64,000 bases of DNA from Candidatus Eiseniibacteriota bacterium (lineage in GTDB: Bacteria > Eisenbacteria > RBG-16-71-46): contig CAVUWA010000003.1 in NCBI GenBank assembly GCA_963744995.1, forward strand, positions 130,758 to 194,757, read 5' to 3'. Within the stretch, counting starts at the first letter, position 1. Each line of letters starts with the position of its first letter. The translations under genes and the position numbers were made by a program. Under the pieces are notes generated by a model. It searched no databases. It saw nothing but the letters and a program-made list of their open reading frames with translations, and was not told where the DNA came from. This document shows, piece after piece, positions 1 through 64,000 of this stretch.

Positions 1-544
1 AGATGTCGCGCTCCGCCTGCGCCCGCGGAATCTGGACCGCGCCGCGAATCTCCGCCGATTCGTGGACCTCCCGCCCCATGTAGATGAGACCGCGCTTGCG
101 TGACATGAGGTCCTCGACCTTCACCTCGAGACGGACGGGGCCCGGGTGCACGGGGAACGTCACCGTCGCCACCTTGCCGAGCCCTTCGACGACCTGGCTC
201 GAATCGACCTCGATGTCCTCGCGCCACTCCTGCGATCCCCTGGCGCCACGGATCCGCGTCTCGATCGAGAGCCGGGCGCCGCCCGTCTCCGGATCGCGTG
301 ACAGGTTGTTGAGGGTCGCCGGCGGAATGCGCACGAACAGCCGCAGCCGATGCCCGGTGTCGGCGTCCGGGAACGTGGCGGCGTCCACCGTGAAGCCGAC
401 GCGGCCGCCTACCCGCCAGGGCAGGTCACCGGGTTCGTCACGCTGCGCGACCGCGGCACGTGGCGCGGCGAACGTGCACAGGGCCAGCCCGAAAAGCAGA
501 CGCGCTCCCCGCGGGGAGCGCGTCCATTTCATCGTTCGCATCAT
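1..544 (-). CDS. Exported hypothetical protein, 5' part only (runs off the window); possibly GWxTD-family
   Basis: Manual translation from ATG 544 gives MMRTMKWTRSPRGARLLFGLALCTFAAPRAAVAQ (signal peptide), and the frame stays open to position 1. The family guess rests on gene context only. Confidence 0.6.
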   Translation of the reverse strand, partial: MMRTMKWTRSPRGARLLFGLALCTFAAPRAAVAQRDEPGDLPWRVGGRVGFTVDAATFPDADTGHRLRLFVRIPPATLNNLSRDPETGGARLSIETRIRGARGSQEWREDIEVDSSQVVEGLGKVATVTFPVHPGPVRLEVKVEDLMSRKRGLIYMGREVHESAEIRGAVQIPRAQAERDI

Positions 545-578
545 CGTGCCATTTCCTGCACGCCGGGTCGGGGCGCGT

Positions 579-1529
579 TCAGAACAGGAACCGGAGCGAG
601 AACCGGTGCGAGCCTCCGAGATCGAGCATGTCGGTGTAGGCGTAGTCGAGATCCGCCTTGCCCACGACCGACACGGGGAAGTGGAACCCCACGCCGCCGG
701 CCAGCCCTTCGGAGTCGTAGTTGATGTTGTAGCCGCCGCGCAGATAGACGAATTTGCGGAAGTCGTACTCGGCGCCCACGTTCAGACGCTCTGCGTTGTC
801 CGGTGGGTGCGAGAACTCGAACGAGCCGATCAGCTTGTGCTCCGGGCCGTTCATCAGCACCGCCGAAGTGCCGACGCGGAAGATCGCCGGGATGCGCGCC
901 TCACGATCGATGAACTGGATCTGCGAACCGATGTTCGAGATCGCCATGCCGATCCGCATGCCGAGCGTCCCGACGTCGTAGAGCGTGCCGACGTCGAACG
1001 CAAATGTCTGCTGCGAGAATTCGGCGAGACCCTCGTGCACGAAGTTGCCCGTGATGCCCGCGCTGAATTTGTCGGTGAAGAAACGCGCATACGTGAACCC
1101 CGCCGTCAGCATGCCGGCATCGAAGGTGCGGCCGGTGCCGACGAGTGGATCGGGCTGGTACGCCGTCGTTTCGACCATGGGATCCATGGTGAGGGCGCGT
1201 GCATGCACGCCGAAGGCGCCGGGAATGCTCTTGACGTGGAACACGTACCCGATCTGGTCGAACGACAGCTCGGCCGGCCAGCTGGCGTGATTGAAAGACA
1301 ACTCGGACTTGTCCGGATCGATGCGGGCGATCCCCGCGGCGTTCCAGAACAGCGCGGTGGCATCGTCGGCGACACCGACGAACGCGCCTCCCATACCCGC
1401 GGCGCGTGCGCCTACACCGATCTTCAGAAACTGGCCGTCGAACGTCCCGACCTTCTCGAAAATGGCGGCGCCGGCCGTCGCGGGAACGAGGGCAGCCACC
1501 AGGCCGAGAGCGGCGACGTATCTCTTCAC
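579..1529 (-). CDS. PorV/PorQ-family outer-membrane beta-barrel protein
   Basis: GTG start with GGAGG RBS. Signal peptide, then FLKIGVGARAAGMGGAFVGVADDATALFWNAAG (PorV/FadL-like N-terminal motif) and C-terminal HRFSLRFLF. Confidence 0.85.
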   Translation of the reverse strand: MKRYVAALGLVAALVPATAGAAIFEKVGTFDGQFLKIGVGARAAGMGGAFVGVADDATALFWNAAGIARIDPDKSELSFNHASWPAELSFDQIGYVFHVKSIPGAFGVHARALTMDPMVETTAYQPDPLVGTGRTFDAGMLTAGFTYARFFTDKFSAGITGNFVHEGLAEFSQQTFAFDVGTLYDVGTLGMRIGMAISNIGSQIQFIDREARIPAIFRVGTSAVLMNGPEHKLIGSFEFSHPPDNAERLNVGAEYDFRKFVYLRGGYNINYDSEGLAGGVGFHFPVSVVGKADLDYAYTDMLDLGGSHRFSLRFLF

Positions 1530-1557
1530 CTTGGTCCCTCCTTCGCGGATCCCGACC

Positions 1558-4500
1558 CTAGCGGATGATGACGAACTTGCCACGCTGCGTCCCCTCTGAC
1601 GATTCCACGGCGAACAGGTAGATGCCGCTGACCACATCCTGGCCATTGCGGCTGATCAGGTTCCAGCTGGCCTGCCCGTCGTTTGGATTGTCCTGCTGAC
1701 GGTTGTACCCCGGGCGCGTCACGTCGTTGTCGTCCGTGATGTCCGAGCGGATGGATTGATTGACCGGATCGTCGTTGTGGATCACCTGCACGAGGTCACC
1801 GGATACCGTGAAAATCTTGATCGTGTAGGGCCCCGGCGGCAGGCCCATGAAGTCGATGTGCGTGCCCGTGGGGTCGGTGGCGTTCGGCGTCAGATCCCAT
1901 GAGGAGGGGCGCTGGCTGATGTTGTTGAAGCCCCGGTACGGATTGGGCACGACCCAGACGCTCTTGCCCTTGCGTACGCCGGCCTGCGGCGCCACGCCTT
2001 CCGCTTCGACCGCCGAGCGTTTGCCATGGAGCTCCACCTTGGTCCCGGTGACCGGAGTCCCGGTGGAATCGAATGCGGTCACCGAGTAGAAGTACAGGAA
2101 GCCGTTCTTCACCTCGTGATCGACGTAGCGGAACCTGCCGATCGGGTACTTGACCCGTTCCTCGGGGACGCACGCGGGTGACGTACCGAGCAGGCAGCCT
2201 TTCGACACCTCGCAGTTCGGGTACCCGATGCACTTCACCGAGGTGTCCGGACGGATGATGTCGCCGTTCTGCCGGTTCCACATGTCGCCCCGCTCGAGGC
2301 AGATCTCCACGCTGTCGGGTCCCACGACGCCCGTCACCGGATTCTTGTAGTTCGGAACCAGCACCCTGGGACAACTGCCGTCCGGGAGTCGATTGTTCTC
2401 GATGAAGGTGTTGTCGGCGGCACGCCTGTAGTTGAAGATCCGGTACTCGCCCACCAGCGACCAGTCGTCTTCACCCGGGCCCGGCGAACCGACCGGGCGG
2501 GTCCAGCCGGAAACCTTCCAGATCTGGTAGCCGCGATTGTCGAACCAGTTGCTCTTGGGATCCTTGGTCGTGTCCGAGAGATTGTCCCATGCGAGCAGGA
2601 TCGCACCATCCCCCGAGGGGATGGAAGTGCGATCGGGATTGTCCGTGTAGTTGTAGCCGACCGAGACGTTCAGGTTCGGATTGGGCGGTGGCGCTGCCGC
2701 GTTCCAGGTCTTGTGGAAGTACCCCTGACGTGTCGACCACTTGTACACGCCGGTGCAGTAGTCGCAGTCGAAGTCGAACCACGTGTACTCGCGGTCGTTC
2801 ACCTGGCGCTGATTGCCCAGTGCCATGTCGCGGCAGTCGGCCAGGAACGTCGGTGGCTGACCGCGCTGCAGGCGTCTGGGCGTCTCCCGACCGTGGTAGT
2901 CGGTGAGAGGGTACCAATCGCGGAGCTCCCAGATGCCCTCGTACGCCTCCTGCGCCGCCAGCGCGACGCCGAGCAGCGGGTACTTCTCCGCGAGCGCGCT
3001 CTGCGAGATCCCGCCGTTCCGGAAGTCACGGTAGTCGGCGGCGTACTTGAGGTCGTCCTGATACTTGCCGGGCGCGACCATGAACGCGTAGGTCACGGTG
3101 ACCGAGCCGCCGTTGGGAACTTTGCGATAGGGCCCGACCGACGCCCACTGCGAGTAATCGCCCTTCTGATCGCCCGGAGCCTTGTTGATGAAGCCGAACT
3201 CCCGGCTGTTCGGGTCGTTGTCGATGCCTTCGGTGCCGGTGATCAGCTCGAAACGTTCCTGGTCGATCGACGGGTTGCCGCCCTGAACGTACGGAGTCCC
3301 GAACGTGAACGAGCGGAACATGTGGAAGCCGGTGCGGCTCGGACCCATCTGGCCGAGGGGGTCGACGGTGTTCGCGACCAGCAGCACCCCCGGGGTGCCC
3401 GTCGTCCGGTTGTCGTCCCCGTCGTCGTCCGCCTGCGCGAAGCCGTTCAGGCGCAGCGTGAGGAACGGACACAGCGGGCCGGGGCCGGCCGAGTTGTCCA
3501 GCGCCTTGTCGTGATCATCCTGACGGCGCGGGTCGTTGTTCGCCAGGTTCATGATGAATTCGCCGCTCGGAAAGCCGGGGATGTCGAAGTCGTCCTGGAA
3601 GTAGTCGCTCTTCTCCACCGGCCCGGCGTCCATGTCGGCCTGAATTCCCACCGTGAGGCTGTCGAGCGTGTGGCCGGAAACGTTGATGATCCGCCACTCG
3701 ATGACGTTGAAGTCCGTGAACCCGGGGATCGAATACGCCCAGGCCCGCTGCTCCGCCTTGAGGCCGAGCGGAATGTGCTTCTCGTTGCGCGCCACGTTGA
3801 CCGCCTCGTCGGTGTCGTCGCGGATCACGCACGAGTACATCTGCTGACCGAGGGCGGCATGGTCCTCGTCGATCAGGCCGTCGCCATCGTTGTCGCGGCC
3901 GTCGAGGAAGTCCTCGTCCACCTTCGGCTTGTCTTCGGTGTCGAAGTCGCCGTCGTCATTCACGAATCGGGCGCCGTTGATGATGCCGTCGTAGGCTCGA
4001 TACATGCGGTCCTCGAGCTCGATGGTCGGCGGCCGCCACTCGGTGGCGAAGCTCACCCGCCGCACGGCCTTGGGATCCGTCGCGAAGTTGTTCACCGCCC
4101 CCACCGCGAGTCCGAAGAAGTTCAGATACTCGATGCCGGACGAGCCGGGCCACTGCCCCGACGGGTCGCTCGAAAGGTTCGTGAACGGATTTCCGCAGAA
4201 GCCGAAATTGGTGACCTTCATGAAGATGTTGCCGACGGTCAGCACGGCGCCCGGCCCGAAGATGTCGGGAACGTCCGTCGGCTGCACGCGGCCATTGCCC
4301 CAGTCGGCCCGGTCGGCAGCCCGCTGGGCCGCCATCTGCGGGCCGTAGTCGATCATGATCTGATCGATCTCGGACTGCTCGAGCCCCGGGATCTGTTTCT
4401 TGAGCTGGACCTCTGCGGCGGCCGGCGCCGCCAGGGCGGCGGCGAAGACCAGGGCGCAGGCCAGCGGCGCGGTTCGATTCCAGAAAGAAGCGTTCGTCAT
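1558..4500 (-). CDS. Large secreted protein with T9SS/FlgD-like C-terminal sorting domain
   Basis: 980 aa with signal peptide, acidic DNDGDGLIDED loops and a Cys-rich segment. C-terminus VVPNPY...IKIFTVSGDLV...WNLISRNGQDVVSGIYLFAVES. Confidence 0.75.
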   Translation of the reverse strand: MTNASFWNRTAPLACALVFAAALAAPAAAEVQLKKQIPGLEQSEIDQIMIDYGPQMAAQRAADRADWGNGRVQPTDVPDIFGPGAVLTVGNIFMKVTNFGFCGNPFTNLSSDPSGQWPGSSGIEYLNFFGLAVGAVNNFATDPKAVRRVSFATEWRPPTIELEDRMYRAYDGIINGARFVNDDGDFDTEDKPKVDEDFLDGRDNDGDGLIDEDHAALGQQMYSCVIRDDTDEAVNVARNEKHIPLGLKAEQRAWAYSIPGFTDFNVIEWRIINVSGHTLDSLTVGIQADMDAGPVEKSDYFQDDFDIPGFPSGEFIMNLANNDPRRQDDHDKALDNSAGPGPLCPFLTLRLNGFAQADDDGDDNRTTGTPGVLLVANTVDPLGQMGPSRTGFHMFRSFTFGTPYVQGGNPSIDQERFELITGTEGIDNDPNSREFGFINKAPGDQKGDYSQWASVGPYRKVPNGGSVTVTYAFMVAPGKYQDDLKYAADYRDFRNGGISQSALAEKYPLLGVALAAQEAYEGIWELRDWYPLTDYHGRETPRRLQRGQPPTFLADCRDMALGNQRQVNDREYTWFDFDCDYCTGVYKWSTRQGYFHKTWNAAAPPPNPNLNVSVGYNYTDNPDRTSIPSGDGAILLAWDNLSDTTKDPKSNWFDNRGYQIWKVSGWTRPVGSPGPGEDDWSLVGEYRIFNYRRAADNTFIENNRLPDGSCPRVLVPNYKNPVTGVVGPDSVEICLERGDMWNRQNGDIIRPDTSVKCIGYPNCEVSKGCLLGTSPACVPEERVKYPIGRFRYVDHEVKNGFLYFYSVTAFDSTGTPVTGTKVELHGKRSAVEAEGVAPQAGVRKGKSVWVVPNPYRGFNNISQRPSSWDLTPNATDPTGTHIDFMGLPPGPYTIKIFTVSGDLVQVIHNDDPVNQSIRSDITDDNDVTRPGYNRQQDNPNDGQASWNLISRNGQDVVSGIYLFAVESSEGTQRGKFVIIR

Positions 4501-4518
4501 GACCGGGTCTCTCCCGCG

Positions 4519-7242
4519 CTAGAAGGTGATGCTCACGCCCATGCGCACGTTACGGCCTTCGGCGAAGACGCGAGGATCGTTGACGGGCACCCAGTCGAGG
4601 ATGCCGTCGCCATTGGTGTCCTGGAGATACGCACCTCCCGCACGGCCGGTCTCCGTGTAGTAGATGAGGTACTCGTCTCCTGAATTGTTCACGAACGGGT
4701 TCGGGAACGTCGCCTGCGACAGCGCCTGAATGTTCTTCGCGTCGAGCACGTTGCGCGCGTCGAAGAACACCGTGACGTTCTGCCCCCACACCTTGAAGTA
4801 CTTGTCGCCGTCCAGCGTCAGCGTCGCGTCCGACGGCAGGCGCCGCGAGTTGTTGAGCACCGGGTCCGGGCGGCGATCGTTGCGGAACGCAGGCGTGAAC
4901 GGGAAGCCCGAGCCGTACTGCCAGAGGAGCCGCAGGCCCCACTTACCCGGGTCGCGGATCACGCCCTGAACGCTGACCGTGTGGCGCTGATCCCAGTCGA
5001 GCGGCTGCTCGGAAATCGGCAGGTAGAGCTGGCCGCCGTTGAAGAACTGCAGCGCCGAGTTCGGATTCGAAGCCACGCCGGTCGCCAGCGAGAACGTGTA
5101 GTTGACCTCGGCCGAGAACTTGTGGCTGAAGCTCTTGGTGAGGCTGGCCTCGAAGCCGCGCGAGCTGGCGTAGTCGCCGTTGACGTAGAACGGCACGGTG
5201 TTGCCGAACTCGTCGATCGTCTGCCGCGTGGTGATGAGGCCGTAGATGTCCTTGAAGAACACCGAGAACTGGCCCGACACATCGCGCGAGAACAGGTGCT
5301 GGACACCGGCCTGATACGCGATGTTGGTCTCGGGCTCGAGGTCCGGATTGCCGCGGATCGCCACCGCGCTGTTGACCTGCCGGTTCTCGAACACGAAGTT
5401 GCGCGCCGGCGTCTGGTAGGTCCAGCCGTAGTGGAAGCTCAGCACGTCCTTGTCCGAGATCGGGTAGGCGATGCCGAGACGCGGGCTGAACTGCTTCTTG
5501 TAGCGATTGCCGCTCGGCAGATCCGCGTCATCGATCTGCGGCCCCGGGGTGAAGATGTCGTAGCGGATTCCGGCGTTGAGGACCAGACCCTCGAATTCCC
5601 AGCGGTCCTGGACGTAACCCGCACCCTCGGGATTGAAGTTGATGTAGTCCGAGCGCGTCCCGCCGGGCAGACCGTTGTTCTCGGAATTCGGCAGGGTCAG
5701 GCTCAGGTTCTGGACCCGGTTGTACTTGAAGTCGAAGCCGGTCTTGAACGTGTGGGCCTTCCAGCGCCGGGTCGAGAAGTCCGACTTCACCGTCCACGTC
5801 GTCGCGTCACGCTTGAAGTACGTCGGGAAATCGCCGTGCGTCGCGTAGAACAGGTTGTTCTCGGTGCCGAGGTCGGTGTTGCCGCTCCAGTAGTTCGGGC
5901 TCTGCGTGTCGTACTCCCACGGCTCCTTGCCGCCGACCGAATTGCGCGTGTCGAACGTGAACTGCGAGACGCGCGTCGTCAGCACGGTCTTGTCGGAGAT
6001 CTGATCCGTCCACACACCGGTGAACTGCTGGTAGCGGTCGTTCAGGGTCGGCACGTGATCCGGCATGTTGATCGGCATGTAGCTGCTGTCCACCTGCGTC
6101 GCCGACCAGGTGCCGTAGCGCGGCGTGTACGAGTCGGGCTGGCCCGCCGTGCGCACGGTGTCGTAGTTCACCTTCACGTAGCCCTTACGGCTCCACATGT
6201 GGTTGTACGGCGTGTTGATCGTCCGGTTGTTGACCGTCTCGAACGTGATCTTGTGGTGCGTGTTCGGCCGGTACGCCAGCTTAACGTTGGTGTTCACCTG
6301 ATTGCTCTGACGGTTGCCGAGCTGGATGAACTCGAGCAGCGTCCGGCGCGGCTTGGTGAGGCTCGTCGCCAGGTAGGTGTCCGAGAACGAACCCTCGTAC
6401 GTCGCGAAGTAGGTGAGGTTCTTGATCGGGGTCGGGCCGCCGAAACCGAACGTGAAGCGGTCGTAATTGTTGAAGGTCTTGGTCGGGTCGCCGTAGCGGT
6501 CCGTGTCCCAGCGGACCTCGCCGCCGAAGCGGTCGGTGCCTTCCTTGGTGCTCACGCTGACCACGCCCGAGAGGGCATTGCCGTATTCGGCGTCGAAGCC
6601 TCCCGATAGGATCTCCGTGCCGGCCACCGCAAGGTTGGCGATGTTGGCGTTGCGGCCGAACATCGGATCGGACACCTCGACCCCGTCGAACTGGAACTTC
6701 ACCTCGCCCGAGCGGCCGCCGCGGAAGTGCAGGTTGCCGTTCTGGGCGACGACGCCGGCCTTCACGGCCACGGCGTCGCGCAGGTTGTCGACCGGCAGCT
6801 CCTTGAGCTGCTCCGCGGAGATGTGCTGCTTGGTCTCGGAAGACTTGACGTCGATCCGCCGTTCGGCGGTGACGACGATTTCTTCGAGCTCCTTGGCCAC
6901 CTTCTCCTGCGCGAAGTCGATCGTGGCGACGGCGTTCCCGCCGGCCGTGACCGTGACCGTCACGGTCTTCTCTCCGTGCGCGACCGACGAGGCGGTGACT
7001 TCGTGGGTGCCGGGAGGAATGCCGATGAGCACGACCTTGCCGTTCTCGTCGGTGAGTCCACCGCGCTTCAACTCTTTGATCACGACGTTGGCGTAGGACA
7101 CCGGGGTCGTGCCGTGCTCCGTCACCGTCACCGTGATCCTGCCGGTAGTTTTGGAATCCTGGGCAATCGTGGGGGAAGCCAGGAGTAGGCCCAGCAGAGC
7201 GAACAGGGCCTTGGCTGGGAAGCGCCTGCCTTCACGGAACAT
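4519..7242 (-). CDS. TonB-dependent receptor with N-terminal carboxypeptidase-regulatory-like domain
   Basis: 907 aa with signal peptide, LHFRGGRSGE plug motif, GGFDAEYGNALSGVV, GNPDLEPE and terminal F. Confidence 0.9.
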   Translation of the reverse strand: MFREGRRFPAKALFALLGLLLASPTIAQDSKTTGRITVTVTEHGTTPVSYANVVIKELKRGGLTDENGKVVLIGIPPGTHEVTASSVAHGEKTVTVTVTAGGNAVATIDFAQEKVAKELEEIVVTAERRIDVKSSETKQHISAEQLKELPVDNLRDAVAVKAGVVAQNGNLHFRGGRSGEVKFQFDGVEVSDPMFGRNANIANLAVAGTEILSGGFDAEYGNALSGVVSVSTKEGTDRFGGEVRWDTDRYGDPTKTFNNYDRFTFGFGGPTPIKNLTYFATYEGSFSDTYLATSLTKPRRTLLEFIQLGNRQSNQVNTNVKLAYRPNTHHKITFETVNNRTINTPYNHMWSRKGYVKVNYDTVRTAGQPDSYTPRYGTWSATQVDSSYMPINMPDHVPTLNDRYQQFTGVWTDQISDKTVLTTRVSQFTFDTRNSVGGKEPWEYDTQSPNYWSGNTDLGTENNLFYATHGDFPTYFKRDATTWTVKSDFSTRRWKAHTFKTGFDFKYNRVQNLSLTLPNSENNGLPGGTRSDYINFNPEGAGYVQDRWEFEGLVLNAGIRYDIFTPGPQIDDADLPSGNRYKKQFSPRLGIAYPISDKDVLSFHYGWTYQTPARNFVFENRQVNSAVAIRGNPDLEPETNIAYQAGVQHLFSRDVSGQFSVFFKDIYGLITTRQTIDEFGNTVPFYVNGDYASSRGFEASLTKSFSHKFSAEVNYTFSLATGVASNPNSALQFFNGGQLYLPISEQPLDWDQRHTVSVQGVIRDPGKWGLRLLWQYGSGFPFTPAFRNDRRPDPVLNNSRRLPSDATLTLDGDKYFKVWGQNVTVFFDARNVLDAKNIQALSQATFPNPFVNNSGDEYLIYYTETGRAGGAYLQDTNGDGILDWVPVNDPRVFAEGRNVRMGVSITF

Positions 7243-7521
7243 GCGTCTCTACCCCTCCGATGGGAAGCAGCCTTGCGACCACGATGCGAACCGGGGAACG
7301 ATGCCAACCCGCGGGTTCGCTGTCAACGGATTTCACCGCACAACTCGTTAGTCTGAGCGAGGTTGTACGGGATACCACGACTCGACTCGATGCCGTACGC
7401 CAGCGTCGCGCGTACTGTTGCGCCGTCCCGATCGCGATGTCTCTTGGGGGGAGAATCCGGACAAGAATGGCACCTGCGGGCATGCCGCTGGACGGCGGTG
7501 CCTTACGCCCAGTCACCAGTC

Positions 7522-7550
7522 AATATCGGCCGGAAGACCGTTTGTGTCAA
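7522..7550 (-). promoter_or_regulatory. Sigma70-type promoter for the TonB-receptor operon
   Basis: Minus strand TTGACA-17 bp-GATATT. A second TTGACA-17-CATCGT has its -35 at 7321-7326. Confidence 0.55.
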
Positions 7551-7608
7551 GACTTAATGTCCTTTTCCACCGCCGGTTCGTCCCCTTCCAGCGCCCCGAC
7601 CCGGACGC

Positions 7609-9237
7609 CTAGAGGCTCCACCTCACCTGCGCGTTGAACTGGTTGCGAGAGCCGCGCGTGCCGGTCGGATCCGGATAGTCGCCCCGGAACCATTCGAGCG
7701 CGTAGCCCGATTCGATCACCCACGAACGGCCCGGCGGTCGGAGTCCGAACCCCGCCGTCAGCACGTTCGCGACGTATTCGTTGTTGAGCGTCAGGTCGTC
7801 CCGGTCGTCGGAGCGGTAGATGAACCCGCCGCGCCAGGTCAGCACCTCGCCGAGCGGCATTTCGATGCCCGTGCGCACGTCCCATACGATCCGCTTCGGC
7901 CCTTCGCCCGCGATGAGCTGCTCGTTGTCCGCCTGCGCCGCATGGTACTCCACGCCGATCAGCGCACCGCGCCAGGGGGTCTGCCAGGACGCTCCGAGAC
8001 CGGCCTCCCAGGTACGGCGCTCGATCTCGTTGGCGACCACGCTGTCCGGCAGGAAGATCGAATCGGAGTTCTGACGCATGAAGGTGATGTTGCGGAAATA
8101 GTTGAACGAAGTGAGATCGAGCGGATCGGGCGGGGTGATCGTGGTCTTGCGGTGGCCCACGTTGAAGCTGCCGCCGAGCTCGATCGGGCCCGAGAACAGA
8201 CGCACCCGCGTGCGCAGAGCCTCGCCCTTCTCCTCGCGCTCGAGCAGCTTGCCGCGGCCAGTCAGCGCGATCGCCCCCTGTCCGGCCGAAATCGTGAACC
8301 GCCACGTCTGTTCCGACGTCGCCTGCCACAGCCGGCCGTCGGCGATCCATTCGAGGTGCGAGCCGATCATGCCCTTGAGGACGGCCTGCCCCTGAAGGGT
8401 CGGGCGGTCTTCGTCGATGAAGGTGCCGTGGCGCAGCCCGATGTTCTCGCTGCGGACCTGGCTCTTGAGCGCATCGAAGCCGACGCCGACGCGCAGCCAG
8501 GACGCCGCTTCATAGCGCGCCGAAGCGCCGATGCCGGTCGTCGAGATCTTGGTCTCGAGCGGTGTGAACAGATCGGGGGCCTGCAGCAGCGTGCCGTCGC
8601 GATCGATGTACTCGCCGAACGGATCCTGGGAGAAATCGCGGTACTCCTGATGCAGGTTCTCCAGCGAATAGAAGCCGCGTAGTCCGTAGCGCATCCGGTC
8701 CGAAAAGACGAACGGCATCGGGCCGTTGATCGCCGGCATGACCAGCGGGCGGCTGAACTGGTCGCGCTGCTCGACGTTCTGCGAGAACGGCTGGTCGGTG
8801 CGCAGCATGTCGAAGTCGCCGACCAGGCCGAACGCCGTCTGTCCCTTCGCGCGCCGCCACGCCTCGACACCCATGAGCATGTCACGCGCCGCCTGCGACT
8901 GGCGGGTCCGGCTGCCGCCGAGGATGTCATGGACCGTGGATGTCGCTGCGGTCGCCGGACGGATCTCCACCACCGAAACCGAATCGGCGTCGCCAAGGCC
9001 CGCGGGCATCTGCGCGAAATCCCAGAGCGTCAGCGCATTGTTGCTCTCGGGAATCACCAGGGTCAGGCGTCCCATGCCGAGGAGCCGCGGGCTGCGGACG
9101 GTCGCATCGGTCAGCATCTCCTGCGATGCGCGCGACTCGTCCAGGAACGTCTGGGCCTGCACGACGCTCACCCCGGAGGGCACAACCGCATATAGGGCCA
9201 GAAACGCGCTCAGTCGAACCCAGCGCGAAGGGCTCAT
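7609..9237 (-). CDS. Hypothetical outer-membrane beta-barrel protein
   Basis: ATG 9237 with AAGGAG RBS. Signal peptide, RSPRLLGMG motif (FadL/PorV-like), alternating beta-strand pattern, C-terminal QVRWSL. Confidence 0.65.
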   Translation of the reverse strand: MSPSRWVRLSAFLALYAVVPSGVSVVQAQTFLDESRASQEMLTDATVRSPRLLGMGRLTLVIPESNNALTLWDFAQMPAGLGDADSVSVVEIRPATAATSTVHDILGGSRTRQSQAARDMLMGVEAWRRAKGQTAFGLVGDFDMLRTDQPFSQNVEQRDQFSRPLVMPAINGPMPFVFSDRMRYGLRGFYSLENLHQEYRDFSQDPFGEYIDRDGTLLQAPDLFTPLETKISTTGIGASARYEAASWLRVGVGFDALKSQVRSENIGLRHGTFIDEDRPTLQGQAVLKGMIGSHLEWIADGRLWQATSEQTWRFTISAGQGAIALTGRGKLLEREEKGEALRTRVRLFSGPIELGGSFNVGHRKTTITPPDPLDLTSFNYFRNITFMRQNSDSIFLPDSVVANEIERRTWEAGLGASWQTPWRGALIGVEYHAAQADNEQLIAGEGPKRIVWDVRTGIEMPLGEVLTWRGGFIYRSDDRDDLTLNNEYVANVLTAGFGLRPPGRSWVIESGYALEWFRGDYPDPTGTRGSRNQFNAQVRWSL

Positions 9238-9356
9238 TCCGACTCCTTTCAGCCTTTTTCGGTACGGAGAGTCCATCACCGTGCGGAGGATGTGAATCTC
9301 CCGCCATCCGGCGAAAGTGCGCGCGGTCAACGAGGTGCGCGATGCACGGAGGAGCG

Positions 9357-9385
9357 ATACTAGGAATGCGTCAGCACAGTGTCAA
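9357..9385 (-). promoter_or_regulatory. Sigma70-type promoter
   Basis: Minus strand TTGACA-17 bp-TAGTAT, overlapping the 3' end of mpg. Confidence 0.6.
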
Positions 9386-10043
9386 CAGGAGATCTGCCCG
9401 CCTGCGGTCGCTTTCGGCCACGCCGGCGAGCCTCGCGGTCGGGCCCCGAAGATCGCGCCCCGGATACCGAAGGATGTCCTTCGAGGCGGAACCGCCATGG
9501 CCGGTCCGCGGCGCGCCGGATGCCGATGCGCGGCCCGGCGACGATCCGCCGGACGCCGCGCGCCGCAGGCGACGCGTCCACCCAGAGCGGACCGCGGACG
9601 AGATCGGCGCCGTTCATGTCGAGCGCGATCCCGAGCCCGCGGGTGAGGCACCCGGGACCACTCAACAGGCGGTGATCGGGAGTCCCGGGGCGCGCGGCGC
9701 GCATGGCGTCGAGCCCCTCCAGCGGTTCGAGCGCGCGCAGCAGCACCGCCGCCGCGCCGCCCTCCGGTTCGGCCACCAGATTCATGCACGCGTGCATGCC
9801 GTAGGACAGATACACGTACACATGCGCCGGAGGGCCGAACATGATGGCGCTCCTCGGCGTCGGGCCGCGATGCGCGTGACTCGCCGGATCATGCCGGCCG
9901 CGATAGGCCTCGACCTCGACGATGCGTCCCGCGCGGCGGCCGGCCGGACCGTCGTAGACGAGCCGGCGCCCGAGCAGCCCGCGCGCGACGACCAGCACGT
10001 GGCGGCCGAACCAGGCGCGCCCGAGGCGTTTCCCGCCGGCCAT
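9360..10043 (-). CDS. mpg: DNA-3-methyladenine glycosylase (MPG/AAG family)
   Basis: GRIVEVEAY, DPASHA, YVYLSYGMH, AVLLRALEP, GPG.L and PRIGI motifs. Confidence 0.92.
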   Translation of the reverse strand: MAGGKRLGRAWFGRHVLVVARGLLGRRLVYDGPAGRRAGRIVEVEAYRGRHDPASHAHRGPTPRSAIMFGPPAHVYVYLSYGMHACMNLVAEPEGGAAAVLLRALEPLEGLDAMRAARPGTPDHRLLSGPGCLTRGLGIALDMNGADLVRGPLWVDASPAARGVRRIVAGPRIGIRRAADRPWRFRLEGHPSVSGARSSGPDREARRRGRKRPQAGRSPVDTVLTHS

Positions 10044-11413
10044 CAGTGGCCGACCGTCGCCTCGCCCACGCCGAGCCGGCGCAGCGGCTCCATGAACTTC
10101 GCCCGGATCTCCTCGAGGCGTTCGGGCGTGCGGGCTTCGAAACGGACCACCAGCACCGGCTGCGTGTTGGACGCACGTACGAGTCCCCAGCCGTCGCCGA
10201 ACTCGACGCGCACGCCGTCGATGTCGATGACGTCGTAGGTGCCGCTGAACTCCTTCTTCAGCGCCTCGACCACCACGAACTTGCGGTCCTCCGGGCAGGC
10301 CAGCCGCGTTTCCGGGGTGGCGTAGTAGTGCGGAATCGAGTCCACGAGCTCGGCCATGCTGCGGCCACTCGCGGCGACGAAGCGCAGCAGCCGCCCCGCG
10401 GCGAACAGGGCGTCATCGAATCCGAAGTAGCCCTCGTTGAAGAACATGTGGCCCGACATCTCCCCCGCGATCGGCGCGCCGGTCTCGTGCAGACGGCTCT
10501 TGATCAGCGAGTGGCCCGTCTTCCACATCATCGGACGGCCGCCGTGGGCACGGATGTCCTCCGGCAGGCCCTGCGAGCACTTCACGTCGAAGATGATCTC
10601 GGCGCCGGGGACGCGCGTCAGCACGTCGCGGGCGAGCAGCGCGAGCAGCTGGTCGCCGAACACGATGCGACCGCTGCCGTCCACCGCGCCGATGCGGTCG
10701 GCGTCGCCATCGAAGCCGATGCCCAGATCCGCGCCGCTCGAGCGCACCTTCGCGATCAGGTCCTTCAGCAGATCGGGCACAGTCGGGTCGGGCAGATGGT
10801 TCGGAAAGCGACCGTCGAGCTCGGCGAACAGCGGCGTGACGTCGTGCCCCATCTTCTGGAACGTCTCCGGCACGATCGTGCCCGCGCAGCCGTTGCCGCA
10901 GTCCATCACCACCTTGAGGCCCTTCGGGCTCGTCAGCTTCTCGATCAACATGGCCCGGTATTCGTCCAGCACCGGCCGTTCGCTCCACGAGCCCTCGCCC
11001 TTTTCGAAGGCATCGGACTCGATCATGCGGCGCATCTCCTGGATCTCGCGCCCGAACAGCGGCAGCTTCTGCTTCGTCATCTTGAAGCCGTTGAACTCGG
11101 GCGGGTTGTGGCTGCCGGTGATCTGCATGCCGCCATCCAGCCCGCGCGCAGCGACCGCGTAATAGAGCGCCGGGGTCGGCACCACGCCCACGCGCTCCAC
11201 CACGAGCCCCGCCGCGATCATGCCGCGCGCTGCCGCCGCGGCGAGCCGCGCGCTGCTCGGCCGCACGTCCTCGCCCAGCGCCACGCGCCGACCGCCTTCA
11301 CGGCGGATGACCGTTCCAAAGGCACGGCCGATGGCGGTCGCCACCTCGTCGGTGAGTTCGGTCTCGTGGTAGCCGCGAATGTCGTATTCACGAAAGATGT
11401 GCACGGGGAGCAT
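10043..11413 (-). CDS. Phosphomannomutase/phosphoglucomutase
   Basis: FREYDIRG, ITGSHNPPEFNGFK (phospho-Ser), FDGDADR, GEMSGH and RASNTQP. Confidence 0.95.
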   Translation of the reverse strand: MLPVHIFREYDIRGYHETELTDEVATAIGRAFGTVIRREGGRRVALGEDVRPSSARLAAAAARGMIAAGLVVERVGVVPTPALYYAVAARGLDGGMQITGSHNPPEFNGFKMTKQKLPLFGREIQEMRRMIESDAFEKGEGSWSERPVLDEYRAMLIEKLTSPKGLKVVMDCGNGCAGTIVPETFQKMGHDVTPLFAELDGRFPNHLPDPTVPDLLKDLIAKVRSSGADLGIGFDGDADRIGAVDGSGRIVFGDQLLALLARDVLTRVPGAEIIFDVKCSQGLPEDIRAHGGRPMMWKTGHSLIKSRLHETGAPIAGEMSGHMFFNEGYFGFDDALFAAGRLLRFVAASGRSMAELVDSIPHYYATPETRLACPEDRKFVVVEALKKEFSGTYDVIDIDGVRVEFGDGWGLVRASNTQPVLVVRFEARTPERLEEIRAKFMEPLRRLGVGEATVGH

Positions 11414-12520
11414 CAGGACCTCTCCTTGCTCTTCAGATAGGCGTCGATGAACACCTCGAGGTCGCCGTCGAGCACGGCCTGCGCGTCGCCGACTTTCACC
11501 TCGGTGCGGTGGTCGTTGACCATCGTGTACGGGTGGAGCACGTAGGAGCGGATCTGGCTGCCGAAGTCGATGTCCTTCTTGGCGCCGGCGAGCGCCTGCG
11601 TCTTCGCCCGCTCCAGCTCCTGATAGTGCAGGAACAGCCTCGCGCGCAGGATCCGCAGCGCGAAGTCGCGATTGCGGTGCTGACTGCGCTCGGCCTGCGA
11701 CTGCGTGACGATCCCGGTGGGCAGGTGCGTGATGCGAACCGCCGATTCGGTCTTGTTGACGTGCTGCCCGCCCGCGCCGCTCGCGCGGAAGGTGTCCACC
11801 CGCAGGTCGCCCGGCGCGATGTCCACCGTGATCGTGTCGTCCACCAGCGGGAACACGTACACCGAGGCGAACGAGGTGTGGCGCCGCTTCGCCGCGTCGT
11901 AGGGAGAGATCCGCACGAGCCGGTGCACCCCGCTCTCGGCTTTGAGATAGCCGTAGGCGAACTCGCCGTCGATCTCGATCGTCGCATCCTTGATGCCGGC
12001 TTCGTCACCGGGCTGGAGGTCGAGCGTCTTGGCTTCGTAGCCGTTGCGCTCGGCCCAGCGCAGGTACATGCGCAGCAGCATCTGCGCCCAGTCCTGCGAC
12101 TCCGTGCCGCCGGCGCCGGGATGGATCGTCAGCATCGCGCCGAGGCGGTCGTGCTCGCCGGACAGCAGGCTGCGCAGTTCGAGATCCGCGACCTCCTTCT
12201 CGACCCGCTTCAGGTCCTTCTGCACCTCGGCCAGCATGCCTTCGTCGCTGTCGGCCTCCAGCAGTTCGACCATCTCCTCGAGGTGGCGCAGCCCGTCGTC
12301 GCGCCCGCCGAAATCGTCGAGCGTTCGCTTGGCGCGCTTCAGCTCCGCGACCACCTGCTTCGCGTCGTCGGGACGGTCCCAGAAACCCGGTTCGGCCAGG
12401 CGTGCCTCGAGCATCTCGACCTGTCGTGCGCAGCCCTCGACGTCAAAGGTACCTCCGCAGCCCGTCGAGCTGTTCCCGGGTGGATTCGAGTCGTTTGCGC
12501 AGATCGGCCGCCGTCAGCAT
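11413..12520 (-). CDS. prfB: Peptide chain release factor 2 (programmed +1 frameshift)
   Basis: ATG 12520 gives MLTAADLRKRLESTREQLDGLRRYL, then CTT-TGA-C. The +1 frame carries GVHRLVRISPY and GAGGQHVN. Confidence 0.95.
12442..12456 (-). promoter_or_regulatory. prfB frameshift site (internal SD plus CTT TGA C)
   Basis: Minus strand GGAGGTAC-CTT-TGA-C matches the canonical RF2 autoregulatory site. Confidence 0.92.
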
Positions 12521-12533
12521 GGTCGTTCCCCGT

Positions 12534-13188
12534 TCATGATGGTGTGTGCGGCGAACGGCGCATCCGTGCCGATCGCAGCCGGGCCAGCGCCTCGTGCGCC
12601 GCCCGTTCGAGTTCCTCTCGCGTGCCCGTGTTGTGGATCACCGCGTCCGCCGCCGCCTCGAACGCCTCGTTCGCGCGCTGCGCCCGGAGTCGCGCCCGTG
12701 CCTCGCTCTCGTTCCAGCCGCGCGACGCGGACAGCCGCGCCAGCTGCAGCGCCTGCGGTGCCACGATCGCGAGCACCGCATCGCAGTCCCGATCGAGCCC
12801 CCAGTCCAGCATGAGCGCCGCGTCCACGACGACCGACGCCGGCGCGCCCGCCGCGCGGTACGCCGCCAGAGCCGCGCGGATCCGCCCGACGATGCGCGGA
12901 TGCACGAGCGCGTTCAGCTCGGCCAGCGCGGCCGGATCCGCGAAGACCCGCGCCGCCACCCGGGCCCGGTCCAGCGTGCCGTCGGCGCCGTAGGCATCCG
13001 GCCCGTATGCGGCCGTCAGCGCCGCGCGCACTTCCGGATCGTGGTCGGTGATCTCGTGGCCGATGCGGTCGGCTTCGATCACCGCTGCGCCGGCGGCCAC
13101 CAGCGCCCGTGCGACCGTCGACTTGCCGCTTCCCGCCCGTCCGACCAGCCCGAGCACGAACACCCCGCCATCGCCGCCGGCCGCGCGT

Positions 13189-13196
<8 letters not shown>
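12534..13196 (-). CDS. coaE: Dephospho-CoA kinase
   Basis: LGLVGRAGSGKSTVA P-loop, DRARVAARVF, LNALVHP. Start placed at ATG 13196. Confidence 0.9.
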
Positions 13197-16344
<3,148 letters not shown>

Positions 16345-16370
16345 GTTCAGATCTCCGCGCGCCCCCGGCA

Positions 16371-17093
16371 TCAGATCCGGCGTGCGATCATCAGCTTGCT
16401 GACCGCGTCGTCGTGTCCGAAGCCCAGGGCGAGCAGCATGCGGTCGAGGGCGAGCAGCAGACCCGGCGCGCGGTTGAGGAACCGCCACGGCCCGAGCTCG
16501 CGATTGAGCAGCACGTGCGTCGGATTCACCGCGAAGATCTCCAGCCCCTCGGCCTCGATCAGCGCGCGGTAGCGTGCGAGCGGACGCATGCGATTGTGTG
16601 CCGCCGTGCGCGGGCGCTCGGCGAACGTGTCGGTCAACAGCATCGTGCCCTTCGGGCCGGTCGCGCGAGCCAGGTGGCGTACCGCGGCCTCCCACTTCGC
16701 GTCATCGGTGATGTGATACAGCACGTCGAACGCATTCACGATGTCGTAGCGATCCTCGATCGCGACCTCGCTCACGTCGCCGAGCAGGAAGCGTGCGCCG
16801 GGATGACGCTCGCTCAGCCGCGCGACCGAGGTCGGCGCGATGTCGAGCCCGGTGACCCGGCCGCCACGCTCCAGGTAGTACGCGGTGAAGAAGCCGGTCC
16901 CGCAGCCGACGTCGAGGACGGTGCGGCCACGCGGATCCACGCCGGCCTCGGCGAGCGTTCGTTGCAGCACCGCATGGCGCAACGCGTAGCACGCGCGGTT
17001 GTAGGCGAGCGACAGGCCCGTCTCGCCCGTGCCACGGAGGTCGAACTGTTCGCTGAGCCGTTGATCCCAGAATTCCCGGGGCTGGTAATTCAT
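16371..17093 (-). CDS. Class I SAM-dependent methyltransferase
   Basis: VLDVGCGTG and FDVLYHI. ATG 17093 overlaps the nadD stop. Confidence 0.85.
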   Translation of the reverse strand: MNYQPREFWDQRLSEQFDLRGTGETGLSLAYNRACYALRHAVLQRTLAEAGVDPRGRTVLDVGCGTGFFTAYYLERGGRVTGLDIAPTSVARLSERHPGARFLLGDVSEVAIEDRYDIVNAFDVLYHITDDAKWEAAVRHLARATGPKGTMLLTDTFAERPRTAAHNRMRPLARYRALIEAEGLEIFAVNPTHVLLNRELGPWRFLNRAPGLLLALDRMLLALGFGHDDAVSKLMIARRI

Positions 17094-17677
17094 CGCGTCC
17101 TCGCGTAGAGGCGGTGCGCGGTGATGTAGCGCGCGACGGCGTCCGGCACGAAGTATCGCACGCTTCGCCCGCTGCGTGCGCGGCGGCGCAGTGTGCTCGA
17201 CGAGACGTCGAGCACCGGGTTGCCGAGCCGGACGATGCGCGCGCGCGGCACGAGGCCGCGCCGTGCGCGCGCTCCGGGCCGGCCGGCGACCACGAGCTTC
17301 GCGATGCGCAGGATTTCCTCCGGCGCGTGCCAGGTGTGGAACTCGCGCAGACTGTCCTCGCCGACCAGCAGGAACAGCGCCGCGCCGGGATGGCGGCGGG
17401 AGAGCGCGCGCAGGGTGTCCACCGTGTACGACGGGCCGCGGCGCCGCACCTCGATCGTCGACACGCCGAAGCCGGCATTGCCGCGCACCGCACGGCGCGT
17501 CATCGCGACGCGGTCGGCCGCCGCGCTGATGCGGCGGTGGCGTTTGTGCGGCGGCCGTGCGGCGGGCACGAACAGCACGCGATCGAGGCGCAGCTCGTCG
17601 CGCGCCCACTCGGCCAGCGCAAGGTGACCCACGTGCGGCGGGTCGAAGGTTCCGCCGAAGACACCGATGCGGCGCAT
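17090..17677 (-). CDS. nadD: Nicotinate-nucleotide adenylyltransferase
   Basis: IGVFGGTFDPPHVGH, PPHK, SYTVDTL, VSSSTLR. Confidence 0.93.
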   Translation of the reverse strand: MRRIGVFGGTFDPPHVGHLALAEWARDELRLDRVLFVPAARPPHKRHRRISAAADRVAMTRRAVRGNAGFGVSTIEVRRRGPSYTVDTLRALSRRHPGAALFLLVGEDSLREFHTWHAPEEILRIAKLVVAGRPGARARRGLVPRARIVRLGNPVLDVSSSTLRRRARSGRSVRYFVPDAVARYITAHRLYARTR

Positions 17678-17718
17678 GGATCGGTCGCCTCCCGCCGGGC
17701 GCGCCCGCGCGCTCCGGC

Positions 17719-18489
17719 TCAGTGCTCGAGGTCCCGGCGCGCCTCCGCGGCCCGCTTCGCCACGTCGGTTCCGGCGAAGCGCTCCTCGACGTCGCGATAG
17801 GCGGCGAGCGCCTGGTCGCGATGCCCTTCTAGGGCGTCGCAGCGCGCGAGGCCGAGAAGCCCCTCGCCCGCCTTGGGCGTGTCGCCGTATTCGTCGACCA
17901 CCTTGCGGTAGTAGACCCGCGCCGGCTCGTACAGCTTGAGTTTCACGTACAGATCCGCGGTGTCGAGGGATTTCTCGGCGAGCCGGATCCGCGCCTGCAT
18001 CACGCGCTCGCGCGCCTCTTCGTTGCGCCAGTGCCCCGGGTAGGCGCGCAGGTAGCCATCCCACTGCCGGATCGCGCGCACGGTGAACTCCTGATCGAAA
18101 TCGACGGGCCGGGTCTGCCCGTACAGGGCGTCGCCGAGCCGGAACGAGGCCGAGGCCGCCGAATCGCTCTCCGGGTAGTCGCGCACGAGCCGCTCGAACT
18201 CGACCGCGGCCGTCGCGTAGTCCTTCGTCTTCATGTAGCACTCGCCGAGCTGATAGATCGCGTCGTCGACGTCGGCGCTGCCCGCGCTCGTCGAGATGTA
18301 GGTCTTCAGCAGGTCGATCGCGACGACGCAGTGACCCTCGTCCGCCATCTTCTTCGCCACCGAGAGCCGCTCGGCCGGCGACGTGATCGGCGGGATCGTG
18401 GCCGCCCCGCAACCCGCGCCGAGCAGCGCGGCCAGCGTGAGACATGCCCCGAGGAGGGTGGCGGACGTCCTGTCGTGCGGGCGCGTCAC
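17719..18489 (-). CDS. bamD: Outer-membrane protein assembly lipoprotein BamD
   Basis: Lipobox-like GAGC, TPR helices, DQEFTVRAI, YP..., RLAEK...A.LY. Confidence 0.8.
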   Translation of the reverse strand: MTRPHDRTSATLLGACLTLAALLGAGCGAATIPPITSPAERLSVAKKMADEGHCVVAIDLLKTYISTSAGSADVDDAIYQLGECYMKTKDYATAAVEFERLVRDYPESDSAASASFRLGDALYGQTRPVDFDQEFTVRAIRQWDGYLRAYPGHWRNEEARERVMQARIRLAEKSLDTADLYVKLKLYEPARVYYRKVVDEYGDTPKAGEGLLGLARCDALEGHRDQALAAYRDVEERFAGTDVAKRAAEARRDLEH

Positions 18490-19241
18490 GGGCGGTTCTG
18501 GAAGAACAGGGCGACCAGTCCGCCCACGATCGCGACGACGACGATCGGCTCCAGCACCTTGCCGGCGTCACGGGTCGGCACGGGCGAGGTCAGATCGCTG
18601 TAGCGCTGGTCCTCGACGAACGCCAGCTTGTCGCGCGGGAACGCGTCGAGCAGGTTGTACGAAGGTGAACCGACCCACAGCACGACCGAATTGCGCGGGT
18701 CGCGGAGCGTGAGGCCGCCCTCGACCATCGCCTGCCGTTCGATCTTGATCCGGCCCGAGAACGGCAGCCACCCGATCAGCCGCAGATAGGTCACCCGCGC
18801 CGTGGCGAGCTGGTATTCGAGCACCGGGTCGCCGGGATTGCCGGCGATCGCCATCAGGCTGTCATCCGGAATGATCGAGCGGCGCACGGTGGCGGTGACC
18901 CCGCGCTTCGACAGATCCCGCAGGATCGCGTGCTCGGCGATGAAGTTGAGCGGATGGCTCTCCGCCGGCGCGACGAGAACGCGCTGGCCCGAATCGAGGG
19001 GCGCCGACGCCATGGCGCGATCCATCGCCGTGGTGGCCACCAGTTCGACCATCTGGAGATTCGTGTACGGCACGCGCGGGCCGCGTTTGCGCACGATGGG
19101 TTCGATGTCGGGCGAGGTCACCGACAGGACGGTGTCCGCCTGGGGCTGCGGCCCGCTCGCGTATCGGAAATCCTTGGCCGCGGCCGGCACCGCCCAGAGC
19201 AGCAGCGCCGCAAGCGACCATGCCGCGGTGATGCGAATCAT
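18486..19241 (-). CDS. Hypothetical exported protein with C-terminal membrane anchor
   Basis: ATG 19241 MIRITAAWSLAALLLWAVPAAA (signal peptide); C-terminal EPIVVVAIVGGLVALFF. Confidence 0.7.
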   Translation of the reverse strand: MIRITAAWSLAALLLWAVPAAAKDFRYASGPQPQADTVLSVTSPDIEPIVRKRGPRVPYTNLQMVELVATTAMDRAMASAPLDSGQRVLVAPAESHPLNFIAEHAILRDLSKRGVTATVRRSIIPDDSLMAIAGNPGDPVLEYQLATARVTYLRLIGWLPFSGRIKIERQAMVEGGLTLRDPRNSVVLWVGSPSYNLLDAFPRDKLAFVEDQRYSDLTSPVPTRDAGKVLEPIVVVAIVGGLVALFFQNRP

Positions 19242-20623
19242 GCGGTTCCTTTCCACCCGGTGAGCGCGACGTCGAAAGACGGCTCCACGCGCGCGAACAG
19301 GTCGTACGCCCCGGCTCCCGTGACGCGCACGTCGACGAGACGACCGGGTTCGAGTTGCTCGGCTTCGACGACGACCCCGCCGTCCACTTCGAACGCGCTC
19401 CCTGCGGTGCGCCCCGCCCATTGCCCGCGTCCCGCGGGCCCGTCGATCATCACACGCATCGTGCGTCCGACCATCGCCGCCAGCCGTTCGCGCGAAAGAC
19501 GCTGCTGCAGCGCGAGCAGCCGCGCCCTCCGGCTCCGGCGCGTCGCCACGTGCACGCGGGGCGTCATGCCGTGCGACGGCGTCTCCGGCTCGCGTTCGTA
19601 GGTGAAGACCACCACGTGATCGAACTTCTCCTCTTCGACGAAGCGGCTCAAGTGCTCGAAATGCGCTTCCGTCTCGCCCGGGAACCCGACGATGAAATTC
19701 GTCCGGAACGCGACGCCCGGGATTCCGGCGCGAATCCGCGCGATCAGCGCCCGGGTGTCCTGTTCGGTCATCCCCCGCCCCATCGTGCGCAGCATGTCCT
19801 GGGCGATGTGCTGGAGCGGCATGTCCACGTAAGGCACGACGCGCTTCGCGCCGGCCCACACCTCGATCAGCCGATCGCTCCAGAGTCGCGGGTACGTGTA
19901 TTGCACCCGGATCCAGTCCACCCCCTCGACCTGATCGAGCGCCTCGAGCAGGTCGGCGAGCGTGGGCCGTCCGGGCAGGTCGGTGCCGTAGCCCGTCGTG
20001 TCCTGGCCGATCAGATTCAGTTCGCGGACGCCCTCGGCCGCGAGCTGCTCCGCTTCGGCCACCAGATCCTCGATCGGACGGCTCTGCTGGTCGCCACGGA
20101 GACGGGGAATGATGCAGAAGGTGCACCGGTGATCGCAACCCTCCGAAATCTTGAGGTACGCGAGGTGCCGCGGGGTCGAGATCGCGCGCGGGGTGAGCGA
20201 GTCCAGCGCGCCGCCCGGAAAGTCGGTGCGCGCCCAGCGGCCCTCGCGGCCGTCGAGCACGTGGCGGGCGGCCCGCACGACCTCGCGCCACTGCCCCGTG
20301 CCGAGCACAACGTCCACCTCGGGGAACTCGGAGAGCAGGGATTCGCCGGCCCGCTGGGCGAGACAGCCGGTGACGATCAGTCCGCGCAGCCGCCCCTCTT
20401 TCCTGCAGGCTGCGATCCGCGCGATGGTGTCCTTCGACTCGCGCACCGCGCTGGTCAGGAAGGCGCAGGTGTTGACCACGGCCACGTCGGCGTCCTCGAC
20501 GTCGGCGACCGTGCGGAAGCCGTCCTGCACCATCAGGCCGAGCATGCGCTCGGAGTCCACGGTGTTCTTCGGGCAGCCGAGCGTGACGAACGCGAGACGC
20601 GGGGGCGCGGAGGCAGACTTCAC
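19238..20623 (-). CDS. rimO: Ribosomal protein S12 methylthiotransferase
   Basis: LGCPKNTVDSE, VNTCAF, radical-SAM CDHRCTFC motif, TRAM-like C-terminus. GTG start overlaps the ftsK stop. Confidence 0.93.
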   Translation of the reverse strand: MKSASAPPRLAFVTLGCPKNTVDSERMLGLMVQDGFRTVADVEDADVAVVNTCAFLTSAVRESKDTIARIAACRKEGRLRGLIVTGCLAQRAGESLLSEFPEVDVVLGTGQWREVVRAARHVLDGREGRWARTDFPGGALDSLTPRAISTPRHLAYLKISEGCDHRCTFCIIPRLRGDQQSRPIEDLVAEAEQLAAEGVRELNLIGQDTTGYGTDLPGRPTLADLLEALDQVEGVDWIRVQYTYPRLWSDRLIEVWAGAKRVVPYVDMPLQHIAQDMLRTMGRGMTEQDTRALIARIRAGIPGVAFRTNFIVGFPGETEAHFEHLSRFVEEEKFDHVVVFTYEREPETPSHGMTPRVHVATRRSRRARLLALQQRLSRERLAAMVGRTMRVMIDGPAGRGQWAGRTAGSAFEVDGGVVVEAEQLEPGRLVDVRVTGAGAYDLFARVEPSFDVALTGWKGTA

Positions 20624-22932
20624 TAAAGCTCCCGGTCCTCGAGCCAGCGGTCGTCGACGAGCACGTCGCGCGCCTTGCTGCCCTGGAACGGGCCGACGAC
20701 GCCGATCTGCTCGAGCTGATCCATCAGGCGGCCCGCGCGCGAGTAGCCGACTTTCAGCCGGCGCTGCAGCAGCGACGTCGAGCCCTGCTGGTGGGCGATG
20801 ACCAGCTTCGCCGCTTCGTGGATGAGCGCGTCCTGGTCGTCGTCGAGTTCCTCGGTGTCCTCCTCGGCCTCGACCTGTTCGGGCGAGATCGCCAGCGGCG
20901 CCGTCTGGGTCTGGCCCGCGAGCGGCGCGGCCTTGGCGCGCCAGAAATCCACGACCCGGGTGGTCTCTTCCTCGGAGACGTAGGCGCCGTGCACGCGGAT
21001 CGGCTCGGGTTTGCCGGCCGGCGTGAACAGCATGTCGCCGTGACCGAGCAGGTTCTCGGCACCGTTCATGTCGAGCACCGTGCGCGAGTCGGTCTTGCTC
21101 GCCACCTGGAACGCGATGCGCGAGGGGAAATTCGCCTTGATCACCCCGGTGATCACGTCCACCGAGGGCCGCTGGGTGGCGAGCAGCAGATGGATGCCGA
21201 CCGCGCGCGCCATCTGGGCGAGCCGCGCGATCGGTTCCTCGATCTCGGCGGGCGCCGTGAGCATGAGGTCGGCGAGCTCGTCCACCACCACCACGACGAA
21301 GGAGAGCCGGTCGGGCGGCGAGTCCGAGCCGGGCGCGGTGGGCGCCTGCCCGGACGCGACCTTCTCGTTGTACGAGGCGATGTTGCGTGCCCCGCAGGTC
21401 GCCATGAGCTTGTAGCGCTTCTCCATCTCGGAGACCGCCCAGCGCAGGGCACGGCTGGCTTTCTTGTGCTCGGTCACCACCGGCATGACCAGGTGCGGGA
21501 TCCCGTTGTAGGCGGAGAGTTCGAGCATCTTGGGATCCACCATGACCAGGCGCAGGGTGTCGGGGCCGTGCTGGAACAGCAGGCCGGTGATGACGCTGTT
21601 CAGGCACACGCTCTTGCCGGATCCGGTGGCGCCCGCCACCAGCACGTGCGGCATCTTGGTGAGATCGGCGACGAACGGTTGCCCGACCACGTCGACCCCG
21701 AGCGGGATCTTGAGGGCGGCGTCGCTGTCCAGGTAGGCGTCGGAGACCAGCACCTCTCTCAGATACACCGTTCGGCGCCGCCGGTTCGGAATCTCGACGC
21801 CGACCACGCCCTTGCCGGGGATCGGCGCGAGGATCCGGATCCGCTGCGCGCGGAGCGCCAGCGCCAGATCGTCCTCGCGCGAGACGATCTGGTTCACCTT
21901 GATCCCGGCCGCCGGTTCGAATTCGAAGGTGGTGACCACGGGCCCCGGATGGATCTCGGTCACGCGTCCCTGCACGCCGAAATCGTTGAGCTTGCTCTCG
22001 AGCAGCCGCGCCTCATCCGTCAGGTCTTCGGCGGTCAGCAGGTCTTCCGGCTGAACCGGCATGCCGAGCAGCGTCGGCGGCGGCAGGTCTTCGTCGGGAA
22101 CGGGCAGGTCCACCGCCGGGGGCTCGGGCGCCGCGGCCGGCTTGCGCGGTCTGGGCGGGCGTCGCGTCTCGCCCGGCAGCGTGAGCGACATCTGCTCGCG
22201 CTCCGCGCCGCGCACGCTGTTCGTGGTGCGGACCACGGGCGCCGGGTGCTCCGGCGGGTTCCCGGGCGCCACGGCAGCGCCGTTCAGCGCCGCCCGCGAA
22301 GGCTTCGGCGACTTCGCGGGCTTCGCGCGCACGGCCTTGTCTTTCGCGACGGGCTCGTTCCTGCCGATCTCGCCGAACGCCTGGCTCAGCGCGTTCCACA
22401 CGTAGACCGCGGGGGCGATGATGAAGTTGCGAAAGAAGCCGCCGATCCAGTGGAAGCAGATCTCGCTCGCCGCGAGCACGGTGACGCCGAACAGGGCGCC
22501 CGCGATGATCCACGAGCCGACCCCGCCGAGCGAAGAGTGCAGCGCGAGCGCCGCCGCGAATCCCCAGCCGCCCGCCCAGCCCCAGCGGTCGAGTCCGGCC
22601 AGGCCGAACAGCGTGCAGATCTCGAACAGCAGCAGACCGCCCATCACGGTCGAGATCACCAGCGGCTTCACCGGGCGCCGCGCGAGGTGGTTCCAGGCCC
22701 AGGCGCCGGCGAGCAGCGGCACGCCGAAGGACGCGAGGCGGCCGAGGCACCACACCAGCACGAACGCCAGCACCGCACCCACCGGGCCGCAGGCGTTGGG
22801 GGCCGACCAGGGTGGGGCGCCGGGCAACGGATGTTCGTAGGTCCCGACGCTGGCCAGGGAGAGGCCGGCGAGCGCCGCGAGCAGGACACCCAGGATCTGA
22901 CGCTGTCGTTTCTCGGAGATGGAAGTGGCCAC
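20623..22932 (-). CDS. ftsK: DNA translocase FtsK
   Basis: N-terminal TM segments, PHVLVAGATGSGKS, VVDELADLM, LATQRPS, gamma domain LQRRLKVGYSRAGRL. Confidence 0.95.
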   Translation of the reverse strand: MATSISEKRQRQILGVLLAALAGLSLASVGTYEHPLPGAPPWSAPNACGPVGAVLAFVLVWCLGRLASFGVPLLAGAWAWNHLARRPVKPLVISTVMGGLLLFEICTLFGLAGLDRWGWAGGWGFAAALALHSSLGGVGSWIIAGALFGVTVLAASEICFHWIGGFFRNFIIAPAVYVWNALSQAFGEIGRNEPVAKDKAVRAKPAKSPKPSRAALNGAAVAPGNPPEHPAPVVRTTNSVRGAEREQMSLTLPGETRRPPRPRKPAAAPEPPAVDLPVPDEDLPPPTLLGMPVQPEDLLTAEDLTDEARLLESKLNDFGVQGRVTEIHPGPVVTTFEFEPAAGIKVNQIVSREDDLALALRAQRIRILAPIPGKGVVGVEIPNRRRRTVYLREVLVSDAYLDSDAALKIPLGVDVVGQPFVADLTKMPHVLVAGATGSGKSVCLNSVITGLLFQHGPDTLRLVMVDPKMLELSAYNGIPHLVMPVVTEHKKASRALRWAVSEMEKRYKLMATCGARNIASYNEKVASGQAPTAPGSDSPPDRLSFVVVVVDELADLMLTAPAEIEEPIARLAQMARAVGIHLLLATQRPSVDVITGVIKANFPSRIAFQVASKTDSRTVLDMNGAENLLGHGDMLFTPAGKPEPIRVHGAYVSEEETTRVVDFWRAKAAPLAGQTQTAPLAISPEQVEAEEDTEELDDDQDALIHEAAKLVIAHQQGSTSLLQRRLKVGYSRAGRLMDQLEQIGVVGPFQGSKARDVLVDDRWLEDREL

Positions 22933-23186
22933 GTCTTATGAGATGGGGAGCATCCCTGCGGCTGGCCGGCCGTGCCGCCCCGGCGGCCCGGGCGCCCACG
23001 GCCGGGCGGGCCCGCCTGCAGGGTGTGCCGGCCCGCTCCCGCCTCCCTGGCGGATGACTGCGGCGCATTGTGCATCAGCCGGGCCCCGGGGGGCAACGGC
23101 CGGATCGGTCCGCCGCCCGGCGGCAGCGCCCGCGAAATTCGTGCCCCGGAGACCTCCGGCCCCCGGGGCACGTCGAATCGGCCTGC

Positions 23187-25421
23187 TCAGCGGAGCACCG
23201 TCACCTTCATGCGGGCCGACTTCGAACCCTGCGCCAGGAACAGGAAGTAGATGCCCGGATGGAGCTTCCCGGCCGGCGCCAGGTCGAGCGCGAAGCGGCC
23301 GGGGTCGAACGCCGCGCGTCGCACCGCCACTTCGCGGCCCGAGAGATCCACGAGCCGGAGCACCACCGGCCCGGCCTGGGCCAGGGTGAACGAGACCCGC
23401 ATCGGTCCGCCGCGGTTCGGATTCGGCAGGACACCATGCAGGGCGAACTCGAGCGGCCCGCCCGCGCCGACGTCCACGCTCGTGGAGGGCGTCAGCATCG
23501 CGTACGGGCCGACGTTCTCGTGCTCGTCGACCGCAGCCACCTTGTAATAGAACTGCCCCTCTGCGTCCGGATCCAGGTAGCCCGGCTCGGCCACTGCCGC
23601 CAGCATCGTCGCTTCGTCCGGAACGAACGACCCGGTCGCGCCGCGATAGACGCGGTACTCGAGCAGATCGGCGGCACCCACCGGCTCCCAGCTGAGCTCG
23701 ACCCCCTCTCCCGAAACCACGGTGCCGCTGAACCCCTGCGGCATGAACGGCGGGAGGTTGTCGACCGAGTAGCCGCTGTCCACGGCCGAGTCGTAGAAGA
23801 CCGTCGGATCCGCGGTGAGCGCGGTCACGAAGAACGCCGTGTACGGATTGCTGTCGTGCAGCGAGTCCTGCGTCGTCGCCGCGGTGTAGCCGTAACCCTC
23901 GAGCTGCTGTGCGGGTAGCTCGGCAAGCGCTTCCCAGTAGGTGATGAGCGTGCCTCCCGGGGCGGCCGGCACCGCCCGCGTACGAATCCGAGTCGCCCCC
24001 GCCTGGCGGAGGCGTGCCGCTCCCTCGAGCGGTGGAATCCGGCGCCATACCCGATAACCGGTCACCGCGTTGCCGGTGTCGCCGTCGAGCGGGCTGCGCT
24101 GCCATTGCACGAAGACCTTGCCGCCCTGATCGTTGGGGACGTCGCGCACCGCGTCGAGGATCGGCTCGGGCCCCGGCGGTGGCGGCGGCGGCGCGAGGCA
24201 CTGGCCGTACCAGATGGCGAGGCGCTGCGAGGCGGGAGCCGTGAAGTTGGGAATCCCCAGATCGAGCATTCCGTCGCCGTTGAAATCGCCGGCGCTCAGC
24301 CCGAACGGCCAGTTGCCGGAGGCGACGGCGACCGGAGCCTGCAGATGCCCGTCCCCCTCCCCTCTCAGGAAGTAGACGACCCCGCCCACGGTGTGCGCGC
24401 CGATCACGTCACGGATGCCGTCGCCGTCGAAGTCGCCGGCGATGACGCTGCCGGTGTTCATGGTGCCCGCGCCGACGATGAGCGGCGCGCCGAACGTGCC
24501 GTTGCCGACGCCGCCCGAACCCTGGCCCCGCAGCACCGCGACACCGCCGACCGAACCGTTGCCGACGATCAGATCGTCGATTCCGTCGGCGTCCAGATCG
24601 TCGACGAGCAGGTCGTAGGGTTCGCTGCCGGCCACGTAGTCCGCGCGGGCGAGGAACGCCCCGCCGCCGGCGCCGAGGAACACTCCGACCTTTCCCCTGT
24701 AGTTGATCGTGCAGGCGATGTCGGGTGCACCGTTCTCGTCGAAGTCCCCCGTCACCACCGTGAGCGGCAGATCGTTGAGGCTCAGTGAATCGGTGACGGC
24801 GAAGGTGCCGTTGCCGACGCCGCCAGAGCCGAGTCCCCCGAGGATCAGGAGACGGTTCGCGCCGTTGTCGGCGACGACCAGATCGGCGATTCCGTCCTGG
24901 TCGAAGTCGGCCGAGGCGATGCCGTAGGGGCTGGCCGGAACGGGATAGGACACGGCGGGCGCGAACGTGCCGTCCCCCACGCCGCCGGCGCCGTGGCCGA
25001 TGAGAATCGACACGCTGTGGCTGCCCAGATTGCTCGCCGCGATGTCGGTGATGCCGTCTTCGTTGAAGTCACCGGTGACGAGCGCCTCCGTCGCGAGGTC
25101 GGTCGGCGTGGATGAAGCGAACGAGAACGTCCCGTCGCCCACGCCCGCCGTACCGTTGCCGAGGAACACCGTGATGTTCCCGGCCGCGGCGCCGTTGCCG
25201 TAGACGCAGACGATCTCGTCCAGGATGCCGTCGCCGTTGAGATCACGGGCCAGCGTGGTCCTGGGCTGGACGTCGGTGGTGTAGGTCGGGCCGGCGGCGA
25301 ACAGCTGCGCCGGGTCGCAGAGCGGCGGGCCGGCCGGCCACGCCGGCGCGGCGAGCGCGAAGGTGGCCAGCATGGCGAGCACGCCGGAGAGCAGGCTGTC
25401 GGAACGTGCGGAGAGGCGCAT
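23187..25421 (-). CDS. Secreted FG-GAP/VCBS-repeat protein with T9SS/FlgD-like C-terminal domain
   Basis: ATG 25421 with GGAGG RBS. Repeated D(F/L)NGDGxxD, DVPNDQGG, and C-terminal PNP...DLSGREV...GIYFL. Confidence 0.85.
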   Translation of the reverse strand: MRLSARSDSLLSGVLAMLATFALAAPAWPAGPPLCDPAQLFAAGPTYTTDVQPRTTLARDLNGDGILDEIVCVYGNGAAAGNITVFLGNGTAGVGDGTFSFASSTPTDLATEALVTGDFNEDGITDIAASNLGSHSVSILIGHGAGGVGDGTFAPAVSYPVPASPYGIASADFDQDGIADLVVADNGANRLLILGGLGSGGVGNGTFAVTDSLSLNDLPLTVVTGDFDENGAPDIACTINYRGKVGVFLGAGGGAFLARADYVAGSEPYDLLVDDLDADGIDDLIVGNGSVGGVAVLRGQGSGGVGNGTFGAPLIVGAGTMNTGSVIAGDFDGDGIRDVIGAHTVGGVVYFLRGEGDGHLQAPVAVASGNWPFGLSAGDFNGDGMLDLGIPNFTAPASQRLAIWYGQCLAPPPPPPGPEPILDAVRDVPNDQGGKVFVQWQRSPLDGDTGNAVTGYRVWRRIPPLEGAARLRQAGATRIRTRAVPAAPGGTLITYWEALAELPAQQLEGYGYTAATTQDSLHDSNPYTAFFVTALTADPTVFYDSAVDSGYSVDNLPPFMPQGFSGTVVSGEGVELSWEPVGAADLLEYRVYRGATGSFVPDEATMLAAVAEPGYLDPDAEGQFYYKVAAVDEHENVGPYAMLTPSTSVDVGAGGPLEFALHGVLPNPNRGGPMRVSFTLAQAGPVVLRLVDLSGREVAVRRAAFDPGRFALDLAPAGKLHPGIYFLFLAQGSKSARMKVTVLR

Positions 25422-25522
25422 GAGAACCTCCAGGAATGGAGCCGGGCAGCGGAGGAGCCGATATTCGCTCCTCTTGCCGAAGTCCGACAACTCCATTCCC
25501 GTGCGCCGTCCCGGCGCCGCCC

Positions 25523-26470
25523 TCAGCCCCCATCCACCCCGGTGAGTGCGCGGTACATGCTCTCCAGCCAGCGCGCGACCTGCGACGGTTCCCCGTGCCA
25601 TCGGCTCTGCCACGGCTCCGGCAGACCGGCCGCCTGGATCGCCTCGAGGTCGTCGCCCTTCGCGATCCGCGCGCGCACCTGCGCGAGGGCGGCGCCGTAC
25701 ATGCTCGCGTAGCGCCGGAACTCGGCGAGTCCGGTCACGCCGCCGTGCCCGGTGACGATCCTGACGTCGGCCGGCAGCCGCACGGCGATGCCCTGCAGGG
25801 CGAGCTGCATCCCCTCCGCATCGCTCGGCATCGAGAGGATCTCGAAGCCGTGGTAGAGATCGCCGACGTGCACGACCTTCTCTCGCGGGAAGTAGACCAC
25901 CGCGTCGCCCGCGCTGTGGCCGGGGCCGAAGTGCCAGAGCCGGACCTCCTCGCCGTTCATGAAGATCGACATCGAGTTGTCGAAGACGATCGCCGGCAGC
26001 CCCCGGGGCTCGAGCGCGCGCAGCCCGTCGGGCGCCCACCACGGCTTCTGCGGCGATGCGAGCTTCGTGCGGGTGTTGCGTTGCGCGACGATCACCGCCT
26101 CGCGTCCGTAGCGCTCGTTGCCGCCGACGTGGTCGCCATGCCAGTGGGTGTCGATCAGGTAGCGCAGCCGGCCGTTGCCGTGCGCGCGGATCGCCCGCTC
26201 GAACACGCGCGCGGCGGCGCTGTCGCAGGTCATCGTGCGCCAGTCGCCGATGTGGTCCACCAGCAGCAGCCCGTCGGGCCCCGAAGAGAGGATCGCGTTC
26301 ACGTGCGACGACGCGTCGGTCTTCATGGTGAGGAGCGTGAGCGGGCCACCGAGCGGCGTCTCCTCGACCACCGGCACGAAGGCCGGTCCCGCATCCTTCG
26401 CGAGCGCCGGAACGACGAGCGCCGGGGTGGCGGCCAGCGCGGCGGCGAGCATCACGAAACGGACGGACAT
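25523..26470 (-). CDS. Exported MBL-fold metallo-hydrolase
   Basis: THWHGDHVGGN, GHSAGD, GDL and GHG motifs, plus signal peptide. Confidence 0.85.
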   Translation of the reverse strand: MSVRFVMLAAALAATPALVVPALAKDAGPAFVPVVEETPLGGPLTLLTMKTDASSHVNAILSSGPDGLLLVDHIGDWRTMTCDSAAARVFERAIRAHGNGRLRYLIDTHWHGDHVGGNERYGREAVIVAQRNTRTKLASPQKPWWAPDGLRALEPRGLPAIVFDNSMSIFMNGEEVRLWHFGPGHSAGDAVVYFPREKVVHVGDLYHGFEILSMPSDAEGMQLALQGIAVRLPADVRIVTGHGGVTGLAEFRRYASMYGAALAQVRARIAKGDDLEAIQAAGLPEPWQSRWHGEPSQVARWLESMYRALTGVDGG

Positions 26471-26581
26471 GCGACTCCTTGCCGCCGGCGGGCGGACGCG
26501 TCGAGCGTGCGGGGGCCCGCGGCCGGCCGGCCGCGGGCCCCGATCCTGCCGCAGGTCGCGCGGCGGGCTGTCAGCGAACGA

Positions 26582-28483
26582 TCATTTCCCGGCCGCCGCC
26601 CCCTGCAGGGGACTCACGGCAGGCGCCTCGGTCTCTGCCGCGATGATTCCGGCCTCGAGCCACGCGTAGCGGTCGTCGAGCACGTCGCGGGCGACGTCGT
26701 AGATCGCCTCGTCGTCGTTCGACGCCAGCGCGCGGAACAGCTGGTCCACCTTGCGCCGCGACGAGCGTGCGAACACGTCGGCGAGTTCGATCGCGTTGGC
26801 ATCCGCCGCACCGCGCTTCACGTCGCGCTGCGCGCGCACGCAGGTGGCGGCGATCGCGAACAGCTCGGCCCCGATGTCCACGCAGCGGAACAGCTGCGCC
26901 TGCTTGCGCTCGAGCTTCGGTCCGTTCAGGACCATCAGGTGGAACTGCGCGCGGGCGAGCCGCCGCGAGGTGCGCTCGACCCAGCGCAGGTGCGTGGCCA
27001 GCGCGCCGAACTCGCCGTATTTCGGCCATGCGCCCCAGCCGAACCAGCGGCTCGGGTACCACCACGCGTAGAACAGCCCGGCGCGCACGAACGTGGACAG
27101 CCGGCGGCCCAGCGGCACGTTCGGCATCACCGCGTCGCCCGCGACCTTGAGGTGCACGTCGAGCGCTTCGCGCGCGATGAACAGCCGCATGATCTGGTTC
27201 GATCCTTCGAAGATCCGGTTGATGCGCAGGTCGCGCATCAACCGCTCGAGCGGCACCGGCGCCTCGCCGCGCGAGGCCAGCGAGGCGGCGGTCTCGTAGC
27301 CGCGGCCGCCGCGGACCTGCATCGCGTCGTCGCACACCTGCCAGGCTGCATCGGTGTTCCAGAGCTTGGCGAGCGCGGCCTCCAGGCGGATGTCCGACCT
27401 CCCGGCGTCCGAGAGCAGGGCGCCCAGGTCGCCGATCGCTTCCTGCGCGTAGGTGCGTGCCGCCATGTCGGCGAGCATCTGCGCAACGGCTTCGTGGCGG
27501 CCGACCGGTTTGCCCCACTGCACGCGCTCGTTGGCGAACTGGCGCGCCACGTTCACACACCACTTGCTGGCCGCCGCCATCGTCGCCGGCAGCGTGAGGC
27601 GGCCGGTGTTGAGGGTGACGAGCGCGAGCTTCAGACCCTTCCCCTCGCCCCACAGCAGATAGTCTTTCGGCACGCGCACGTCGTGGAAGCGGATCTGCGC
27701 GTTCTCGATGCCGCGCAGGCCCATGAATTCGAGCCGGTGCGTGATCTCGACGCCGGGCATGTTGGTCTCGACGATGAACGCGCTGATCGGCCCCGGCTTG
27801 CCGTCCTTGCCGGGCGTGCGCGCCATCACCACGAGTAGCTCGGCGACGGTGCCGTTCGTGCACCAGAGCTTCTCGCCGTTGATCACGTAGCCGTTGCCGT
27901 CGGCGGTCGGGATCGCGGTCGTCGTCATGCGCGCCGGATCGGAACCCACGTCGCTCTCGGTGAGCGCGAACGCGGACACCGCGCCTTTGGCCAGCCGTGG
28001 CAGGAATTTCTTCTTCTGCTCCTCGGTGCCGAACAGCTTGAGCGGCTGCGGCACGCCGATCGACTGGTGCGCGGACAGCAGCGCGGTCAGCGAGCTGGAC
28101 ACCGTGCCGACCAGCGACATCGCCTTGCCGTAGGTGTACTGCGAGAGGCCGAGTCCGCCGTAGGTTTCGGGGATCTTGATTCCGAACGCGCCGATGTCGC
28201 GCAGACCCTGGACGACGTGCTCGGGAATGCGGCCGTCGCGCTCGATCAGTTCGGAATCCACCTGCTCGCGCAGGAAGCGCTCGAGCTTCTCGAGGAACGG
28301 CTTCGCGCGCTGCTGTTCCTCGGCATCGGGCTCCGGGAACGGATGGATGAGATCGAGGACGAGACGTCCGAGGAACAGCTCGCGGACGAACGAAGGCGCC
28401 TCCCAGGTCGTCTCGCGCGAGGCTTCCGCAATCGCACGCGCCTCGTTCTCCGAAACTTGGGCCTTTCCGCTGGTCGTGTTCAT
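26582..28483 (-). CDS. Acyl-CoA dehydrogenase (VLCAD/ACAD9-like)
   Basis: AFALTESDVGSD, NGEKLWCTN, LNTGR, GGRGYE, RIFEGSNQI. Confidence 0.92.
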   Translation of the reverse strand: MNTTSGKAQVSENEARAIAEASRETTWEAPSFVRELFLGRLVLDLIHPFPEPDAEEQQRAKPFLEKLERFLREQVDSELIERDGRIPEHVVQGLRDIGAFGIKIPETYGGLGLSQYTYGKAMSLVGTVSSSLTALLSAHQSIGVPQPLKLFGTEEQKKKFLPRLAKGAVSAFALTESDVGSDPARMTTTAIPTADGNGYVINGEKLWCTNGTVAELLVVMARTPGKDGKPGPISAFIVETNMPGVEITHRLEFMGLRGIENAQIRFHDVRVPKDYLLWGEGKGLKLALVTLNTGRLTLPATMAAASKWCVNVARQFANERVQWGKPVGRHEAVAQMLADMAARTYAQEAIGDLGALLSDAGRSDIRLEAALAKLWNTDAAWQVCDDAMQVRGGRGYETAASLASRGEAPVPLERLMRDLRINRIFEGSNQIMRLFIAREALDVHLKVAGDAVMPNVPLGRRLSTFVRAGLFYAWWYPSRWFGWGAWPKYGEFGALATHLRWVERTSRRLARAQFHLMVLNGPKLERKQAQLFRCVDIGAELFAIAATCVRAQRDVKRGAADANAIELADVFARSSRRKVDQLFRALASNDDEAIYDVARDVLDDRYAWLEAGIIAAETEAPAVSPLQGAAAGK

Positions 28484-28624
28484 GGTCCCTCACATGGCTT
28501 CCGGTTCCGGCGCGGCGAACGAACGCCGGCATCCCGAGCAACGGAACGGCACCGCCGCCCCGGCTGGAGTTATCGGCAGGTTAGCGGCTCGACCCGAGGG
28601 GTGCCAGCGCCGCCCGGAAGAGGG

Positions 28625-29170
28625 TCAGCCCGTGCCGCGCCGCTCCAGCAGCACCAGCACCTGAAACAGCTTCGGCCGGTGCATGAACTTCGTATAGTGC
28701 CCCGGATACACCTGCCAGCGCCGCACGCGATAACGTCGGCCGAACTCCCACGGGTACCATCCGGAGCGGTGGGTCTCGTAGGGCATGCCGGGAATCTCCT
28801 GGCGGCGGAAGCCGAACGGCGTCGTCACGAGCACCTGCTTCGCGCGGCGCGTGAGGTCATCCAGCAGCTGCCAGCCCTCGTCCTTCTCGAGGTGCTCGAT
28901 CACGTCGATGAACAGCACCAGGTCGTAGTGCGCGGGCTCTCCCGGCAGGATCGCCTCGAGGCGGCGGATGTCGCCGAGGTAGACGTGGTCGTAGACCGGG
29001 AAGCGCGGCGCGTTCGCGTCGACGGCATCCACGCGCTCGGCGCCCCCGTACTCGCGGGCGAGCAGGCCGTACTTGCCGTAGCCGGCGCCGACGTCGAGAA
29101 CGGTCCGCGGCCGGGCGTTCGCGATGACGTCCACGATCTTCGGGATCTGCCAGTGCTCGGAGGTCGGCAT
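28625..29170 (-). CDS. Class I SAM-dependent methyltransferase
   Basis: VLDVGAGYGKYG and DVIEHL. Start placed at ATG 29170. Confidence 0.8.
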   Translation of the reverse strand: MPTSEHWQIPKIVDVIANARPRTVLDVGAGYGKYGLLAREYGGAERVDAVDANAPRFPVYDHVYLGDIRRLEAILPGEPAHYDLVLFIDVIEHLEKDEGWQLLDDLTRRAKQVLVTTPFGFRRQEIPGMPYETHRSGWYPWEFGRRYRVRRWQVYPGHYTKFMHRPKLFQVLVLLERRGTG

Positions 29171-29457
29171 GGGCGGAGAGATTCGCACAGGTCGCGACCG
29201 GTCGACAAAGGTGTCGCCGGTGGGAACGGCGCGCGGGAGGTGTCGTCCGAACCCGCCCCATTTGGACCTTCCCTGTTCCGCCGGCCGGGCGTAGGTTCCC
29301 CGCACCCGCGCAGGTGGTCTTCGCCACGTTGCCGGCCGCACTCGACGAGGCCCGGAAGGCGCACCCTTCTCCTGCCCGTGCGCACGAGCCGCGAGAGCGC
29401 CTGCCGTGAAGCGGAATCCCTGTGTTCTCCGGGCCTCACTCGTTGAAGGAGCCGTGT

Positions 29458-29946
29458 ATGCGAAAGGTTCTGCTGTGCAGTGCCGTGTTCATCCTGGCGA
29501 TGGTGGCCATTGCGATCGGCGAGGAAGCGACCGCGCCGGCGCACGTCTTGACGACCCCGTCCGACCTCACCTGGGGCGATCCTCCGCCGATCTTCGAGAA
29601 GGGCGCCTCGTTCACGGTCGTGTCCGGTGATCCCAGTCAGTCAGGCCTCTACGTCGTGCGGATCAAGATGCCGGCCGGCTACAGGATTGCGCCCCACTGG
29701 CACCCGACCGATGAGCACGTGACCGTGCTCTCCGGCAAGTTCGCGCTGGGCATGGGCGAGAAGTTCGACAGGAAGTCCATGAAGGAGCTGCCGGCCGGCG
29801 GATATGCGCTGCTGCCCGCCGAGATGCGCCACTACGCGATGGCCACCACGGAGGCGACGGTGCAGGTGCACGGGATCGGACCGTTCAAGCTGACCTACGT
29901 GAACCCCGCCGACGATCCCATGCAGCGGGAAAAAGCGAACCCCTAG
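29458..29946 (+). CDS. Exported cupin-domain protein
   Basis: AAGGAG RBS, signal peptide, PHWHPTDEHVTVLSG and a later H. Confidence 0.85.
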   Translation: MRKVLLCSAVFILAMVAIAIGEEATAPAHVLTTPSDLTWGDPPPIFEKGASFTVVSGDPSQSGLYVVRIKMPAGYRIAPHWHPTDEHVTVLSGKFALGMGEKFDRKSMKELPAGGYALLPAEMRHYAMATTEATVQVHGIGPFKLTYVNPADDPMQREKANP

Positions 29947-30072
29947 GTCGAATCCAGCGAAACGGCGGCGCGCGGAACCGGGCCCGGTGGCCGGTCCGCG
30001 CGCCGCCGCTCGCACTGGCCCGACGCGTTCCGTGCCGTACGACGCAACCGTGCCGGTGCCGCGACGGTGCCG

Positions 30073-30996
30073 CTATGGCGCGTACCGCACCCAGCCGGTT
30101 CCCTCGCGGTCGAAGCGGAACGCCTCGGGGTGCATGACCTCGGCCGCGATCTCGAGCGTTTCGGCGACGCGCGGCCCGGGCCGATTGAAGTACGCGTTGC
30201 CGTCGCCGATGAACACCCGGCCCTCACGCACGGCGCGCAGCGCGTTCCATTCCGACCGCACATCGAGCACCGGCATTTCCGCTCGGGTGCGCTCGATGTC
30301 GAAGCCGCACGGCGTGACGAGGATCAGATCCGGGTTCGCCTCGGCGAGCGTCGCGAGGTCCAGGTAGGGGGCGCGTGCGAGCCGTCCCTCGAGCGCGTCT
30401 TCGCCTCCCGCCATCCGGATCAGCTCCGGCGTCCAGTGGCCCGCTGCCATCAGCGGCTCGATCCACTCGAGGACGGCCACGCGCACGGCCTGCTCGAATG
30501 CCTGGGCGCGGGCGCCGATCGCCTGCATCCGGCGCCTGAGCTTCGCCACCTCCTGGACACCACGGGCCGAGGCGCCGAGCGCCTCCGCGACCTTGATGTA
30601 GTCACGCCAGATGTCGTCGAGCGTCACCGGGTGCAACGAAACGACGCGCGCCTCGGGCAGCAGCGCACGCGTCGCCTCGAGCACGTCCTTTTCGCTCACC
30701 GCGCACACTTCGCACTGGGTCTGGGTGATGATGACGTCGGGCCGGAGCGCGACCAGCGCGTCTGCGTCCACCGTGTAGACCGACACGCCCTGCTCGACCA
30801 GGGTGCGCACGCTCCGGTCGATGTCGCGCGAGCCGCCGTCGACTGCGAACTTCGGACGCGTGACCTGCGGCAGCCGGCGCACCCACTCCGGATGGTCGCA
30901 CTCGTGCGAGCGGCCGACCAGCCATGGGCCGCAGCCCAGCGCGCAGACCATCTCGGTGCTGGAGGCGATCAGGGAAACGATCCGGGGAGAGGCCAT
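30073..30996 (-). CDS. Periplasmic-binding-protein family (BtuF/Fe-siderophore-like)
   Basis: RIVSLIASSTEMV, VGRSHECD, LEWIEP, YFNRPGPRV. Confidence 0.8.
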   Translation of the reverse strand: MASPRIVSLIASSTEMVCALGCGPWLVGRSHECDHPEWVRRLPQVTRPKFAVDGGSRDIDRSVRTLVEQGVSVYTVDADALVALRPDVIITQTQCEVCAVSEKDVLEATRALLPEARVVSLHPVTLDDIWRDYIKVAEALGASARGVQEVAKLRRRMQAIGARAQAFEQAVRVAVLEWIEPLMAAGHWTPELIRMAGGEDALEGRLARAPYLDLATLAEANPDLILVTPCGFDIERTRAEMPVLDVRSEWNALRAVREGRVFIGDGNAYFNRPGPRVAETLEIAAEVMHPEAFRFDREGTGWVRYAP

Positions 30997-31103
30997 CCCG
31001 TTCCTCGTGGTCGCGACCCCATCGGGGGACCGCTTGAAATGGAGCGCCGCACGCTGGGATGCTGCCCGGCGCGGGGCGACGACCATCACGGGGAGAACGG
31101 ACC

Positions 31104-31829
31104 ATGATCCTGGCCGGCACGAGCGGATACAGCTACAAGGAGTGGAAGGGCTCGTTCTACCCGGAGGATCTCCCGGCCGACGGCATGCTCGCCTACTACG
31201 CGGGCCGGCTTCCGGCGGTGGAGATCAACAATACGTTCTACCGCCTACCGAAAGAAAAGGTCCTGGAATCCTGGTGCGGGGAGGTCCCGGCGGGCTTTCG
31301 TTTCGCGATCAAGGCCTCGCGACGCATCACCCACATCCGCCGGCTGAAGGGCGCCGAGAGCGAAATGGACTTCCTGCTCGGCAACTTGAAGACCATGGGC
31401 CCAAAGCTCGGCGCGATCCTGTTCCAGCTGCCGCCCAACCTGAAGGCCGACCCGCCGCGGCTCGAGGCTTTTCTCGGGCTGCTGCCGCCGCGCGCCCGCG
31501 CCGCGTTCGAGTTCCGCAACGCGAGCTGGTTCGACGATGCCGTGTTCGACCTGCTGCGCGCGCGCAACGCGGCGCTCGTGCACGTGGACGCCCATGAGGG
31601 CGACGAAGAGCGCTCGCCGGGCCCGCTGACCGCGACTGCCGACTGGGGCTATCTGCGGCTGCGGCGGGAAGACTACGACGAGGGGGGCATCGCCGCCTGG
31701 CGCGAACGCATCGAGGCCGCGTCGTGGACGGAGAGCTTCGTGTTCTTCAAGCACGAGACGCTCGGCCCCGAATTCGCGGCGAAGCTGAACGCGGGGGCCG
31801 GGCCGGGACCACGCCCGCGCAGGCGCTGA
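31104..31829 (+). CDS. DUF72 family protein
   Basis: GTSGYSYKEWKGSFYP, VEINNTFY, FQLPP, EFRNASW, YLRLR. Confidence 0.9.
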   Translation: MILAGTSGYSYKEWKGSFYPEDLPADGMLAYYAGRLPAVEINNTFYRLPKEKVLESWCGEVPAGFRFAIKASRRITHIRRLKGAESEMDFLLGNLKTMGPKLGAILFQLPPNLKADPPRLEAFLGLLPPRARAAFEFRNASWFDDAVFDLLRARNAALVHVDAHEGDEERSPGPLTATADWGYLRLRREDYDEGGIAAWRERIEAASWTESFVFFKHETLGPEFAAKLNAGAGPGPRPRRR

Positions 31830-31866
31830 CCGCAAGCGGAGCGACCGCCGATGCGGGCGGCTCGCG

Positions 31867-32391
31867 TCACGACGTCGCCGGACCCCGGGAGCGCATCCGG
31901 TGCATGAGCGTCGACCCCAACGGGTACCAGGCTCCGCCGAGCAGACAGGCGGCCGCAGGCCACGGGGTCAGCCGTCCGGCGGCGATGAACTGCCACGTGC
32001 CGACCACCGCGATCGGCACGTAGAGCGCAACACCGGTCACGACACCCGGTGAGTAGCGCCTGGTTCGCACCGTCCCCACCACATGGAAGGCGGCATTGCC
32101 GGCCAGCAACCCGGCGAGTACGAGCCATGCGGCCGGCGCGAACGCCTGCGGAATGAAGCTGCGCAGACCCACACCGCCGATCGTCACGGCACCGGGGCCG
32201 AGCGGCGCCAGAGCCACGCTGACGCACAGGAAGAGCAGGAGCAGGTTGACCCCCACGTGGAGCCTGGGGGTGATGCTCTGCCGGAACGCGGGGCGATAGA
32301 TCCGATCCCAGGCCCCGAATCCACCCGGCCAGAAGAATTCCTCGGTGATGTGCAGACACGCCGCCGCGAGCGGCGCCCACCAGATCCACAC
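31867..32391 (-). CDS. HXXEE-domain membrane protein
   Basis: GTG 32391 after GGGAGG; LHITEEF, YSPGVVT and TM helices. Confidence 0.8.
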
Positions 32392-32682
32392 GCTGCACCT
32401 CCCTCTCTTCTCGTCATCCGAATCCGTTTCGCGCGGGCCGGGCTCTTGCGATCCATTACGCCGCCGCACGGCCCGCGGTTGCAACCGGTCGGACCCGCAG
32501 CTTCCGAGCCGGGCGAGGCTTGCCGGGCTCGCTCGGCCTCCGCTAAGGTGCGGCGACTTCGCATGCGGCATTCGCTGCGATGGCCTTCCCGCCCGCCGGC
32601 GCCGGGCACCGCCGCCGGGCTCGCGCGGTGCTCCGCGGTCGACCGCGGCCCCACACGACGAACCCGAGGAGAATTCCCTCCC

Positions 32683-34737
<2,055 letters not shown>

Positions 34738-34769
34738 GCGCCGCGCTGTCCGCGCGCGGCGCCGGCGCG

Positions 34770-35078
34770 CTATCCCTTCACCGGACCGCGGTCCGGGTGC
34801 AGCGGGAACATGACGTCGTAGACTTCCGGCCGGACTTCCGTGGCTTCGTACGCCGACGCGATGGTCTTCGCCAGGTCCGACTCGCGATAGGCGGCGAGTG
34901 CCTTCCGATCCTCGAAGAAGTAGATGCCGCACCAGTCGCCCGTCGCCGGGTCGTGTCCGTAGATCTTCTGCACCAGGCCCGGGACCTCGAGGAAGCGCGG
35001 CCGGCGCTCCTCGACCCTGCGCTCCAGCTCCGCCTTGTCGACCTCGGACTTGATGCGCACGAAGAGGATGGAGGCCAT
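34770..35078 (-). CDS. YdhR-like putative monooxygenase (dimeric alpha/beta barrel)
   Basis: VPGLVQKIY...GIYFFED; AAGGAG RBS. Confidence 0.7.
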   Translation of the reverse strand: MASILFVRIKSEVDKAELERRVEERRPRFLEVPGLVQKIYGHDPATGDWCGIYFFEDRKALAAYRESDLAKTIASAYEATEVRPEVYDVMFPLHPDRGPVKG

Positions 35079-35093
35079 CCGGTGCTCCTTTCA

Positions 35094-35519
35094 TTAGGGG
35101 ATGGGGTGTGCGGTCTCGATCTGCGCGCGAGCCGATCCCGCCCGCACCACGATGACGGCGTCCGACATGAACTCGATGGCCGCCGCCCACTGCGGGTCAG
35201 GAGTCTGGCCCGGCGCGAGATCGACGACCCGGTCTTCTGCCCAGTATCCCCACGTGCTCAGGCAGTCGTCCTCGGTGAACGGCAACTCCGCGTCGCGGGG
35301 CAGGAAACGAAACTCGCTGACCTCGCTGAACGCCACGCGTACCGACGCGGGCGAGCCGGCCGGAACCCACTCGTCAGCACGCCGGCGCCAGCTCAACAGC
35401 ACTTCACGGCGCTCGACCGAGTACTCAAAGCCCGTGAACTCGAAGTCATTGTGCAGATCCAACGTGAACGGCGGCTGCACGATGTAGATGCTTCGCTGGA
35501 TTTCGAAGTCGCGCTTCAT
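35094..35519 (-). CDS. Hypothetical protein
   Basis: 141-aa ORF with globular-protein composition (DLHNDFEF), co-directional with neighbours. Confidence 0.6.
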   Translation of the reverse strand: MKRDFEIQRSIYIVQPPFTLDLHNDFEFTGFEYSVERREVLLSWRRRADEWVPAGSPASVRVAFSEVSEFRFLPRDAELPFTEDDCLSTWGYWAEDRVVDLAPGQTPDPQWAAAIEFMSDAVIVVRAGSARAQIETAHPIP

Positions 35520-35682
35520 GGAATCCCCACTGCTACGCCTGCCGGGCCGCCTCGGGCCCGGGCATGAAAAGCCCCTCCTGCCGCTCAGCTTCCCGTCGGG
35601 ACGATCGCGGCCTTCTCGATCATCAGCACGACCGTACGGACCGGCGCGCGCGTCCGGCGCCGGTCTCCGCGCGGCATGCCCC

Positions 35683-36669
35683 TCAGGCGGCTCCGGCGGA
35701 TGCTCCGGCGCTCAGGACCAGCTCGCTGAACTTCTCCAGATCGATGTTGCCGCCCGAGACGATCGCGACGATCGGGCCCTTCCCCGCCTTCCCGGTGAGC
35801 GCCGCGGCCAGGGGCAGGGCGCCTGCGCCTTCGCTGATCACGCGCGCCTTCTCGGCCATGAGCCGCATGGCCCGCTTCGTCTCTTCGAGACTCACGACGA
35901 TGCAGCCGTCGAGCACGGGCCGCATCCGCTCCCACATCCGCGGAAAGACGCTCTGACCGCCGGCGCCGTCCACGAAGGAAGCCTTCCACTCCGGGAAGTT
36001 CTGAGGAGAACCCGCGGCCAGCGAGCGCGCCAGCGGCGCCGCCGTTTCGGGCTCGGCGCCCCACACCTTGCACGCCGGGCGCAGAGCCTTGATCGCGCTG
36101 CCGACGCCGGTGACGAGCCCGCCGCCGCCGATGGCAGCGATCACCGCGGCGACATCGGGCGCGTCTTCCAGGATCTCGAGCCCCATGGTCGCGTGTCCCG
36201 CGATGAAGTCGTCGTCGTCGAACGGATGCACGAACGTGCCTTCGACCCCGGGATACGCCCGCGCCTCCAGCGTCTCCCATGCAACGGCATAGGACACCAG
36301 CGCCAGCCGCGCCCCGAGCGCCCGCATGCGGTCGAGCTTCGATTGCGGCGCCGTCTCGATCGCGACCACCGTGCACGGGACGCCCGCCAGCCGCGCTGCA
36401 TAAGCGACCCCCTGCCCCGCGTTGCCCGCGCTGATGGTCCAGACGCCGCGCCTGCGATCCGCGTCCGACAGCCGGGCCACGGCGTTGGCCGCGCCGCGCA
36501 GCTTGTATGCGTTGATGGGCTGCAGGTTCTCGAGCTTGAGGCGCACCTCGGGAAGTCCCGGTCCCAGTTCCAGGCGCACGAGCGGCGTGCGCACGATGGT
36601 GCCGGCGATGCGTTCGCGCGCGGCTTCAACTTCGGCGATGTCGATGGGGCGGACGGGATCGAGCTTCAT
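35683..36669 (-). CDS. PLP-dependent threonine/serine dehydratase family protein
   Basis: LKLENLQPINAYKLRGA, SAGNAGQG, IGGGGL, SGGN. Start ATG 36669. Confidence 0.88.
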   Translation of the reverse strand: MKLDPVRPIDIAEVEAARERIAGTIVRTPLVRLELGPGLPEVRLKLENLQPINAYKLRGAANAVARLSDADRRRGVWTISAGNAGQGVAYAARLAGVPCTVVAIETAPQSKLDRMRALGARLALVSYAVAWETLEARAYPGVEGTFVHPFDDDDFIAGHATMGLEILEDAPDVAAVIAAIGGGGLVTGVGSAIKALRPACKVWGAEPETAAPLARSLAAGSPQNFPEWKASFVDGAGGQSVFPRMWERMRPVLDGCIVVSLEETKRAMRLMAEKARVISEGAGALPLAAALTGKAGKGPIVAIVSGGNIDLEKFSELVLSAGASAGAA

Positions 36670-36731
36670 GAGGTCTCCTCGAAGATGAGGCCGGTACGAG
36701 TCCATCGACGGAACGAGTTCAACGGCGCGCT

Positions 36732-37316
36732 TCAGCGCTCTCCCCGCCGCGAGGCCAGCCATTGGAGCACCCGCCCCGCGTCTGCGTCGGACGGGAAGAC
36801 CGGATAGAACACTTCTACGATACGTCCCGCCCGGGCGATGATGGTGAGGCGCTTGATGAGCTCCGAACCGGCGAAGACGAAGGTCGGCAGCCGCAATGCC
36901 CGCGCGAAGTCGAGCCTGGCGTCGCTGAGAAGAGCAAACGGCAGGTGGAGCCTTTCGACGGCCTCCGATTGATACGCGGTGTCCTGCGTGCTCAGCCCGT
37001 ACACGGTTGCTCCCAGGGCGGCGAGTTCCGCGTGGTGGTCCCGATACGAACAGGACTGCGGCGTGCATCCACGCGCGCCCGGGATGGCGTTCCACGCCGC
37101 CACCCCGCCGGGCGGGTCCTGATCGGGGCGTCCCGTTCGCGGGTAGCAATAGACCACCAGCCAGGGACGACCTTCCCCGGACAAGTCGACCGTCGGGCCG
37201 GACGTCGAGCTCAGGCCAACCGCCGGAAGCTCCGCTCCGCGAAGGTGATCACATGCGCCGTCATCTTCCGGAACGGGCAACTGCTCGGGAAGGGAGTGAA
37301 GATCGTCTGTCCGCAT
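36732..37316 (-). CDS. Peroxiredoxin (BCP/PrxQ-like)
   Basis: YCYPRTG...PGARGCTPQSC and GLSTQ. Start ATG 37316. Confidence 0.85.
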   Translation of the reverse strand: MRTDDLHSLPEQLPVPEDDGACDHLRGAELPAVGLSSTSGPTVDLSGEGRPWLVVYCYPRTGRPDQDPPGGVAAWNAIPGARGCTPQSCSYRDHHAELAALGATVYGLSTQDTAYQSEAVERLHLPFALLSDARLDFARALRLPTFVFAGSELIKRLTIIARAGRIVEVFYPVFPSDADAGRVLQWLASRRGER

Positions 37317-37673
37317 GGGTGGTCTCACGACGAATGGAGAGCCGGTGTGGCGTGATCGGTGCCCGGCCGGTCCCGGTGGCACCCCGATGATCCGATCCGG
37401 CCACGTCGAGGGACTCGATCACGGCCCGCACCAGAATGAGAATGAACGAGCGGCCCGCCGGGAGCATGGGCGCCGTCCTTTCGTCGCTGCGCGGGTCGCG
37501 CCAGTGTAGCCAAGGCCATTGCCCGGGAAAAGCAGACCTGCGCGTCGTCCCTCCGTCGACGCCTGCGGGAGTCCGCGCCGGTGGTCGAGACACGACCACC
37601 CGTGTGGCGGTAGTCGACACCGGACGGGGCCATGCCCCGCGTGATTTCGAAGCCGCGCCCTGGGCGGGGTCCC

Positions 37674-38249
37674 CTACCGCGCGGCCAGAAACGCCAGCAC
37701 GCGCTCGGTCAGCAGCGCCGTGGCCGCCGCATCGTACGAAGGTAGCGAGTTGTCGGCGAAATAATGCCGATCGCCGGGGTAGAGGAACAGCTCGGCCTCC
37801 TCGGCTTCTTCGATCAGCGCGCGCGCGGCGTCGAGGTCGCCTTCGCCGACGAAGATCGGGTCCGCGTCCATGCCGTGCACCTGCACCGGCACGCCTCTCG
37901 GCCAGGACGGCCCGAATTCCCCGAAAGGCACACAGGAATAGCAGAGCAGCGCCCCGCGCGCGCCGGGCCGGGTCTGAGCCAGCTTCTGCGCCGGGATCAC
38001 CCCCAGCGAGAAGCCGGCATAGACCAGCTCCGCGGGCAGCGCCTCCGCCGCGCGCGTGCCACGCACGATCAGCTCCGGGAAGCCGACCCCCTCGACGAAG
38101 CCCATGCCCTCCTCGATGCTGCCGAAAGTCCGACCCTCGAACAGATCGGGCGTGTGCACGATGTGGCCGGCGTCGCGCAGCGTGTCGGCGAACGAGCACA
38201 CGCCAGGGGTCAGCCCCTGCGCGTGGTGGAACAGCAGAACCTCGGCCAT
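37674..38249 (-). CDS. Dienelactone hydrolase family protein
   Basis: LFHHAQGLT, GFSLG nucleophile elbow, YPGDRHYF. Confidence 0.85.
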   Translation of the reverse strand: MAEVLLFHHAQGLTPGVCSFADTLRDAGHIVHTPDLFEGRTFGSIEEGMGFVEGVGFPELIVRGTRAAEALPAELVYAGFSLGVIPAQKLAQTRPGARGALLCYSCVPFGEFGPSWPRGVPVQVHGMDADPIFVGEGDLDAARALIEEAEEAELFLYPGDRHYFADNSLPSYDAAATALLTERVLAFLAAR

Positions 38250-38668
38250 CTCCCCCCCCCGTTCACGGGTTTCCACGATCCGCTCATACCGGCTTTCGAG
38301 ACCCGGCACCGCCACAGAGTAAACCTCCGCCCGGAGCGAGGGTGAAGCCGGAGGATCGGGGCCGCGGGCCCCCTGGCGCCAGCGGCCATGCTTCGGTCTC
38401 CACCCGGCGGCCGCCCCTGCCGGACCAGCGGCATGGCGGGCCCGCCGCAGGGCACCCGGGATGCCCCCGCCGACGCTCCCGGGAATCGCCTTGCCCCTCC
38501 TCCCCGCCCTCCGCTATTTTCCCTCGTCCTTTCGGACCCGCCCCGCGGGGCCGCAAGCCATTGGAAAACCCGCTCGCCGGCGCGACGCGACCCCGTCCGC
38601 CGGCATTCGCTGGAAATCCCCCTCACCGGGGGATTCGGCCGTACCCGTCCCACCCGAAGGAGCATTTG

Positions 38669-41098
<2,430 letters not shown>

Positions 41099-41234
41099 GC
41101 CGCCTCCGGAGCCGGTCACCGGCGGGGAGGCCACGTGTTTTCGCAGACCAACACCGGGCCAATGTCCCCGGTGCCATGCGCAGCTCGCCGGGGACCAGGC
41201 GGGCTGCGCAGTCTGCGGATACACGTGGTCGGGG

Positions 41235-41999
41235 GTGCGACTCTACGATCCCCGCCATTTCGCACTGCTCGGGGTCTTCCTGACGCCCGTGGTGCCGCTC
41301 TACCTCGCGGCGACCAACTGGGGCCGCATGGGAAGGCTCCGGCTGAAGTGGCTGTGGCTGGGATTCGGGCTCGCGGGCTTCGCGCTGGTGACGGTGGCAC
41401 TCGTCGTGGCGTCGCCCGCATGGAGCACGGGGCAGCGGGCGCTCGCCATCGCCCTGCAGCTCGGCGTGGGATATGGGCTCGCCCTGCCCCAGCAGGCCGA
41501 CTACGAGTCGGCCCTCCGGCTCGGCGCCCGGCGCGCATCGCTGATCAAGGGAGCCGCAGCCGGCGTGGCCCTCACGGTCGTCGCAATCGGCGTGTCGTTC
41601 GTTCTCGGCGTGGTGACCAAAGCCTCGATCGAGGGTTTCCGGTACCAGTACGCCAGCGACCTCGCAGCGCAGGCTCGGTACGAGCAGGCGATCGTCATTT
41701 TCGACGATCTCCTGCAATGGGATCCGGAATTCGACGATGCGCTCCTCGCTCGCTCGATCTGCTACGGCGCTCTGGAGCGGTGGGATGAGGCGGGTACGGG
41801 GCTCGACCTGTTCCTGACGCGGGAGCCGCGGAATCCGGATGCGCTCGGATTGCTCGCATCGTGCCGCGTCCAGCAGGGTCGGCAGGCCGAGGCCGAATCT
41901 CTGGCGGCCGTCGCGCGCGAACTGGACCCGCAGGTGTTCACGCGACTGGGATTCGATTTCGATTCGCTGGCCGGAGCGGAGAGCCCGGGCCCCCCTTGA
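41235..41999 (+). CDS. Membrane protein with C-terminal TPR repeats
   Basis: Four hydrophobic segments, then YEQAIVIFDDLLQWDP and DALGLLA TPR-like helices. Confidence 0.7.
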   Translation: MRLYDPRHFALLGVFLTPVVPLYLAATNWGRMGRLRLKWLWLGFGLAGFALVTVALVVASPAWSTGQRALAIALQLGVGYGLALPQQADYESALRLGARRASLIKGAAAGVALTVVAIGVSFVLGVVTKASIEGFRYQYASDLAAQARYEQAIVIFDDLLQWDPEFDDALLARSICYGALERWDEAGTGLDLFLTREPRNPDALGLLASCRVQQGRQAEAESLAAVARELDPQVFTRLGFDFDSLAGAESPGPP

Positions 42000-42099
42000 G
42001 CGCGGCCCGGGGGGCGCGGTCGCACAGCCGTCCGGCGGGGCATCTTCCTTGCGGCGCGACGCCGACAGGCCTCGCACCATGCGCCCGGCCCGCGGCCGC

Positions 42100-42453
42100 T
42101 CAGCCCGCGCGCGCCGCCTTGTAGATTTCGTCGGTCTTCGCGGCGATCACGAAGTCGTTCTCGTGCAGACCCTTGATTTTGTGGGTCCAGACCTCGACCT
42201 TCACCCGGCCCCACGCGAGGTGGATGTCGGGATGATGGTCCTCGCGCTCGGCGAGTTCGCCGACCTCCACCGTGAAGTCGAGGGCGGAACGAAAGTCGGG
42301 AAACTTGAATCCGCGGGTCAGGCGCGGCACGCCCTCGTGCGGCACGACCTGCCACTCGGGAACCTGTTGCTGCAGCGCGCGGATCCGCGCCTCGTCGAGC
42401 GGCGGCACATCGCCGCGGCACGGGACGCAGCGCGTGGCGGTGAGCTGATCCAT
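42100..42453 (-). CDS. phhB: Pterin-4-alpha-carbinolamine dehydratase
   Basis: CVPC, EDHHPDI, WTHKIKGLHENDFVIAAK. Confidence 0.9.
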   Translation of the reverse strand: MDQLTATRCVPCRGDVPPLDEARIRALQQQVPEWQVVPHEGVPRLTRGFKFPDFRSALDFTVEVGELAEREDHHPDIHLAWGRVKVEVWTHKIKGLHENDFVIAAKTDEIYKAARAG

Positions 42454-42575
42454 GAAACCTCCCGGGATGGGGTGTTCATCGCAGGCTACCACGACGCCCC
42501 CGGGGCGGCGCGCCGCGCCCCCATGCCGCGGCTGGCGGCGGGTTTAGGGACTTCGGGCCGGGGTCGTTTTCCGAC

Positions 42576-42604
42576 TTGCGCTCGGCGTCCGGAACGCCGA
42601 TATT
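42576..42604 (+). promoter_or_regulatory. Sigma70-type promoter upstream of the csp leader
   Basis: TTGCGC-17 bp-GATATT. Confidence 0.45.
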
Positions 42605-42642
42605 TCCTCCGTCTTCCGGGCAGTCGAGGTCGCAGCACATCG

Positions 42643-42671
42643 AAACCGCCAGAAGCAGCGGCGGTTTTTTT
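42643..42671 (+). terminator. Terminator-like hairpin upstream of the cold-shock gene
   Basis: AAACCGCC/GGCGGTTT stem whose 3' arm runs into a T7 tract. Confidence 0.55.
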
Positions 42672-42782
42672 GTGATCCCGACGCTCCATCGGAAGAACCG
42701 ATCTTCGGATCGGGAACACCGTCCTTGCGGGGCGGATTATCGCAGACCGGGCATTCGTGCCCGATTTACAAGGAGTACCGAA

Positions 42783-42986
42783 GTGGCCAGTGGCACCGTG
42801 AAGTGGTTCAACGAGGCGAAGGGGTTCGGTTTCATCACCCAGCAGGACAGCCAGGAAGACGTTTTCGTGCACTTCTCCGCCATCCAGGGCGAGGGCTTCA
42901 AGACGCTCGCGGAAGGTGAGCAGGTGGACTTCGACGTCACCCGCGGTCCGAAGGGTCTCCAGGCGTCCAACGTCCGTAAGGCGTAA
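42783..42986 (+). CDS. Cold-shock protein
   Basis: GTG start after AAGGAG; [15 protein letters not shown] and DVFVHFSAI. Confidence 0.95.
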
Positions 42987-43011
42987 TCGCTCCGGGTACC
43001 ACCTCACGCGA

Positions 43012-43044
43012 AAAGGCGGCGCACACGCGCCGCCTTTCGTGTTT
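43012..43044 (+). terminator. Intrinsic terminator after csp
   Basis: AAAGGCGGCGC-ACAC-GCGCCGCCTTT, then TCGTGTTT. Confidence 0.75.
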
Positions 43045-43140
43045 GCGCCGCGGACCCCGGCGCCGCTAGGTTCCGGGTTTCCGGCCGCGCCAGTGGCCGC
43101 CCGTGCTGTCGTTTCATCACTCATGAGCAGGAGATGCATC

Positions 43141-44931
43141 ATGCGGCTGTCTGCCCCCCCGCGCGTTCCCGCGCGCCGGCTGGCGTGGATGGCGCTGACC
43201 GTGGCCCTCGTCGTCCCGGGCCTCGCGACGCCAGCCTCCGTCGCCCATTCCGCCGATTCGGACGCGAGCTACGAGATCCATACGCTGTCGAACGGCATGA
43301 AAATCGTCCTCGTTCCGCGCCACCTCGCCCCGACCGTCTCGGGCGGCTGGGTCGCGCACGTCGGTTCGGTGAACGAGCGCCCGGGCATCACGGGCATCTC
43401 GCACCTCTTCGAGCACATGATGTTCAAAGGCACCCACGTCATCGGAACCCGCAACTACAAGAAGGACGTCGAGCTGATCGACAAGCAGGAGCAGATCCGC
43501 GAGCAGATGCGCGCGGAGGTCTCCAAGCTGCGTGACGAGCGGCGCCGCGGCGAGATCGACGACATCACCGCACCCGAGAACAAGACGGCGCGCTACAAGG
43601 AGCTCGAGAAGCAGTTCGACGCGCTGGTGGCGGAGCAGCGCGCCAACATGGTGAAGAACGAGTTCAACAACATCCTGCAGAACAACGGCGGCACGTTCAT
43701 CAACGCGTTCACCAACGACGACATGACGGTCTACTTCGAGACGCTGCCCGCCAACAAGCTCGAGCTGTGGTTCTGGATGGAGTCCGACCGGCTCAAGAAC
43801 CGCGTGTTCCGCGAGTTCTACTCGGAGCGCGACGTGGTGTTCGAAGAGCGGCGCATGCGCACGGAGTCCACGCCGACCGGCAAGTTCCGCGAGTCGTTCG
43901 AGTCGATGTTCTGGACCTCGAGCCCCTACCACAACCCGACCGTCGGCTGGCCGAGCGACGTCGCCAACATCACCAAGGCGCAGGCCGACGACTACTACGG
44001 CCTGTACTACGCGCCGCAGAATCTGACGGCCGTGCTGGTGGGCGACTTCGACCCGAAGACGACGCTGGCGATGGCCGAGAAGTACCTGGGCTCGATTCCG
44101 GCCGGCAAGCGCCCGGCGCCCGAGATGATCACCACCGAGGTCAAGCAGCTCGCCGAGAAGCGCTTCTACGGCGAGGCCGAGACCAACCCGGCGGTGACGA
44201 TCAAATACCACACGGTGCCGTTCGTGCACCGCGACGTGCCGACGCTCGAGGTGATCGCCGCCCTGCTCAACAGCCCGACCGGCCGGATCCAGCGCGAACT
44301 GGTGCTGGACCAGCAGGTCGCGACCAGCGGCAACGCCAATCAGGACTCGCGCAAGTACGAAGGCGCTTTCGACATCGAGGCCGAGGCGAAGGAAGGGAAG
44401 ACGCCCGAGGACGTCGAGCAGGCGATCTATGCGCAGCTCGACCGGCTCAAGAAGGAGCCCGTCCCGGCGGACGAGCTGCAGAGCGTGAAGAACCGTTACC
44501 TGACCAGCGCCTACCGCCAGCTCGACGGCAACTTCCGCGTCATGCTGCGCTACCTGGTGGGCAGCGGGTTCGGCGATCTGGACGGCTTCCGGCACGTCGA
44601 GGAAGGCGTGCAGAAGGTGGAGCCCGACGACATCATGCGGGTCGCCAACGCGTATTTCACGAAGGAGAACCGCGCGGTCGCGATCTGGACCCGCAAGGCC
44701 GGCACCGAGCCCGAGGACCCCGCGATCGCCGCGCTGCCGCCGCAGGCGAAGACGATGGTGAAGCAGGCGCTCACCCGGATCGAGTCCACGGACGACCCGG
44801 ACAAGCTGCAGCAGATGCTCGCCCAGATGTCGCAGATGGAAGGCCAGGTGCCGCCGGAGATGAAGCCTGCGATCCAGTACATCAAGGGACGCCTGGAAGC
44901 CCGCATCACCACGCTCTCGGATTCGAAGTGA
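43141..44931 (+). CDS. M16B (pitrilysin-family) peptidase, catalytic subunit, exported
   Basis: Signal peptide; GISHLFEHMMFKG (HXXEH), NAFT, ERDVVFEERR. Confidence 0.9.
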   Translation: MRLSAPPRVPARRLAWMALTVALVVPGLATPASVAHSADSDASYEIHTLSNGMKIVLVPRHLAPTVSGGWVAHVGSVNERPGITGISHLFEHMMFKGTHVIGTRNYKKDVELIDKQEQIREQMRAEVSKLRDERRRGEIDDITAPENKTARYKELEKQFDALVAEQRANMVKNEFNNILQNNGGTFINAFTNDDMTVYFETLPANKLELWFWMESDRLKNRVFREFYSERDVVFEERRMRTESTPTGKFRESFESMFWTSSPYHNPTVGWPSDVANITKAQADDYYGLYYAPQNLTAVLVGDFDPKTTLAMAEKYLGSIPAGKRPAPEMITTEVKQLAEKRFYGEAETNPAVTIKYHTVPFVHRDVPTLEVIAALLNSPTGRIQRELVLDQQVATSGNANQDSRKYEGAFDIEAEAKEGKTPEDVEQAIYAQLDRLKKEPVPADELQSVKNRYLTSAYRQLDGNFRVMLRYLVGSGFGDLDGFRHVEEGVQKVEPDDIMRVANAYFTKENRAVAIWTRKAGTEPEDPAIAALPPQAKTMVKQALTRIESTDDPDKLQQMLAQMSQMEGQVPPEMKPAIQYIKGRLEARITTLSDSK

Positions 44932-44942
44932 GGAGCCCCGAC

Positions 44943-46487
44943 ATGCGACGCCATATCACGACTTTCGCGACGCTGATCGCGGCGCTCGCGCTGGCGGCAT
45001 CGCCGGCCCATGCGGCGAAGTTGCCCCAGCGTCCCGATCAGCTGAAGTATCCCGAACTCGACTACACGCCGCCCGCCGCCAAGGACTACCGCGTCGAACT
45101 GGCGAACGGCATGGTGGCCTACCTCGTCCCCGACCGCACGCTGCCGCTGGTCTCGATCGAGGTACTGATGCGTCTCGGCCCCGATCTCGATCCCGCAGGC
45201 AAGGAGGGGCTCGCCGGCGGCATGGTGCACCTGCTCACGCGCGGCGGCACCACGTCGAAGACCGCGAAAGAGTTGGAGGACCGCGTGGCCTACCTGGGCG
45301 CGGCGCTCAACTCGCGCATGGGCGGCGGCGGTGGCGGCTTCTTCGGCCCGGGCGGCGCGCCGCTCGGCGAGACCGAATCCGCGGCGAGCATCAACCTGCT
45401 GTCCAAGGACGTGGACGAAGGCCTCGCGATCCTGGTGGACTGCCTGAAGAACCCGGCGTTCGAAAAAGACCGCGTCGAACTGGCGCGCCAGCAGGGGCTG
45501 CAGGACATCAAGCAGCGCAACGACGACAGCCGCACGATCGAAGGCTACGAGTGGAACTTTCTGATGGATGGCGAGAGCCACTGGAGCAACAAGCTCCCCA
45601 CGCAGAAGTCGCTCGAGTCGATCACGCGCGAGGATCTGGAAGCCATGCACCGGCGCTACGTCGGCCCCGAGAACTTCCTGGTCACGGTCTCGGGCGACTT
45701 CGACCGCGATGCGATGATCCAGAAACTCAACGAGGCGTTCGCCGACTGGGGCTGGACGGCCGTGCGTCCCGGCCCGCCCGAGCCGCCGAGCGAAGCGCCT
45801 GAGCCGGGCTGGTACATGGTGGACAAGGACGTGAACCAGGGCCGCGTCACCATGGGCCTGCGCGCCCCCGACCGTTACGACCCCGACTACCAGGCGTTCC
45901 GGGTGATGAACGTGATCCTCGGTGGCGGCGGTTTCTCGTCGCGGCTGGTGAACCGGATCCGTTCGGACGAGGGCCTCGCCTACTCGGTGCGCTCGAGCTT
46001 CGACGGCGGCACGTACTACGACGGCGTCTGGCAGATCCGCTTCCAGTCGAAGGTGCGCTCGGTGCCGCAGGCGATGCAGATCGCGCTCGAAGAGATGAAG
46101 AAGATCGTGGCCGAGCCGGTGAGCCAGAAGGAGATCGACCTTGCCCACAACCTGCTGATTCAGAGCATGCCCGCCGCCTTCGAGACGGCGAGCAGTATCG
46201 CCGGTGTGCTCGCGATGGAAGAGATGACGGGGCGCTACCAGAAGGATCCGAACTACTTCCGCGAGATGCGCGACCGCATCAACGCCGTGACGATCGCCGA
46301 CGTGCAGCGCGTGGCGAAGCGGCTGCTGGACCCGTCGAAGCTGGTGGTGCTCGCCGTGGGCGACACCGAAGAGATGATGAAGGGCGACCCGAAGGTGGAC
46401 GTCAGCATCAAGACGCTCGCGGGCGGCGAGCCGACGTACCTGCCGCTGCGCGACCCGATGACGATGAAGCCGATGCCGAATCCATGA
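44943..46487 (+). CDS. M16B peptidase, non-catalytic subunit, exported
   Basis: Signal peptide; no HXXEH; LGGGGFSSRL...IRSDEGLAY (R/Y pair). Confidence 0.88.
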   Translation: MRRHITTFATLIAALALAASPAHAAKLPQRPDQLKYPELDYTPPAAKDYRVELANGMVAYLVPDRTLPLVSIEVLMRLGPDLDPAGKEGLAGGMVHLLTRGGTTSKTAKELEDRVAYLGAALNSRMGGGGGGFFGPGGAPLGETESAASINLLSKDVDEGLAILVDCLKNPAFEKDRVELARQQGLQDIKQRNDDSRTIEGYEWNFLMDGESHWSNKLPTQKSLESITREDLEAMHRRYVGPENFLVTVSGDFDRDAMIQKLNEAFADWGWTAVRPGPPEPPSEAPEPGWYMVDKDVNQGRVTMGLRAPDRYDPDYQAFRVMNVILGGGGFSSRLVNRIRSDEGLAYSVRSSFDGGTYYDGVWQIRFQSKVRSVPQAMQIALEEMKKIVAEPVSQKEIDLAHNLLIQSMPAAFETASSIAGVLAMEEMTGRYQKDPNYFREMRDRINAVTIADVQRVAKRLLDPSKLVVLAVGDTEEMMKGDPKVDVSIKTLAGGEPTYLPLRDPMTMKPMPNP

Positions 46488-46561
46488 AGTCGGCGACGGC
46501 CCCGGGCGCCCGCCCGGGGCCGTCGCCCGTTCCGCACCCCCCCGAAGTCCGCGGAGGACTG

Positions 46562-47143
46562 ATGCCCACCGAGAAAATCGTTCTGGCCGAAGGATTCGCC
46601 TGCTCCGAAGCGGCGTCGTTCGTCGCGCAGCTCGACATGCTGACGTCCTCTATGTGGGAGGACGTCAGCAACGCCACGTCGGAGGAGCTGGAATGGCAGC
46701 CGGCGCCGGGCATGAACACCATCGGCATGCTGCTCGCGCACATCGCGATCGTGGAGGTGTTCTGGATCGACTTCGGCGTCCGGGGCATGGAGCGTGACAA
46801 GACCACCGAGGAGGAAGTGCTGCAGATCGGCGGTGACGACGACGGCATGCCGCTCGAGGCCGGTGGTCCCCCGCCCGCCACACTCAAGGGCAAGGACATC
46901 GGCTTCTACGACGTGCTGCTGGTCAAGGCGCGTGCGCACACACACGATGTGGCGGCGAAGCTGGCCGATGCGGACTTCGAGCGCGAATTCCAGCGCACCT
47001 ACCGCAACACCCCCGGCGTGGTGACCCACAACGTGCGCTGGGTGTTCTACCACATGCTGGAGCACCTGGCCGGCCACTACGGTCAGATCCTGATGCTGCG
47101 GCACATGTACAAGGACCGCGTCGCGGCACGCGCCAGCGTCTGA
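46562..47143 (+). CDS. DinB-family metalloprotein
   Basis: NTIGMLLAHIAIVE and HMLEHLAGHYGQI; GGAGG RBS. Confidence 0.85.
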   Translation: MPTEKIVLAEGFACSEAASFVAQLDMLTSSMWEDVSNATSEELEWQPAPGMNTIGMLLAHIAIVEVFWIDFGVRGMERDKTTEEEVLQIGGDDDGMPLEAGGPPPATLKGKDIGFYDVLLVKARAHTHDVAAKLADADFEREFQRTYRNTPGVVTHNVRWVFYHMLEHLAGHYGQILMLRHMYKDRVAARASV

Positions 47144-47147
47144 ACGG

Positions 47148-47185
47148 AATGCGGCGCCCGCAGGCGGGGGCCGCATTTTCGTTTC
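47148..47185 (+). terminator. Intrinsic terminator after the DinB gene
   Basis: AATGCGGC...GCCGCATT, followed by TTCGTTTC. Confidence 0.65.
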
Positions 47186-47227
47186 GGCTCAAGTCCGTGC
47201 ACCTGCGGGCCGACACTCTGTGCACAT

Positions 47228-47370
47228 CGGGCGACAGCGTGAACGCCGCCCGCCACAGATTATCGGGCCCGTCCCGCAGTCCGGCATGTCTCGCGAAAGC
47301 GCAAAAATACATCCGGCAGGCATGGGCCCGACCAGTTTCGGGCGGCGCACTTTCGAGTGCGCCGCCTTCG
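47228..47370 (+). ncRNA. Candidate structured ncRNA (rod with central bubble, 6S-like architecture)
   Basis: Nested complementarity: 47244-52/47339-47, 47263-70/47324-31, CCGG and ATGT inner pairs, apical CGC-GAAA-GCG. Lies between convergent genes. Confidence 0.35.
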
Positions 47371-47454
47371 TGCGTTGCGCCAGGCAAGCCGGCCGTGATC
47401 ACTCGCCCCGGGGCGGGTCACCAGTGCGCTCGCCCGTGAGGCGTTGCGCCACGT

Positions 47455-48603
47455 TCAAGCCTCGGCGACCAGCCCTTCGATCACGTCGAGCCCCGCGCTG
47501 AACACGTCCGGCTCGACGATCAGGCTCACCACCAGATGGGCCTCGTCTTCCATGTCGTAGAAGTGGCCCGGGTGCGTGACCACGCCGCGGCGCAGCAGCT
47601 CGAGCGCCCACTCTTCTTCGGTGCGCACGCGCGGCACGCGCAGAATCACGACCCAGCCGCCGGCGGCGGTGAGGCGCGACATGGCCGGCTGGGCGGCGAC
47701 CGCGCGGTCGAGTCGCGCGAGATTGGTGTGGATGCGCTCCCTGACCGCCGCCTGGAACGGATGCCGGTTGGCGAGCAGCTCCGGCAGCGCCTGCTGTACC
47801 GGCCCGTTGACCGACAGGAACAGATCGGCGATCCACTCGAGGCCTTCAAGGAGCTGCCGCTTCTCGGGCTCGGGCCCCGCGACGACCATCCACGAGAGTT
47901 TGAGCTGCGGCAGTCCGCAGACTTTGGAAAGGCCGCTCAGAACGACCGTCGGCACGCGGCGCTCGGTGGCGAGAATCGTGCCCGCGCCCGGCACGCTGTC
48001 CTTCCACGGGTAGTCGCTGAAGACCTCGTCCACGATCAGCACCGCGCCGGTGCGTGCGCACCAGTCCTCCACCTGCGCCAGCTCGCCGGGCGCGAGCCAG
48101 GTGCCGGTGGGGTGATTGGGCTGAACGATGATGACGCCGGCTGGATCATGCTTGGGAAGCGATGCCGGGTCGAAGTGCCACGCCCCGTCGTAGGCGAGTC
48201 GCCAGGTGTCGACCTGAACGGCCTCGACCTGTGCGATGGGCTCGAAGAGCGGGTAGCTGGGGCGTGGCGTGGCGAATTGCGCACCGGGTTCGCCGAGGAG
48301 GCGGAACAGGTGGGCGTAGGCCTCACTGGTGCTGGCGGTGAGGAGGAGGTCGTCCGGAACGACCGTTGCCCCTCGATCGCCGTAGTAGCGGGCGATGGCC
48401 GCACGGGACGCGGCGGCCCCGCGAGGATCGGGAATGTGGGACGCCCCCAGTTGCTGTCGCGGAGCGCCATCCAGACCGTCACGGAGGTGCGAAGCGTCCG
48501 CGTCGGTGAGGTCGAGGAGAGAAGCACCGGAGCGACGGCGCGCAGCCAGCGACGCCGCCCATGGATTCGAGTGGCCCTGCGAGGGCAGTCTCGGCGGCTT
48601 CAT
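47455..48603 (-). CDS. PLP-dependent aminotransferase class I/II
   Basis: LTASTSEAY, PSYPLF, PNHPTG, VDEVF, SGLSKVCGLPQLKLSW. Confidence 0.88.
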   Translation of the reverse strand: MKPPRLPSQGHSNPWAASLAARRRSGASLLDLTDADASHLRDGLDGAPRQQLGASHIPDPRGAAASRAAIARYYGDRGATVVPDDLLLTASTSEAYAHLFRLLGEPGAQFATPRPSYPLFEPIAQVEAVQVDTWRLAYDGAWHFDPASLPKHDPAGVIIVQPNHPTGTWLAPGELAQVEDWCARTGAVLIVDEVFSDYPWKDSVPGAGTILATERRVPTVVLSGLSKVCGLPQLKLSWMVVAGPEPEKRQLLEGLEWIADLFLSVNGPVQQALPELLANRHPFQAAVRERIHTNLARLDRAVAAQPAMSRLTAAGGWVVILRVPRVRTEEEWALELLRRGVVTHPGHFYDMEDEAHLVVSLIVEPDVFSAGLDVIEGLVAEA

Positions 48604-48629
48604 CAGGCCGGATGGGCGGAACGGGTGGG

Positions 48630-50291
48630 CTAGCTCAGCCCGAAGCGCCGCATCTTGTTGATAAACGTGGTGCGGGGGATGCCAAGCGAGCGAGCCGCCT
48701 CGGTTCGGGAGCCGCGCGCCTGCATGAGCGCATCGCGAATCCGCTGGCGTTCCGCGTGCTCCATCTCCTCGAGCAGATTCGAGGGTGCCTGCGAGCCTTC
48801 GTCGAGGTGCAACAGAGACTCGTCGACCTCCTTGCCGGGCGTCGCCAGCAACACGGCACGCTTGATCGCGGACTTGAGCTGCCGGATGTTCCCCGGCCAG
48901 GAATGCGCACGCAGACGCTTCCAGGCCGCCGGGCTCAGGCGGACTTCGCGATTTTCCTCCGCGCAAACGACATCGAGGAAGTACTCGATCAGCAGTTCGA
49001 CATCTTCCCCGCGGCGCCGCAGGGGCGGCAGGGTGACGACCGCGTGGGCCAGTCGGTAGTAGAGATCGGGCCGGAATCCGTCACCGCTCTCCAGGGCGTG
49101 TCGTTCGCGATTGGTCGCCGCGACGATACGTGTGTCGACCTTGACGTTGCGCGTCGACCCGACCCTTCTCGATTCACCCGTCTCCAGGAAGCGCAGGAGA
49201 CGAGACTGGGACTCGAGCGACATTTCGGCGATCTCGTCCAGGAAGATCGTCCCGTTGTCGCAGACCTCCACGAGCCCCGCCTTGTCGCGAGCCGCACCCG
49301 TGAAAGAGCCCGCCGTGTGACCGAAAAGCTCGCTCTCGATGATGTCGCGCGGCAACGCCCCGCAGTTGACCGGGACGAATGTGCCTTTGCGCTCCGAAAG
49401 CCGGTGGATGCCGGCTGCAACCAGCTCCTTCCCCGTTCCCGATTCGCCGAGCACGAGGATGGGGGTGTTGCTCGCTGCGAGCTTGGCGACGTCCTCCAGA
49501 AGCTGGAGCATCGTCTTGCTGCGCGTGATGAGGCCGAACGACTCGCGCGCCCAGTCCGAGCGGCGATCCAACTCCGCGGAGCCCGGCGGGCGCCGGCGCG
49601 CGTGACGCGGGCGTCCCGCATTTCGAGCCGTCTTCAGCGCCTGATCGGATTCCTTCATCGCCGACATCAGGTCGGCGATGCGTCGATTGGCCTCGGCGAG
49701 ACGCGCCTGCGCTCCCATCCGCTCGAAGTGATCGCGCGCCGCGTGGAACGCTTCCAGTGCGCCGCGACGGTCAGCGTAGTTGCCCGCGTGCGGCCCGCTC
49801 AGCCAGTCGCCGTAGGCCAGCCACAGCTTGCCCCACTCGTAGGGCGTCTCGATGTCGTCGTAGTACGCGAAGCCCTGATCGAACCACTTGCGGGCTTCGT
49901 CATGGCGTTCGAGCGCTGCCGCCGACAATGCGAGCACGCGATAGGTGGCCGCTTCTTCGTAGCGGTCCCCCAGTTCGCGACAGTGCTCCAGCCCACCGAG
50001 GGCTTCTTCGTGGGCTTTCGCGAATGCCCCCTGCAGGTAGAAGACTTCCGCTCTGCGTCGCCGCAATTCGGCGACGATGTCTCCCTTGGGAACCAGCGCC
50101 AGAGCCTTGGGCCACACCTCGTCGTAGTAGCGAAGCGCCTGATCCGCCTGTCCCTGCTCGAGGTGGACATCGCCGAGGAATTCGGTAGTAAGGAGGGAGG
50201 GGCGGGACTCGTGCGATCTGGGACTCCAGCCAAGGAACTTCCGTAATATGTGCTCTCGCCCCTTCGAAAAGGTCCCCCGTATGGAGTAGGA
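48630..50291 (-). CDS. Sigma54 enhancer-binding protein (TPR + AAA+ + Fis HTH), intact 3' portion
   Basis: Frame open from 50291. TPR helices (EFLGDVHLEQG, RYEEAATYRVL), GESGTGKE, GSFTGA, FLDEI, FRPDLYYRL, WPGNIRQL, and HTH (EAARSLGIPRTT). Confidence 0.9.
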   Translation of the reverse strand, partial: SYSIRGTFSKGREHILRKFLGWSPRSHESRPSLLTTEFLGDVHLEQGQADQALRYYDEVWPKALALVPKGDIVAELRRRRAEVFYLQGAFAKAHEEALGGLEHCRELGDRYEEAATYRVLALSAAALERHDEARKWFDQGFAYYDDIETPYEWGKLWLAYGDWLSGPHAGNYADRRGALEAFHAARDHFERMGAQARLAEANRRIADLMSAMKESDQALKTARNAGRPRHARRRPPGSAELDRRSDWARESFGLITRSKTMLQLLEDVAKLAASNTPILVLGESGTGKELVAAGIHRLSERKGTFVPVNCGALPRDIIESELFGHTAGSFTGAARDKAGLVEVCDNGTIFLDEIAEMSLESQSRLLRFLETGESRRVGSTRNVKVDTRIVAATNRERHALESGDGFRPDLYYRLAHAVVTLPPLRRRGEDVELLIEYFLDVVCAEENREVRLSPAAWKRLRAHSWPGNIRQLKSAIKRAVLLATPGKEVDESLLHLDEGSQAPSNLLEEMEHAERQRIRDALMQARGSRTEAARSLGIPRTTFINKMRRFGLS

Positions 50292-51180
50292 TCAATGCCT
50301 TGAAGAGACCGAGGTACCACTCCATGAAGTCCCGTCGCCAGTTCTCGTTGAGTCATCGGATGCACATGCCTCACCAAGCCCAAAGATTGGTCGAGCCGTC
50401 CGCAGCTTCCAGCACGGAGATGCCAACCCTCGCGGGATGCATTGTTTACGTAGATGCGTTACCACGCCTGCTCTAGAAGTCCTATGGCTTCTGCTGCGGC
50501 CTCTATGGCAGCGCCCATCTACACATGGCCCTCTCGATTCGCCCTAGGTGTCTAGAGCAAAGCCTTCACACGTTGCCACCGCATCGCGCTGCAGAGACGA
50601 GAGCCTCGTATAGGTATCCCCGGATGCCGATGTCAGGTTGCCATTGTACAACTCGGCCGAACAGAGATGCAGACTGCAGCCGCAGGAGAGGCATCCGAGT
50701 CGGCGCCACAAGCAACTCTGAACGAATGGCCGAAAGTCGGTCGCATGCGTCTGTCACACAAGATTCAAGAGTGTTAGCGTCCCTGCCTCTTGAATATCTC
50801 AAGGAGAGACGTAGCTCCGGTCGTGGATCTGCAGTTCGGTCTTGAACGATGCGAGGAGTTGTGAAAGAGGGCAAGTGACTTTTCAAGTCGCCTGTGCAGC
50901 TCAGAGGACGTACCTTGCCCAGACTAGCCGAAGCTTGCAAGCTCGTCGGCCGCACTTGCCACTTGCGCGAAGAGCGATCAGCCGTTCAAGGCCCAAAGCT
51001 CGGAACTCGCCAACGTCGAACAAGTCGGTGGAGCAACCTGACAGCCTCCTCCGCGAGGCTCTGTTCTGTATCGCTTGTTGTACCTGCGTCGATCAGAATG
51101 GTCAACGCGTCTGCACGTGCCAAGACTTCGATCATCGATCTCTTAACTGCCTGCGAGAGGCATTAGTGGCGGGCAGCCAT
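50292..51180 (-). pseudogene. Frameshift-fragmented N-terminal TPR-like region of the same regulator (pseudogene or unpolished sequence)
   Basis: TPR-like fragments in alternating frames (MIEVLARADALTILIDAG, LYEALVSAARC, LGRIERAMCRW, AIEAAAEAIGLLEQA, ALILLHTGD) with many stops. GC was 50% and 60% in two hand-counted lines, against about 70% elsewhere. Confidence 0.6.
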
Positions 51181-51403
51181 CGTTTGCACGCGCAAGGGCA
51201 CGGCGAAGGAGAATGAACTCAAGGGACTTTGGATGATGATTAGGAGCGCCGTACGGCCTATCCGGATCTCCAAACAAGTACCTCGGGTCATCTGGAATCT
51301 TGATCCCGCCCGGGGAAGCCGCCCCCTCGAGCGGCGTGATGGTCGTACTCAGGATGACGAGCAGAGCAGCCAGTGCGGCTGCCCTTCGGGGACACTTCTT
51401 CAT
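51143..51403 (-). CDS. Small secreted peptide (86 aa) with GDPDxP core
   Basis: GAAGGGAG RBS. MKKCPRRAAALAALLVILSTTITPLEGA signal peptide, then ...PDDPRYLFGDPDRPYG... and an amphipathic SLEFILLRRALAR segment. Confidence 0.65.
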   Translation of the reverse strand: MKKCPRRAAALAALLVILSTTITPLEGAASPGGIKIPDDPRYLFGDPDRPYGAPNHHPKSLEFILLRRALARANDGCPPLMPLAGS

Positions 51404-51553
51404 CGTCCTGCTCCCTTCGGAGTTCCGTCTCCGAGGCCATCCCGCCGCGAGCAGGCGGGGGGCGCAAAAGACATGACCCCGCCGGGGCACCCATGAGGAG
51501 CCCCCGCGGGGTCGATTGAGATTTCCCGGGCAGGAAGAGGGGAAGCGACCATC

Positions 51554-51569
51554 AGCGCCAACCTTGCCA
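51554..51569 (-). promoter_or_regulatory. Putative sigma54 (-24/-12) promoter of the peptide-regulator locus
   Basis: Minus strand TGGCAAGGTTGGCGCT, which is TGGCA with GG-N10-GC spacing. An 8-bp inverted repeat CCGCAACG/CGTTGCGG lies at 51578-51614. Confidence 0.5.
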
Positions 51570-51680
51570 GAGAGAACCCGCAACGAACGCGGAAAGAATA
51601 AGCTCCCGTTGCGGATGGGTCAACGCCGGAGTCGCGCTGAAACTCCAGAGATTCCGGGTGAAATCAGGGTCTGCGGCCCT

Positions 51681-52796
51681 CTACCGCCTCTCCCCGCGCC
51701 AGGTCCCGTTGCCGTGCCTTCCCCTCCTACCCACGATCTTCAACTCCAGCAGATCCTGCACGCCGATGCCCCGCCCGTACCGCTTCTGCGCCTCCCGGAT
51801 GAACTCCGGCGTCACCCCGTGAATCCGCATGGCCACCAGGTCATCGAGGTCCACGTGGTGGTAGCCGAGGCCTTCTGCCTCGCGAATGAACTCGGGCGTC
51901 ACCCCGTGGATGCGCATCGCCACGGCGTCGTCCAGTGACGGATGATCGTAGCCGAGCCCTTCCACTTCGCGAATGAACTCCGGGCTCGCCCCGTGAATCC
52001 GGCATGCCAGCAGGTCGTCGGCGCTCACGTTGCGATACCCGAGCGCTGCCATCTGCTGCCGCAGCTCCGGTGTCACACCATGTATGCGCATCGCCACCAG
52101 GTCGTCGGCGTCCAGCACCTGGTCGCTTCGGGCGCGCGTCTCGCGCACGAACTGGGGCGTCACCCCGTGAATGCGCATGGCGACGAGTTCATCGGGGTCC
52201 AGGTCCTTCAATCCCAGCGCGCGCATCTCGCGAATCCAAGCCGCGCGCACGCCGTGAATCCGGAACGCCAGCACCTCGTCGGCTTGCAGGTGGTCGTAGC
52301 CCAATCGTGCCAGCTCGCGGATCTCGGCGAGGCTCACGTCGTGCACGAACATGGCGAACTGCATGTCGTCGTCCACTTCGCCGGTCACGTGCTCGCGCAG
52401 CGCATCGCGAAAGCCGGGGTCGGGCTCGAACCGGGCGGTGCCGGTCCCCTGGCCGTCGCCCACGCGCCCTTCGAAGCGCATCGTGCCGGCATCGCGCGTC
52501 TGGCTGAACGTCATGTCCCGGCGCGGGCCTTCGAAGTCGCGCCGCGTAATGCCCCTGAACGCGGACAGGTCCTCGGTGTGCTCGGATCGCCAGTGGCGCG
52601 TGGGGCTCTCCTGCGTGAGCCGCATCTCGACGCGGCCGTCGCGTCGCAACTCGGCGCTCCAGTGCCACGGCCCGCTGGCCCGCGATCGCGCCGGCGCGGC
52701 GCTCGCCAGCAGCGCCAGCACCACGCCGATCATGCCTGCGGCGGCGAATCGTGCCGCCCACCGGGTTCCGCTCGTGCTTCGCTTCGAGTTCGACAT
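51681..52796 (-). CDS. Secreted protein with about 7 tandem 29-aa (DDLVAMRIHGVTPEFIRE) repeats
   Basis: GGAGG RBS and signal peptide. The DNA shows 87-bp periodicity (atgaactc at 51799, 51886, 51973). Confidence 0.85.
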   Translation of the reverse strand: MSNSKRSTSGTRWAARFAAAGMIGVVLALLASAAPARSRASGPWHWSAELRRDGRVEMRLTQESPTRHWRSEHTEDLSAFRGITRRDFEGPRRDMTFSQTRDAGTMRFEGRVGDGQGTGTARFEPDPGFRDALREHVTGEVDDDMQFAMFVHDVSLAEIRELARLGYDHLQADEVLAFRIHGVRAAWIREMRALGLKDLDPDELVAMRIHGVTPQFVRETRARSDQVLDADDLVAMRIHGVTPELRQQMAALGYRNVSADDLLACRIHGASPEFIREVEGLGYDHPSLDDAVAMRIHGVTPEFIREAEGLGYHHVDLDDLVAMRIHGVTPEFIREAQKRYGRGIGVQDLLELKIVGRRGRHGNGTWRGERR

Positions 52797-52896
52797 GCGC
52801 GCTCCTCCCCTTCCCCGGTGGGTCTTCGAACGGTGAAGGGCTCCCCGGTCAGGCCGGGGAGCCCCTCGTGATGGCGACCGATGCGGCGGCCCGCCG

Positions 52897-55800
52897 CTAC
52901 TTCTTGTCCTTCGCCTTCTGCTCGCAGTCGCTGGTCTCCCGCCGCGTGAACTCGATCACCGTGTCCGCCGACGGGTCCTCGCCGTTGCGCTGCGCCCGCT
53001 CGATCTGCGCCGCCGAGATCCCGCTGTGGAACCGACGCACGACCTCTTCGGGTTCGAGATCCGCGCCGCCCGCCTTGACCAGCACGGCCAGCCACGAAGT
53101 GCGCACCCCGCCGCGGTGGAGCATCGCGATGGCCTCCGGAGAACGGTCGGCATAACCGGTCGCCACCACCGCCGACACGTAGGCGCTCGGCACGGCCGCC
53201 CGATGCAGCGCTACGATGTCGTCCACCCCGAACTTCACGCCCTGCAGGCGCGCCATGTTGGCGGCATAGACCACGTTGACAGCGTTCTGATGCAGCGCCA
53301 TCAGCTCGTCCGCGCCGAGCGGCCGGCCAAACGCCGAGGTCATCTGCGCGACCCAGTCCAGCGTCACGCCGGCGCGCGCCAGCTCGACCATCTCGTCCTC
53401 GCTCAGGTCGCGATAGCCCAGCACGTTCAGTGCCGCGACGACGTCGGGCGTCACGCCGCTGTCGTGCAGCTCGATCAGCTGGTCGAGCGAAAGGTCGTGA
53501 CCTCTCAAGCGGCGCATCTGCGCCACATCACCCAGCGAGATCCCGTGAGACCTCAGCTCGACCAGACTCTGTTCGTCGGCCCCGATGCCGAGCCGCTGCA
53601 GCGCGTCGATCTGCTCGGGGGTCACGTTGCGCCGCCGCAGGTCGGCCAGCTCGTCGAGCTCGACCGTGCGCCCCATGCGCTCCGCGATGGCCCGCGCGTA
53701 TGCCGAGCTGACCCCGCTCGTCCGTAGCTCCAGCAGCGTTTCGGCGTCCAGCGGCTCGTCCGTCACGCGGGCCAGCGTGCGGGCTTCGTCGGGGGTGACG
53801 CCGTGGAGCTTCAGCTCGATCAGCTCTTCGGCGTCCGGCGCGTCCTGCACGGCCTCGCGCATCGCGCGCACGTAATCGGGCGTCACGCTCTGCACCTTGA
53901 GCGCGATCAGTTCCTCGGCCTCCGGTTCGTCGCCCAGGGCGTCACGCATCGCGCGCGCGTAATCGGGCGCGACGCCCATGAGCTTCAGCCCGAGCAGGTC
54001 TTCGGCCCCCGGCGTGTCGCCGAGCGCCTCGCTGATCGCGGCGACGTAGTCGGCGCTCACGCCCTGCGCGAACAGGACGTCCAGGTGTTCATCGTCCAGG
54101 TCGTCGACGCCGGCCGCGGCCAGCGCTTCGCGGAACTCGGCGATGCGGCGCGCGTTCGGCGCCGCCGGCGCCATCGTCACGCTGTAGGCGTACGCGGTCG
54201 CATTCGCGGTGCGCGCGACGGCCTCGGCCCGCTTGCGCTGCGCGACGACCCGGGTGAGGTCCTTGCGCATCACCTGCCGCACGGTGCGCTCGACCTGTCG
54301 TTGCGTGTTCTGCACGGACTCGGCCAGGTGCGCCAGCGAAGGCACGGGCGCCACGGTCCAGCGGCCGCCGGGCGTGGCGGCCGGCGCGGGTCGCGGCGCG
54401 GCGGGCGCGCAGGTCTCCTGCGTCGCGCACCCGGGCGCCGGTGGGCAGGGCGCGGCCTCCGGCGCCGCCGCGGCGCCGATGTGCCCGTGCAGCCCGCCGC
54501 CCGGCAGCGGAGCCAGGTGCAGGTGCTCGCGCGGCGGCACGGGCGCGGCGTCGCAGCAGGGCGCCTCGGGCGCGGGCGTGGCCGGCACCGCCGGCGCCGC
54601 CGGTGCAGCGAACGGCGCGGCCGGAGGCGGCATGACCTCGCCGGGGGCCGGCGTGGCCCGCGGCGCGGGCGCCGGCACGGCGTCCGGCGCGGCCGGAGCC
54701 GCCGGCGCGGGCGGCGCGGGCGGCGCGGGCGGCGCGCCGGTGAAGGAGGCCACCACCGAGAAGAATCCGTCTTCGCTTGCGCTCCGGGCGTGCTGGCTGC
54801 GGGCCGCGGGCGCGAGACCCAGCACCACGAACAGGATCGAGCCGAGCAGCAGGAGGCAGGCGCCGCAGCGGGAGACCAGCGACGCGCGCGGCGCGGGATC
54901 CAGCAGGCGGCGGATCCGGTTCAGGAGCGAGCCACCGTTCGCAGCGAGCGCCAGCCGCGGCGCAGCGAGTCGCAGGTGCTCGAGGTCGCAGAGCGCGCGC
55001 GCGTAGGCCACGCGGTCGCCGCACGCCCGCACGGCGAGGTCGTCGCACGCGTTCTCGCGTTCTTCGCGGACGCAATGCGACACCCACCACACGGCCGGGT
55101 GATAGAAGAGGATGGTTTCGACCACGGTCTGCAGCAGGTTGATCAGGTAGTCGTGACGGCGGATGTGGGCCAGCTCATGCGCGACCAGCGCCTCGACCTG
55201 CGCCGGGGTGAGCCCGGCCATCGCCCCCACCGGTACCAGGATCACCGGCCGCAGCCAGCCGATGACGGTCGGCACTTCGACCAGCGCCGAGCGGAACGCC
55301 CGCACCGGCCGTGACACGCGCATGCGCGCCGTCAGGCGCTCGAGCGTCTCGTGCAGGCGGTCACCGGGAATGTCGATCACCGTGCGGCGGATGCGCCGGG
55401 TGATCACCCAGCCGCCCGCGAGCCGCAGCGTGAGCAGCATGACGCCGAGTCCCCACAGCGCGACGAACCACGGCAGCCAGATCGGCGCGTTGCGGTCGAG
55501 CGTGCGCTCGAGGGCAGCGGTACCCATGCGCAGCGCGGTCCGGGCGAGGGTCTGCACCGCCAGCCACAGCGAATGCAGCGCGGCCGGCGGGGGCGCAGGG
55601 CGAGCCTCGAACGCAAACGTATCGGGATCGTTCCCGGCGCGGACGACCTCCCACGAGAGATCCGTTGGGGTCCCGGTGGCGACGTCGGTCGCGGCCATGG
55701 ACTCGATCGCCGGGTCCCCGGCCATCGCGGGCTCGCCGGCATCGCCGCTCCAGGCGAATACCTGCGGAACCTGAACGGCGGCCGACCCCGCCACCAGGGC

Positions 55801-56058
55801 CGCCGGGGCGGACTCGATCGCCGGCGCTTTCGGCGCGAAGTCCGAGGAGAGCCTCACGAACGTCGCGGCGGGCAGCGCGACCATCGCGAGCAGGGCCGCG
55901 GTGGCGAGCAGATAGCGCGGGCCCGACGCGCCGCGGTCGAACGCGCGGCTCGCGATCGCCAGCAGCACTGCGACGAGCGTTCCCTGCCAGAGAAAGTGCA
56001 GCAGCGTCCAGCCCAGTGCCAGCACGACGTGATCCGGAACGACCGTCCAGGGATTCAT
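52897..56058 (-). CDS. BlaR1/MecR1-type M56 metallopeptidase sensor with Pro/Ala linker and about 13 C-terminal 29-aa repeats
   Basis: LGWTLLHFLWQG, P.VIGWLRPVIL, HELAHIRRHD, FYHPAVWW, ERENACDD. The tail repeats (EELIELKLHGVTPD) replace the penicillin-binding domain. Confidence 0.9.
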   Translation of the reverse strand: MNPWTVVPDHVVLALGWTLLHFLWQGTLVAVLLAIASRAFDRGASGPRYLLATAALLAMVALPAATFVRLSSDFAPKAPAIESAPAALVAGSAAVQVPQVFAWSGDAGEPAMAGDPAIESMAATDVATGTPTDLSWEVVRAGNDPDTFAFEARPAPPPAALHSLWLAVQTLARTALRMGTAALERTLDRNAPIWLPWFVALWGLGVMLLTLRLAGGWVITRRIRRTVIDIPGDRLHETLERLTARMRVSRPVRAFRSALVEVPTVIGWLRPVILVPVGAMAGLTPAQVEALVAHELAHIRRHDYLINLLQTVVETILFYHPAVWWVSHCVREERENACDDLAVRACGDRVAYARALCDLEHLRLAAPRLALAANGGSLLNRIRRLLDPAPRASLVSRCGACLLLLGSILFVVLGLAPAARSQHARSASEDGFFSVVASFTGAPPAPPAPPAPAAPAAPDAVPAPAPRATPAPGEVMPPPAAPFAAPAAPAVPATPAPEAPCCDAAPVPPREHLHLAPLPGGGLHGHIGAAAAPEAAPCPPAPGCATQETCAPAAPRPAPAATPGGRWTVAPVPSLAHLAESVQNTQRQVERTVRQVMRKDLTRVVAQRKRAEAVARTANATAYAYSVTMAPAAPNARRIAEFREALAAAGVDDLDDEHLDVLFAQGVSADYVAAISEALGDTPGAEDLLGLKLMGVAPDYARAMRDALGDEPEAEELIALKVQSVTPDYVRAMREAVQDAPDAEELIELKLHGVTPDEARTLARVTDEPLDAETLLELRTSGVSSAYARAIAERMGRTVELDELADLRRRNVTPEQIDALQRLGIGADEQSLVELRSHGISLGDVAQMRRLRGHDLSLDQLIELHDSGVTPDVVAALNVLGYRDLSEDEMVELARAGVTLDWVAQMTSAFGRPLGADELMALHQNAVNVVYAANMARLQGVKFGVDDIVALHRAAVPSAYVSAVVATGYADRSPEAIAMLHRGGVRTSWLAVLVKAGGADLEPEEVVRRFHSGISAAQIERAQRNGEDPSADTVIEFTRRETSDCEQKAKDKK

Positions 56059-56444
56059 CGGCGCCCCTCCTCCATCTCGTCCAGCATCCGCCGGATGATC
56101 GCGATCTCTTCGCTCGAGGCGTGGCCCGACGCCAGCGCCTGCATCACGAGCTGGCTGGCGGAGCCGTCGAACACCCGATCGAGCAGATCGTCGAGCAGCT
56201 GACGCTGGGTCTGCCCCTGCGCGAGCGCCGCCGTGTAGACGTGCGTGCGCCGCGTGACGTCCCGCGTGACGAGTCCCTTGTCCGCCATGATCTGCAGCAG
56301 CTTGAGCACGGTGGTGTAGCCGGTGGGCCTGGACGCCGACAGTTCGTCGTGCACGTCGCGCACCGTCGAGGGCCCGCGCTGCCAGAGCACGCGCAGGATT
56401 TCGAGTTCACCGGGGGTCGGACGGGGCAGCGGCTTTGCGGTCAT
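56055..56444 (-). CDS. BlaI/MecI/CopY-family repressor
   Basis: PTPGELEILRVLW...TVRDV...YTTVLKLLQIMADKGLV...FDGS; overlaps the M56 gene start. Confidence 0.93.
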   Translation of the reverse strand: MTAKPLPRPTPGELEILRVLWQRGPSTVRDVHDELSASRPTGYTTVLKLLQIMADKGLVTRDVTRRTHVYTAALAQGQTQRQLLDDLLDRVFDGSASQLVMQALASGHASSEEIAIIRRMLDEMEEGRR

Positions 56445-56483
56445 GGGAAGAGCCTCCGTGTCGGGACGTGAGCGAAAGGTTCT

Positions 56484-56518
56484 ACGAAGGCATTCGTGCT
56501 GTCAACGAAAGATTTCGT
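56484..56518. promoter_or_regulatory. Tandem palindromic operators (ACGAA-N4-TTCGT x2) flanking a TTGACA -35 box
   Basis: Palindromes at 56484-56497 and 56505-56518, 21 bp apart. Minus-strand TTGACA at 56500-56505. Confidence 0.7.
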
Positions 56519-56696
56519 AATGAAGTTGTAAACGGGCCCCGGCGCACAGGAAACGACGCCGGGCGCGGCGCCGGACGCGGCGCGGGTCGGGAGCGCCGTC
56601 CCGGCCCACGCCCGGCCCGGGCGCCGCCGGCATGTCCACGCCCCGGCCCGGGTGCACATGGCGGGGCCGCGGCCGGATGTGCGACATTGGCCGGTC

Positions 56697-57707
56697 ATGT
56701 CCGAGCGCCATTCCCCGTCCTCCGGCACCGCGCGGGACGGCGATCCTCACGACGATTCGCCGCTCGCCGAGCTCACCGAGCTGACCGAGACCATCCGCGT
56801 GCGGCTGCTGCACGTCCTGGGGCTCGGCGGGGTGCCGCCGTGGGTGCTGGCACGGCGCGTCTCCGCCGCCGCGATGCGCAACGACTCGCTCGGCCAGGCC
56901 GCGAAGATCGCCTACTCGCTCCTGTTCGCGCTGTTCCCGTTCCTGATCTTCCTCACCACGCTGCCCGCGTTCCTGCCGATGCCGAACCTGCTCGACATGT
57001 TCATGCGCGGCGCCGAGCGGGTGGTGCCGGACGAGTCGCTGCATTACGTCCAGCGCAACATCCAGGTGCTGCTCGGTCACGAGCGCAGCGGCCTGCTGCT
57101 GATCTCGTTCCTCATCACCCTGTGGGCGGCCTCGAACGCGATCATGGTGGTGATGGAGTCGCTGAACCGCGCCTACGGCATCCGCGAGCGGCGGCCGTAC
57201 TGGAAGGTCGTGGGCACCTCCGCCGTGCTGTCCATCGGGCTCACGACGTTCACGCTGATGGCGGTCGTCCTCATGCTGCTCGGTTCGCAGATCGGCTCGC
57301 TGCTCGCCTATCAGGCCGGCTGGGGGCCGACGTTCCACACCGTCTGGGCGCTGCTGCGCTGGCCCGCGGTCGTGGTGATCCTGATGGTCGCGATGGCGGC
57401 GATCTACTACTTCGGCCCGGATCTCAGGCAGGGCTGGCGCTGGATGACGCCCGGCGCGATCTTCGCCGTGGTGGGCTGGATCGGCGCCTCGCTCGGGTTC
57501 TCCTACTACGTGCGGCACTTCGGGCACTACGACCAGCTGCACGGCAGCTTCGCGGCGATCCTGATGCTGATGACCTGGATGTACCTGAGCGGCCTGTTCG
57601 TGATCCTCGGCGGCGAGATCAACGCGAAGATCGAGCACGGCTCGCCGCATGGGCGCGAGCCGGGGCATCGCCGCCGCGGCGAGCATTCGCCCGACTCCCG
57701 CGATTGA
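56697..57707 (+). CDS. YihY/BrkB-family membrane protein
   Basis: AAKIAYSLLFALFPFL, LNRAYGIRE.R, PGA, Y..L.GSFAAILMLMTWMYL, GGEINA. Confidence 0.88.
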   Translation: MSERHSPSSGTARDGDPHDDSPLAELTELTETIRVRLLHVLGLGGVPPWVLARRVSAAAMRNDSLGQAAKIAYSLLFALFPFLIFLTTLPAFLPMPNLLDMFMRGAERVVPDESLHYVQRNIQVLLGHERSGLLLISFLITLWAASNAIMVVMESLNRAYGIRERRPYWKVVGTSAVLSIGLTTFTLMAVVLMLLGSQIGSLLAYQAGWGPTFHTVWALLRWPAVVVILMVAMAAIYYFGPDLRQGWRWMTPGAIFAVVGWIGASLGFSYYVRHFGHYDQLHGSFAAILMLMTWMYLSGLFVILGGEINAKIEHGSPHGREPGHRRRGEHSPDSRD

Positions 57708-57831
57708 ACCGCCGCCGCCTGCGCATGGCGAAGCCCCGGCCGGGATTCCCGACCGGGGCTCGTGAATCTCGGCGCGTCCCCCTTGCGCGTGGCGGCCGCC
57801 GCTTCGCAAGCCGCGCCGAATGCGGTGGCTC

Positions 57832-59283
<1,452 letters not shown>

Positions 59284-59304
59284 TCAAATCGTATGCTTAC
59301 GCAT

Positions 59305-59550
59305 ATGAAAAGAACGACCCTCGCCATCGAGCCATCCCTGTATGCGGATCTCAAGCGCCGTGCCGCGGAAGAAGGCCGCACGCTCACCGAGGTGGTCGAG
59401 CGCACGCTGCGTCTCGGGCTGCTCGCTCCCACGCATGCGCGCCGCGGCCGCATCGCGCTGCCCTCGTACGACCTGGGCCCCTGGCTCTCGAACCCGCGCG
59501 ACCGGACCACGTTCGGCATCGCACCACGCCGCGCGGAGGAGACCGATTGA
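59305..59550 (+). CDS. Ribbon-helix-helix antitoxin (VapB-like)
   Basis: MKRTTLAIEPSLYADLKRRAAEEGRTLTEVVE; stop overlaps the PIN gene. Upstream palindrome CATACG-N9-CGTATG at 59275-59295. Confidence 0.8.
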   Translation: MKRTTLAIEPSLYADLKRRAAEEGRTLTEVVERTLRLGLLAPTHARRGRIALPSYDLGPWLSNPRDRTTFGIAPRRAEETD

Positions 59551-60050
59551 TCGCGGTCGATGTGAGCGTGCTGGCCTACGCGGTCAATCGCTATGCGCCC
59601 GAGCACCGGCGCGCGGCCGGCGTGCTGGAGGATCTGGTGAACGGCGCGGCACCCTGGGCGCTGCCGTGGCCCGTGATCCACGAGTTCATGCGGCTGGTCA
59701 CGCACCCGCATTTCGTCGCGCGGCCGCTGCGCCCCGCGGATGCCTGGACCTTCGTCGAGGAGACGTTCCAAAGCCCGTCGCTGCGCCTGCTCGCCCCCAC
59801 CGATCGGCACGTCGCCGTGCTCGGCGAGGTCCTGCGCTTCGTGTCGGACGAGCGCGACTGGCTGCCGGGCATCGAGACGGCCGCGGTGCTGCGCGAGCAC
59901 GGCGTGCGCGAACTGCTGTCCTCGGACCGTGACATGCGCCGCTTCCGCTTTCTCGACGTTCGCGATCCCGTGCACGGCGACTGGTGGACGCCCGGCGCCC
60001 CCCCGGCACGACGCTACCGGCGCCTCACGACCCGGCGCCGCGCCGGCTGA
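59547..60050 (+). CDS. PIN-domain VapC-like toxin
   Basis: TTG start; IAVDVSVLAYA, WPVIHEFMRLVTHP, SSDRDM.RF. Confidence 0.8.
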   Translation: MIAVDVSVLAYAVNRYAPEHRRAAGVLEDLVNGAAPWALPWPVIHEFMRLVTHPHFVARPLRPADAWTFVEETFQSPSLRLLAPTDRHVAVLGEVLRFVSDERDWLPGIETAAVLREHGVRELLSSDRDMRRFRFLDVRDPVHGDWWTPGAPPARRYRRLTTRRRAG

Positions 60051-60314
60051 GGAACGGCGCGCGCGAGCACCGCGTCCCGTGCCCCGCACCGCCGATTCCG
60101 GCATATTTGTACGGTCCCACACATGGACGTGACGTCCGTGTGCGCCATCGCGCCTGACGGCCGATCTTTGACAACGCTGTGGCAGGAATCGGGAGAATTG
60201 ATTTGTGGCTGCAGGCCGTGGCGCCGAACATCAGAACAGCAGCCATGGATCTCCCCGCCAGGGCGGTTCCTGGAGTTCCCCATTGGGCCGTCACCCAAGT
60301 CCAGGAGGATGATC

Positions 60315-60776
60315 ATGCAGCGTTGGTACGCTCCGGTTGCGGGCCTGCTGGTGCTTGCGCTCGCCTTCCCCGCATTTGCGGGTGAGCCGCAGCGATGCAC
60401 GCTCGACATCCAGACGTGTCTGAATCAGATGGCCGCGAGAATGGAACACCGGGGCTACATGGGCCTCGAGTTCAACAAGGACGACAGTGGCCAGTACGTG
60501 GTGCGCAAAGTCGTCGCCCATACGCCGGCCGAGTCGGCGGGCTTCATGCCCGGCGACGTGATCCTCGTCGTGAACGGCGCACGCTGGAGCGACGCGGCCG
60601 CGATGGGCAAACTGAACTGGAACGCGGGCGCGCGCATGGCGGTGAAGGTCCTGCGCGGCACCGAGAAGAAGACGCTCAATGTCCGGCTCACCCACATGCC
60701 CCCGGACATCATCGCCCGCACGATCGGCGCCCACATGCTCGAGAACCACGTCACGCTGACCTCGGCCAGCCGCTAG
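60315..60776 (+). CDS. Exported PDZ-domain protein
   Basis: AGGAGG RBS, signal peptide, GYMGLEF, TPAESAGFMPGDVILVVNG. Confidence 0.8.
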   Translation: MQRWYAPVAGLLVLALAFPAFAGEPQRCTLDIQTCLNQMAARMEHRGYMGLEFNKDDSGQYVVRKVVAHTPAESAGFMPGDVILVVNGARWSDAAAMGKLNWNAGARMAVKVLRGTEKKTLNVRLTHMPPDIIARTIGAHMLENHVTLTSASR

Positions 60777-60865
60777 GCTCGAGCCTCTCATGGCGCGGGC
60801 GCCCCTTCGCAGGGGGCCCGGCGCGCCATCCCGTTCGCCGGGCTCCGCGCAGGCCCCGGGCCGGC

Positions 60866-60905
60866 ACGAAACGAAACGGGGGAACGCGTCACACGTTCCC
60901 CCGTT
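60866..60905 (-). terminator. Intrinsic terminator after metK
   Basis: 12-bp stem AACGGGGGAACG/CGTTCCCCCGTT with a T-rich tail on the minus strand. Confidence 0.7.
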
Positions 60906-60926
60906 CGTGAACTGCGTGTGCCGGGG

Positions 60927-62072
60927 CTAAGCGGAGCGCGCCAGCAGCCGCGCCTTGTCCGTCTTCTCCCACGTGAAACCGGGGCCGCTGCGACCAAAGT
61001 GCCCGTAGGCGGCCGTCGCCCGGTAGATCGGACGGCGCAGCTTGAGGTGCTTGATGAGCCCCTTGGGCGTCAGGTCGAAGTGCTTGCGCACGAGCCGCGT
61101 GAGCTTCTCGTCGGCGACCTTCCCGGTGCCCTTGGTGTCGATCATGATGCTCACCGGCTGCGGCACGCCGATCGCATAGGCCAGCTGGATCTCGACGCGG
61201 TCGCAGAGTCCGCTCGCCACCAGGTTCTTGGCGACGTAGCGCGCGCCGTACGAAGCCGAGCGGTCGACCTTGCTGGGGTCCTTGCCGCTGAACGCACCGC
61301 CGCCGTGGCTGCCGACGCCGCCATAGGTGTCGACGATGATCTTGCGGCCGGTGAGCCCGGTGTCCGCCATCGGCCCCCCCTTGATGAACTGGCCGGTCGG
61401 GTTGACGTGGAACTTGATCGGCTTGTTGCGGTCGATGAGCCGCTTGGGCAGAACGGGCAGGATGACGTGCTTGATCACGTCGCGCCGGATGCGGTCACGC
61501 TTCACGTTCTCGGCGTGCTGCGACGACACGACCACGGTGTCGATGCGCACCGGACGTCCGTTGTCGTATTCCACCGTGACCTGCGACTTGCCGTCGGGCC
61601 GCAGATAGCCGAGGCGGCCGTTGCGGCGCACCTGGGTGAGCCGGCGCGTGAGCTTGTGGGCCAGCGTGATCGGGAGCGGCATCAGCTCCTTCGTCTCGCG
61701 GCAGGCGAAGCCGAACATCAGGCCCTGGTCGCCGGCGCCGCCCTTGTCCACGCCCATCGCGATGTCGCCGGACTGATCGTCGATCGCGGTGATGACGGCG
61801 CAGGTGTGGCTGTCGAAGCCGAACTCCGCGCTGTCGTAGCCGATCTCGCCGATGACGCGCCGCACCAGGCTCGGGATCTCCACATAGCCCTGACTGCTGA
61901 TCTCCCCCGCCACGAAGGCCATGCCCGTCGTCACCAGCGTCTCGCAGGCGACGCGACTCATGGGGTCCTGGGCGATGAGGGCGTCGAGAAGGGAATCGGA
62001 GATCTGATCCGCGATCTTGTCGGGATGTCCCTCGGTGACGGACTCGGACGTGAACAGGTGACGGGAAATCAT
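60927..62072 (-). CDS. metK: S-adenosylmethionine synthase
   Basis: [36 protein letters not shown]. Confidence 0.97.
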
Positions 62073-62102
62073 GCGGTCTCCTCGAAAGTGAACTCCACGA
62101 CG

Positions 62103-63179
62103 TCAGGCCGGGGTCGATCCGCGCTCCGCGAGGCGGCGCTTGAAAGCGTCGATGCTCGCGATCGGCGTCGGATCCACACCGTTCAGAAACGCCAGATAGA
62201 GGCTCAGGTAATCGCCGAACTGGACCAGCTCGGCGAGCCGCGTCAGCCGCTCGCCTTCGCCCGCCCGGATGACATGCACCGCGGCGCCCTGACGTTCCGC
62301 GTACTCCGCGGTGAGCTCGAGCCGAGCGCGCACCGCCGGAGCGTCTTCGATGTCGTGCAGCAGCAGTACCGCCGCGCCGCGCAGCACGACACCCGGTTTC
62401 TCCCAGCCCACGATTTCGTTGTGGTTGAGTTCGGGAACCAGCGCCGAATGGCCGAACACCTTAGCATTTTCGTTCAGCTGCTGCAGGAGCCGTGTCGCGA
62501 CCGCGCCGATGGCGCGATTTCCCGCGTAGATCACGATCGACCTGCCGAGGACCGCACGAGCGAGCGCCTTCGCCGGGTTGTCCCGCTCCGGCGCGCCGAC
62601 GCCGACGGCACCCTCGCGTTCGCGCAGCCGCTCGACCGCCCGGCGCCACGAAGCGCGCGGGTCGTCCACCCACCCGAGCGCGTGCAGCAGACCCGTCAGG
62701 CTCACCCAGGAGCCGAACATGGCCGCGCGCGGCGGTGACCCTCCCGGCATCCGCATCGCCGTCACGCCGTCGCGTTCGCACCACTCGGCCAGCGTGCCGC
62801 CGGTGGTCAGCGCGACCCGCGGCACGCCGCGCGCGGCGGCCTCCCGGTAGAGCGAGAGCGTCTCCTCGGTGTTGCCGGAATAGGACGACAGCAGCGCGAG
62901 CGCCGAGCCGTCGACCCAGGCCGGCCAGCGATAGTCGCGCACGGTGAGCAGCGGGCGCGGCAGGCGGTCGGCGTATAGGGTCGCGCACAGGTCGGCGGAG
63001 ATCGCCGAGCCGCCCATCGCGCCGACGGCGAGCAGGCGCGGCGCCGCGGCCGGAGCCGGCCACGGCGTCGCGTCGAGCCGCTCCAGCGCGCTCTCGATCT
63101 GTTCGGGGATGGCGCGGATGCGTCCGGCCATGTCGCCTGCGTCGAGCGCGCGATCCGGCGGATCGAGCGGCGCGTTCAC
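62103..63179 (-). CDS. Bifunctional phosphoglucose/phosphomannose isomerase (SIS domain)
   Basis: MGGSAI, SYSGNTEET, PRAA, QLNENAK, PELNHNEI, DPTPI. GTG overlaps the enzyme I stop. Confidence 0.88.
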   Translation of the reverse strand: MNAPLDPPDRALDAGDMAGRIRAIPEQIESALERLDATPWPAPAAAPRLLAVGAMGGSAISADLCATLYADRLPRPLLTVRDYRWPAWVDGSALALLSSYSGNTEETLSLYREAAARGVPRVALTTGGTLAEWCERDGVTAMRMPGGSPPRAAMFGSWVSLTGLLHALGWVDDPRASWRRAVERLREREGAVGVGAPERDNPAKALARAVLGRSIVIYAGNRAIGAVATRLLQQLNENAKVFGHSALVPELNHNEIVGWEKPGVVLRGAAVLLLHDIEDAPAVRARLELTAEYAERQGAAVHVIRAGEGERLTRLAELVQFGDYLSLYLAFLNGVDPTPIASIDAFKRRLAERGSTPA

Positions 63180-64000
63180 ACCATGCTCCGCTTGGCCAGC
63201 AGATAGCTCGGCAGCAGCGGATCGATGCGCTCGCGGAGCAGGCGCTTCACTTCCTTCGCCGACGGCAGCGTGAGGGCCTCTGCTGCGATCTCGCGCGCCT
63301 CCTCCACACGAACGCCGCGGAGCGCCGCCTTCACGCGCGGCAGATCGAAGAACGACATGCTCATCTCGTCGACACCCATCCCGAGCAGCAGCACCGCGTG
63401 GCGCGGGTCGCCCGCCATCTCGCCGCAGATCCCCGCCCAGCGGCCCGCGGTGTGCGCGGCTTCGACGGCATGCCGGATACTGCGCAGCACGGAAGGCTCG
63501 AGCGGCTCGTACAGGTGAGCGAGGCGCTCGTTGCCGCGATCCATGGCCAGCGTGTACTGCACCAGATCGTTGGTTCCGATGCTCAGGAACGAGGCGTGCT
63601 GCATGAGCACGTCGGCGATCCACACCGCGCTGGGCGTCTCGACCATCACCCCGATTTCGATGTCCGCATCGAACGCGTCGCCGCGCCGGGTCAGCGTCGC
63701 ACGCGCCTTGGCGCAGATCTCGAGCGTGCGCTCCAGCTCGGACAGGTTGGACACCATGGGAAACATCATGCGCACGCGACCGTGCGCGCTGGCGCGGTAG
63801 ATCGCGCGGATCTGCGTCTCGAACACGTCCGGGTGCTGCAGCGCGAAACGGATCCCGCGCCAGCCGAGAAACGGGTTCGTCTCGTGCGTCGCGCCCAGGT
63901 AGGACGCCACCTTGTCGCCGCCGAGGTCCATCGTGCGGAACGTCACCGGATGCGGGTGCATGCGTTCGGCGACCGTCCGGTACGCCTCGTACTGCTCCGC
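63176..64000 (-). CDS. PTS enzyme I (phosphoenolpyruvate-protein phosphotransferase), 3' part
   Basis: RTMDLGGDK, NPFLGWRGIR, MVETP, SIGTNDLVQY, ICGEMAG. Confidence 0.93.
   Translation of the reverse strand, partial: AEQYEAYRTVAERMHPHPVTFRTMDLGGDKVASYLGATHETNPFLGWRGIRFALQHPDVFETQIRAIYRASAHGRVRMMFPMVSNLSELERTLEICAKARATLTRRGDAFDADIEIGVMVETPSAVWIADVLMQHASFLSIGTNDLVQYTLAMDRGNERLAHLYEPLEPSVLRSIRHAVEAAHTAGRWAGICGEMAGDPRHAVLLLGMGVDEMSMSFFDLPRVKAALRGVRVEEAREIAAEALTLPSAKEVKRLLRERIDPLLPSYLLAKRSMV

What the first reader, a model, noticed from the sequence alone, without database searches (positions are those of the whole stretch)
48630..51614. Candidate peptide-signal circuit: secreted GDPDxP peptide plus TPR-sigma54 activator under a putative sigma54 promoter
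Seen in the sequence, all on the minus strand and tightly packed: a -24/-12 element (TGGCA, GG-N10-GC, 51554-51569), an RBS, and an 86-aa ORF with a clean signal peptide and a Pro/Asp/Gly core (PDDPRYLFGDPDRPYG). Immediately after it lies a region of about 830 codons encoding TPR helices fused to a sigma54 AAA+ domain and Fis HTH, with no recognisable receiver, GAF or PAS domain. Established knowledge: RRNPP quorum-sensing receptors bind exported peptides through TPRs and sit next to their propeptide gene, and bEBPs activate sigma54 promoters. Inference: the peptide is exported and processed, is sensed by the TPR domain, and the bEBP auto-induces this promoter. That would be a peptide quorum-sensing or kin-recognition system in a diderm, an architecture I do not know to be described. 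The peptide could instead be an anti-activator.
Basis: partly seen in the sequence, partly recalled or inferred. Interest (0 to 1): 0.85.

Follow-up and report, generated by a model that had tools for sequence, protein, structure and literature searches.

The report
Small exported protein paired with TPR-sigma54 activator
A small exported protein gene always sits directly in front of a TPR-type sigma-54 activator gene in an uncultured bacterial phylum, which marks an undescribed two-gene sensing unit, although the copy in this window has a wrecked sensor part and no sigma-54 promoter.

Summary
The 86-aa ORF (51403-51143, minus strand) is real and conserved. A small ORF with a signal-peptide-like start and an invariant G-[D/E]-P motif lies directly upstream of the orthologous TPR-sigma54 activator in 36 of 39 assessable related loci. 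A scan of the window's own genome gave exactly 3 such ORFs, each directly upstream of one of its 3 TPR-activator genes. A profile of the small protein found 17 further pairs in relatives and 411 representative clusters in public proteins. No Pfam or NCBIfam family matches it.

The proposed sigma-54 promoter is not supported. It is a 3-mismatch match (168 in the window, about 199 expected by chance) and it is not conserved. What is conserved is a sigma-70-type promoter, followed by a 180-230 nt leader with a covarying terminator-like hairpin.

In this window the first ~283 codons of the activator carry 8 stop codons and a frameshift. Only the last 552 codons are open. Orthologues are intact at 811-842 aa.

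The small protein's tail and the N-terminal TPR third are both hyperdivergent, and their divergences correlate. Direct binding is inferred and has not been shown. The unit resembles RRNPP systems in layout but is not a member. Relatives' record titles name Candidatus Eisenbacteria.

The parts
51595..51623 (-). Sigma-70-type promoter-like site, TTGACC-17-TATTCT
   Evidence: the only promoter-like site on either strand in 50000-52000. A TTG..-N16-18-.A...T site lies at -207 to -260 from the small-ORF ATG in 27 of 30 related upstream regions (sequences).
51404..51594 (-). 5' leader, about 190 nt here (178-230 nt in 29 loci), with conserved blocks (CCATG block, C-rich TCCCCTC block)
   Evidence: Alignments A1, A2 and A7. 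Lengths. No Rfam family at E up to 10 apart from chance-level rows.
51554..51569 (-). It is a chance-level match and lies inside the leader.
   Evidence: 3 mismatches; 168 such matches in the window against 199 +/- 13 expected; no match at one mismatch or fewer; not conserved.
51465..51513 (-). Terminator-like hairpin (51513-51475) followed by a T-rich run; candidate attenuator
   Evidence: One search lists the inner stem; 8 of 8 pairs have changes on both sides and 89-98% of cells are paired; at least 5 T in 8 nt after the hairpin in 24 of 29 loci.
51411..51433 (-). Short inverted repeat CGGAG-N6-CTCCG directly 5' of the Shine-Dalgarno GGGAG (51415-51411)
   Evidence: Sequence. An inverted repeat in the last 45 nt is found in 24 of 29 leaders. 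A Shine-Dalgarno-like motif precedes the small ORF in 21 of 26 loci.
51143..51403 (-). Small ORF of 86 aa: signal-peptide-like N-terminus, acidic Pro-rich segment, G-D-P-D (51271-51260), basic C-terminal part with a predicted helix
   Evidence: G45 and P47 invariant in 37 sequences; hydrophobicity and charge; helices 6-22 and 61-76, otherwise coil.
50289..51135 (-). Decayed N-terminal third (about 283 codons) of the TPR-sigma54 activator gene: 8 in-frame stops, plus a frame switch near 50260
   Evidence: tblastn of orthologues; colinear profile matches, positions 1-41, 57-184, 192-206 and 265-297; stop list; 8-9 stops in each frame.
48630..50288 (-). Open C-terminal 552 codons of the activator: TPR repeats, sigma-54 AAA+ domain (about 49532-49041), lid, Fis-type HTH (about 48761-48642). 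The first ATG/GTG/TTG is GTG at 50117.
   Evidence: 60-66% identical to orthologues over this part.

Best explanation
The locus is one copy of a two-gene sensing unit found, in the collections searched, almost only in records labelled Candidatus Eisenbacteria or left unnamed. A sigma-70-type promoter drives a structured leader of about 200 nt that carries a terminator-like hairpin. The leader is followed by a small protein gene with a strong ribosome-binding site. That gene's stop codon overlaps or abuts the start of a cytoplasmic regulator, which consists of about 500 aa of TPR repeats, a sigma-54 AAA+ domain and a Fis-type HTH.

Shown: the architecture, its conservation, the exclusive pairing of the two genes, three paralogous unit types, and joint hyperdivergence of the small protein's tail and the N-terminal TPR third.

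Inferred: the small protein is the cognate regulatory partner of the TPR domain. Its variable, basic C-terminal part, with a predicted amphipathic helix, binds the TPR groove and sets whether the AAA+ domain can assemble and activate sigma-54 promoters elsewhere in the genome. Export through Sec decides how much of the partner the cytoplasmic receptor sees. I rate a partner-switch or anti-activator released by export slightly above an exported signal that comes back in.

In this window the sensor third of the regulator is destroyed. This copy is therefore either dead or leaves a sensor-less activator ORF.
For: Pairing. A small ORF with a signal-peptide-like N-terminus and G[DE]P lies upstream of the orthologous activator in 36 of 45 related loci. 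Three loci lack it and 6 cannot be assessed because the contig ends there (alignment A3). In the window's genome, 14,422 M-start candidates of 70-130 aa were scanned: 108 look signal-peptide-like, 15 carry the motif at residues 30-70, and 3 have both. Each of those 3 lies directly upstream of one of the 3 TPR-activator genes. Five permuted control motifs gave 1 hit in all. A profile of A3 gave 40 places in 41 genomes: 16 are at orthologous loci, 1 is the own-genome paralogue, and 20 of the other 23 were fetched. Of those 20, 17 have TPR plus AAA+ homology directly downstream.

Coupling. The small ORF's stop lies 3 nt past the activator's start (4-nt overlap) in 16 of 30 loci and within 20 nt in 29 of 30. 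A Shine-Dalgarno-like motif precedes the small ORF in 21 of 26 loci but the activator in only 15 of 29.

Hyperdivergence. The N-terminal 300 aa of the activator are 14-40% identical between orthologues, against 40-67% for the rest, and have lower GC in 7 of 8 orthologues and in the window. In the closest pair the tail and N-terminus have dN 0.91 and 0.59 against 0.21 and 0.10 for the neighbouring parts, with higher dS as well. Tail distance correlates with N-terminal TPR distance given C-terminal distance: partial r 0.22, reached by 0 of 2000 permutations. The signal-peptide part gives r -0.02.

Receptor. The TPR model has pLDDT 89.9 and is an all-helical superhelix. Its nearest solved folds and sequences are peptide-binding TPR domains such as LGN/Pins and kinesin light chain. 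No other sensory domain is found. rpoN is present in the genome.

Family size. 411 representative clusters match at E <= 1e-3, and 149 of the best 150 carry G[DE]Px.
Against: No binding has been shown. The signal-peptide-like N-terminus should send the small protein out of the cytoplasm, while the receptor must be cytoplasmic, so an extra step is needed: binding before export, or re-uptake. Three loci keep an intact activator without the small ORF (L073, L084, L094). The tail is poorly conserved and rich in R, P, S and A, as random GC-rich sequence would be. The tail-TPR correlation could come from physical linkage of adjacent DNA and shared ancestry rather than co-adaptation. Export is judged only by simple hydrophobicity and charge rules, because no signal-peptide predictor was on hand. 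No target promoters are known, and flanking genes are not conserved in the 19 orthologous loci (6-13 kb each). No expression data exist.
Confidence: 0.5

Rival explanations
1. The small protein is exported and processed to a peptide, which accumulates outside, re-enters, binds the TPR domain and makes the activator auto-induce its own operon from a sigma-54 promoter. This would be an RRNPP-like quorum or kin signal in a diderm.
For: A conserved adjacent pair of signal-peptide ORF and TPR receptor. Several paralogous pairs occur per genome. The tail and the sensor part are hypervariable and correlated, as expected for specificity pairs. An invariant G[DE]P could mark a processing site (inference).
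Against: The sigma-54 element is a chance-level match and is not conserved, while a sigma-70-type promoter is conserved. The mature product would be about 55-85 aa, not a short peptide. No processing enzyme or importer is linked, and neighbours are not conserved. The receptor is 811-842 aa and is not specifically related to RRNPP receptors. The overlapping stop and start fit an intracellular protein partner at least as well.
Confidence: 0.18
2. The two genes are co-expressed but their products do not touch. The small ORF is an exported envelope protein or a translated upstream ORF, and its translation (together with the leader) merely sets how much activator is made. The TPR domain senses something else.
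For: The activator often lacks its own Shine-Dalgarno-like motif (14 of 29 loci lack one). Stop and start overlap. The long structured leader has a terminator-like hairpin. The tail is weakly conserved. Three intact activators lack the small ORF.
Against: A mere coupling ORF would not need a conserved signal-peptide-like N-terminus and an invariant G[DE]P across three paralogous unit types and 411 clusters. Its exclusive association with TPR-type activators, among the 27 matches to the AAA+ query in this genome, is also unexplained.
Confidence: 0.2
3. The small protein is a membrane-anchored anti-activator with two membrane spans. Its basic C-terminal tail holds the activator at the membrane until a periplasmic cue, read by the acidic G[DE]PD loop, releases it.
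For: The charge pattern fits the positive-inside rule: the segment between the first hydrophobic stretch and the motif has mean net charge -2.6, and the tail +4.1. A second hydrophobic stretch follows the motif in some members.
Against: A second stretch with a mean hydropathy of 1.6 or more over 19 residues is present in only 9 of 37 members, and not in the window's copy (0.43). The model of the window's protein shows only a 16-residue C-terminal helix of moderate confidence.
Confidence: 0.08
4. The breaks in the activator's N-terminal third are assembly errors in a hypervariable region, and the gene is intact in the living organism.
For: The region is hypervariable in all relatives, so mixed strains could confuse a consensus. 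The reads found could not test this.
Against: There are eight stops of three kinds in the ancestral frame, 8-9 stops in every frame, and about 60 profile positions with no detectable similarity. Neighbouring long genes in the window are open. Other genomes also carry broken copies, by IS insertion, stops or frameshift.
Confidence: 0.04

Closest known systems
RRNPP(A) peptide quorum-sensing pairs of Firmicutes (Rap-Phr, NprR-NprX, PlcR-PapR, Rgg-SHP, AimR-AimP)
   Same: A small ORF with a secretion signal lies directly next to a cytoplasmic TPR regulator. There are several paralogous pairs per genome, and the presumed contact parts are hypervariable. Of the five signature criteria in PMC10075063 (passages read), three are met here: small size (borderline), TPRs, and adjacency. 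A fourth, Sec secretion, fits simple rules only.
   Different: The receptor is 811-842 aa and its output is a sigma-54 AAA+ domain plus Fis HTH, not a 250-500 aa HTH or phosphatase protein. There is no specific homology: solved Rap and NprR chains rank behind more than 30 eukaryotic and designed TPR proteins and are absent from the Foldseek rows shown. The small gene lies upstream and is translationally coupled. The product is about 55-85 aa after the signal peptide. The host is an uncultured lineage whose relatives are labelled Candidatus Eisenbacteria. No peptide, importer or binding is shown.
PspF-PspA and other enhancer-binding proteins controlled in trans by a partner protein (recalled knowledge)
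   Same: A sigma-54 activator whose activity would be set by a small partner protein rather than by phosphorylation or a small-molecule domain. In both cases there is a link to the envelope or to export.
   Different: PspF has no N-terminal sensory domain, and PspA binds its AAA+ domain. Here a 500-aa TPR domain is fused to the activator and the partner carries a signal-peptide-like N-terminus. No homology to Psp proteins was seen. NCBIfam PspF models match only the AAA+ part and fall below their cut-offs.
Export-coupled partner switches: FlgM/sigma-28, and the TPR chaperones IpgC-MxiE and SicA-InvF of type III secretion (recalled knowledge)
   Same: Transcription responds to whether a partner protein has left the cytoplasm. 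In the type III cases a TPR protein reads the secreted partner.
   Different: Those systems use dedicated secretion machines and separate AraC- or sigma-type regulators. Here export would go through Sec and the TPR is fused to a sigma-54 activator. This is an analogy only; nothing was tested.
Secretion-monitor arrest peptides (SecM, MifM, VemP; recalled knowledge)
   Same: A small ORF with an N-terminal export or membrane signal lies directly upstream of a regulated gene on one mRNA.
   Different: The only invariant motif lies about 50 codons before the stop, and only about 15-20 residues after the hydrophobic segment. That spacing does not fit a pulling-force arrest near the downstream start. 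The downstream gene is a regulator, not a Sec or YidC component.

Membership tests
RRNPP-type quorum-sensing pair | Small propeptide (10-100 aa in RRNPP_detector; PMC10075063, passages read) | tested here: met
   86 aa in the window; 83-116 aa in 37 members, so some exceed 100 aa.
RRNPP-type quorum-sensing pair | Propeptide secreted by Sec (SignalP in the cited tool) | tested here: inconclusive
   Only simple rules were applied. 36 of 37 members have a 15-residue window with hydropathy of 1.9 or more near the N-terminus, and 34 of 37 have K or R in the first 10 residues. The model shows a helix at residues 6-22. No SignalP was on hand.
RRNPP-type quorum-sensing pair | Receptor about 250-500 aa | tested here: not met
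   Intact orthologues are 806-842 aa, and 811-842 aa within the window's own family. The own-genome paralogues have open frames of 839 and 1061 aa.
RRNPP-type quorum-sensing pair | Receptor carries TPRs | tested here: met
   TPR_12 at E 1.2e-21, plus TPR_2 and TPR_4, in an orthologue. TPR_12 in the window's ORF. The model is a TPR superhelix.
RRNPP-type quorum-sensing pair | Receptor and propeptide genes are direct neighbours | tested here: met
   Stop-to-start distance is within 20 nt in 29 of 30 loci.
RRNPP-type quorum-sensing pair | Receptor homologous to a known RRNPP subfamily | tested here: not met
   In the profile search against solved chains, LGN/Pins scores 2e-18, RapJ 6.7e-9, NprR 1.4e-6 and RapF 3.5e-5. 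This is repeat-level similarity only. No RRNPP chain appears in the Foldseek rows shown. No RRNPP-specific Pfam family matches.
RRNPP-type quorum-sensing pair | Mature peptide is re-imported and binds the receptor | not testable with these tools
   Needs experiments.
Bacterial enhancer-binding protein (sigma-54 activator) | Sigma-54 interaction AAA+ domain with lid | tested here: met
   PF00158 at E 1.3e-59 and PF25601 at E 1.3e-18 in the window's open frame. GESGTGKE and GSFTGA are seen in the translation. The signature loop is recalled as GAFTGA.
Bacterial enhancer-binding protein (sigma-54 activator) | C-terminal Fis-type HTH | tested here: met
   PF02954 at E 1.7e-10.
Bacterial enhancer-binding protein (sigma-54 activator) | Sigma-54 (rpoN) present in the genome | tested here: met
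   PF04552 at 216.7 bits, over its cut-off, at C3:201913-202389.
Bacterial enhancer-binding protein (sigma-54 activator) | Intact full-length gene in this window | tested here: not met
   Eight stops and a frame switch in the first ~283 codons.
Named enhancer-binding-protein equivalogs (PrdR, NifA, PEP-CTERM-box regulator, NorR, PspF and others) | Score over the NCBIfam curated cut-off | tested here: not met
   The best match is PrdR at 295 bits against a cut-off of 795. All matches cover only the AAA+/HTH part.
Sigma-54 (-24/-12) promoter upstream of the small ORF | Good match to the consensus (recalled as TGGCAC-N5-TTGCW), conserved in relatives | tested here: not met
   Three mismatches, at chance frequency. 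The best GG-N10-GC sites in 30 relatives score 0-9 of 11 and lie at scattered positions.
Intrinsic terminator or attenuator in the leader | GC-rich hairpin kept by compensatory changes and followed by a U tract | tested here: met
   8 of 8 pairs have changes on both sides and 89-98% of cells are paired. A T-rich run follows in 24 of 29 loci. Termination itself was not tested.

The most novel reading that the evidence does not exclude
Candidatus Eisenbacteria carry an independently evolved analogue of RRNPP signalling. In this reading, a family of exported small proteins supplies lineage-specific ligands through their hypervariable C-terminal parts. The receptors are cytoplasmic TPR domains fused to sigma-54 activators, and each genome runs several orthogonal channels. 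This would be protein- or peptide-based self, kin or quorum recognition wired to sigma-54 in a likely diderm. A new structured leader RNA would add a second layer of control.
Probability: 0.2. Interest if true: 0.9.

Novelty: new variant of a known kind. Interest (0 to 1): 0.6.

Why it matters
Sigma-54 activators are usually switched by phosphorylation, small-molecule domains or a few known partner proteins. A large family of TPR-fused activators, each preceded by its own small exported protein, would add a new input logic. That family has at least 411 sequence clusters and three paralogous types in one genome. If the small protein or a fragment of it is a ligand, this would be the first RRNPP-like receptor-ligand layout outside the Firmicutes and their mobile elements that I could find. 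My searches for one were made, and none turned up. The pairs are short and self-contained, and they come in orthogonal paralogues. They could therefore be tested in a heterologous host, which matters because the source phylum has no cultured member that I know of. The conserved leader with a covarying terminator hairpin and no Rfam family is a separate candidate regulatory RNA.

Tried and rejected
Complex prediction. The small protein (residues 28-98 of the L053 orthologue, alignment A6) was folded with the TPR domain (A4). The score was 0.02 against a mark of 0.32, with the verdict 'no answer'. I count this neither for nor against binding.

Reads. One DNA run was listed, with a 0.06 share of words, and no RNA holder was listed. 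Its contigs cover only 49120-49535, the conserved AAA+ part. Neither expression nor the reality of the breaks could be checked.

Rfam on 51100-51750 gave only chance-level rows. The protein Atlas gave no usable hit for the small protein. Pfam and NCBIfam on all 37 small proteins gave no shared family. Solved structures gave one hit at E 0.47.

A long-range helix P1 in the leader recurs in single-sequence folds. It reached only 64.5% paired cells in fixed alignment columns, so it is left as inconclusive. RNAalifold predicted only the terminator hairpin.

An upstream leader peptide starting at the conserved ATG was rejected. The conserved blocks fall in different reading frames in different loci, so the conservation is at the nucleotide level.

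Two-span membrane topology is supported in only 9 of 37 members. An arrest-peptide reading was rejected on spacing (reasoning only).

A PEP-CTERM-like sorting signal was considered, because PEP-CTERM systems have sigma-54 regulators and TPR proteins (PMC1569441, search listing only). I rejected it because the motif is not followed directly by a membrane span and a basic C-terminus. The PEP-CTERM-box regulator model matches only the AAA+ part and falls below its cut-off.

Acid-labile or autocatalytic Asp-Pro cleavage at G-D-P was considered from memory. Against it, Glu replaces Asp in 32 of the 149 motif-bearing sequences among the best 150. It was not tested.

Conserved neighbours as candidate target genes: none in the 19 orthologous loci.

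dN/dS is mostly saturated (dS above 1 or undefined), so no claim of positive selection is made.

The tallies include the unpublished genome G026.

Because of these I could not see earlier notes, database names for the small proteins, or the genomic context of the 411 clusters. Supplements of papers were not consulted.

Full report
**What is in the window**

On the minus strand, the ORF listing and my three-frame translation show an 86-aa ORF at 51403..51143. Its N-terminus is basic and then hydrophobic. It contains the core PDDPRYLFGDPDRPYG, and GGGAG lies 8 nt before the ATG. Seven bases after its stop comes an ATG at 51135. This ATG begins a reading frame that resembles the N-termini of related regulators.

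That frame is broken. It carries eight stop codons, at 50988, 50568, 50505, 50484, 50475, 50448, 50373 and 50355 (TGA x4, TAG x3, TAA x1). Each of the three frames has 8-9 stops in this 925-nt stretch. A profile of the orthologues' TPR region still matches colinear remnants in the ancestral frame, at profile positions 1-41, 57-184, 192-206 and 265-297. The match then moves to another frame near 50260-50280.

From 50288 to 48630 the frame is open for 552 codons. Pfam finds TPR_12, Sigma54_activat (E 1.3e-59), AAA_lid_14 and HTH_8, and no receiver, GAF or PAS domain. The first ATG/GTG/TTG in this frame is GTG at 50117. I see no Shine-Dalgarno-like motif in the sequence before it.

**The regulator in relatives**

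The window's open frame has a close relative (E <= 1e-100) in 61 of 89 genomes of its family, counting its own. Among genomes at least 90% complete the figure is 34 of 44. I fetched 45 such loci. In 29 of them the gene is intact: 811-842 aa within the window's family, and 806 and 818 aa in two other families. An intact orthologue has about 500 aa of TPR repeats, then the AAA+ domain, lid and HTH.

Its TPR part folds with high confidence into an all-helical superhelix (pLDDT 89.9). The nearest solved structures by fold and by sequence profile are peptide-binding TPR domains of LGN/Pins, kinesin light chain, OGT and designed TPRs. Rap and NprR appear only far down the sequence list. No NCBIfam equivalog reaches its cut-off.

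Other genomes also hold damaged copies: an IS3-like insertion in L064, stops in a second copy in G012, and frameshifts in G003 and G013. rpoN is present in the window's genome.

The record titles of 51 related loci read Candidatus Eisenbacteria in 30 cases. Seventeen are unnamed ('uncultured bacterium' or 'bacterium'), and four carry other labels.

**The small ORF is a real, conserved partner gene**

A same-strand small ORF lies directly upstream of the regulator in 36 of the 45 loci. It has a basic-hydrophobic N-terminus and a G-[D/E]-P-x motif about 31-68 residues in. Three loci (L073, L084, L094) have an intact regulator but no such ORF. Six loci end too early to tell, and one of those (L090) shows the truncated ORF with the motif.

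In the alignment of 37 sequences, only the G and the P of the motif are invariant. The ORF stays open through a poorly conserved tail of about 50 codons right up to the regulator's start. The stop lies 3 nt past the start (4-nt overlap) in 16 of 30 loci and within 20 nt in 29 of 30. A Shine-Dalgarno-like motif precedes the small ORF in 21 of 26 loci, and the five misses are loci where my chosen start is probably too far downstream. It precedes the regulator in only 15 of 29 loci. This points to translational coupling.

*A blind scan of the window's own 4.66-Mb genome.* I looked for 70-130 aa ORFs with these two features. Of 14,422 candidates, 108 look signal-peptide-like and 15 have the motif in place. 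Three have both, while five permuted control motifs gave one hit in all. The three are this ORF and two others, each directly upstream of one of the two other TPR-fused sigma-54 activators that one search had found (C2:498393-501578 and C2:566720-569239).

*A profile search in relatives.* A profile of the 37 sequences found 40 places in 41 related genomes. Sixteen are the orthologous loci and one is the own-genome paralogue. I fetched 20 of the other 23. Seventeen of these have TPR plus AAA+ homology of the two paralogous types directly downstream. One is a false hit, and two stop at contig ends.

*A search of public proteins.* Against 1.84 billion representative proteins the profile finds 411 at E <= 1e-3, mostly 90-115 aa. 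Of the best 150, 149 carry G[DE]Px and 142 carry G[DE]PD.

No Pfam or NCBIfam family, no solved structure and no Atlas cluster matches the small protein.

**Shape of the small protein**

- Thirty-six of 37 members have a strongly hydrophobic 15-residue window near the N-terminus.
- The segment up to the motif is acidic (mean net charge -2.6) and the tail is basic (+4.1).
- A second membrane-span-like stretch is present in only 9 of 37 members.
- The model of the window's protein has a helix at 6-22 and another at 61-76 and is otherwise coil, with pTM 0.32.
- In the two paralogous types the extreme C-terminus is a better conserved W/L/R-rich segment.

**A hyperdivergent island**

Between orthologues the first 300 aa of the regulator are 14-40% identical, against 40-67% for the rest. 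GC falls to 53-60% there and in the small ORF, against 59-71% in the rest of the gene. This holds in 7 of 8 orthologues and in the window.

In the closest pair (L092/L093), the signal-peptide part and the regulator's C-terminal part have dN 0.21 and 0.10. The tail and the N-terminal TPR part have dN 0.91 and 0.59, with higher dS as well. Most comparisons are saturated.

Tail distance correlates with N-terminal TPR distance after allowing for C-terminal distance: partial r 0.22, reached by 0 of 2000 permutations. The signal-peptide part does not correlate (r -0.02). The two parts are adjacent DNA, and the sequences are related to one another. This fits co-adaptation but does not prove it.

**Promoter and leader**

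It is a 3-mismatch match to the consensus as I recall it. There are 168 such matches in the window against 199 +/- 13 in shuffles, and none at one mismatch or fewer. In 30 related upstream regions the best GG-N10-GC sites score 0-9 of 11 and lie at scattered positions.

What is conserved is a sigma-70-type site. In the window it is TTGACC-17-TATTCT at 51623-51595, the only such site in 50000-52000. It lies at -207 to -260 from the ATG in 27 of 30 regions. The paralogous units also have TTGAC-type sites, at about -140 to -200 from the ATG in most of the 19 upstream regions examined.

The 178-230 nt leader holds conserved blocks. They fall in different reading frames in different loci, so they are not a leader peptide. 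The leader also holds a GC-rich hairpin (51513-51475 in the window). All 8 scored pairs of this hairpin show changes on both sides, and 89-98% of cells are paired. A T-rich run follows in 24 of 29 loci. Rfam has no matching family. A longer helix enclosing the C-rich block recurs in single folds but is inconclusive in fixed columns.

**How it most likely works**

Shown: a self-contained unit of promoter, structured leader, small exported-type protein and TPR-sigma54 activator. The pairing is exclusive, there are three paralogous types, and the flanking genes vary.

Inferred: the small protein is the cognate partner of the TPR domain, and its variable basic C-terminal part is the contact. Occupancy of the TPR would control assembly of the AAA+ ring. 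The terminator-like hairpin would gate transcription of both genes.

I cannot decide between two versions. In one, the partner acts inside the cell before export, as an anti-activator removed by Sec, by analogy with FlgM and with type III chaperone co-activators (recalled). In the other, it acts as an exported signal. I put the first slightly ahead because the partner's C-terminus and the receptor's N-terminus are made one after the other from overlapping genes.

**State of this copy**

The receptor's sensor third is gone while the small ORF, promoter and leader look intact. All nine breaks (8 stops and one frame switch) fall in the first third of the gene, and none falls in the 552 codons that follow. 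If breaks fell evenly this would be unlikely (0.35 to the 9th power, a rough figure of my own). The C-terminal part is also no more diverged from orthologues than they are from each other.

Two readings fit. Either the remnant is still under selection as a sensor-less activator, or the N-terminal region mutates faster, as its raised dS in relatives hints. I could not test expression or the assembly.

**Comparison and novelty**

The unit works like an RRNPP pair in layout but fails membership on receptor size, homology and host group (criteria from passages of PMC10075063). It is a sigma-54 activator by domain content.

My literature searches found no description of such a pair. They used: enhancer-binding protein + tetratricopeptide + sigma-54; Eisenbacteria; RRNPP + Gram-negative + peptide; and bEBP + TPR. 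I read listings and abstract starts only, except for the passages named above.

I file it as a new variant of a known kind: a partner-regulated sigma-54 activator. There is a 0.2 chance that it is a new ligand-receptor signalling family.

Noticed in passing
window 51404-51594 (minus strand); alignments A2 and A7 of 23-29 related loci: Conserved 5' leader of 178-230 nt with a covarying terminator-like hairpin and conserved C-rich and CCATG blocks. No Rfam family matches. It is a candidate new cis-regulatory RNA or attenuator.
   Followed up: partly
own genome C2:498069-501578 and C2:566472-569239; related loci L148-L164: Two further paralogous unit types (small G[DE]PD protein plus TPR-sigma54 activator). 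Each has its own conserved leader blocks, and the small protein has a better conserved W/L/R-rich C-terminus.
   Followed up: partly
window 50200-51300; the same region in 8 orthologous loci: GC drops to 53-60% over the small ORF tail and the first 900 nt of the regulator, against 63-71% around it. This holds in 7 of 8 orthologues and in the window, together with raised synonymous divergence. The cause is unknown: faster mutation, recombination of old alleles, or relaxed selection.
   Followed up: partly
L064 (G019:C1, about 1088800-1092900): The orthologous regulator is split by an inserted pair of IS3-like transposase ORFs. The small ORF and the N-terminal TPR part remain upstream of the insertion.
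   Followed up: no
G012: C3:1228111-1230920 and C6:885206-887888: One genome carries two copies of this unit type. The C6 copy has two stop codons inside the regulator.
   Followed up: no
window 51681-56058 (minus strand): Two neighbouring genes (371 aa and 1053 aa) are filled with about 35-residue repeats of the RIHGVTPEFIRE kind. The first has a signal-peptide-like start and no Pfam family over its cut-off. They are not conserved next to the unit in relatives.
   Followed up: no
L073 (G089), L084 (G062), L094 (G054): Three relatives keep an intact regulator but lack the small ORF. In L073 the leader and the ribosome-binding site remain, and the ORF seems to have been deleted.
   Followed up: partly
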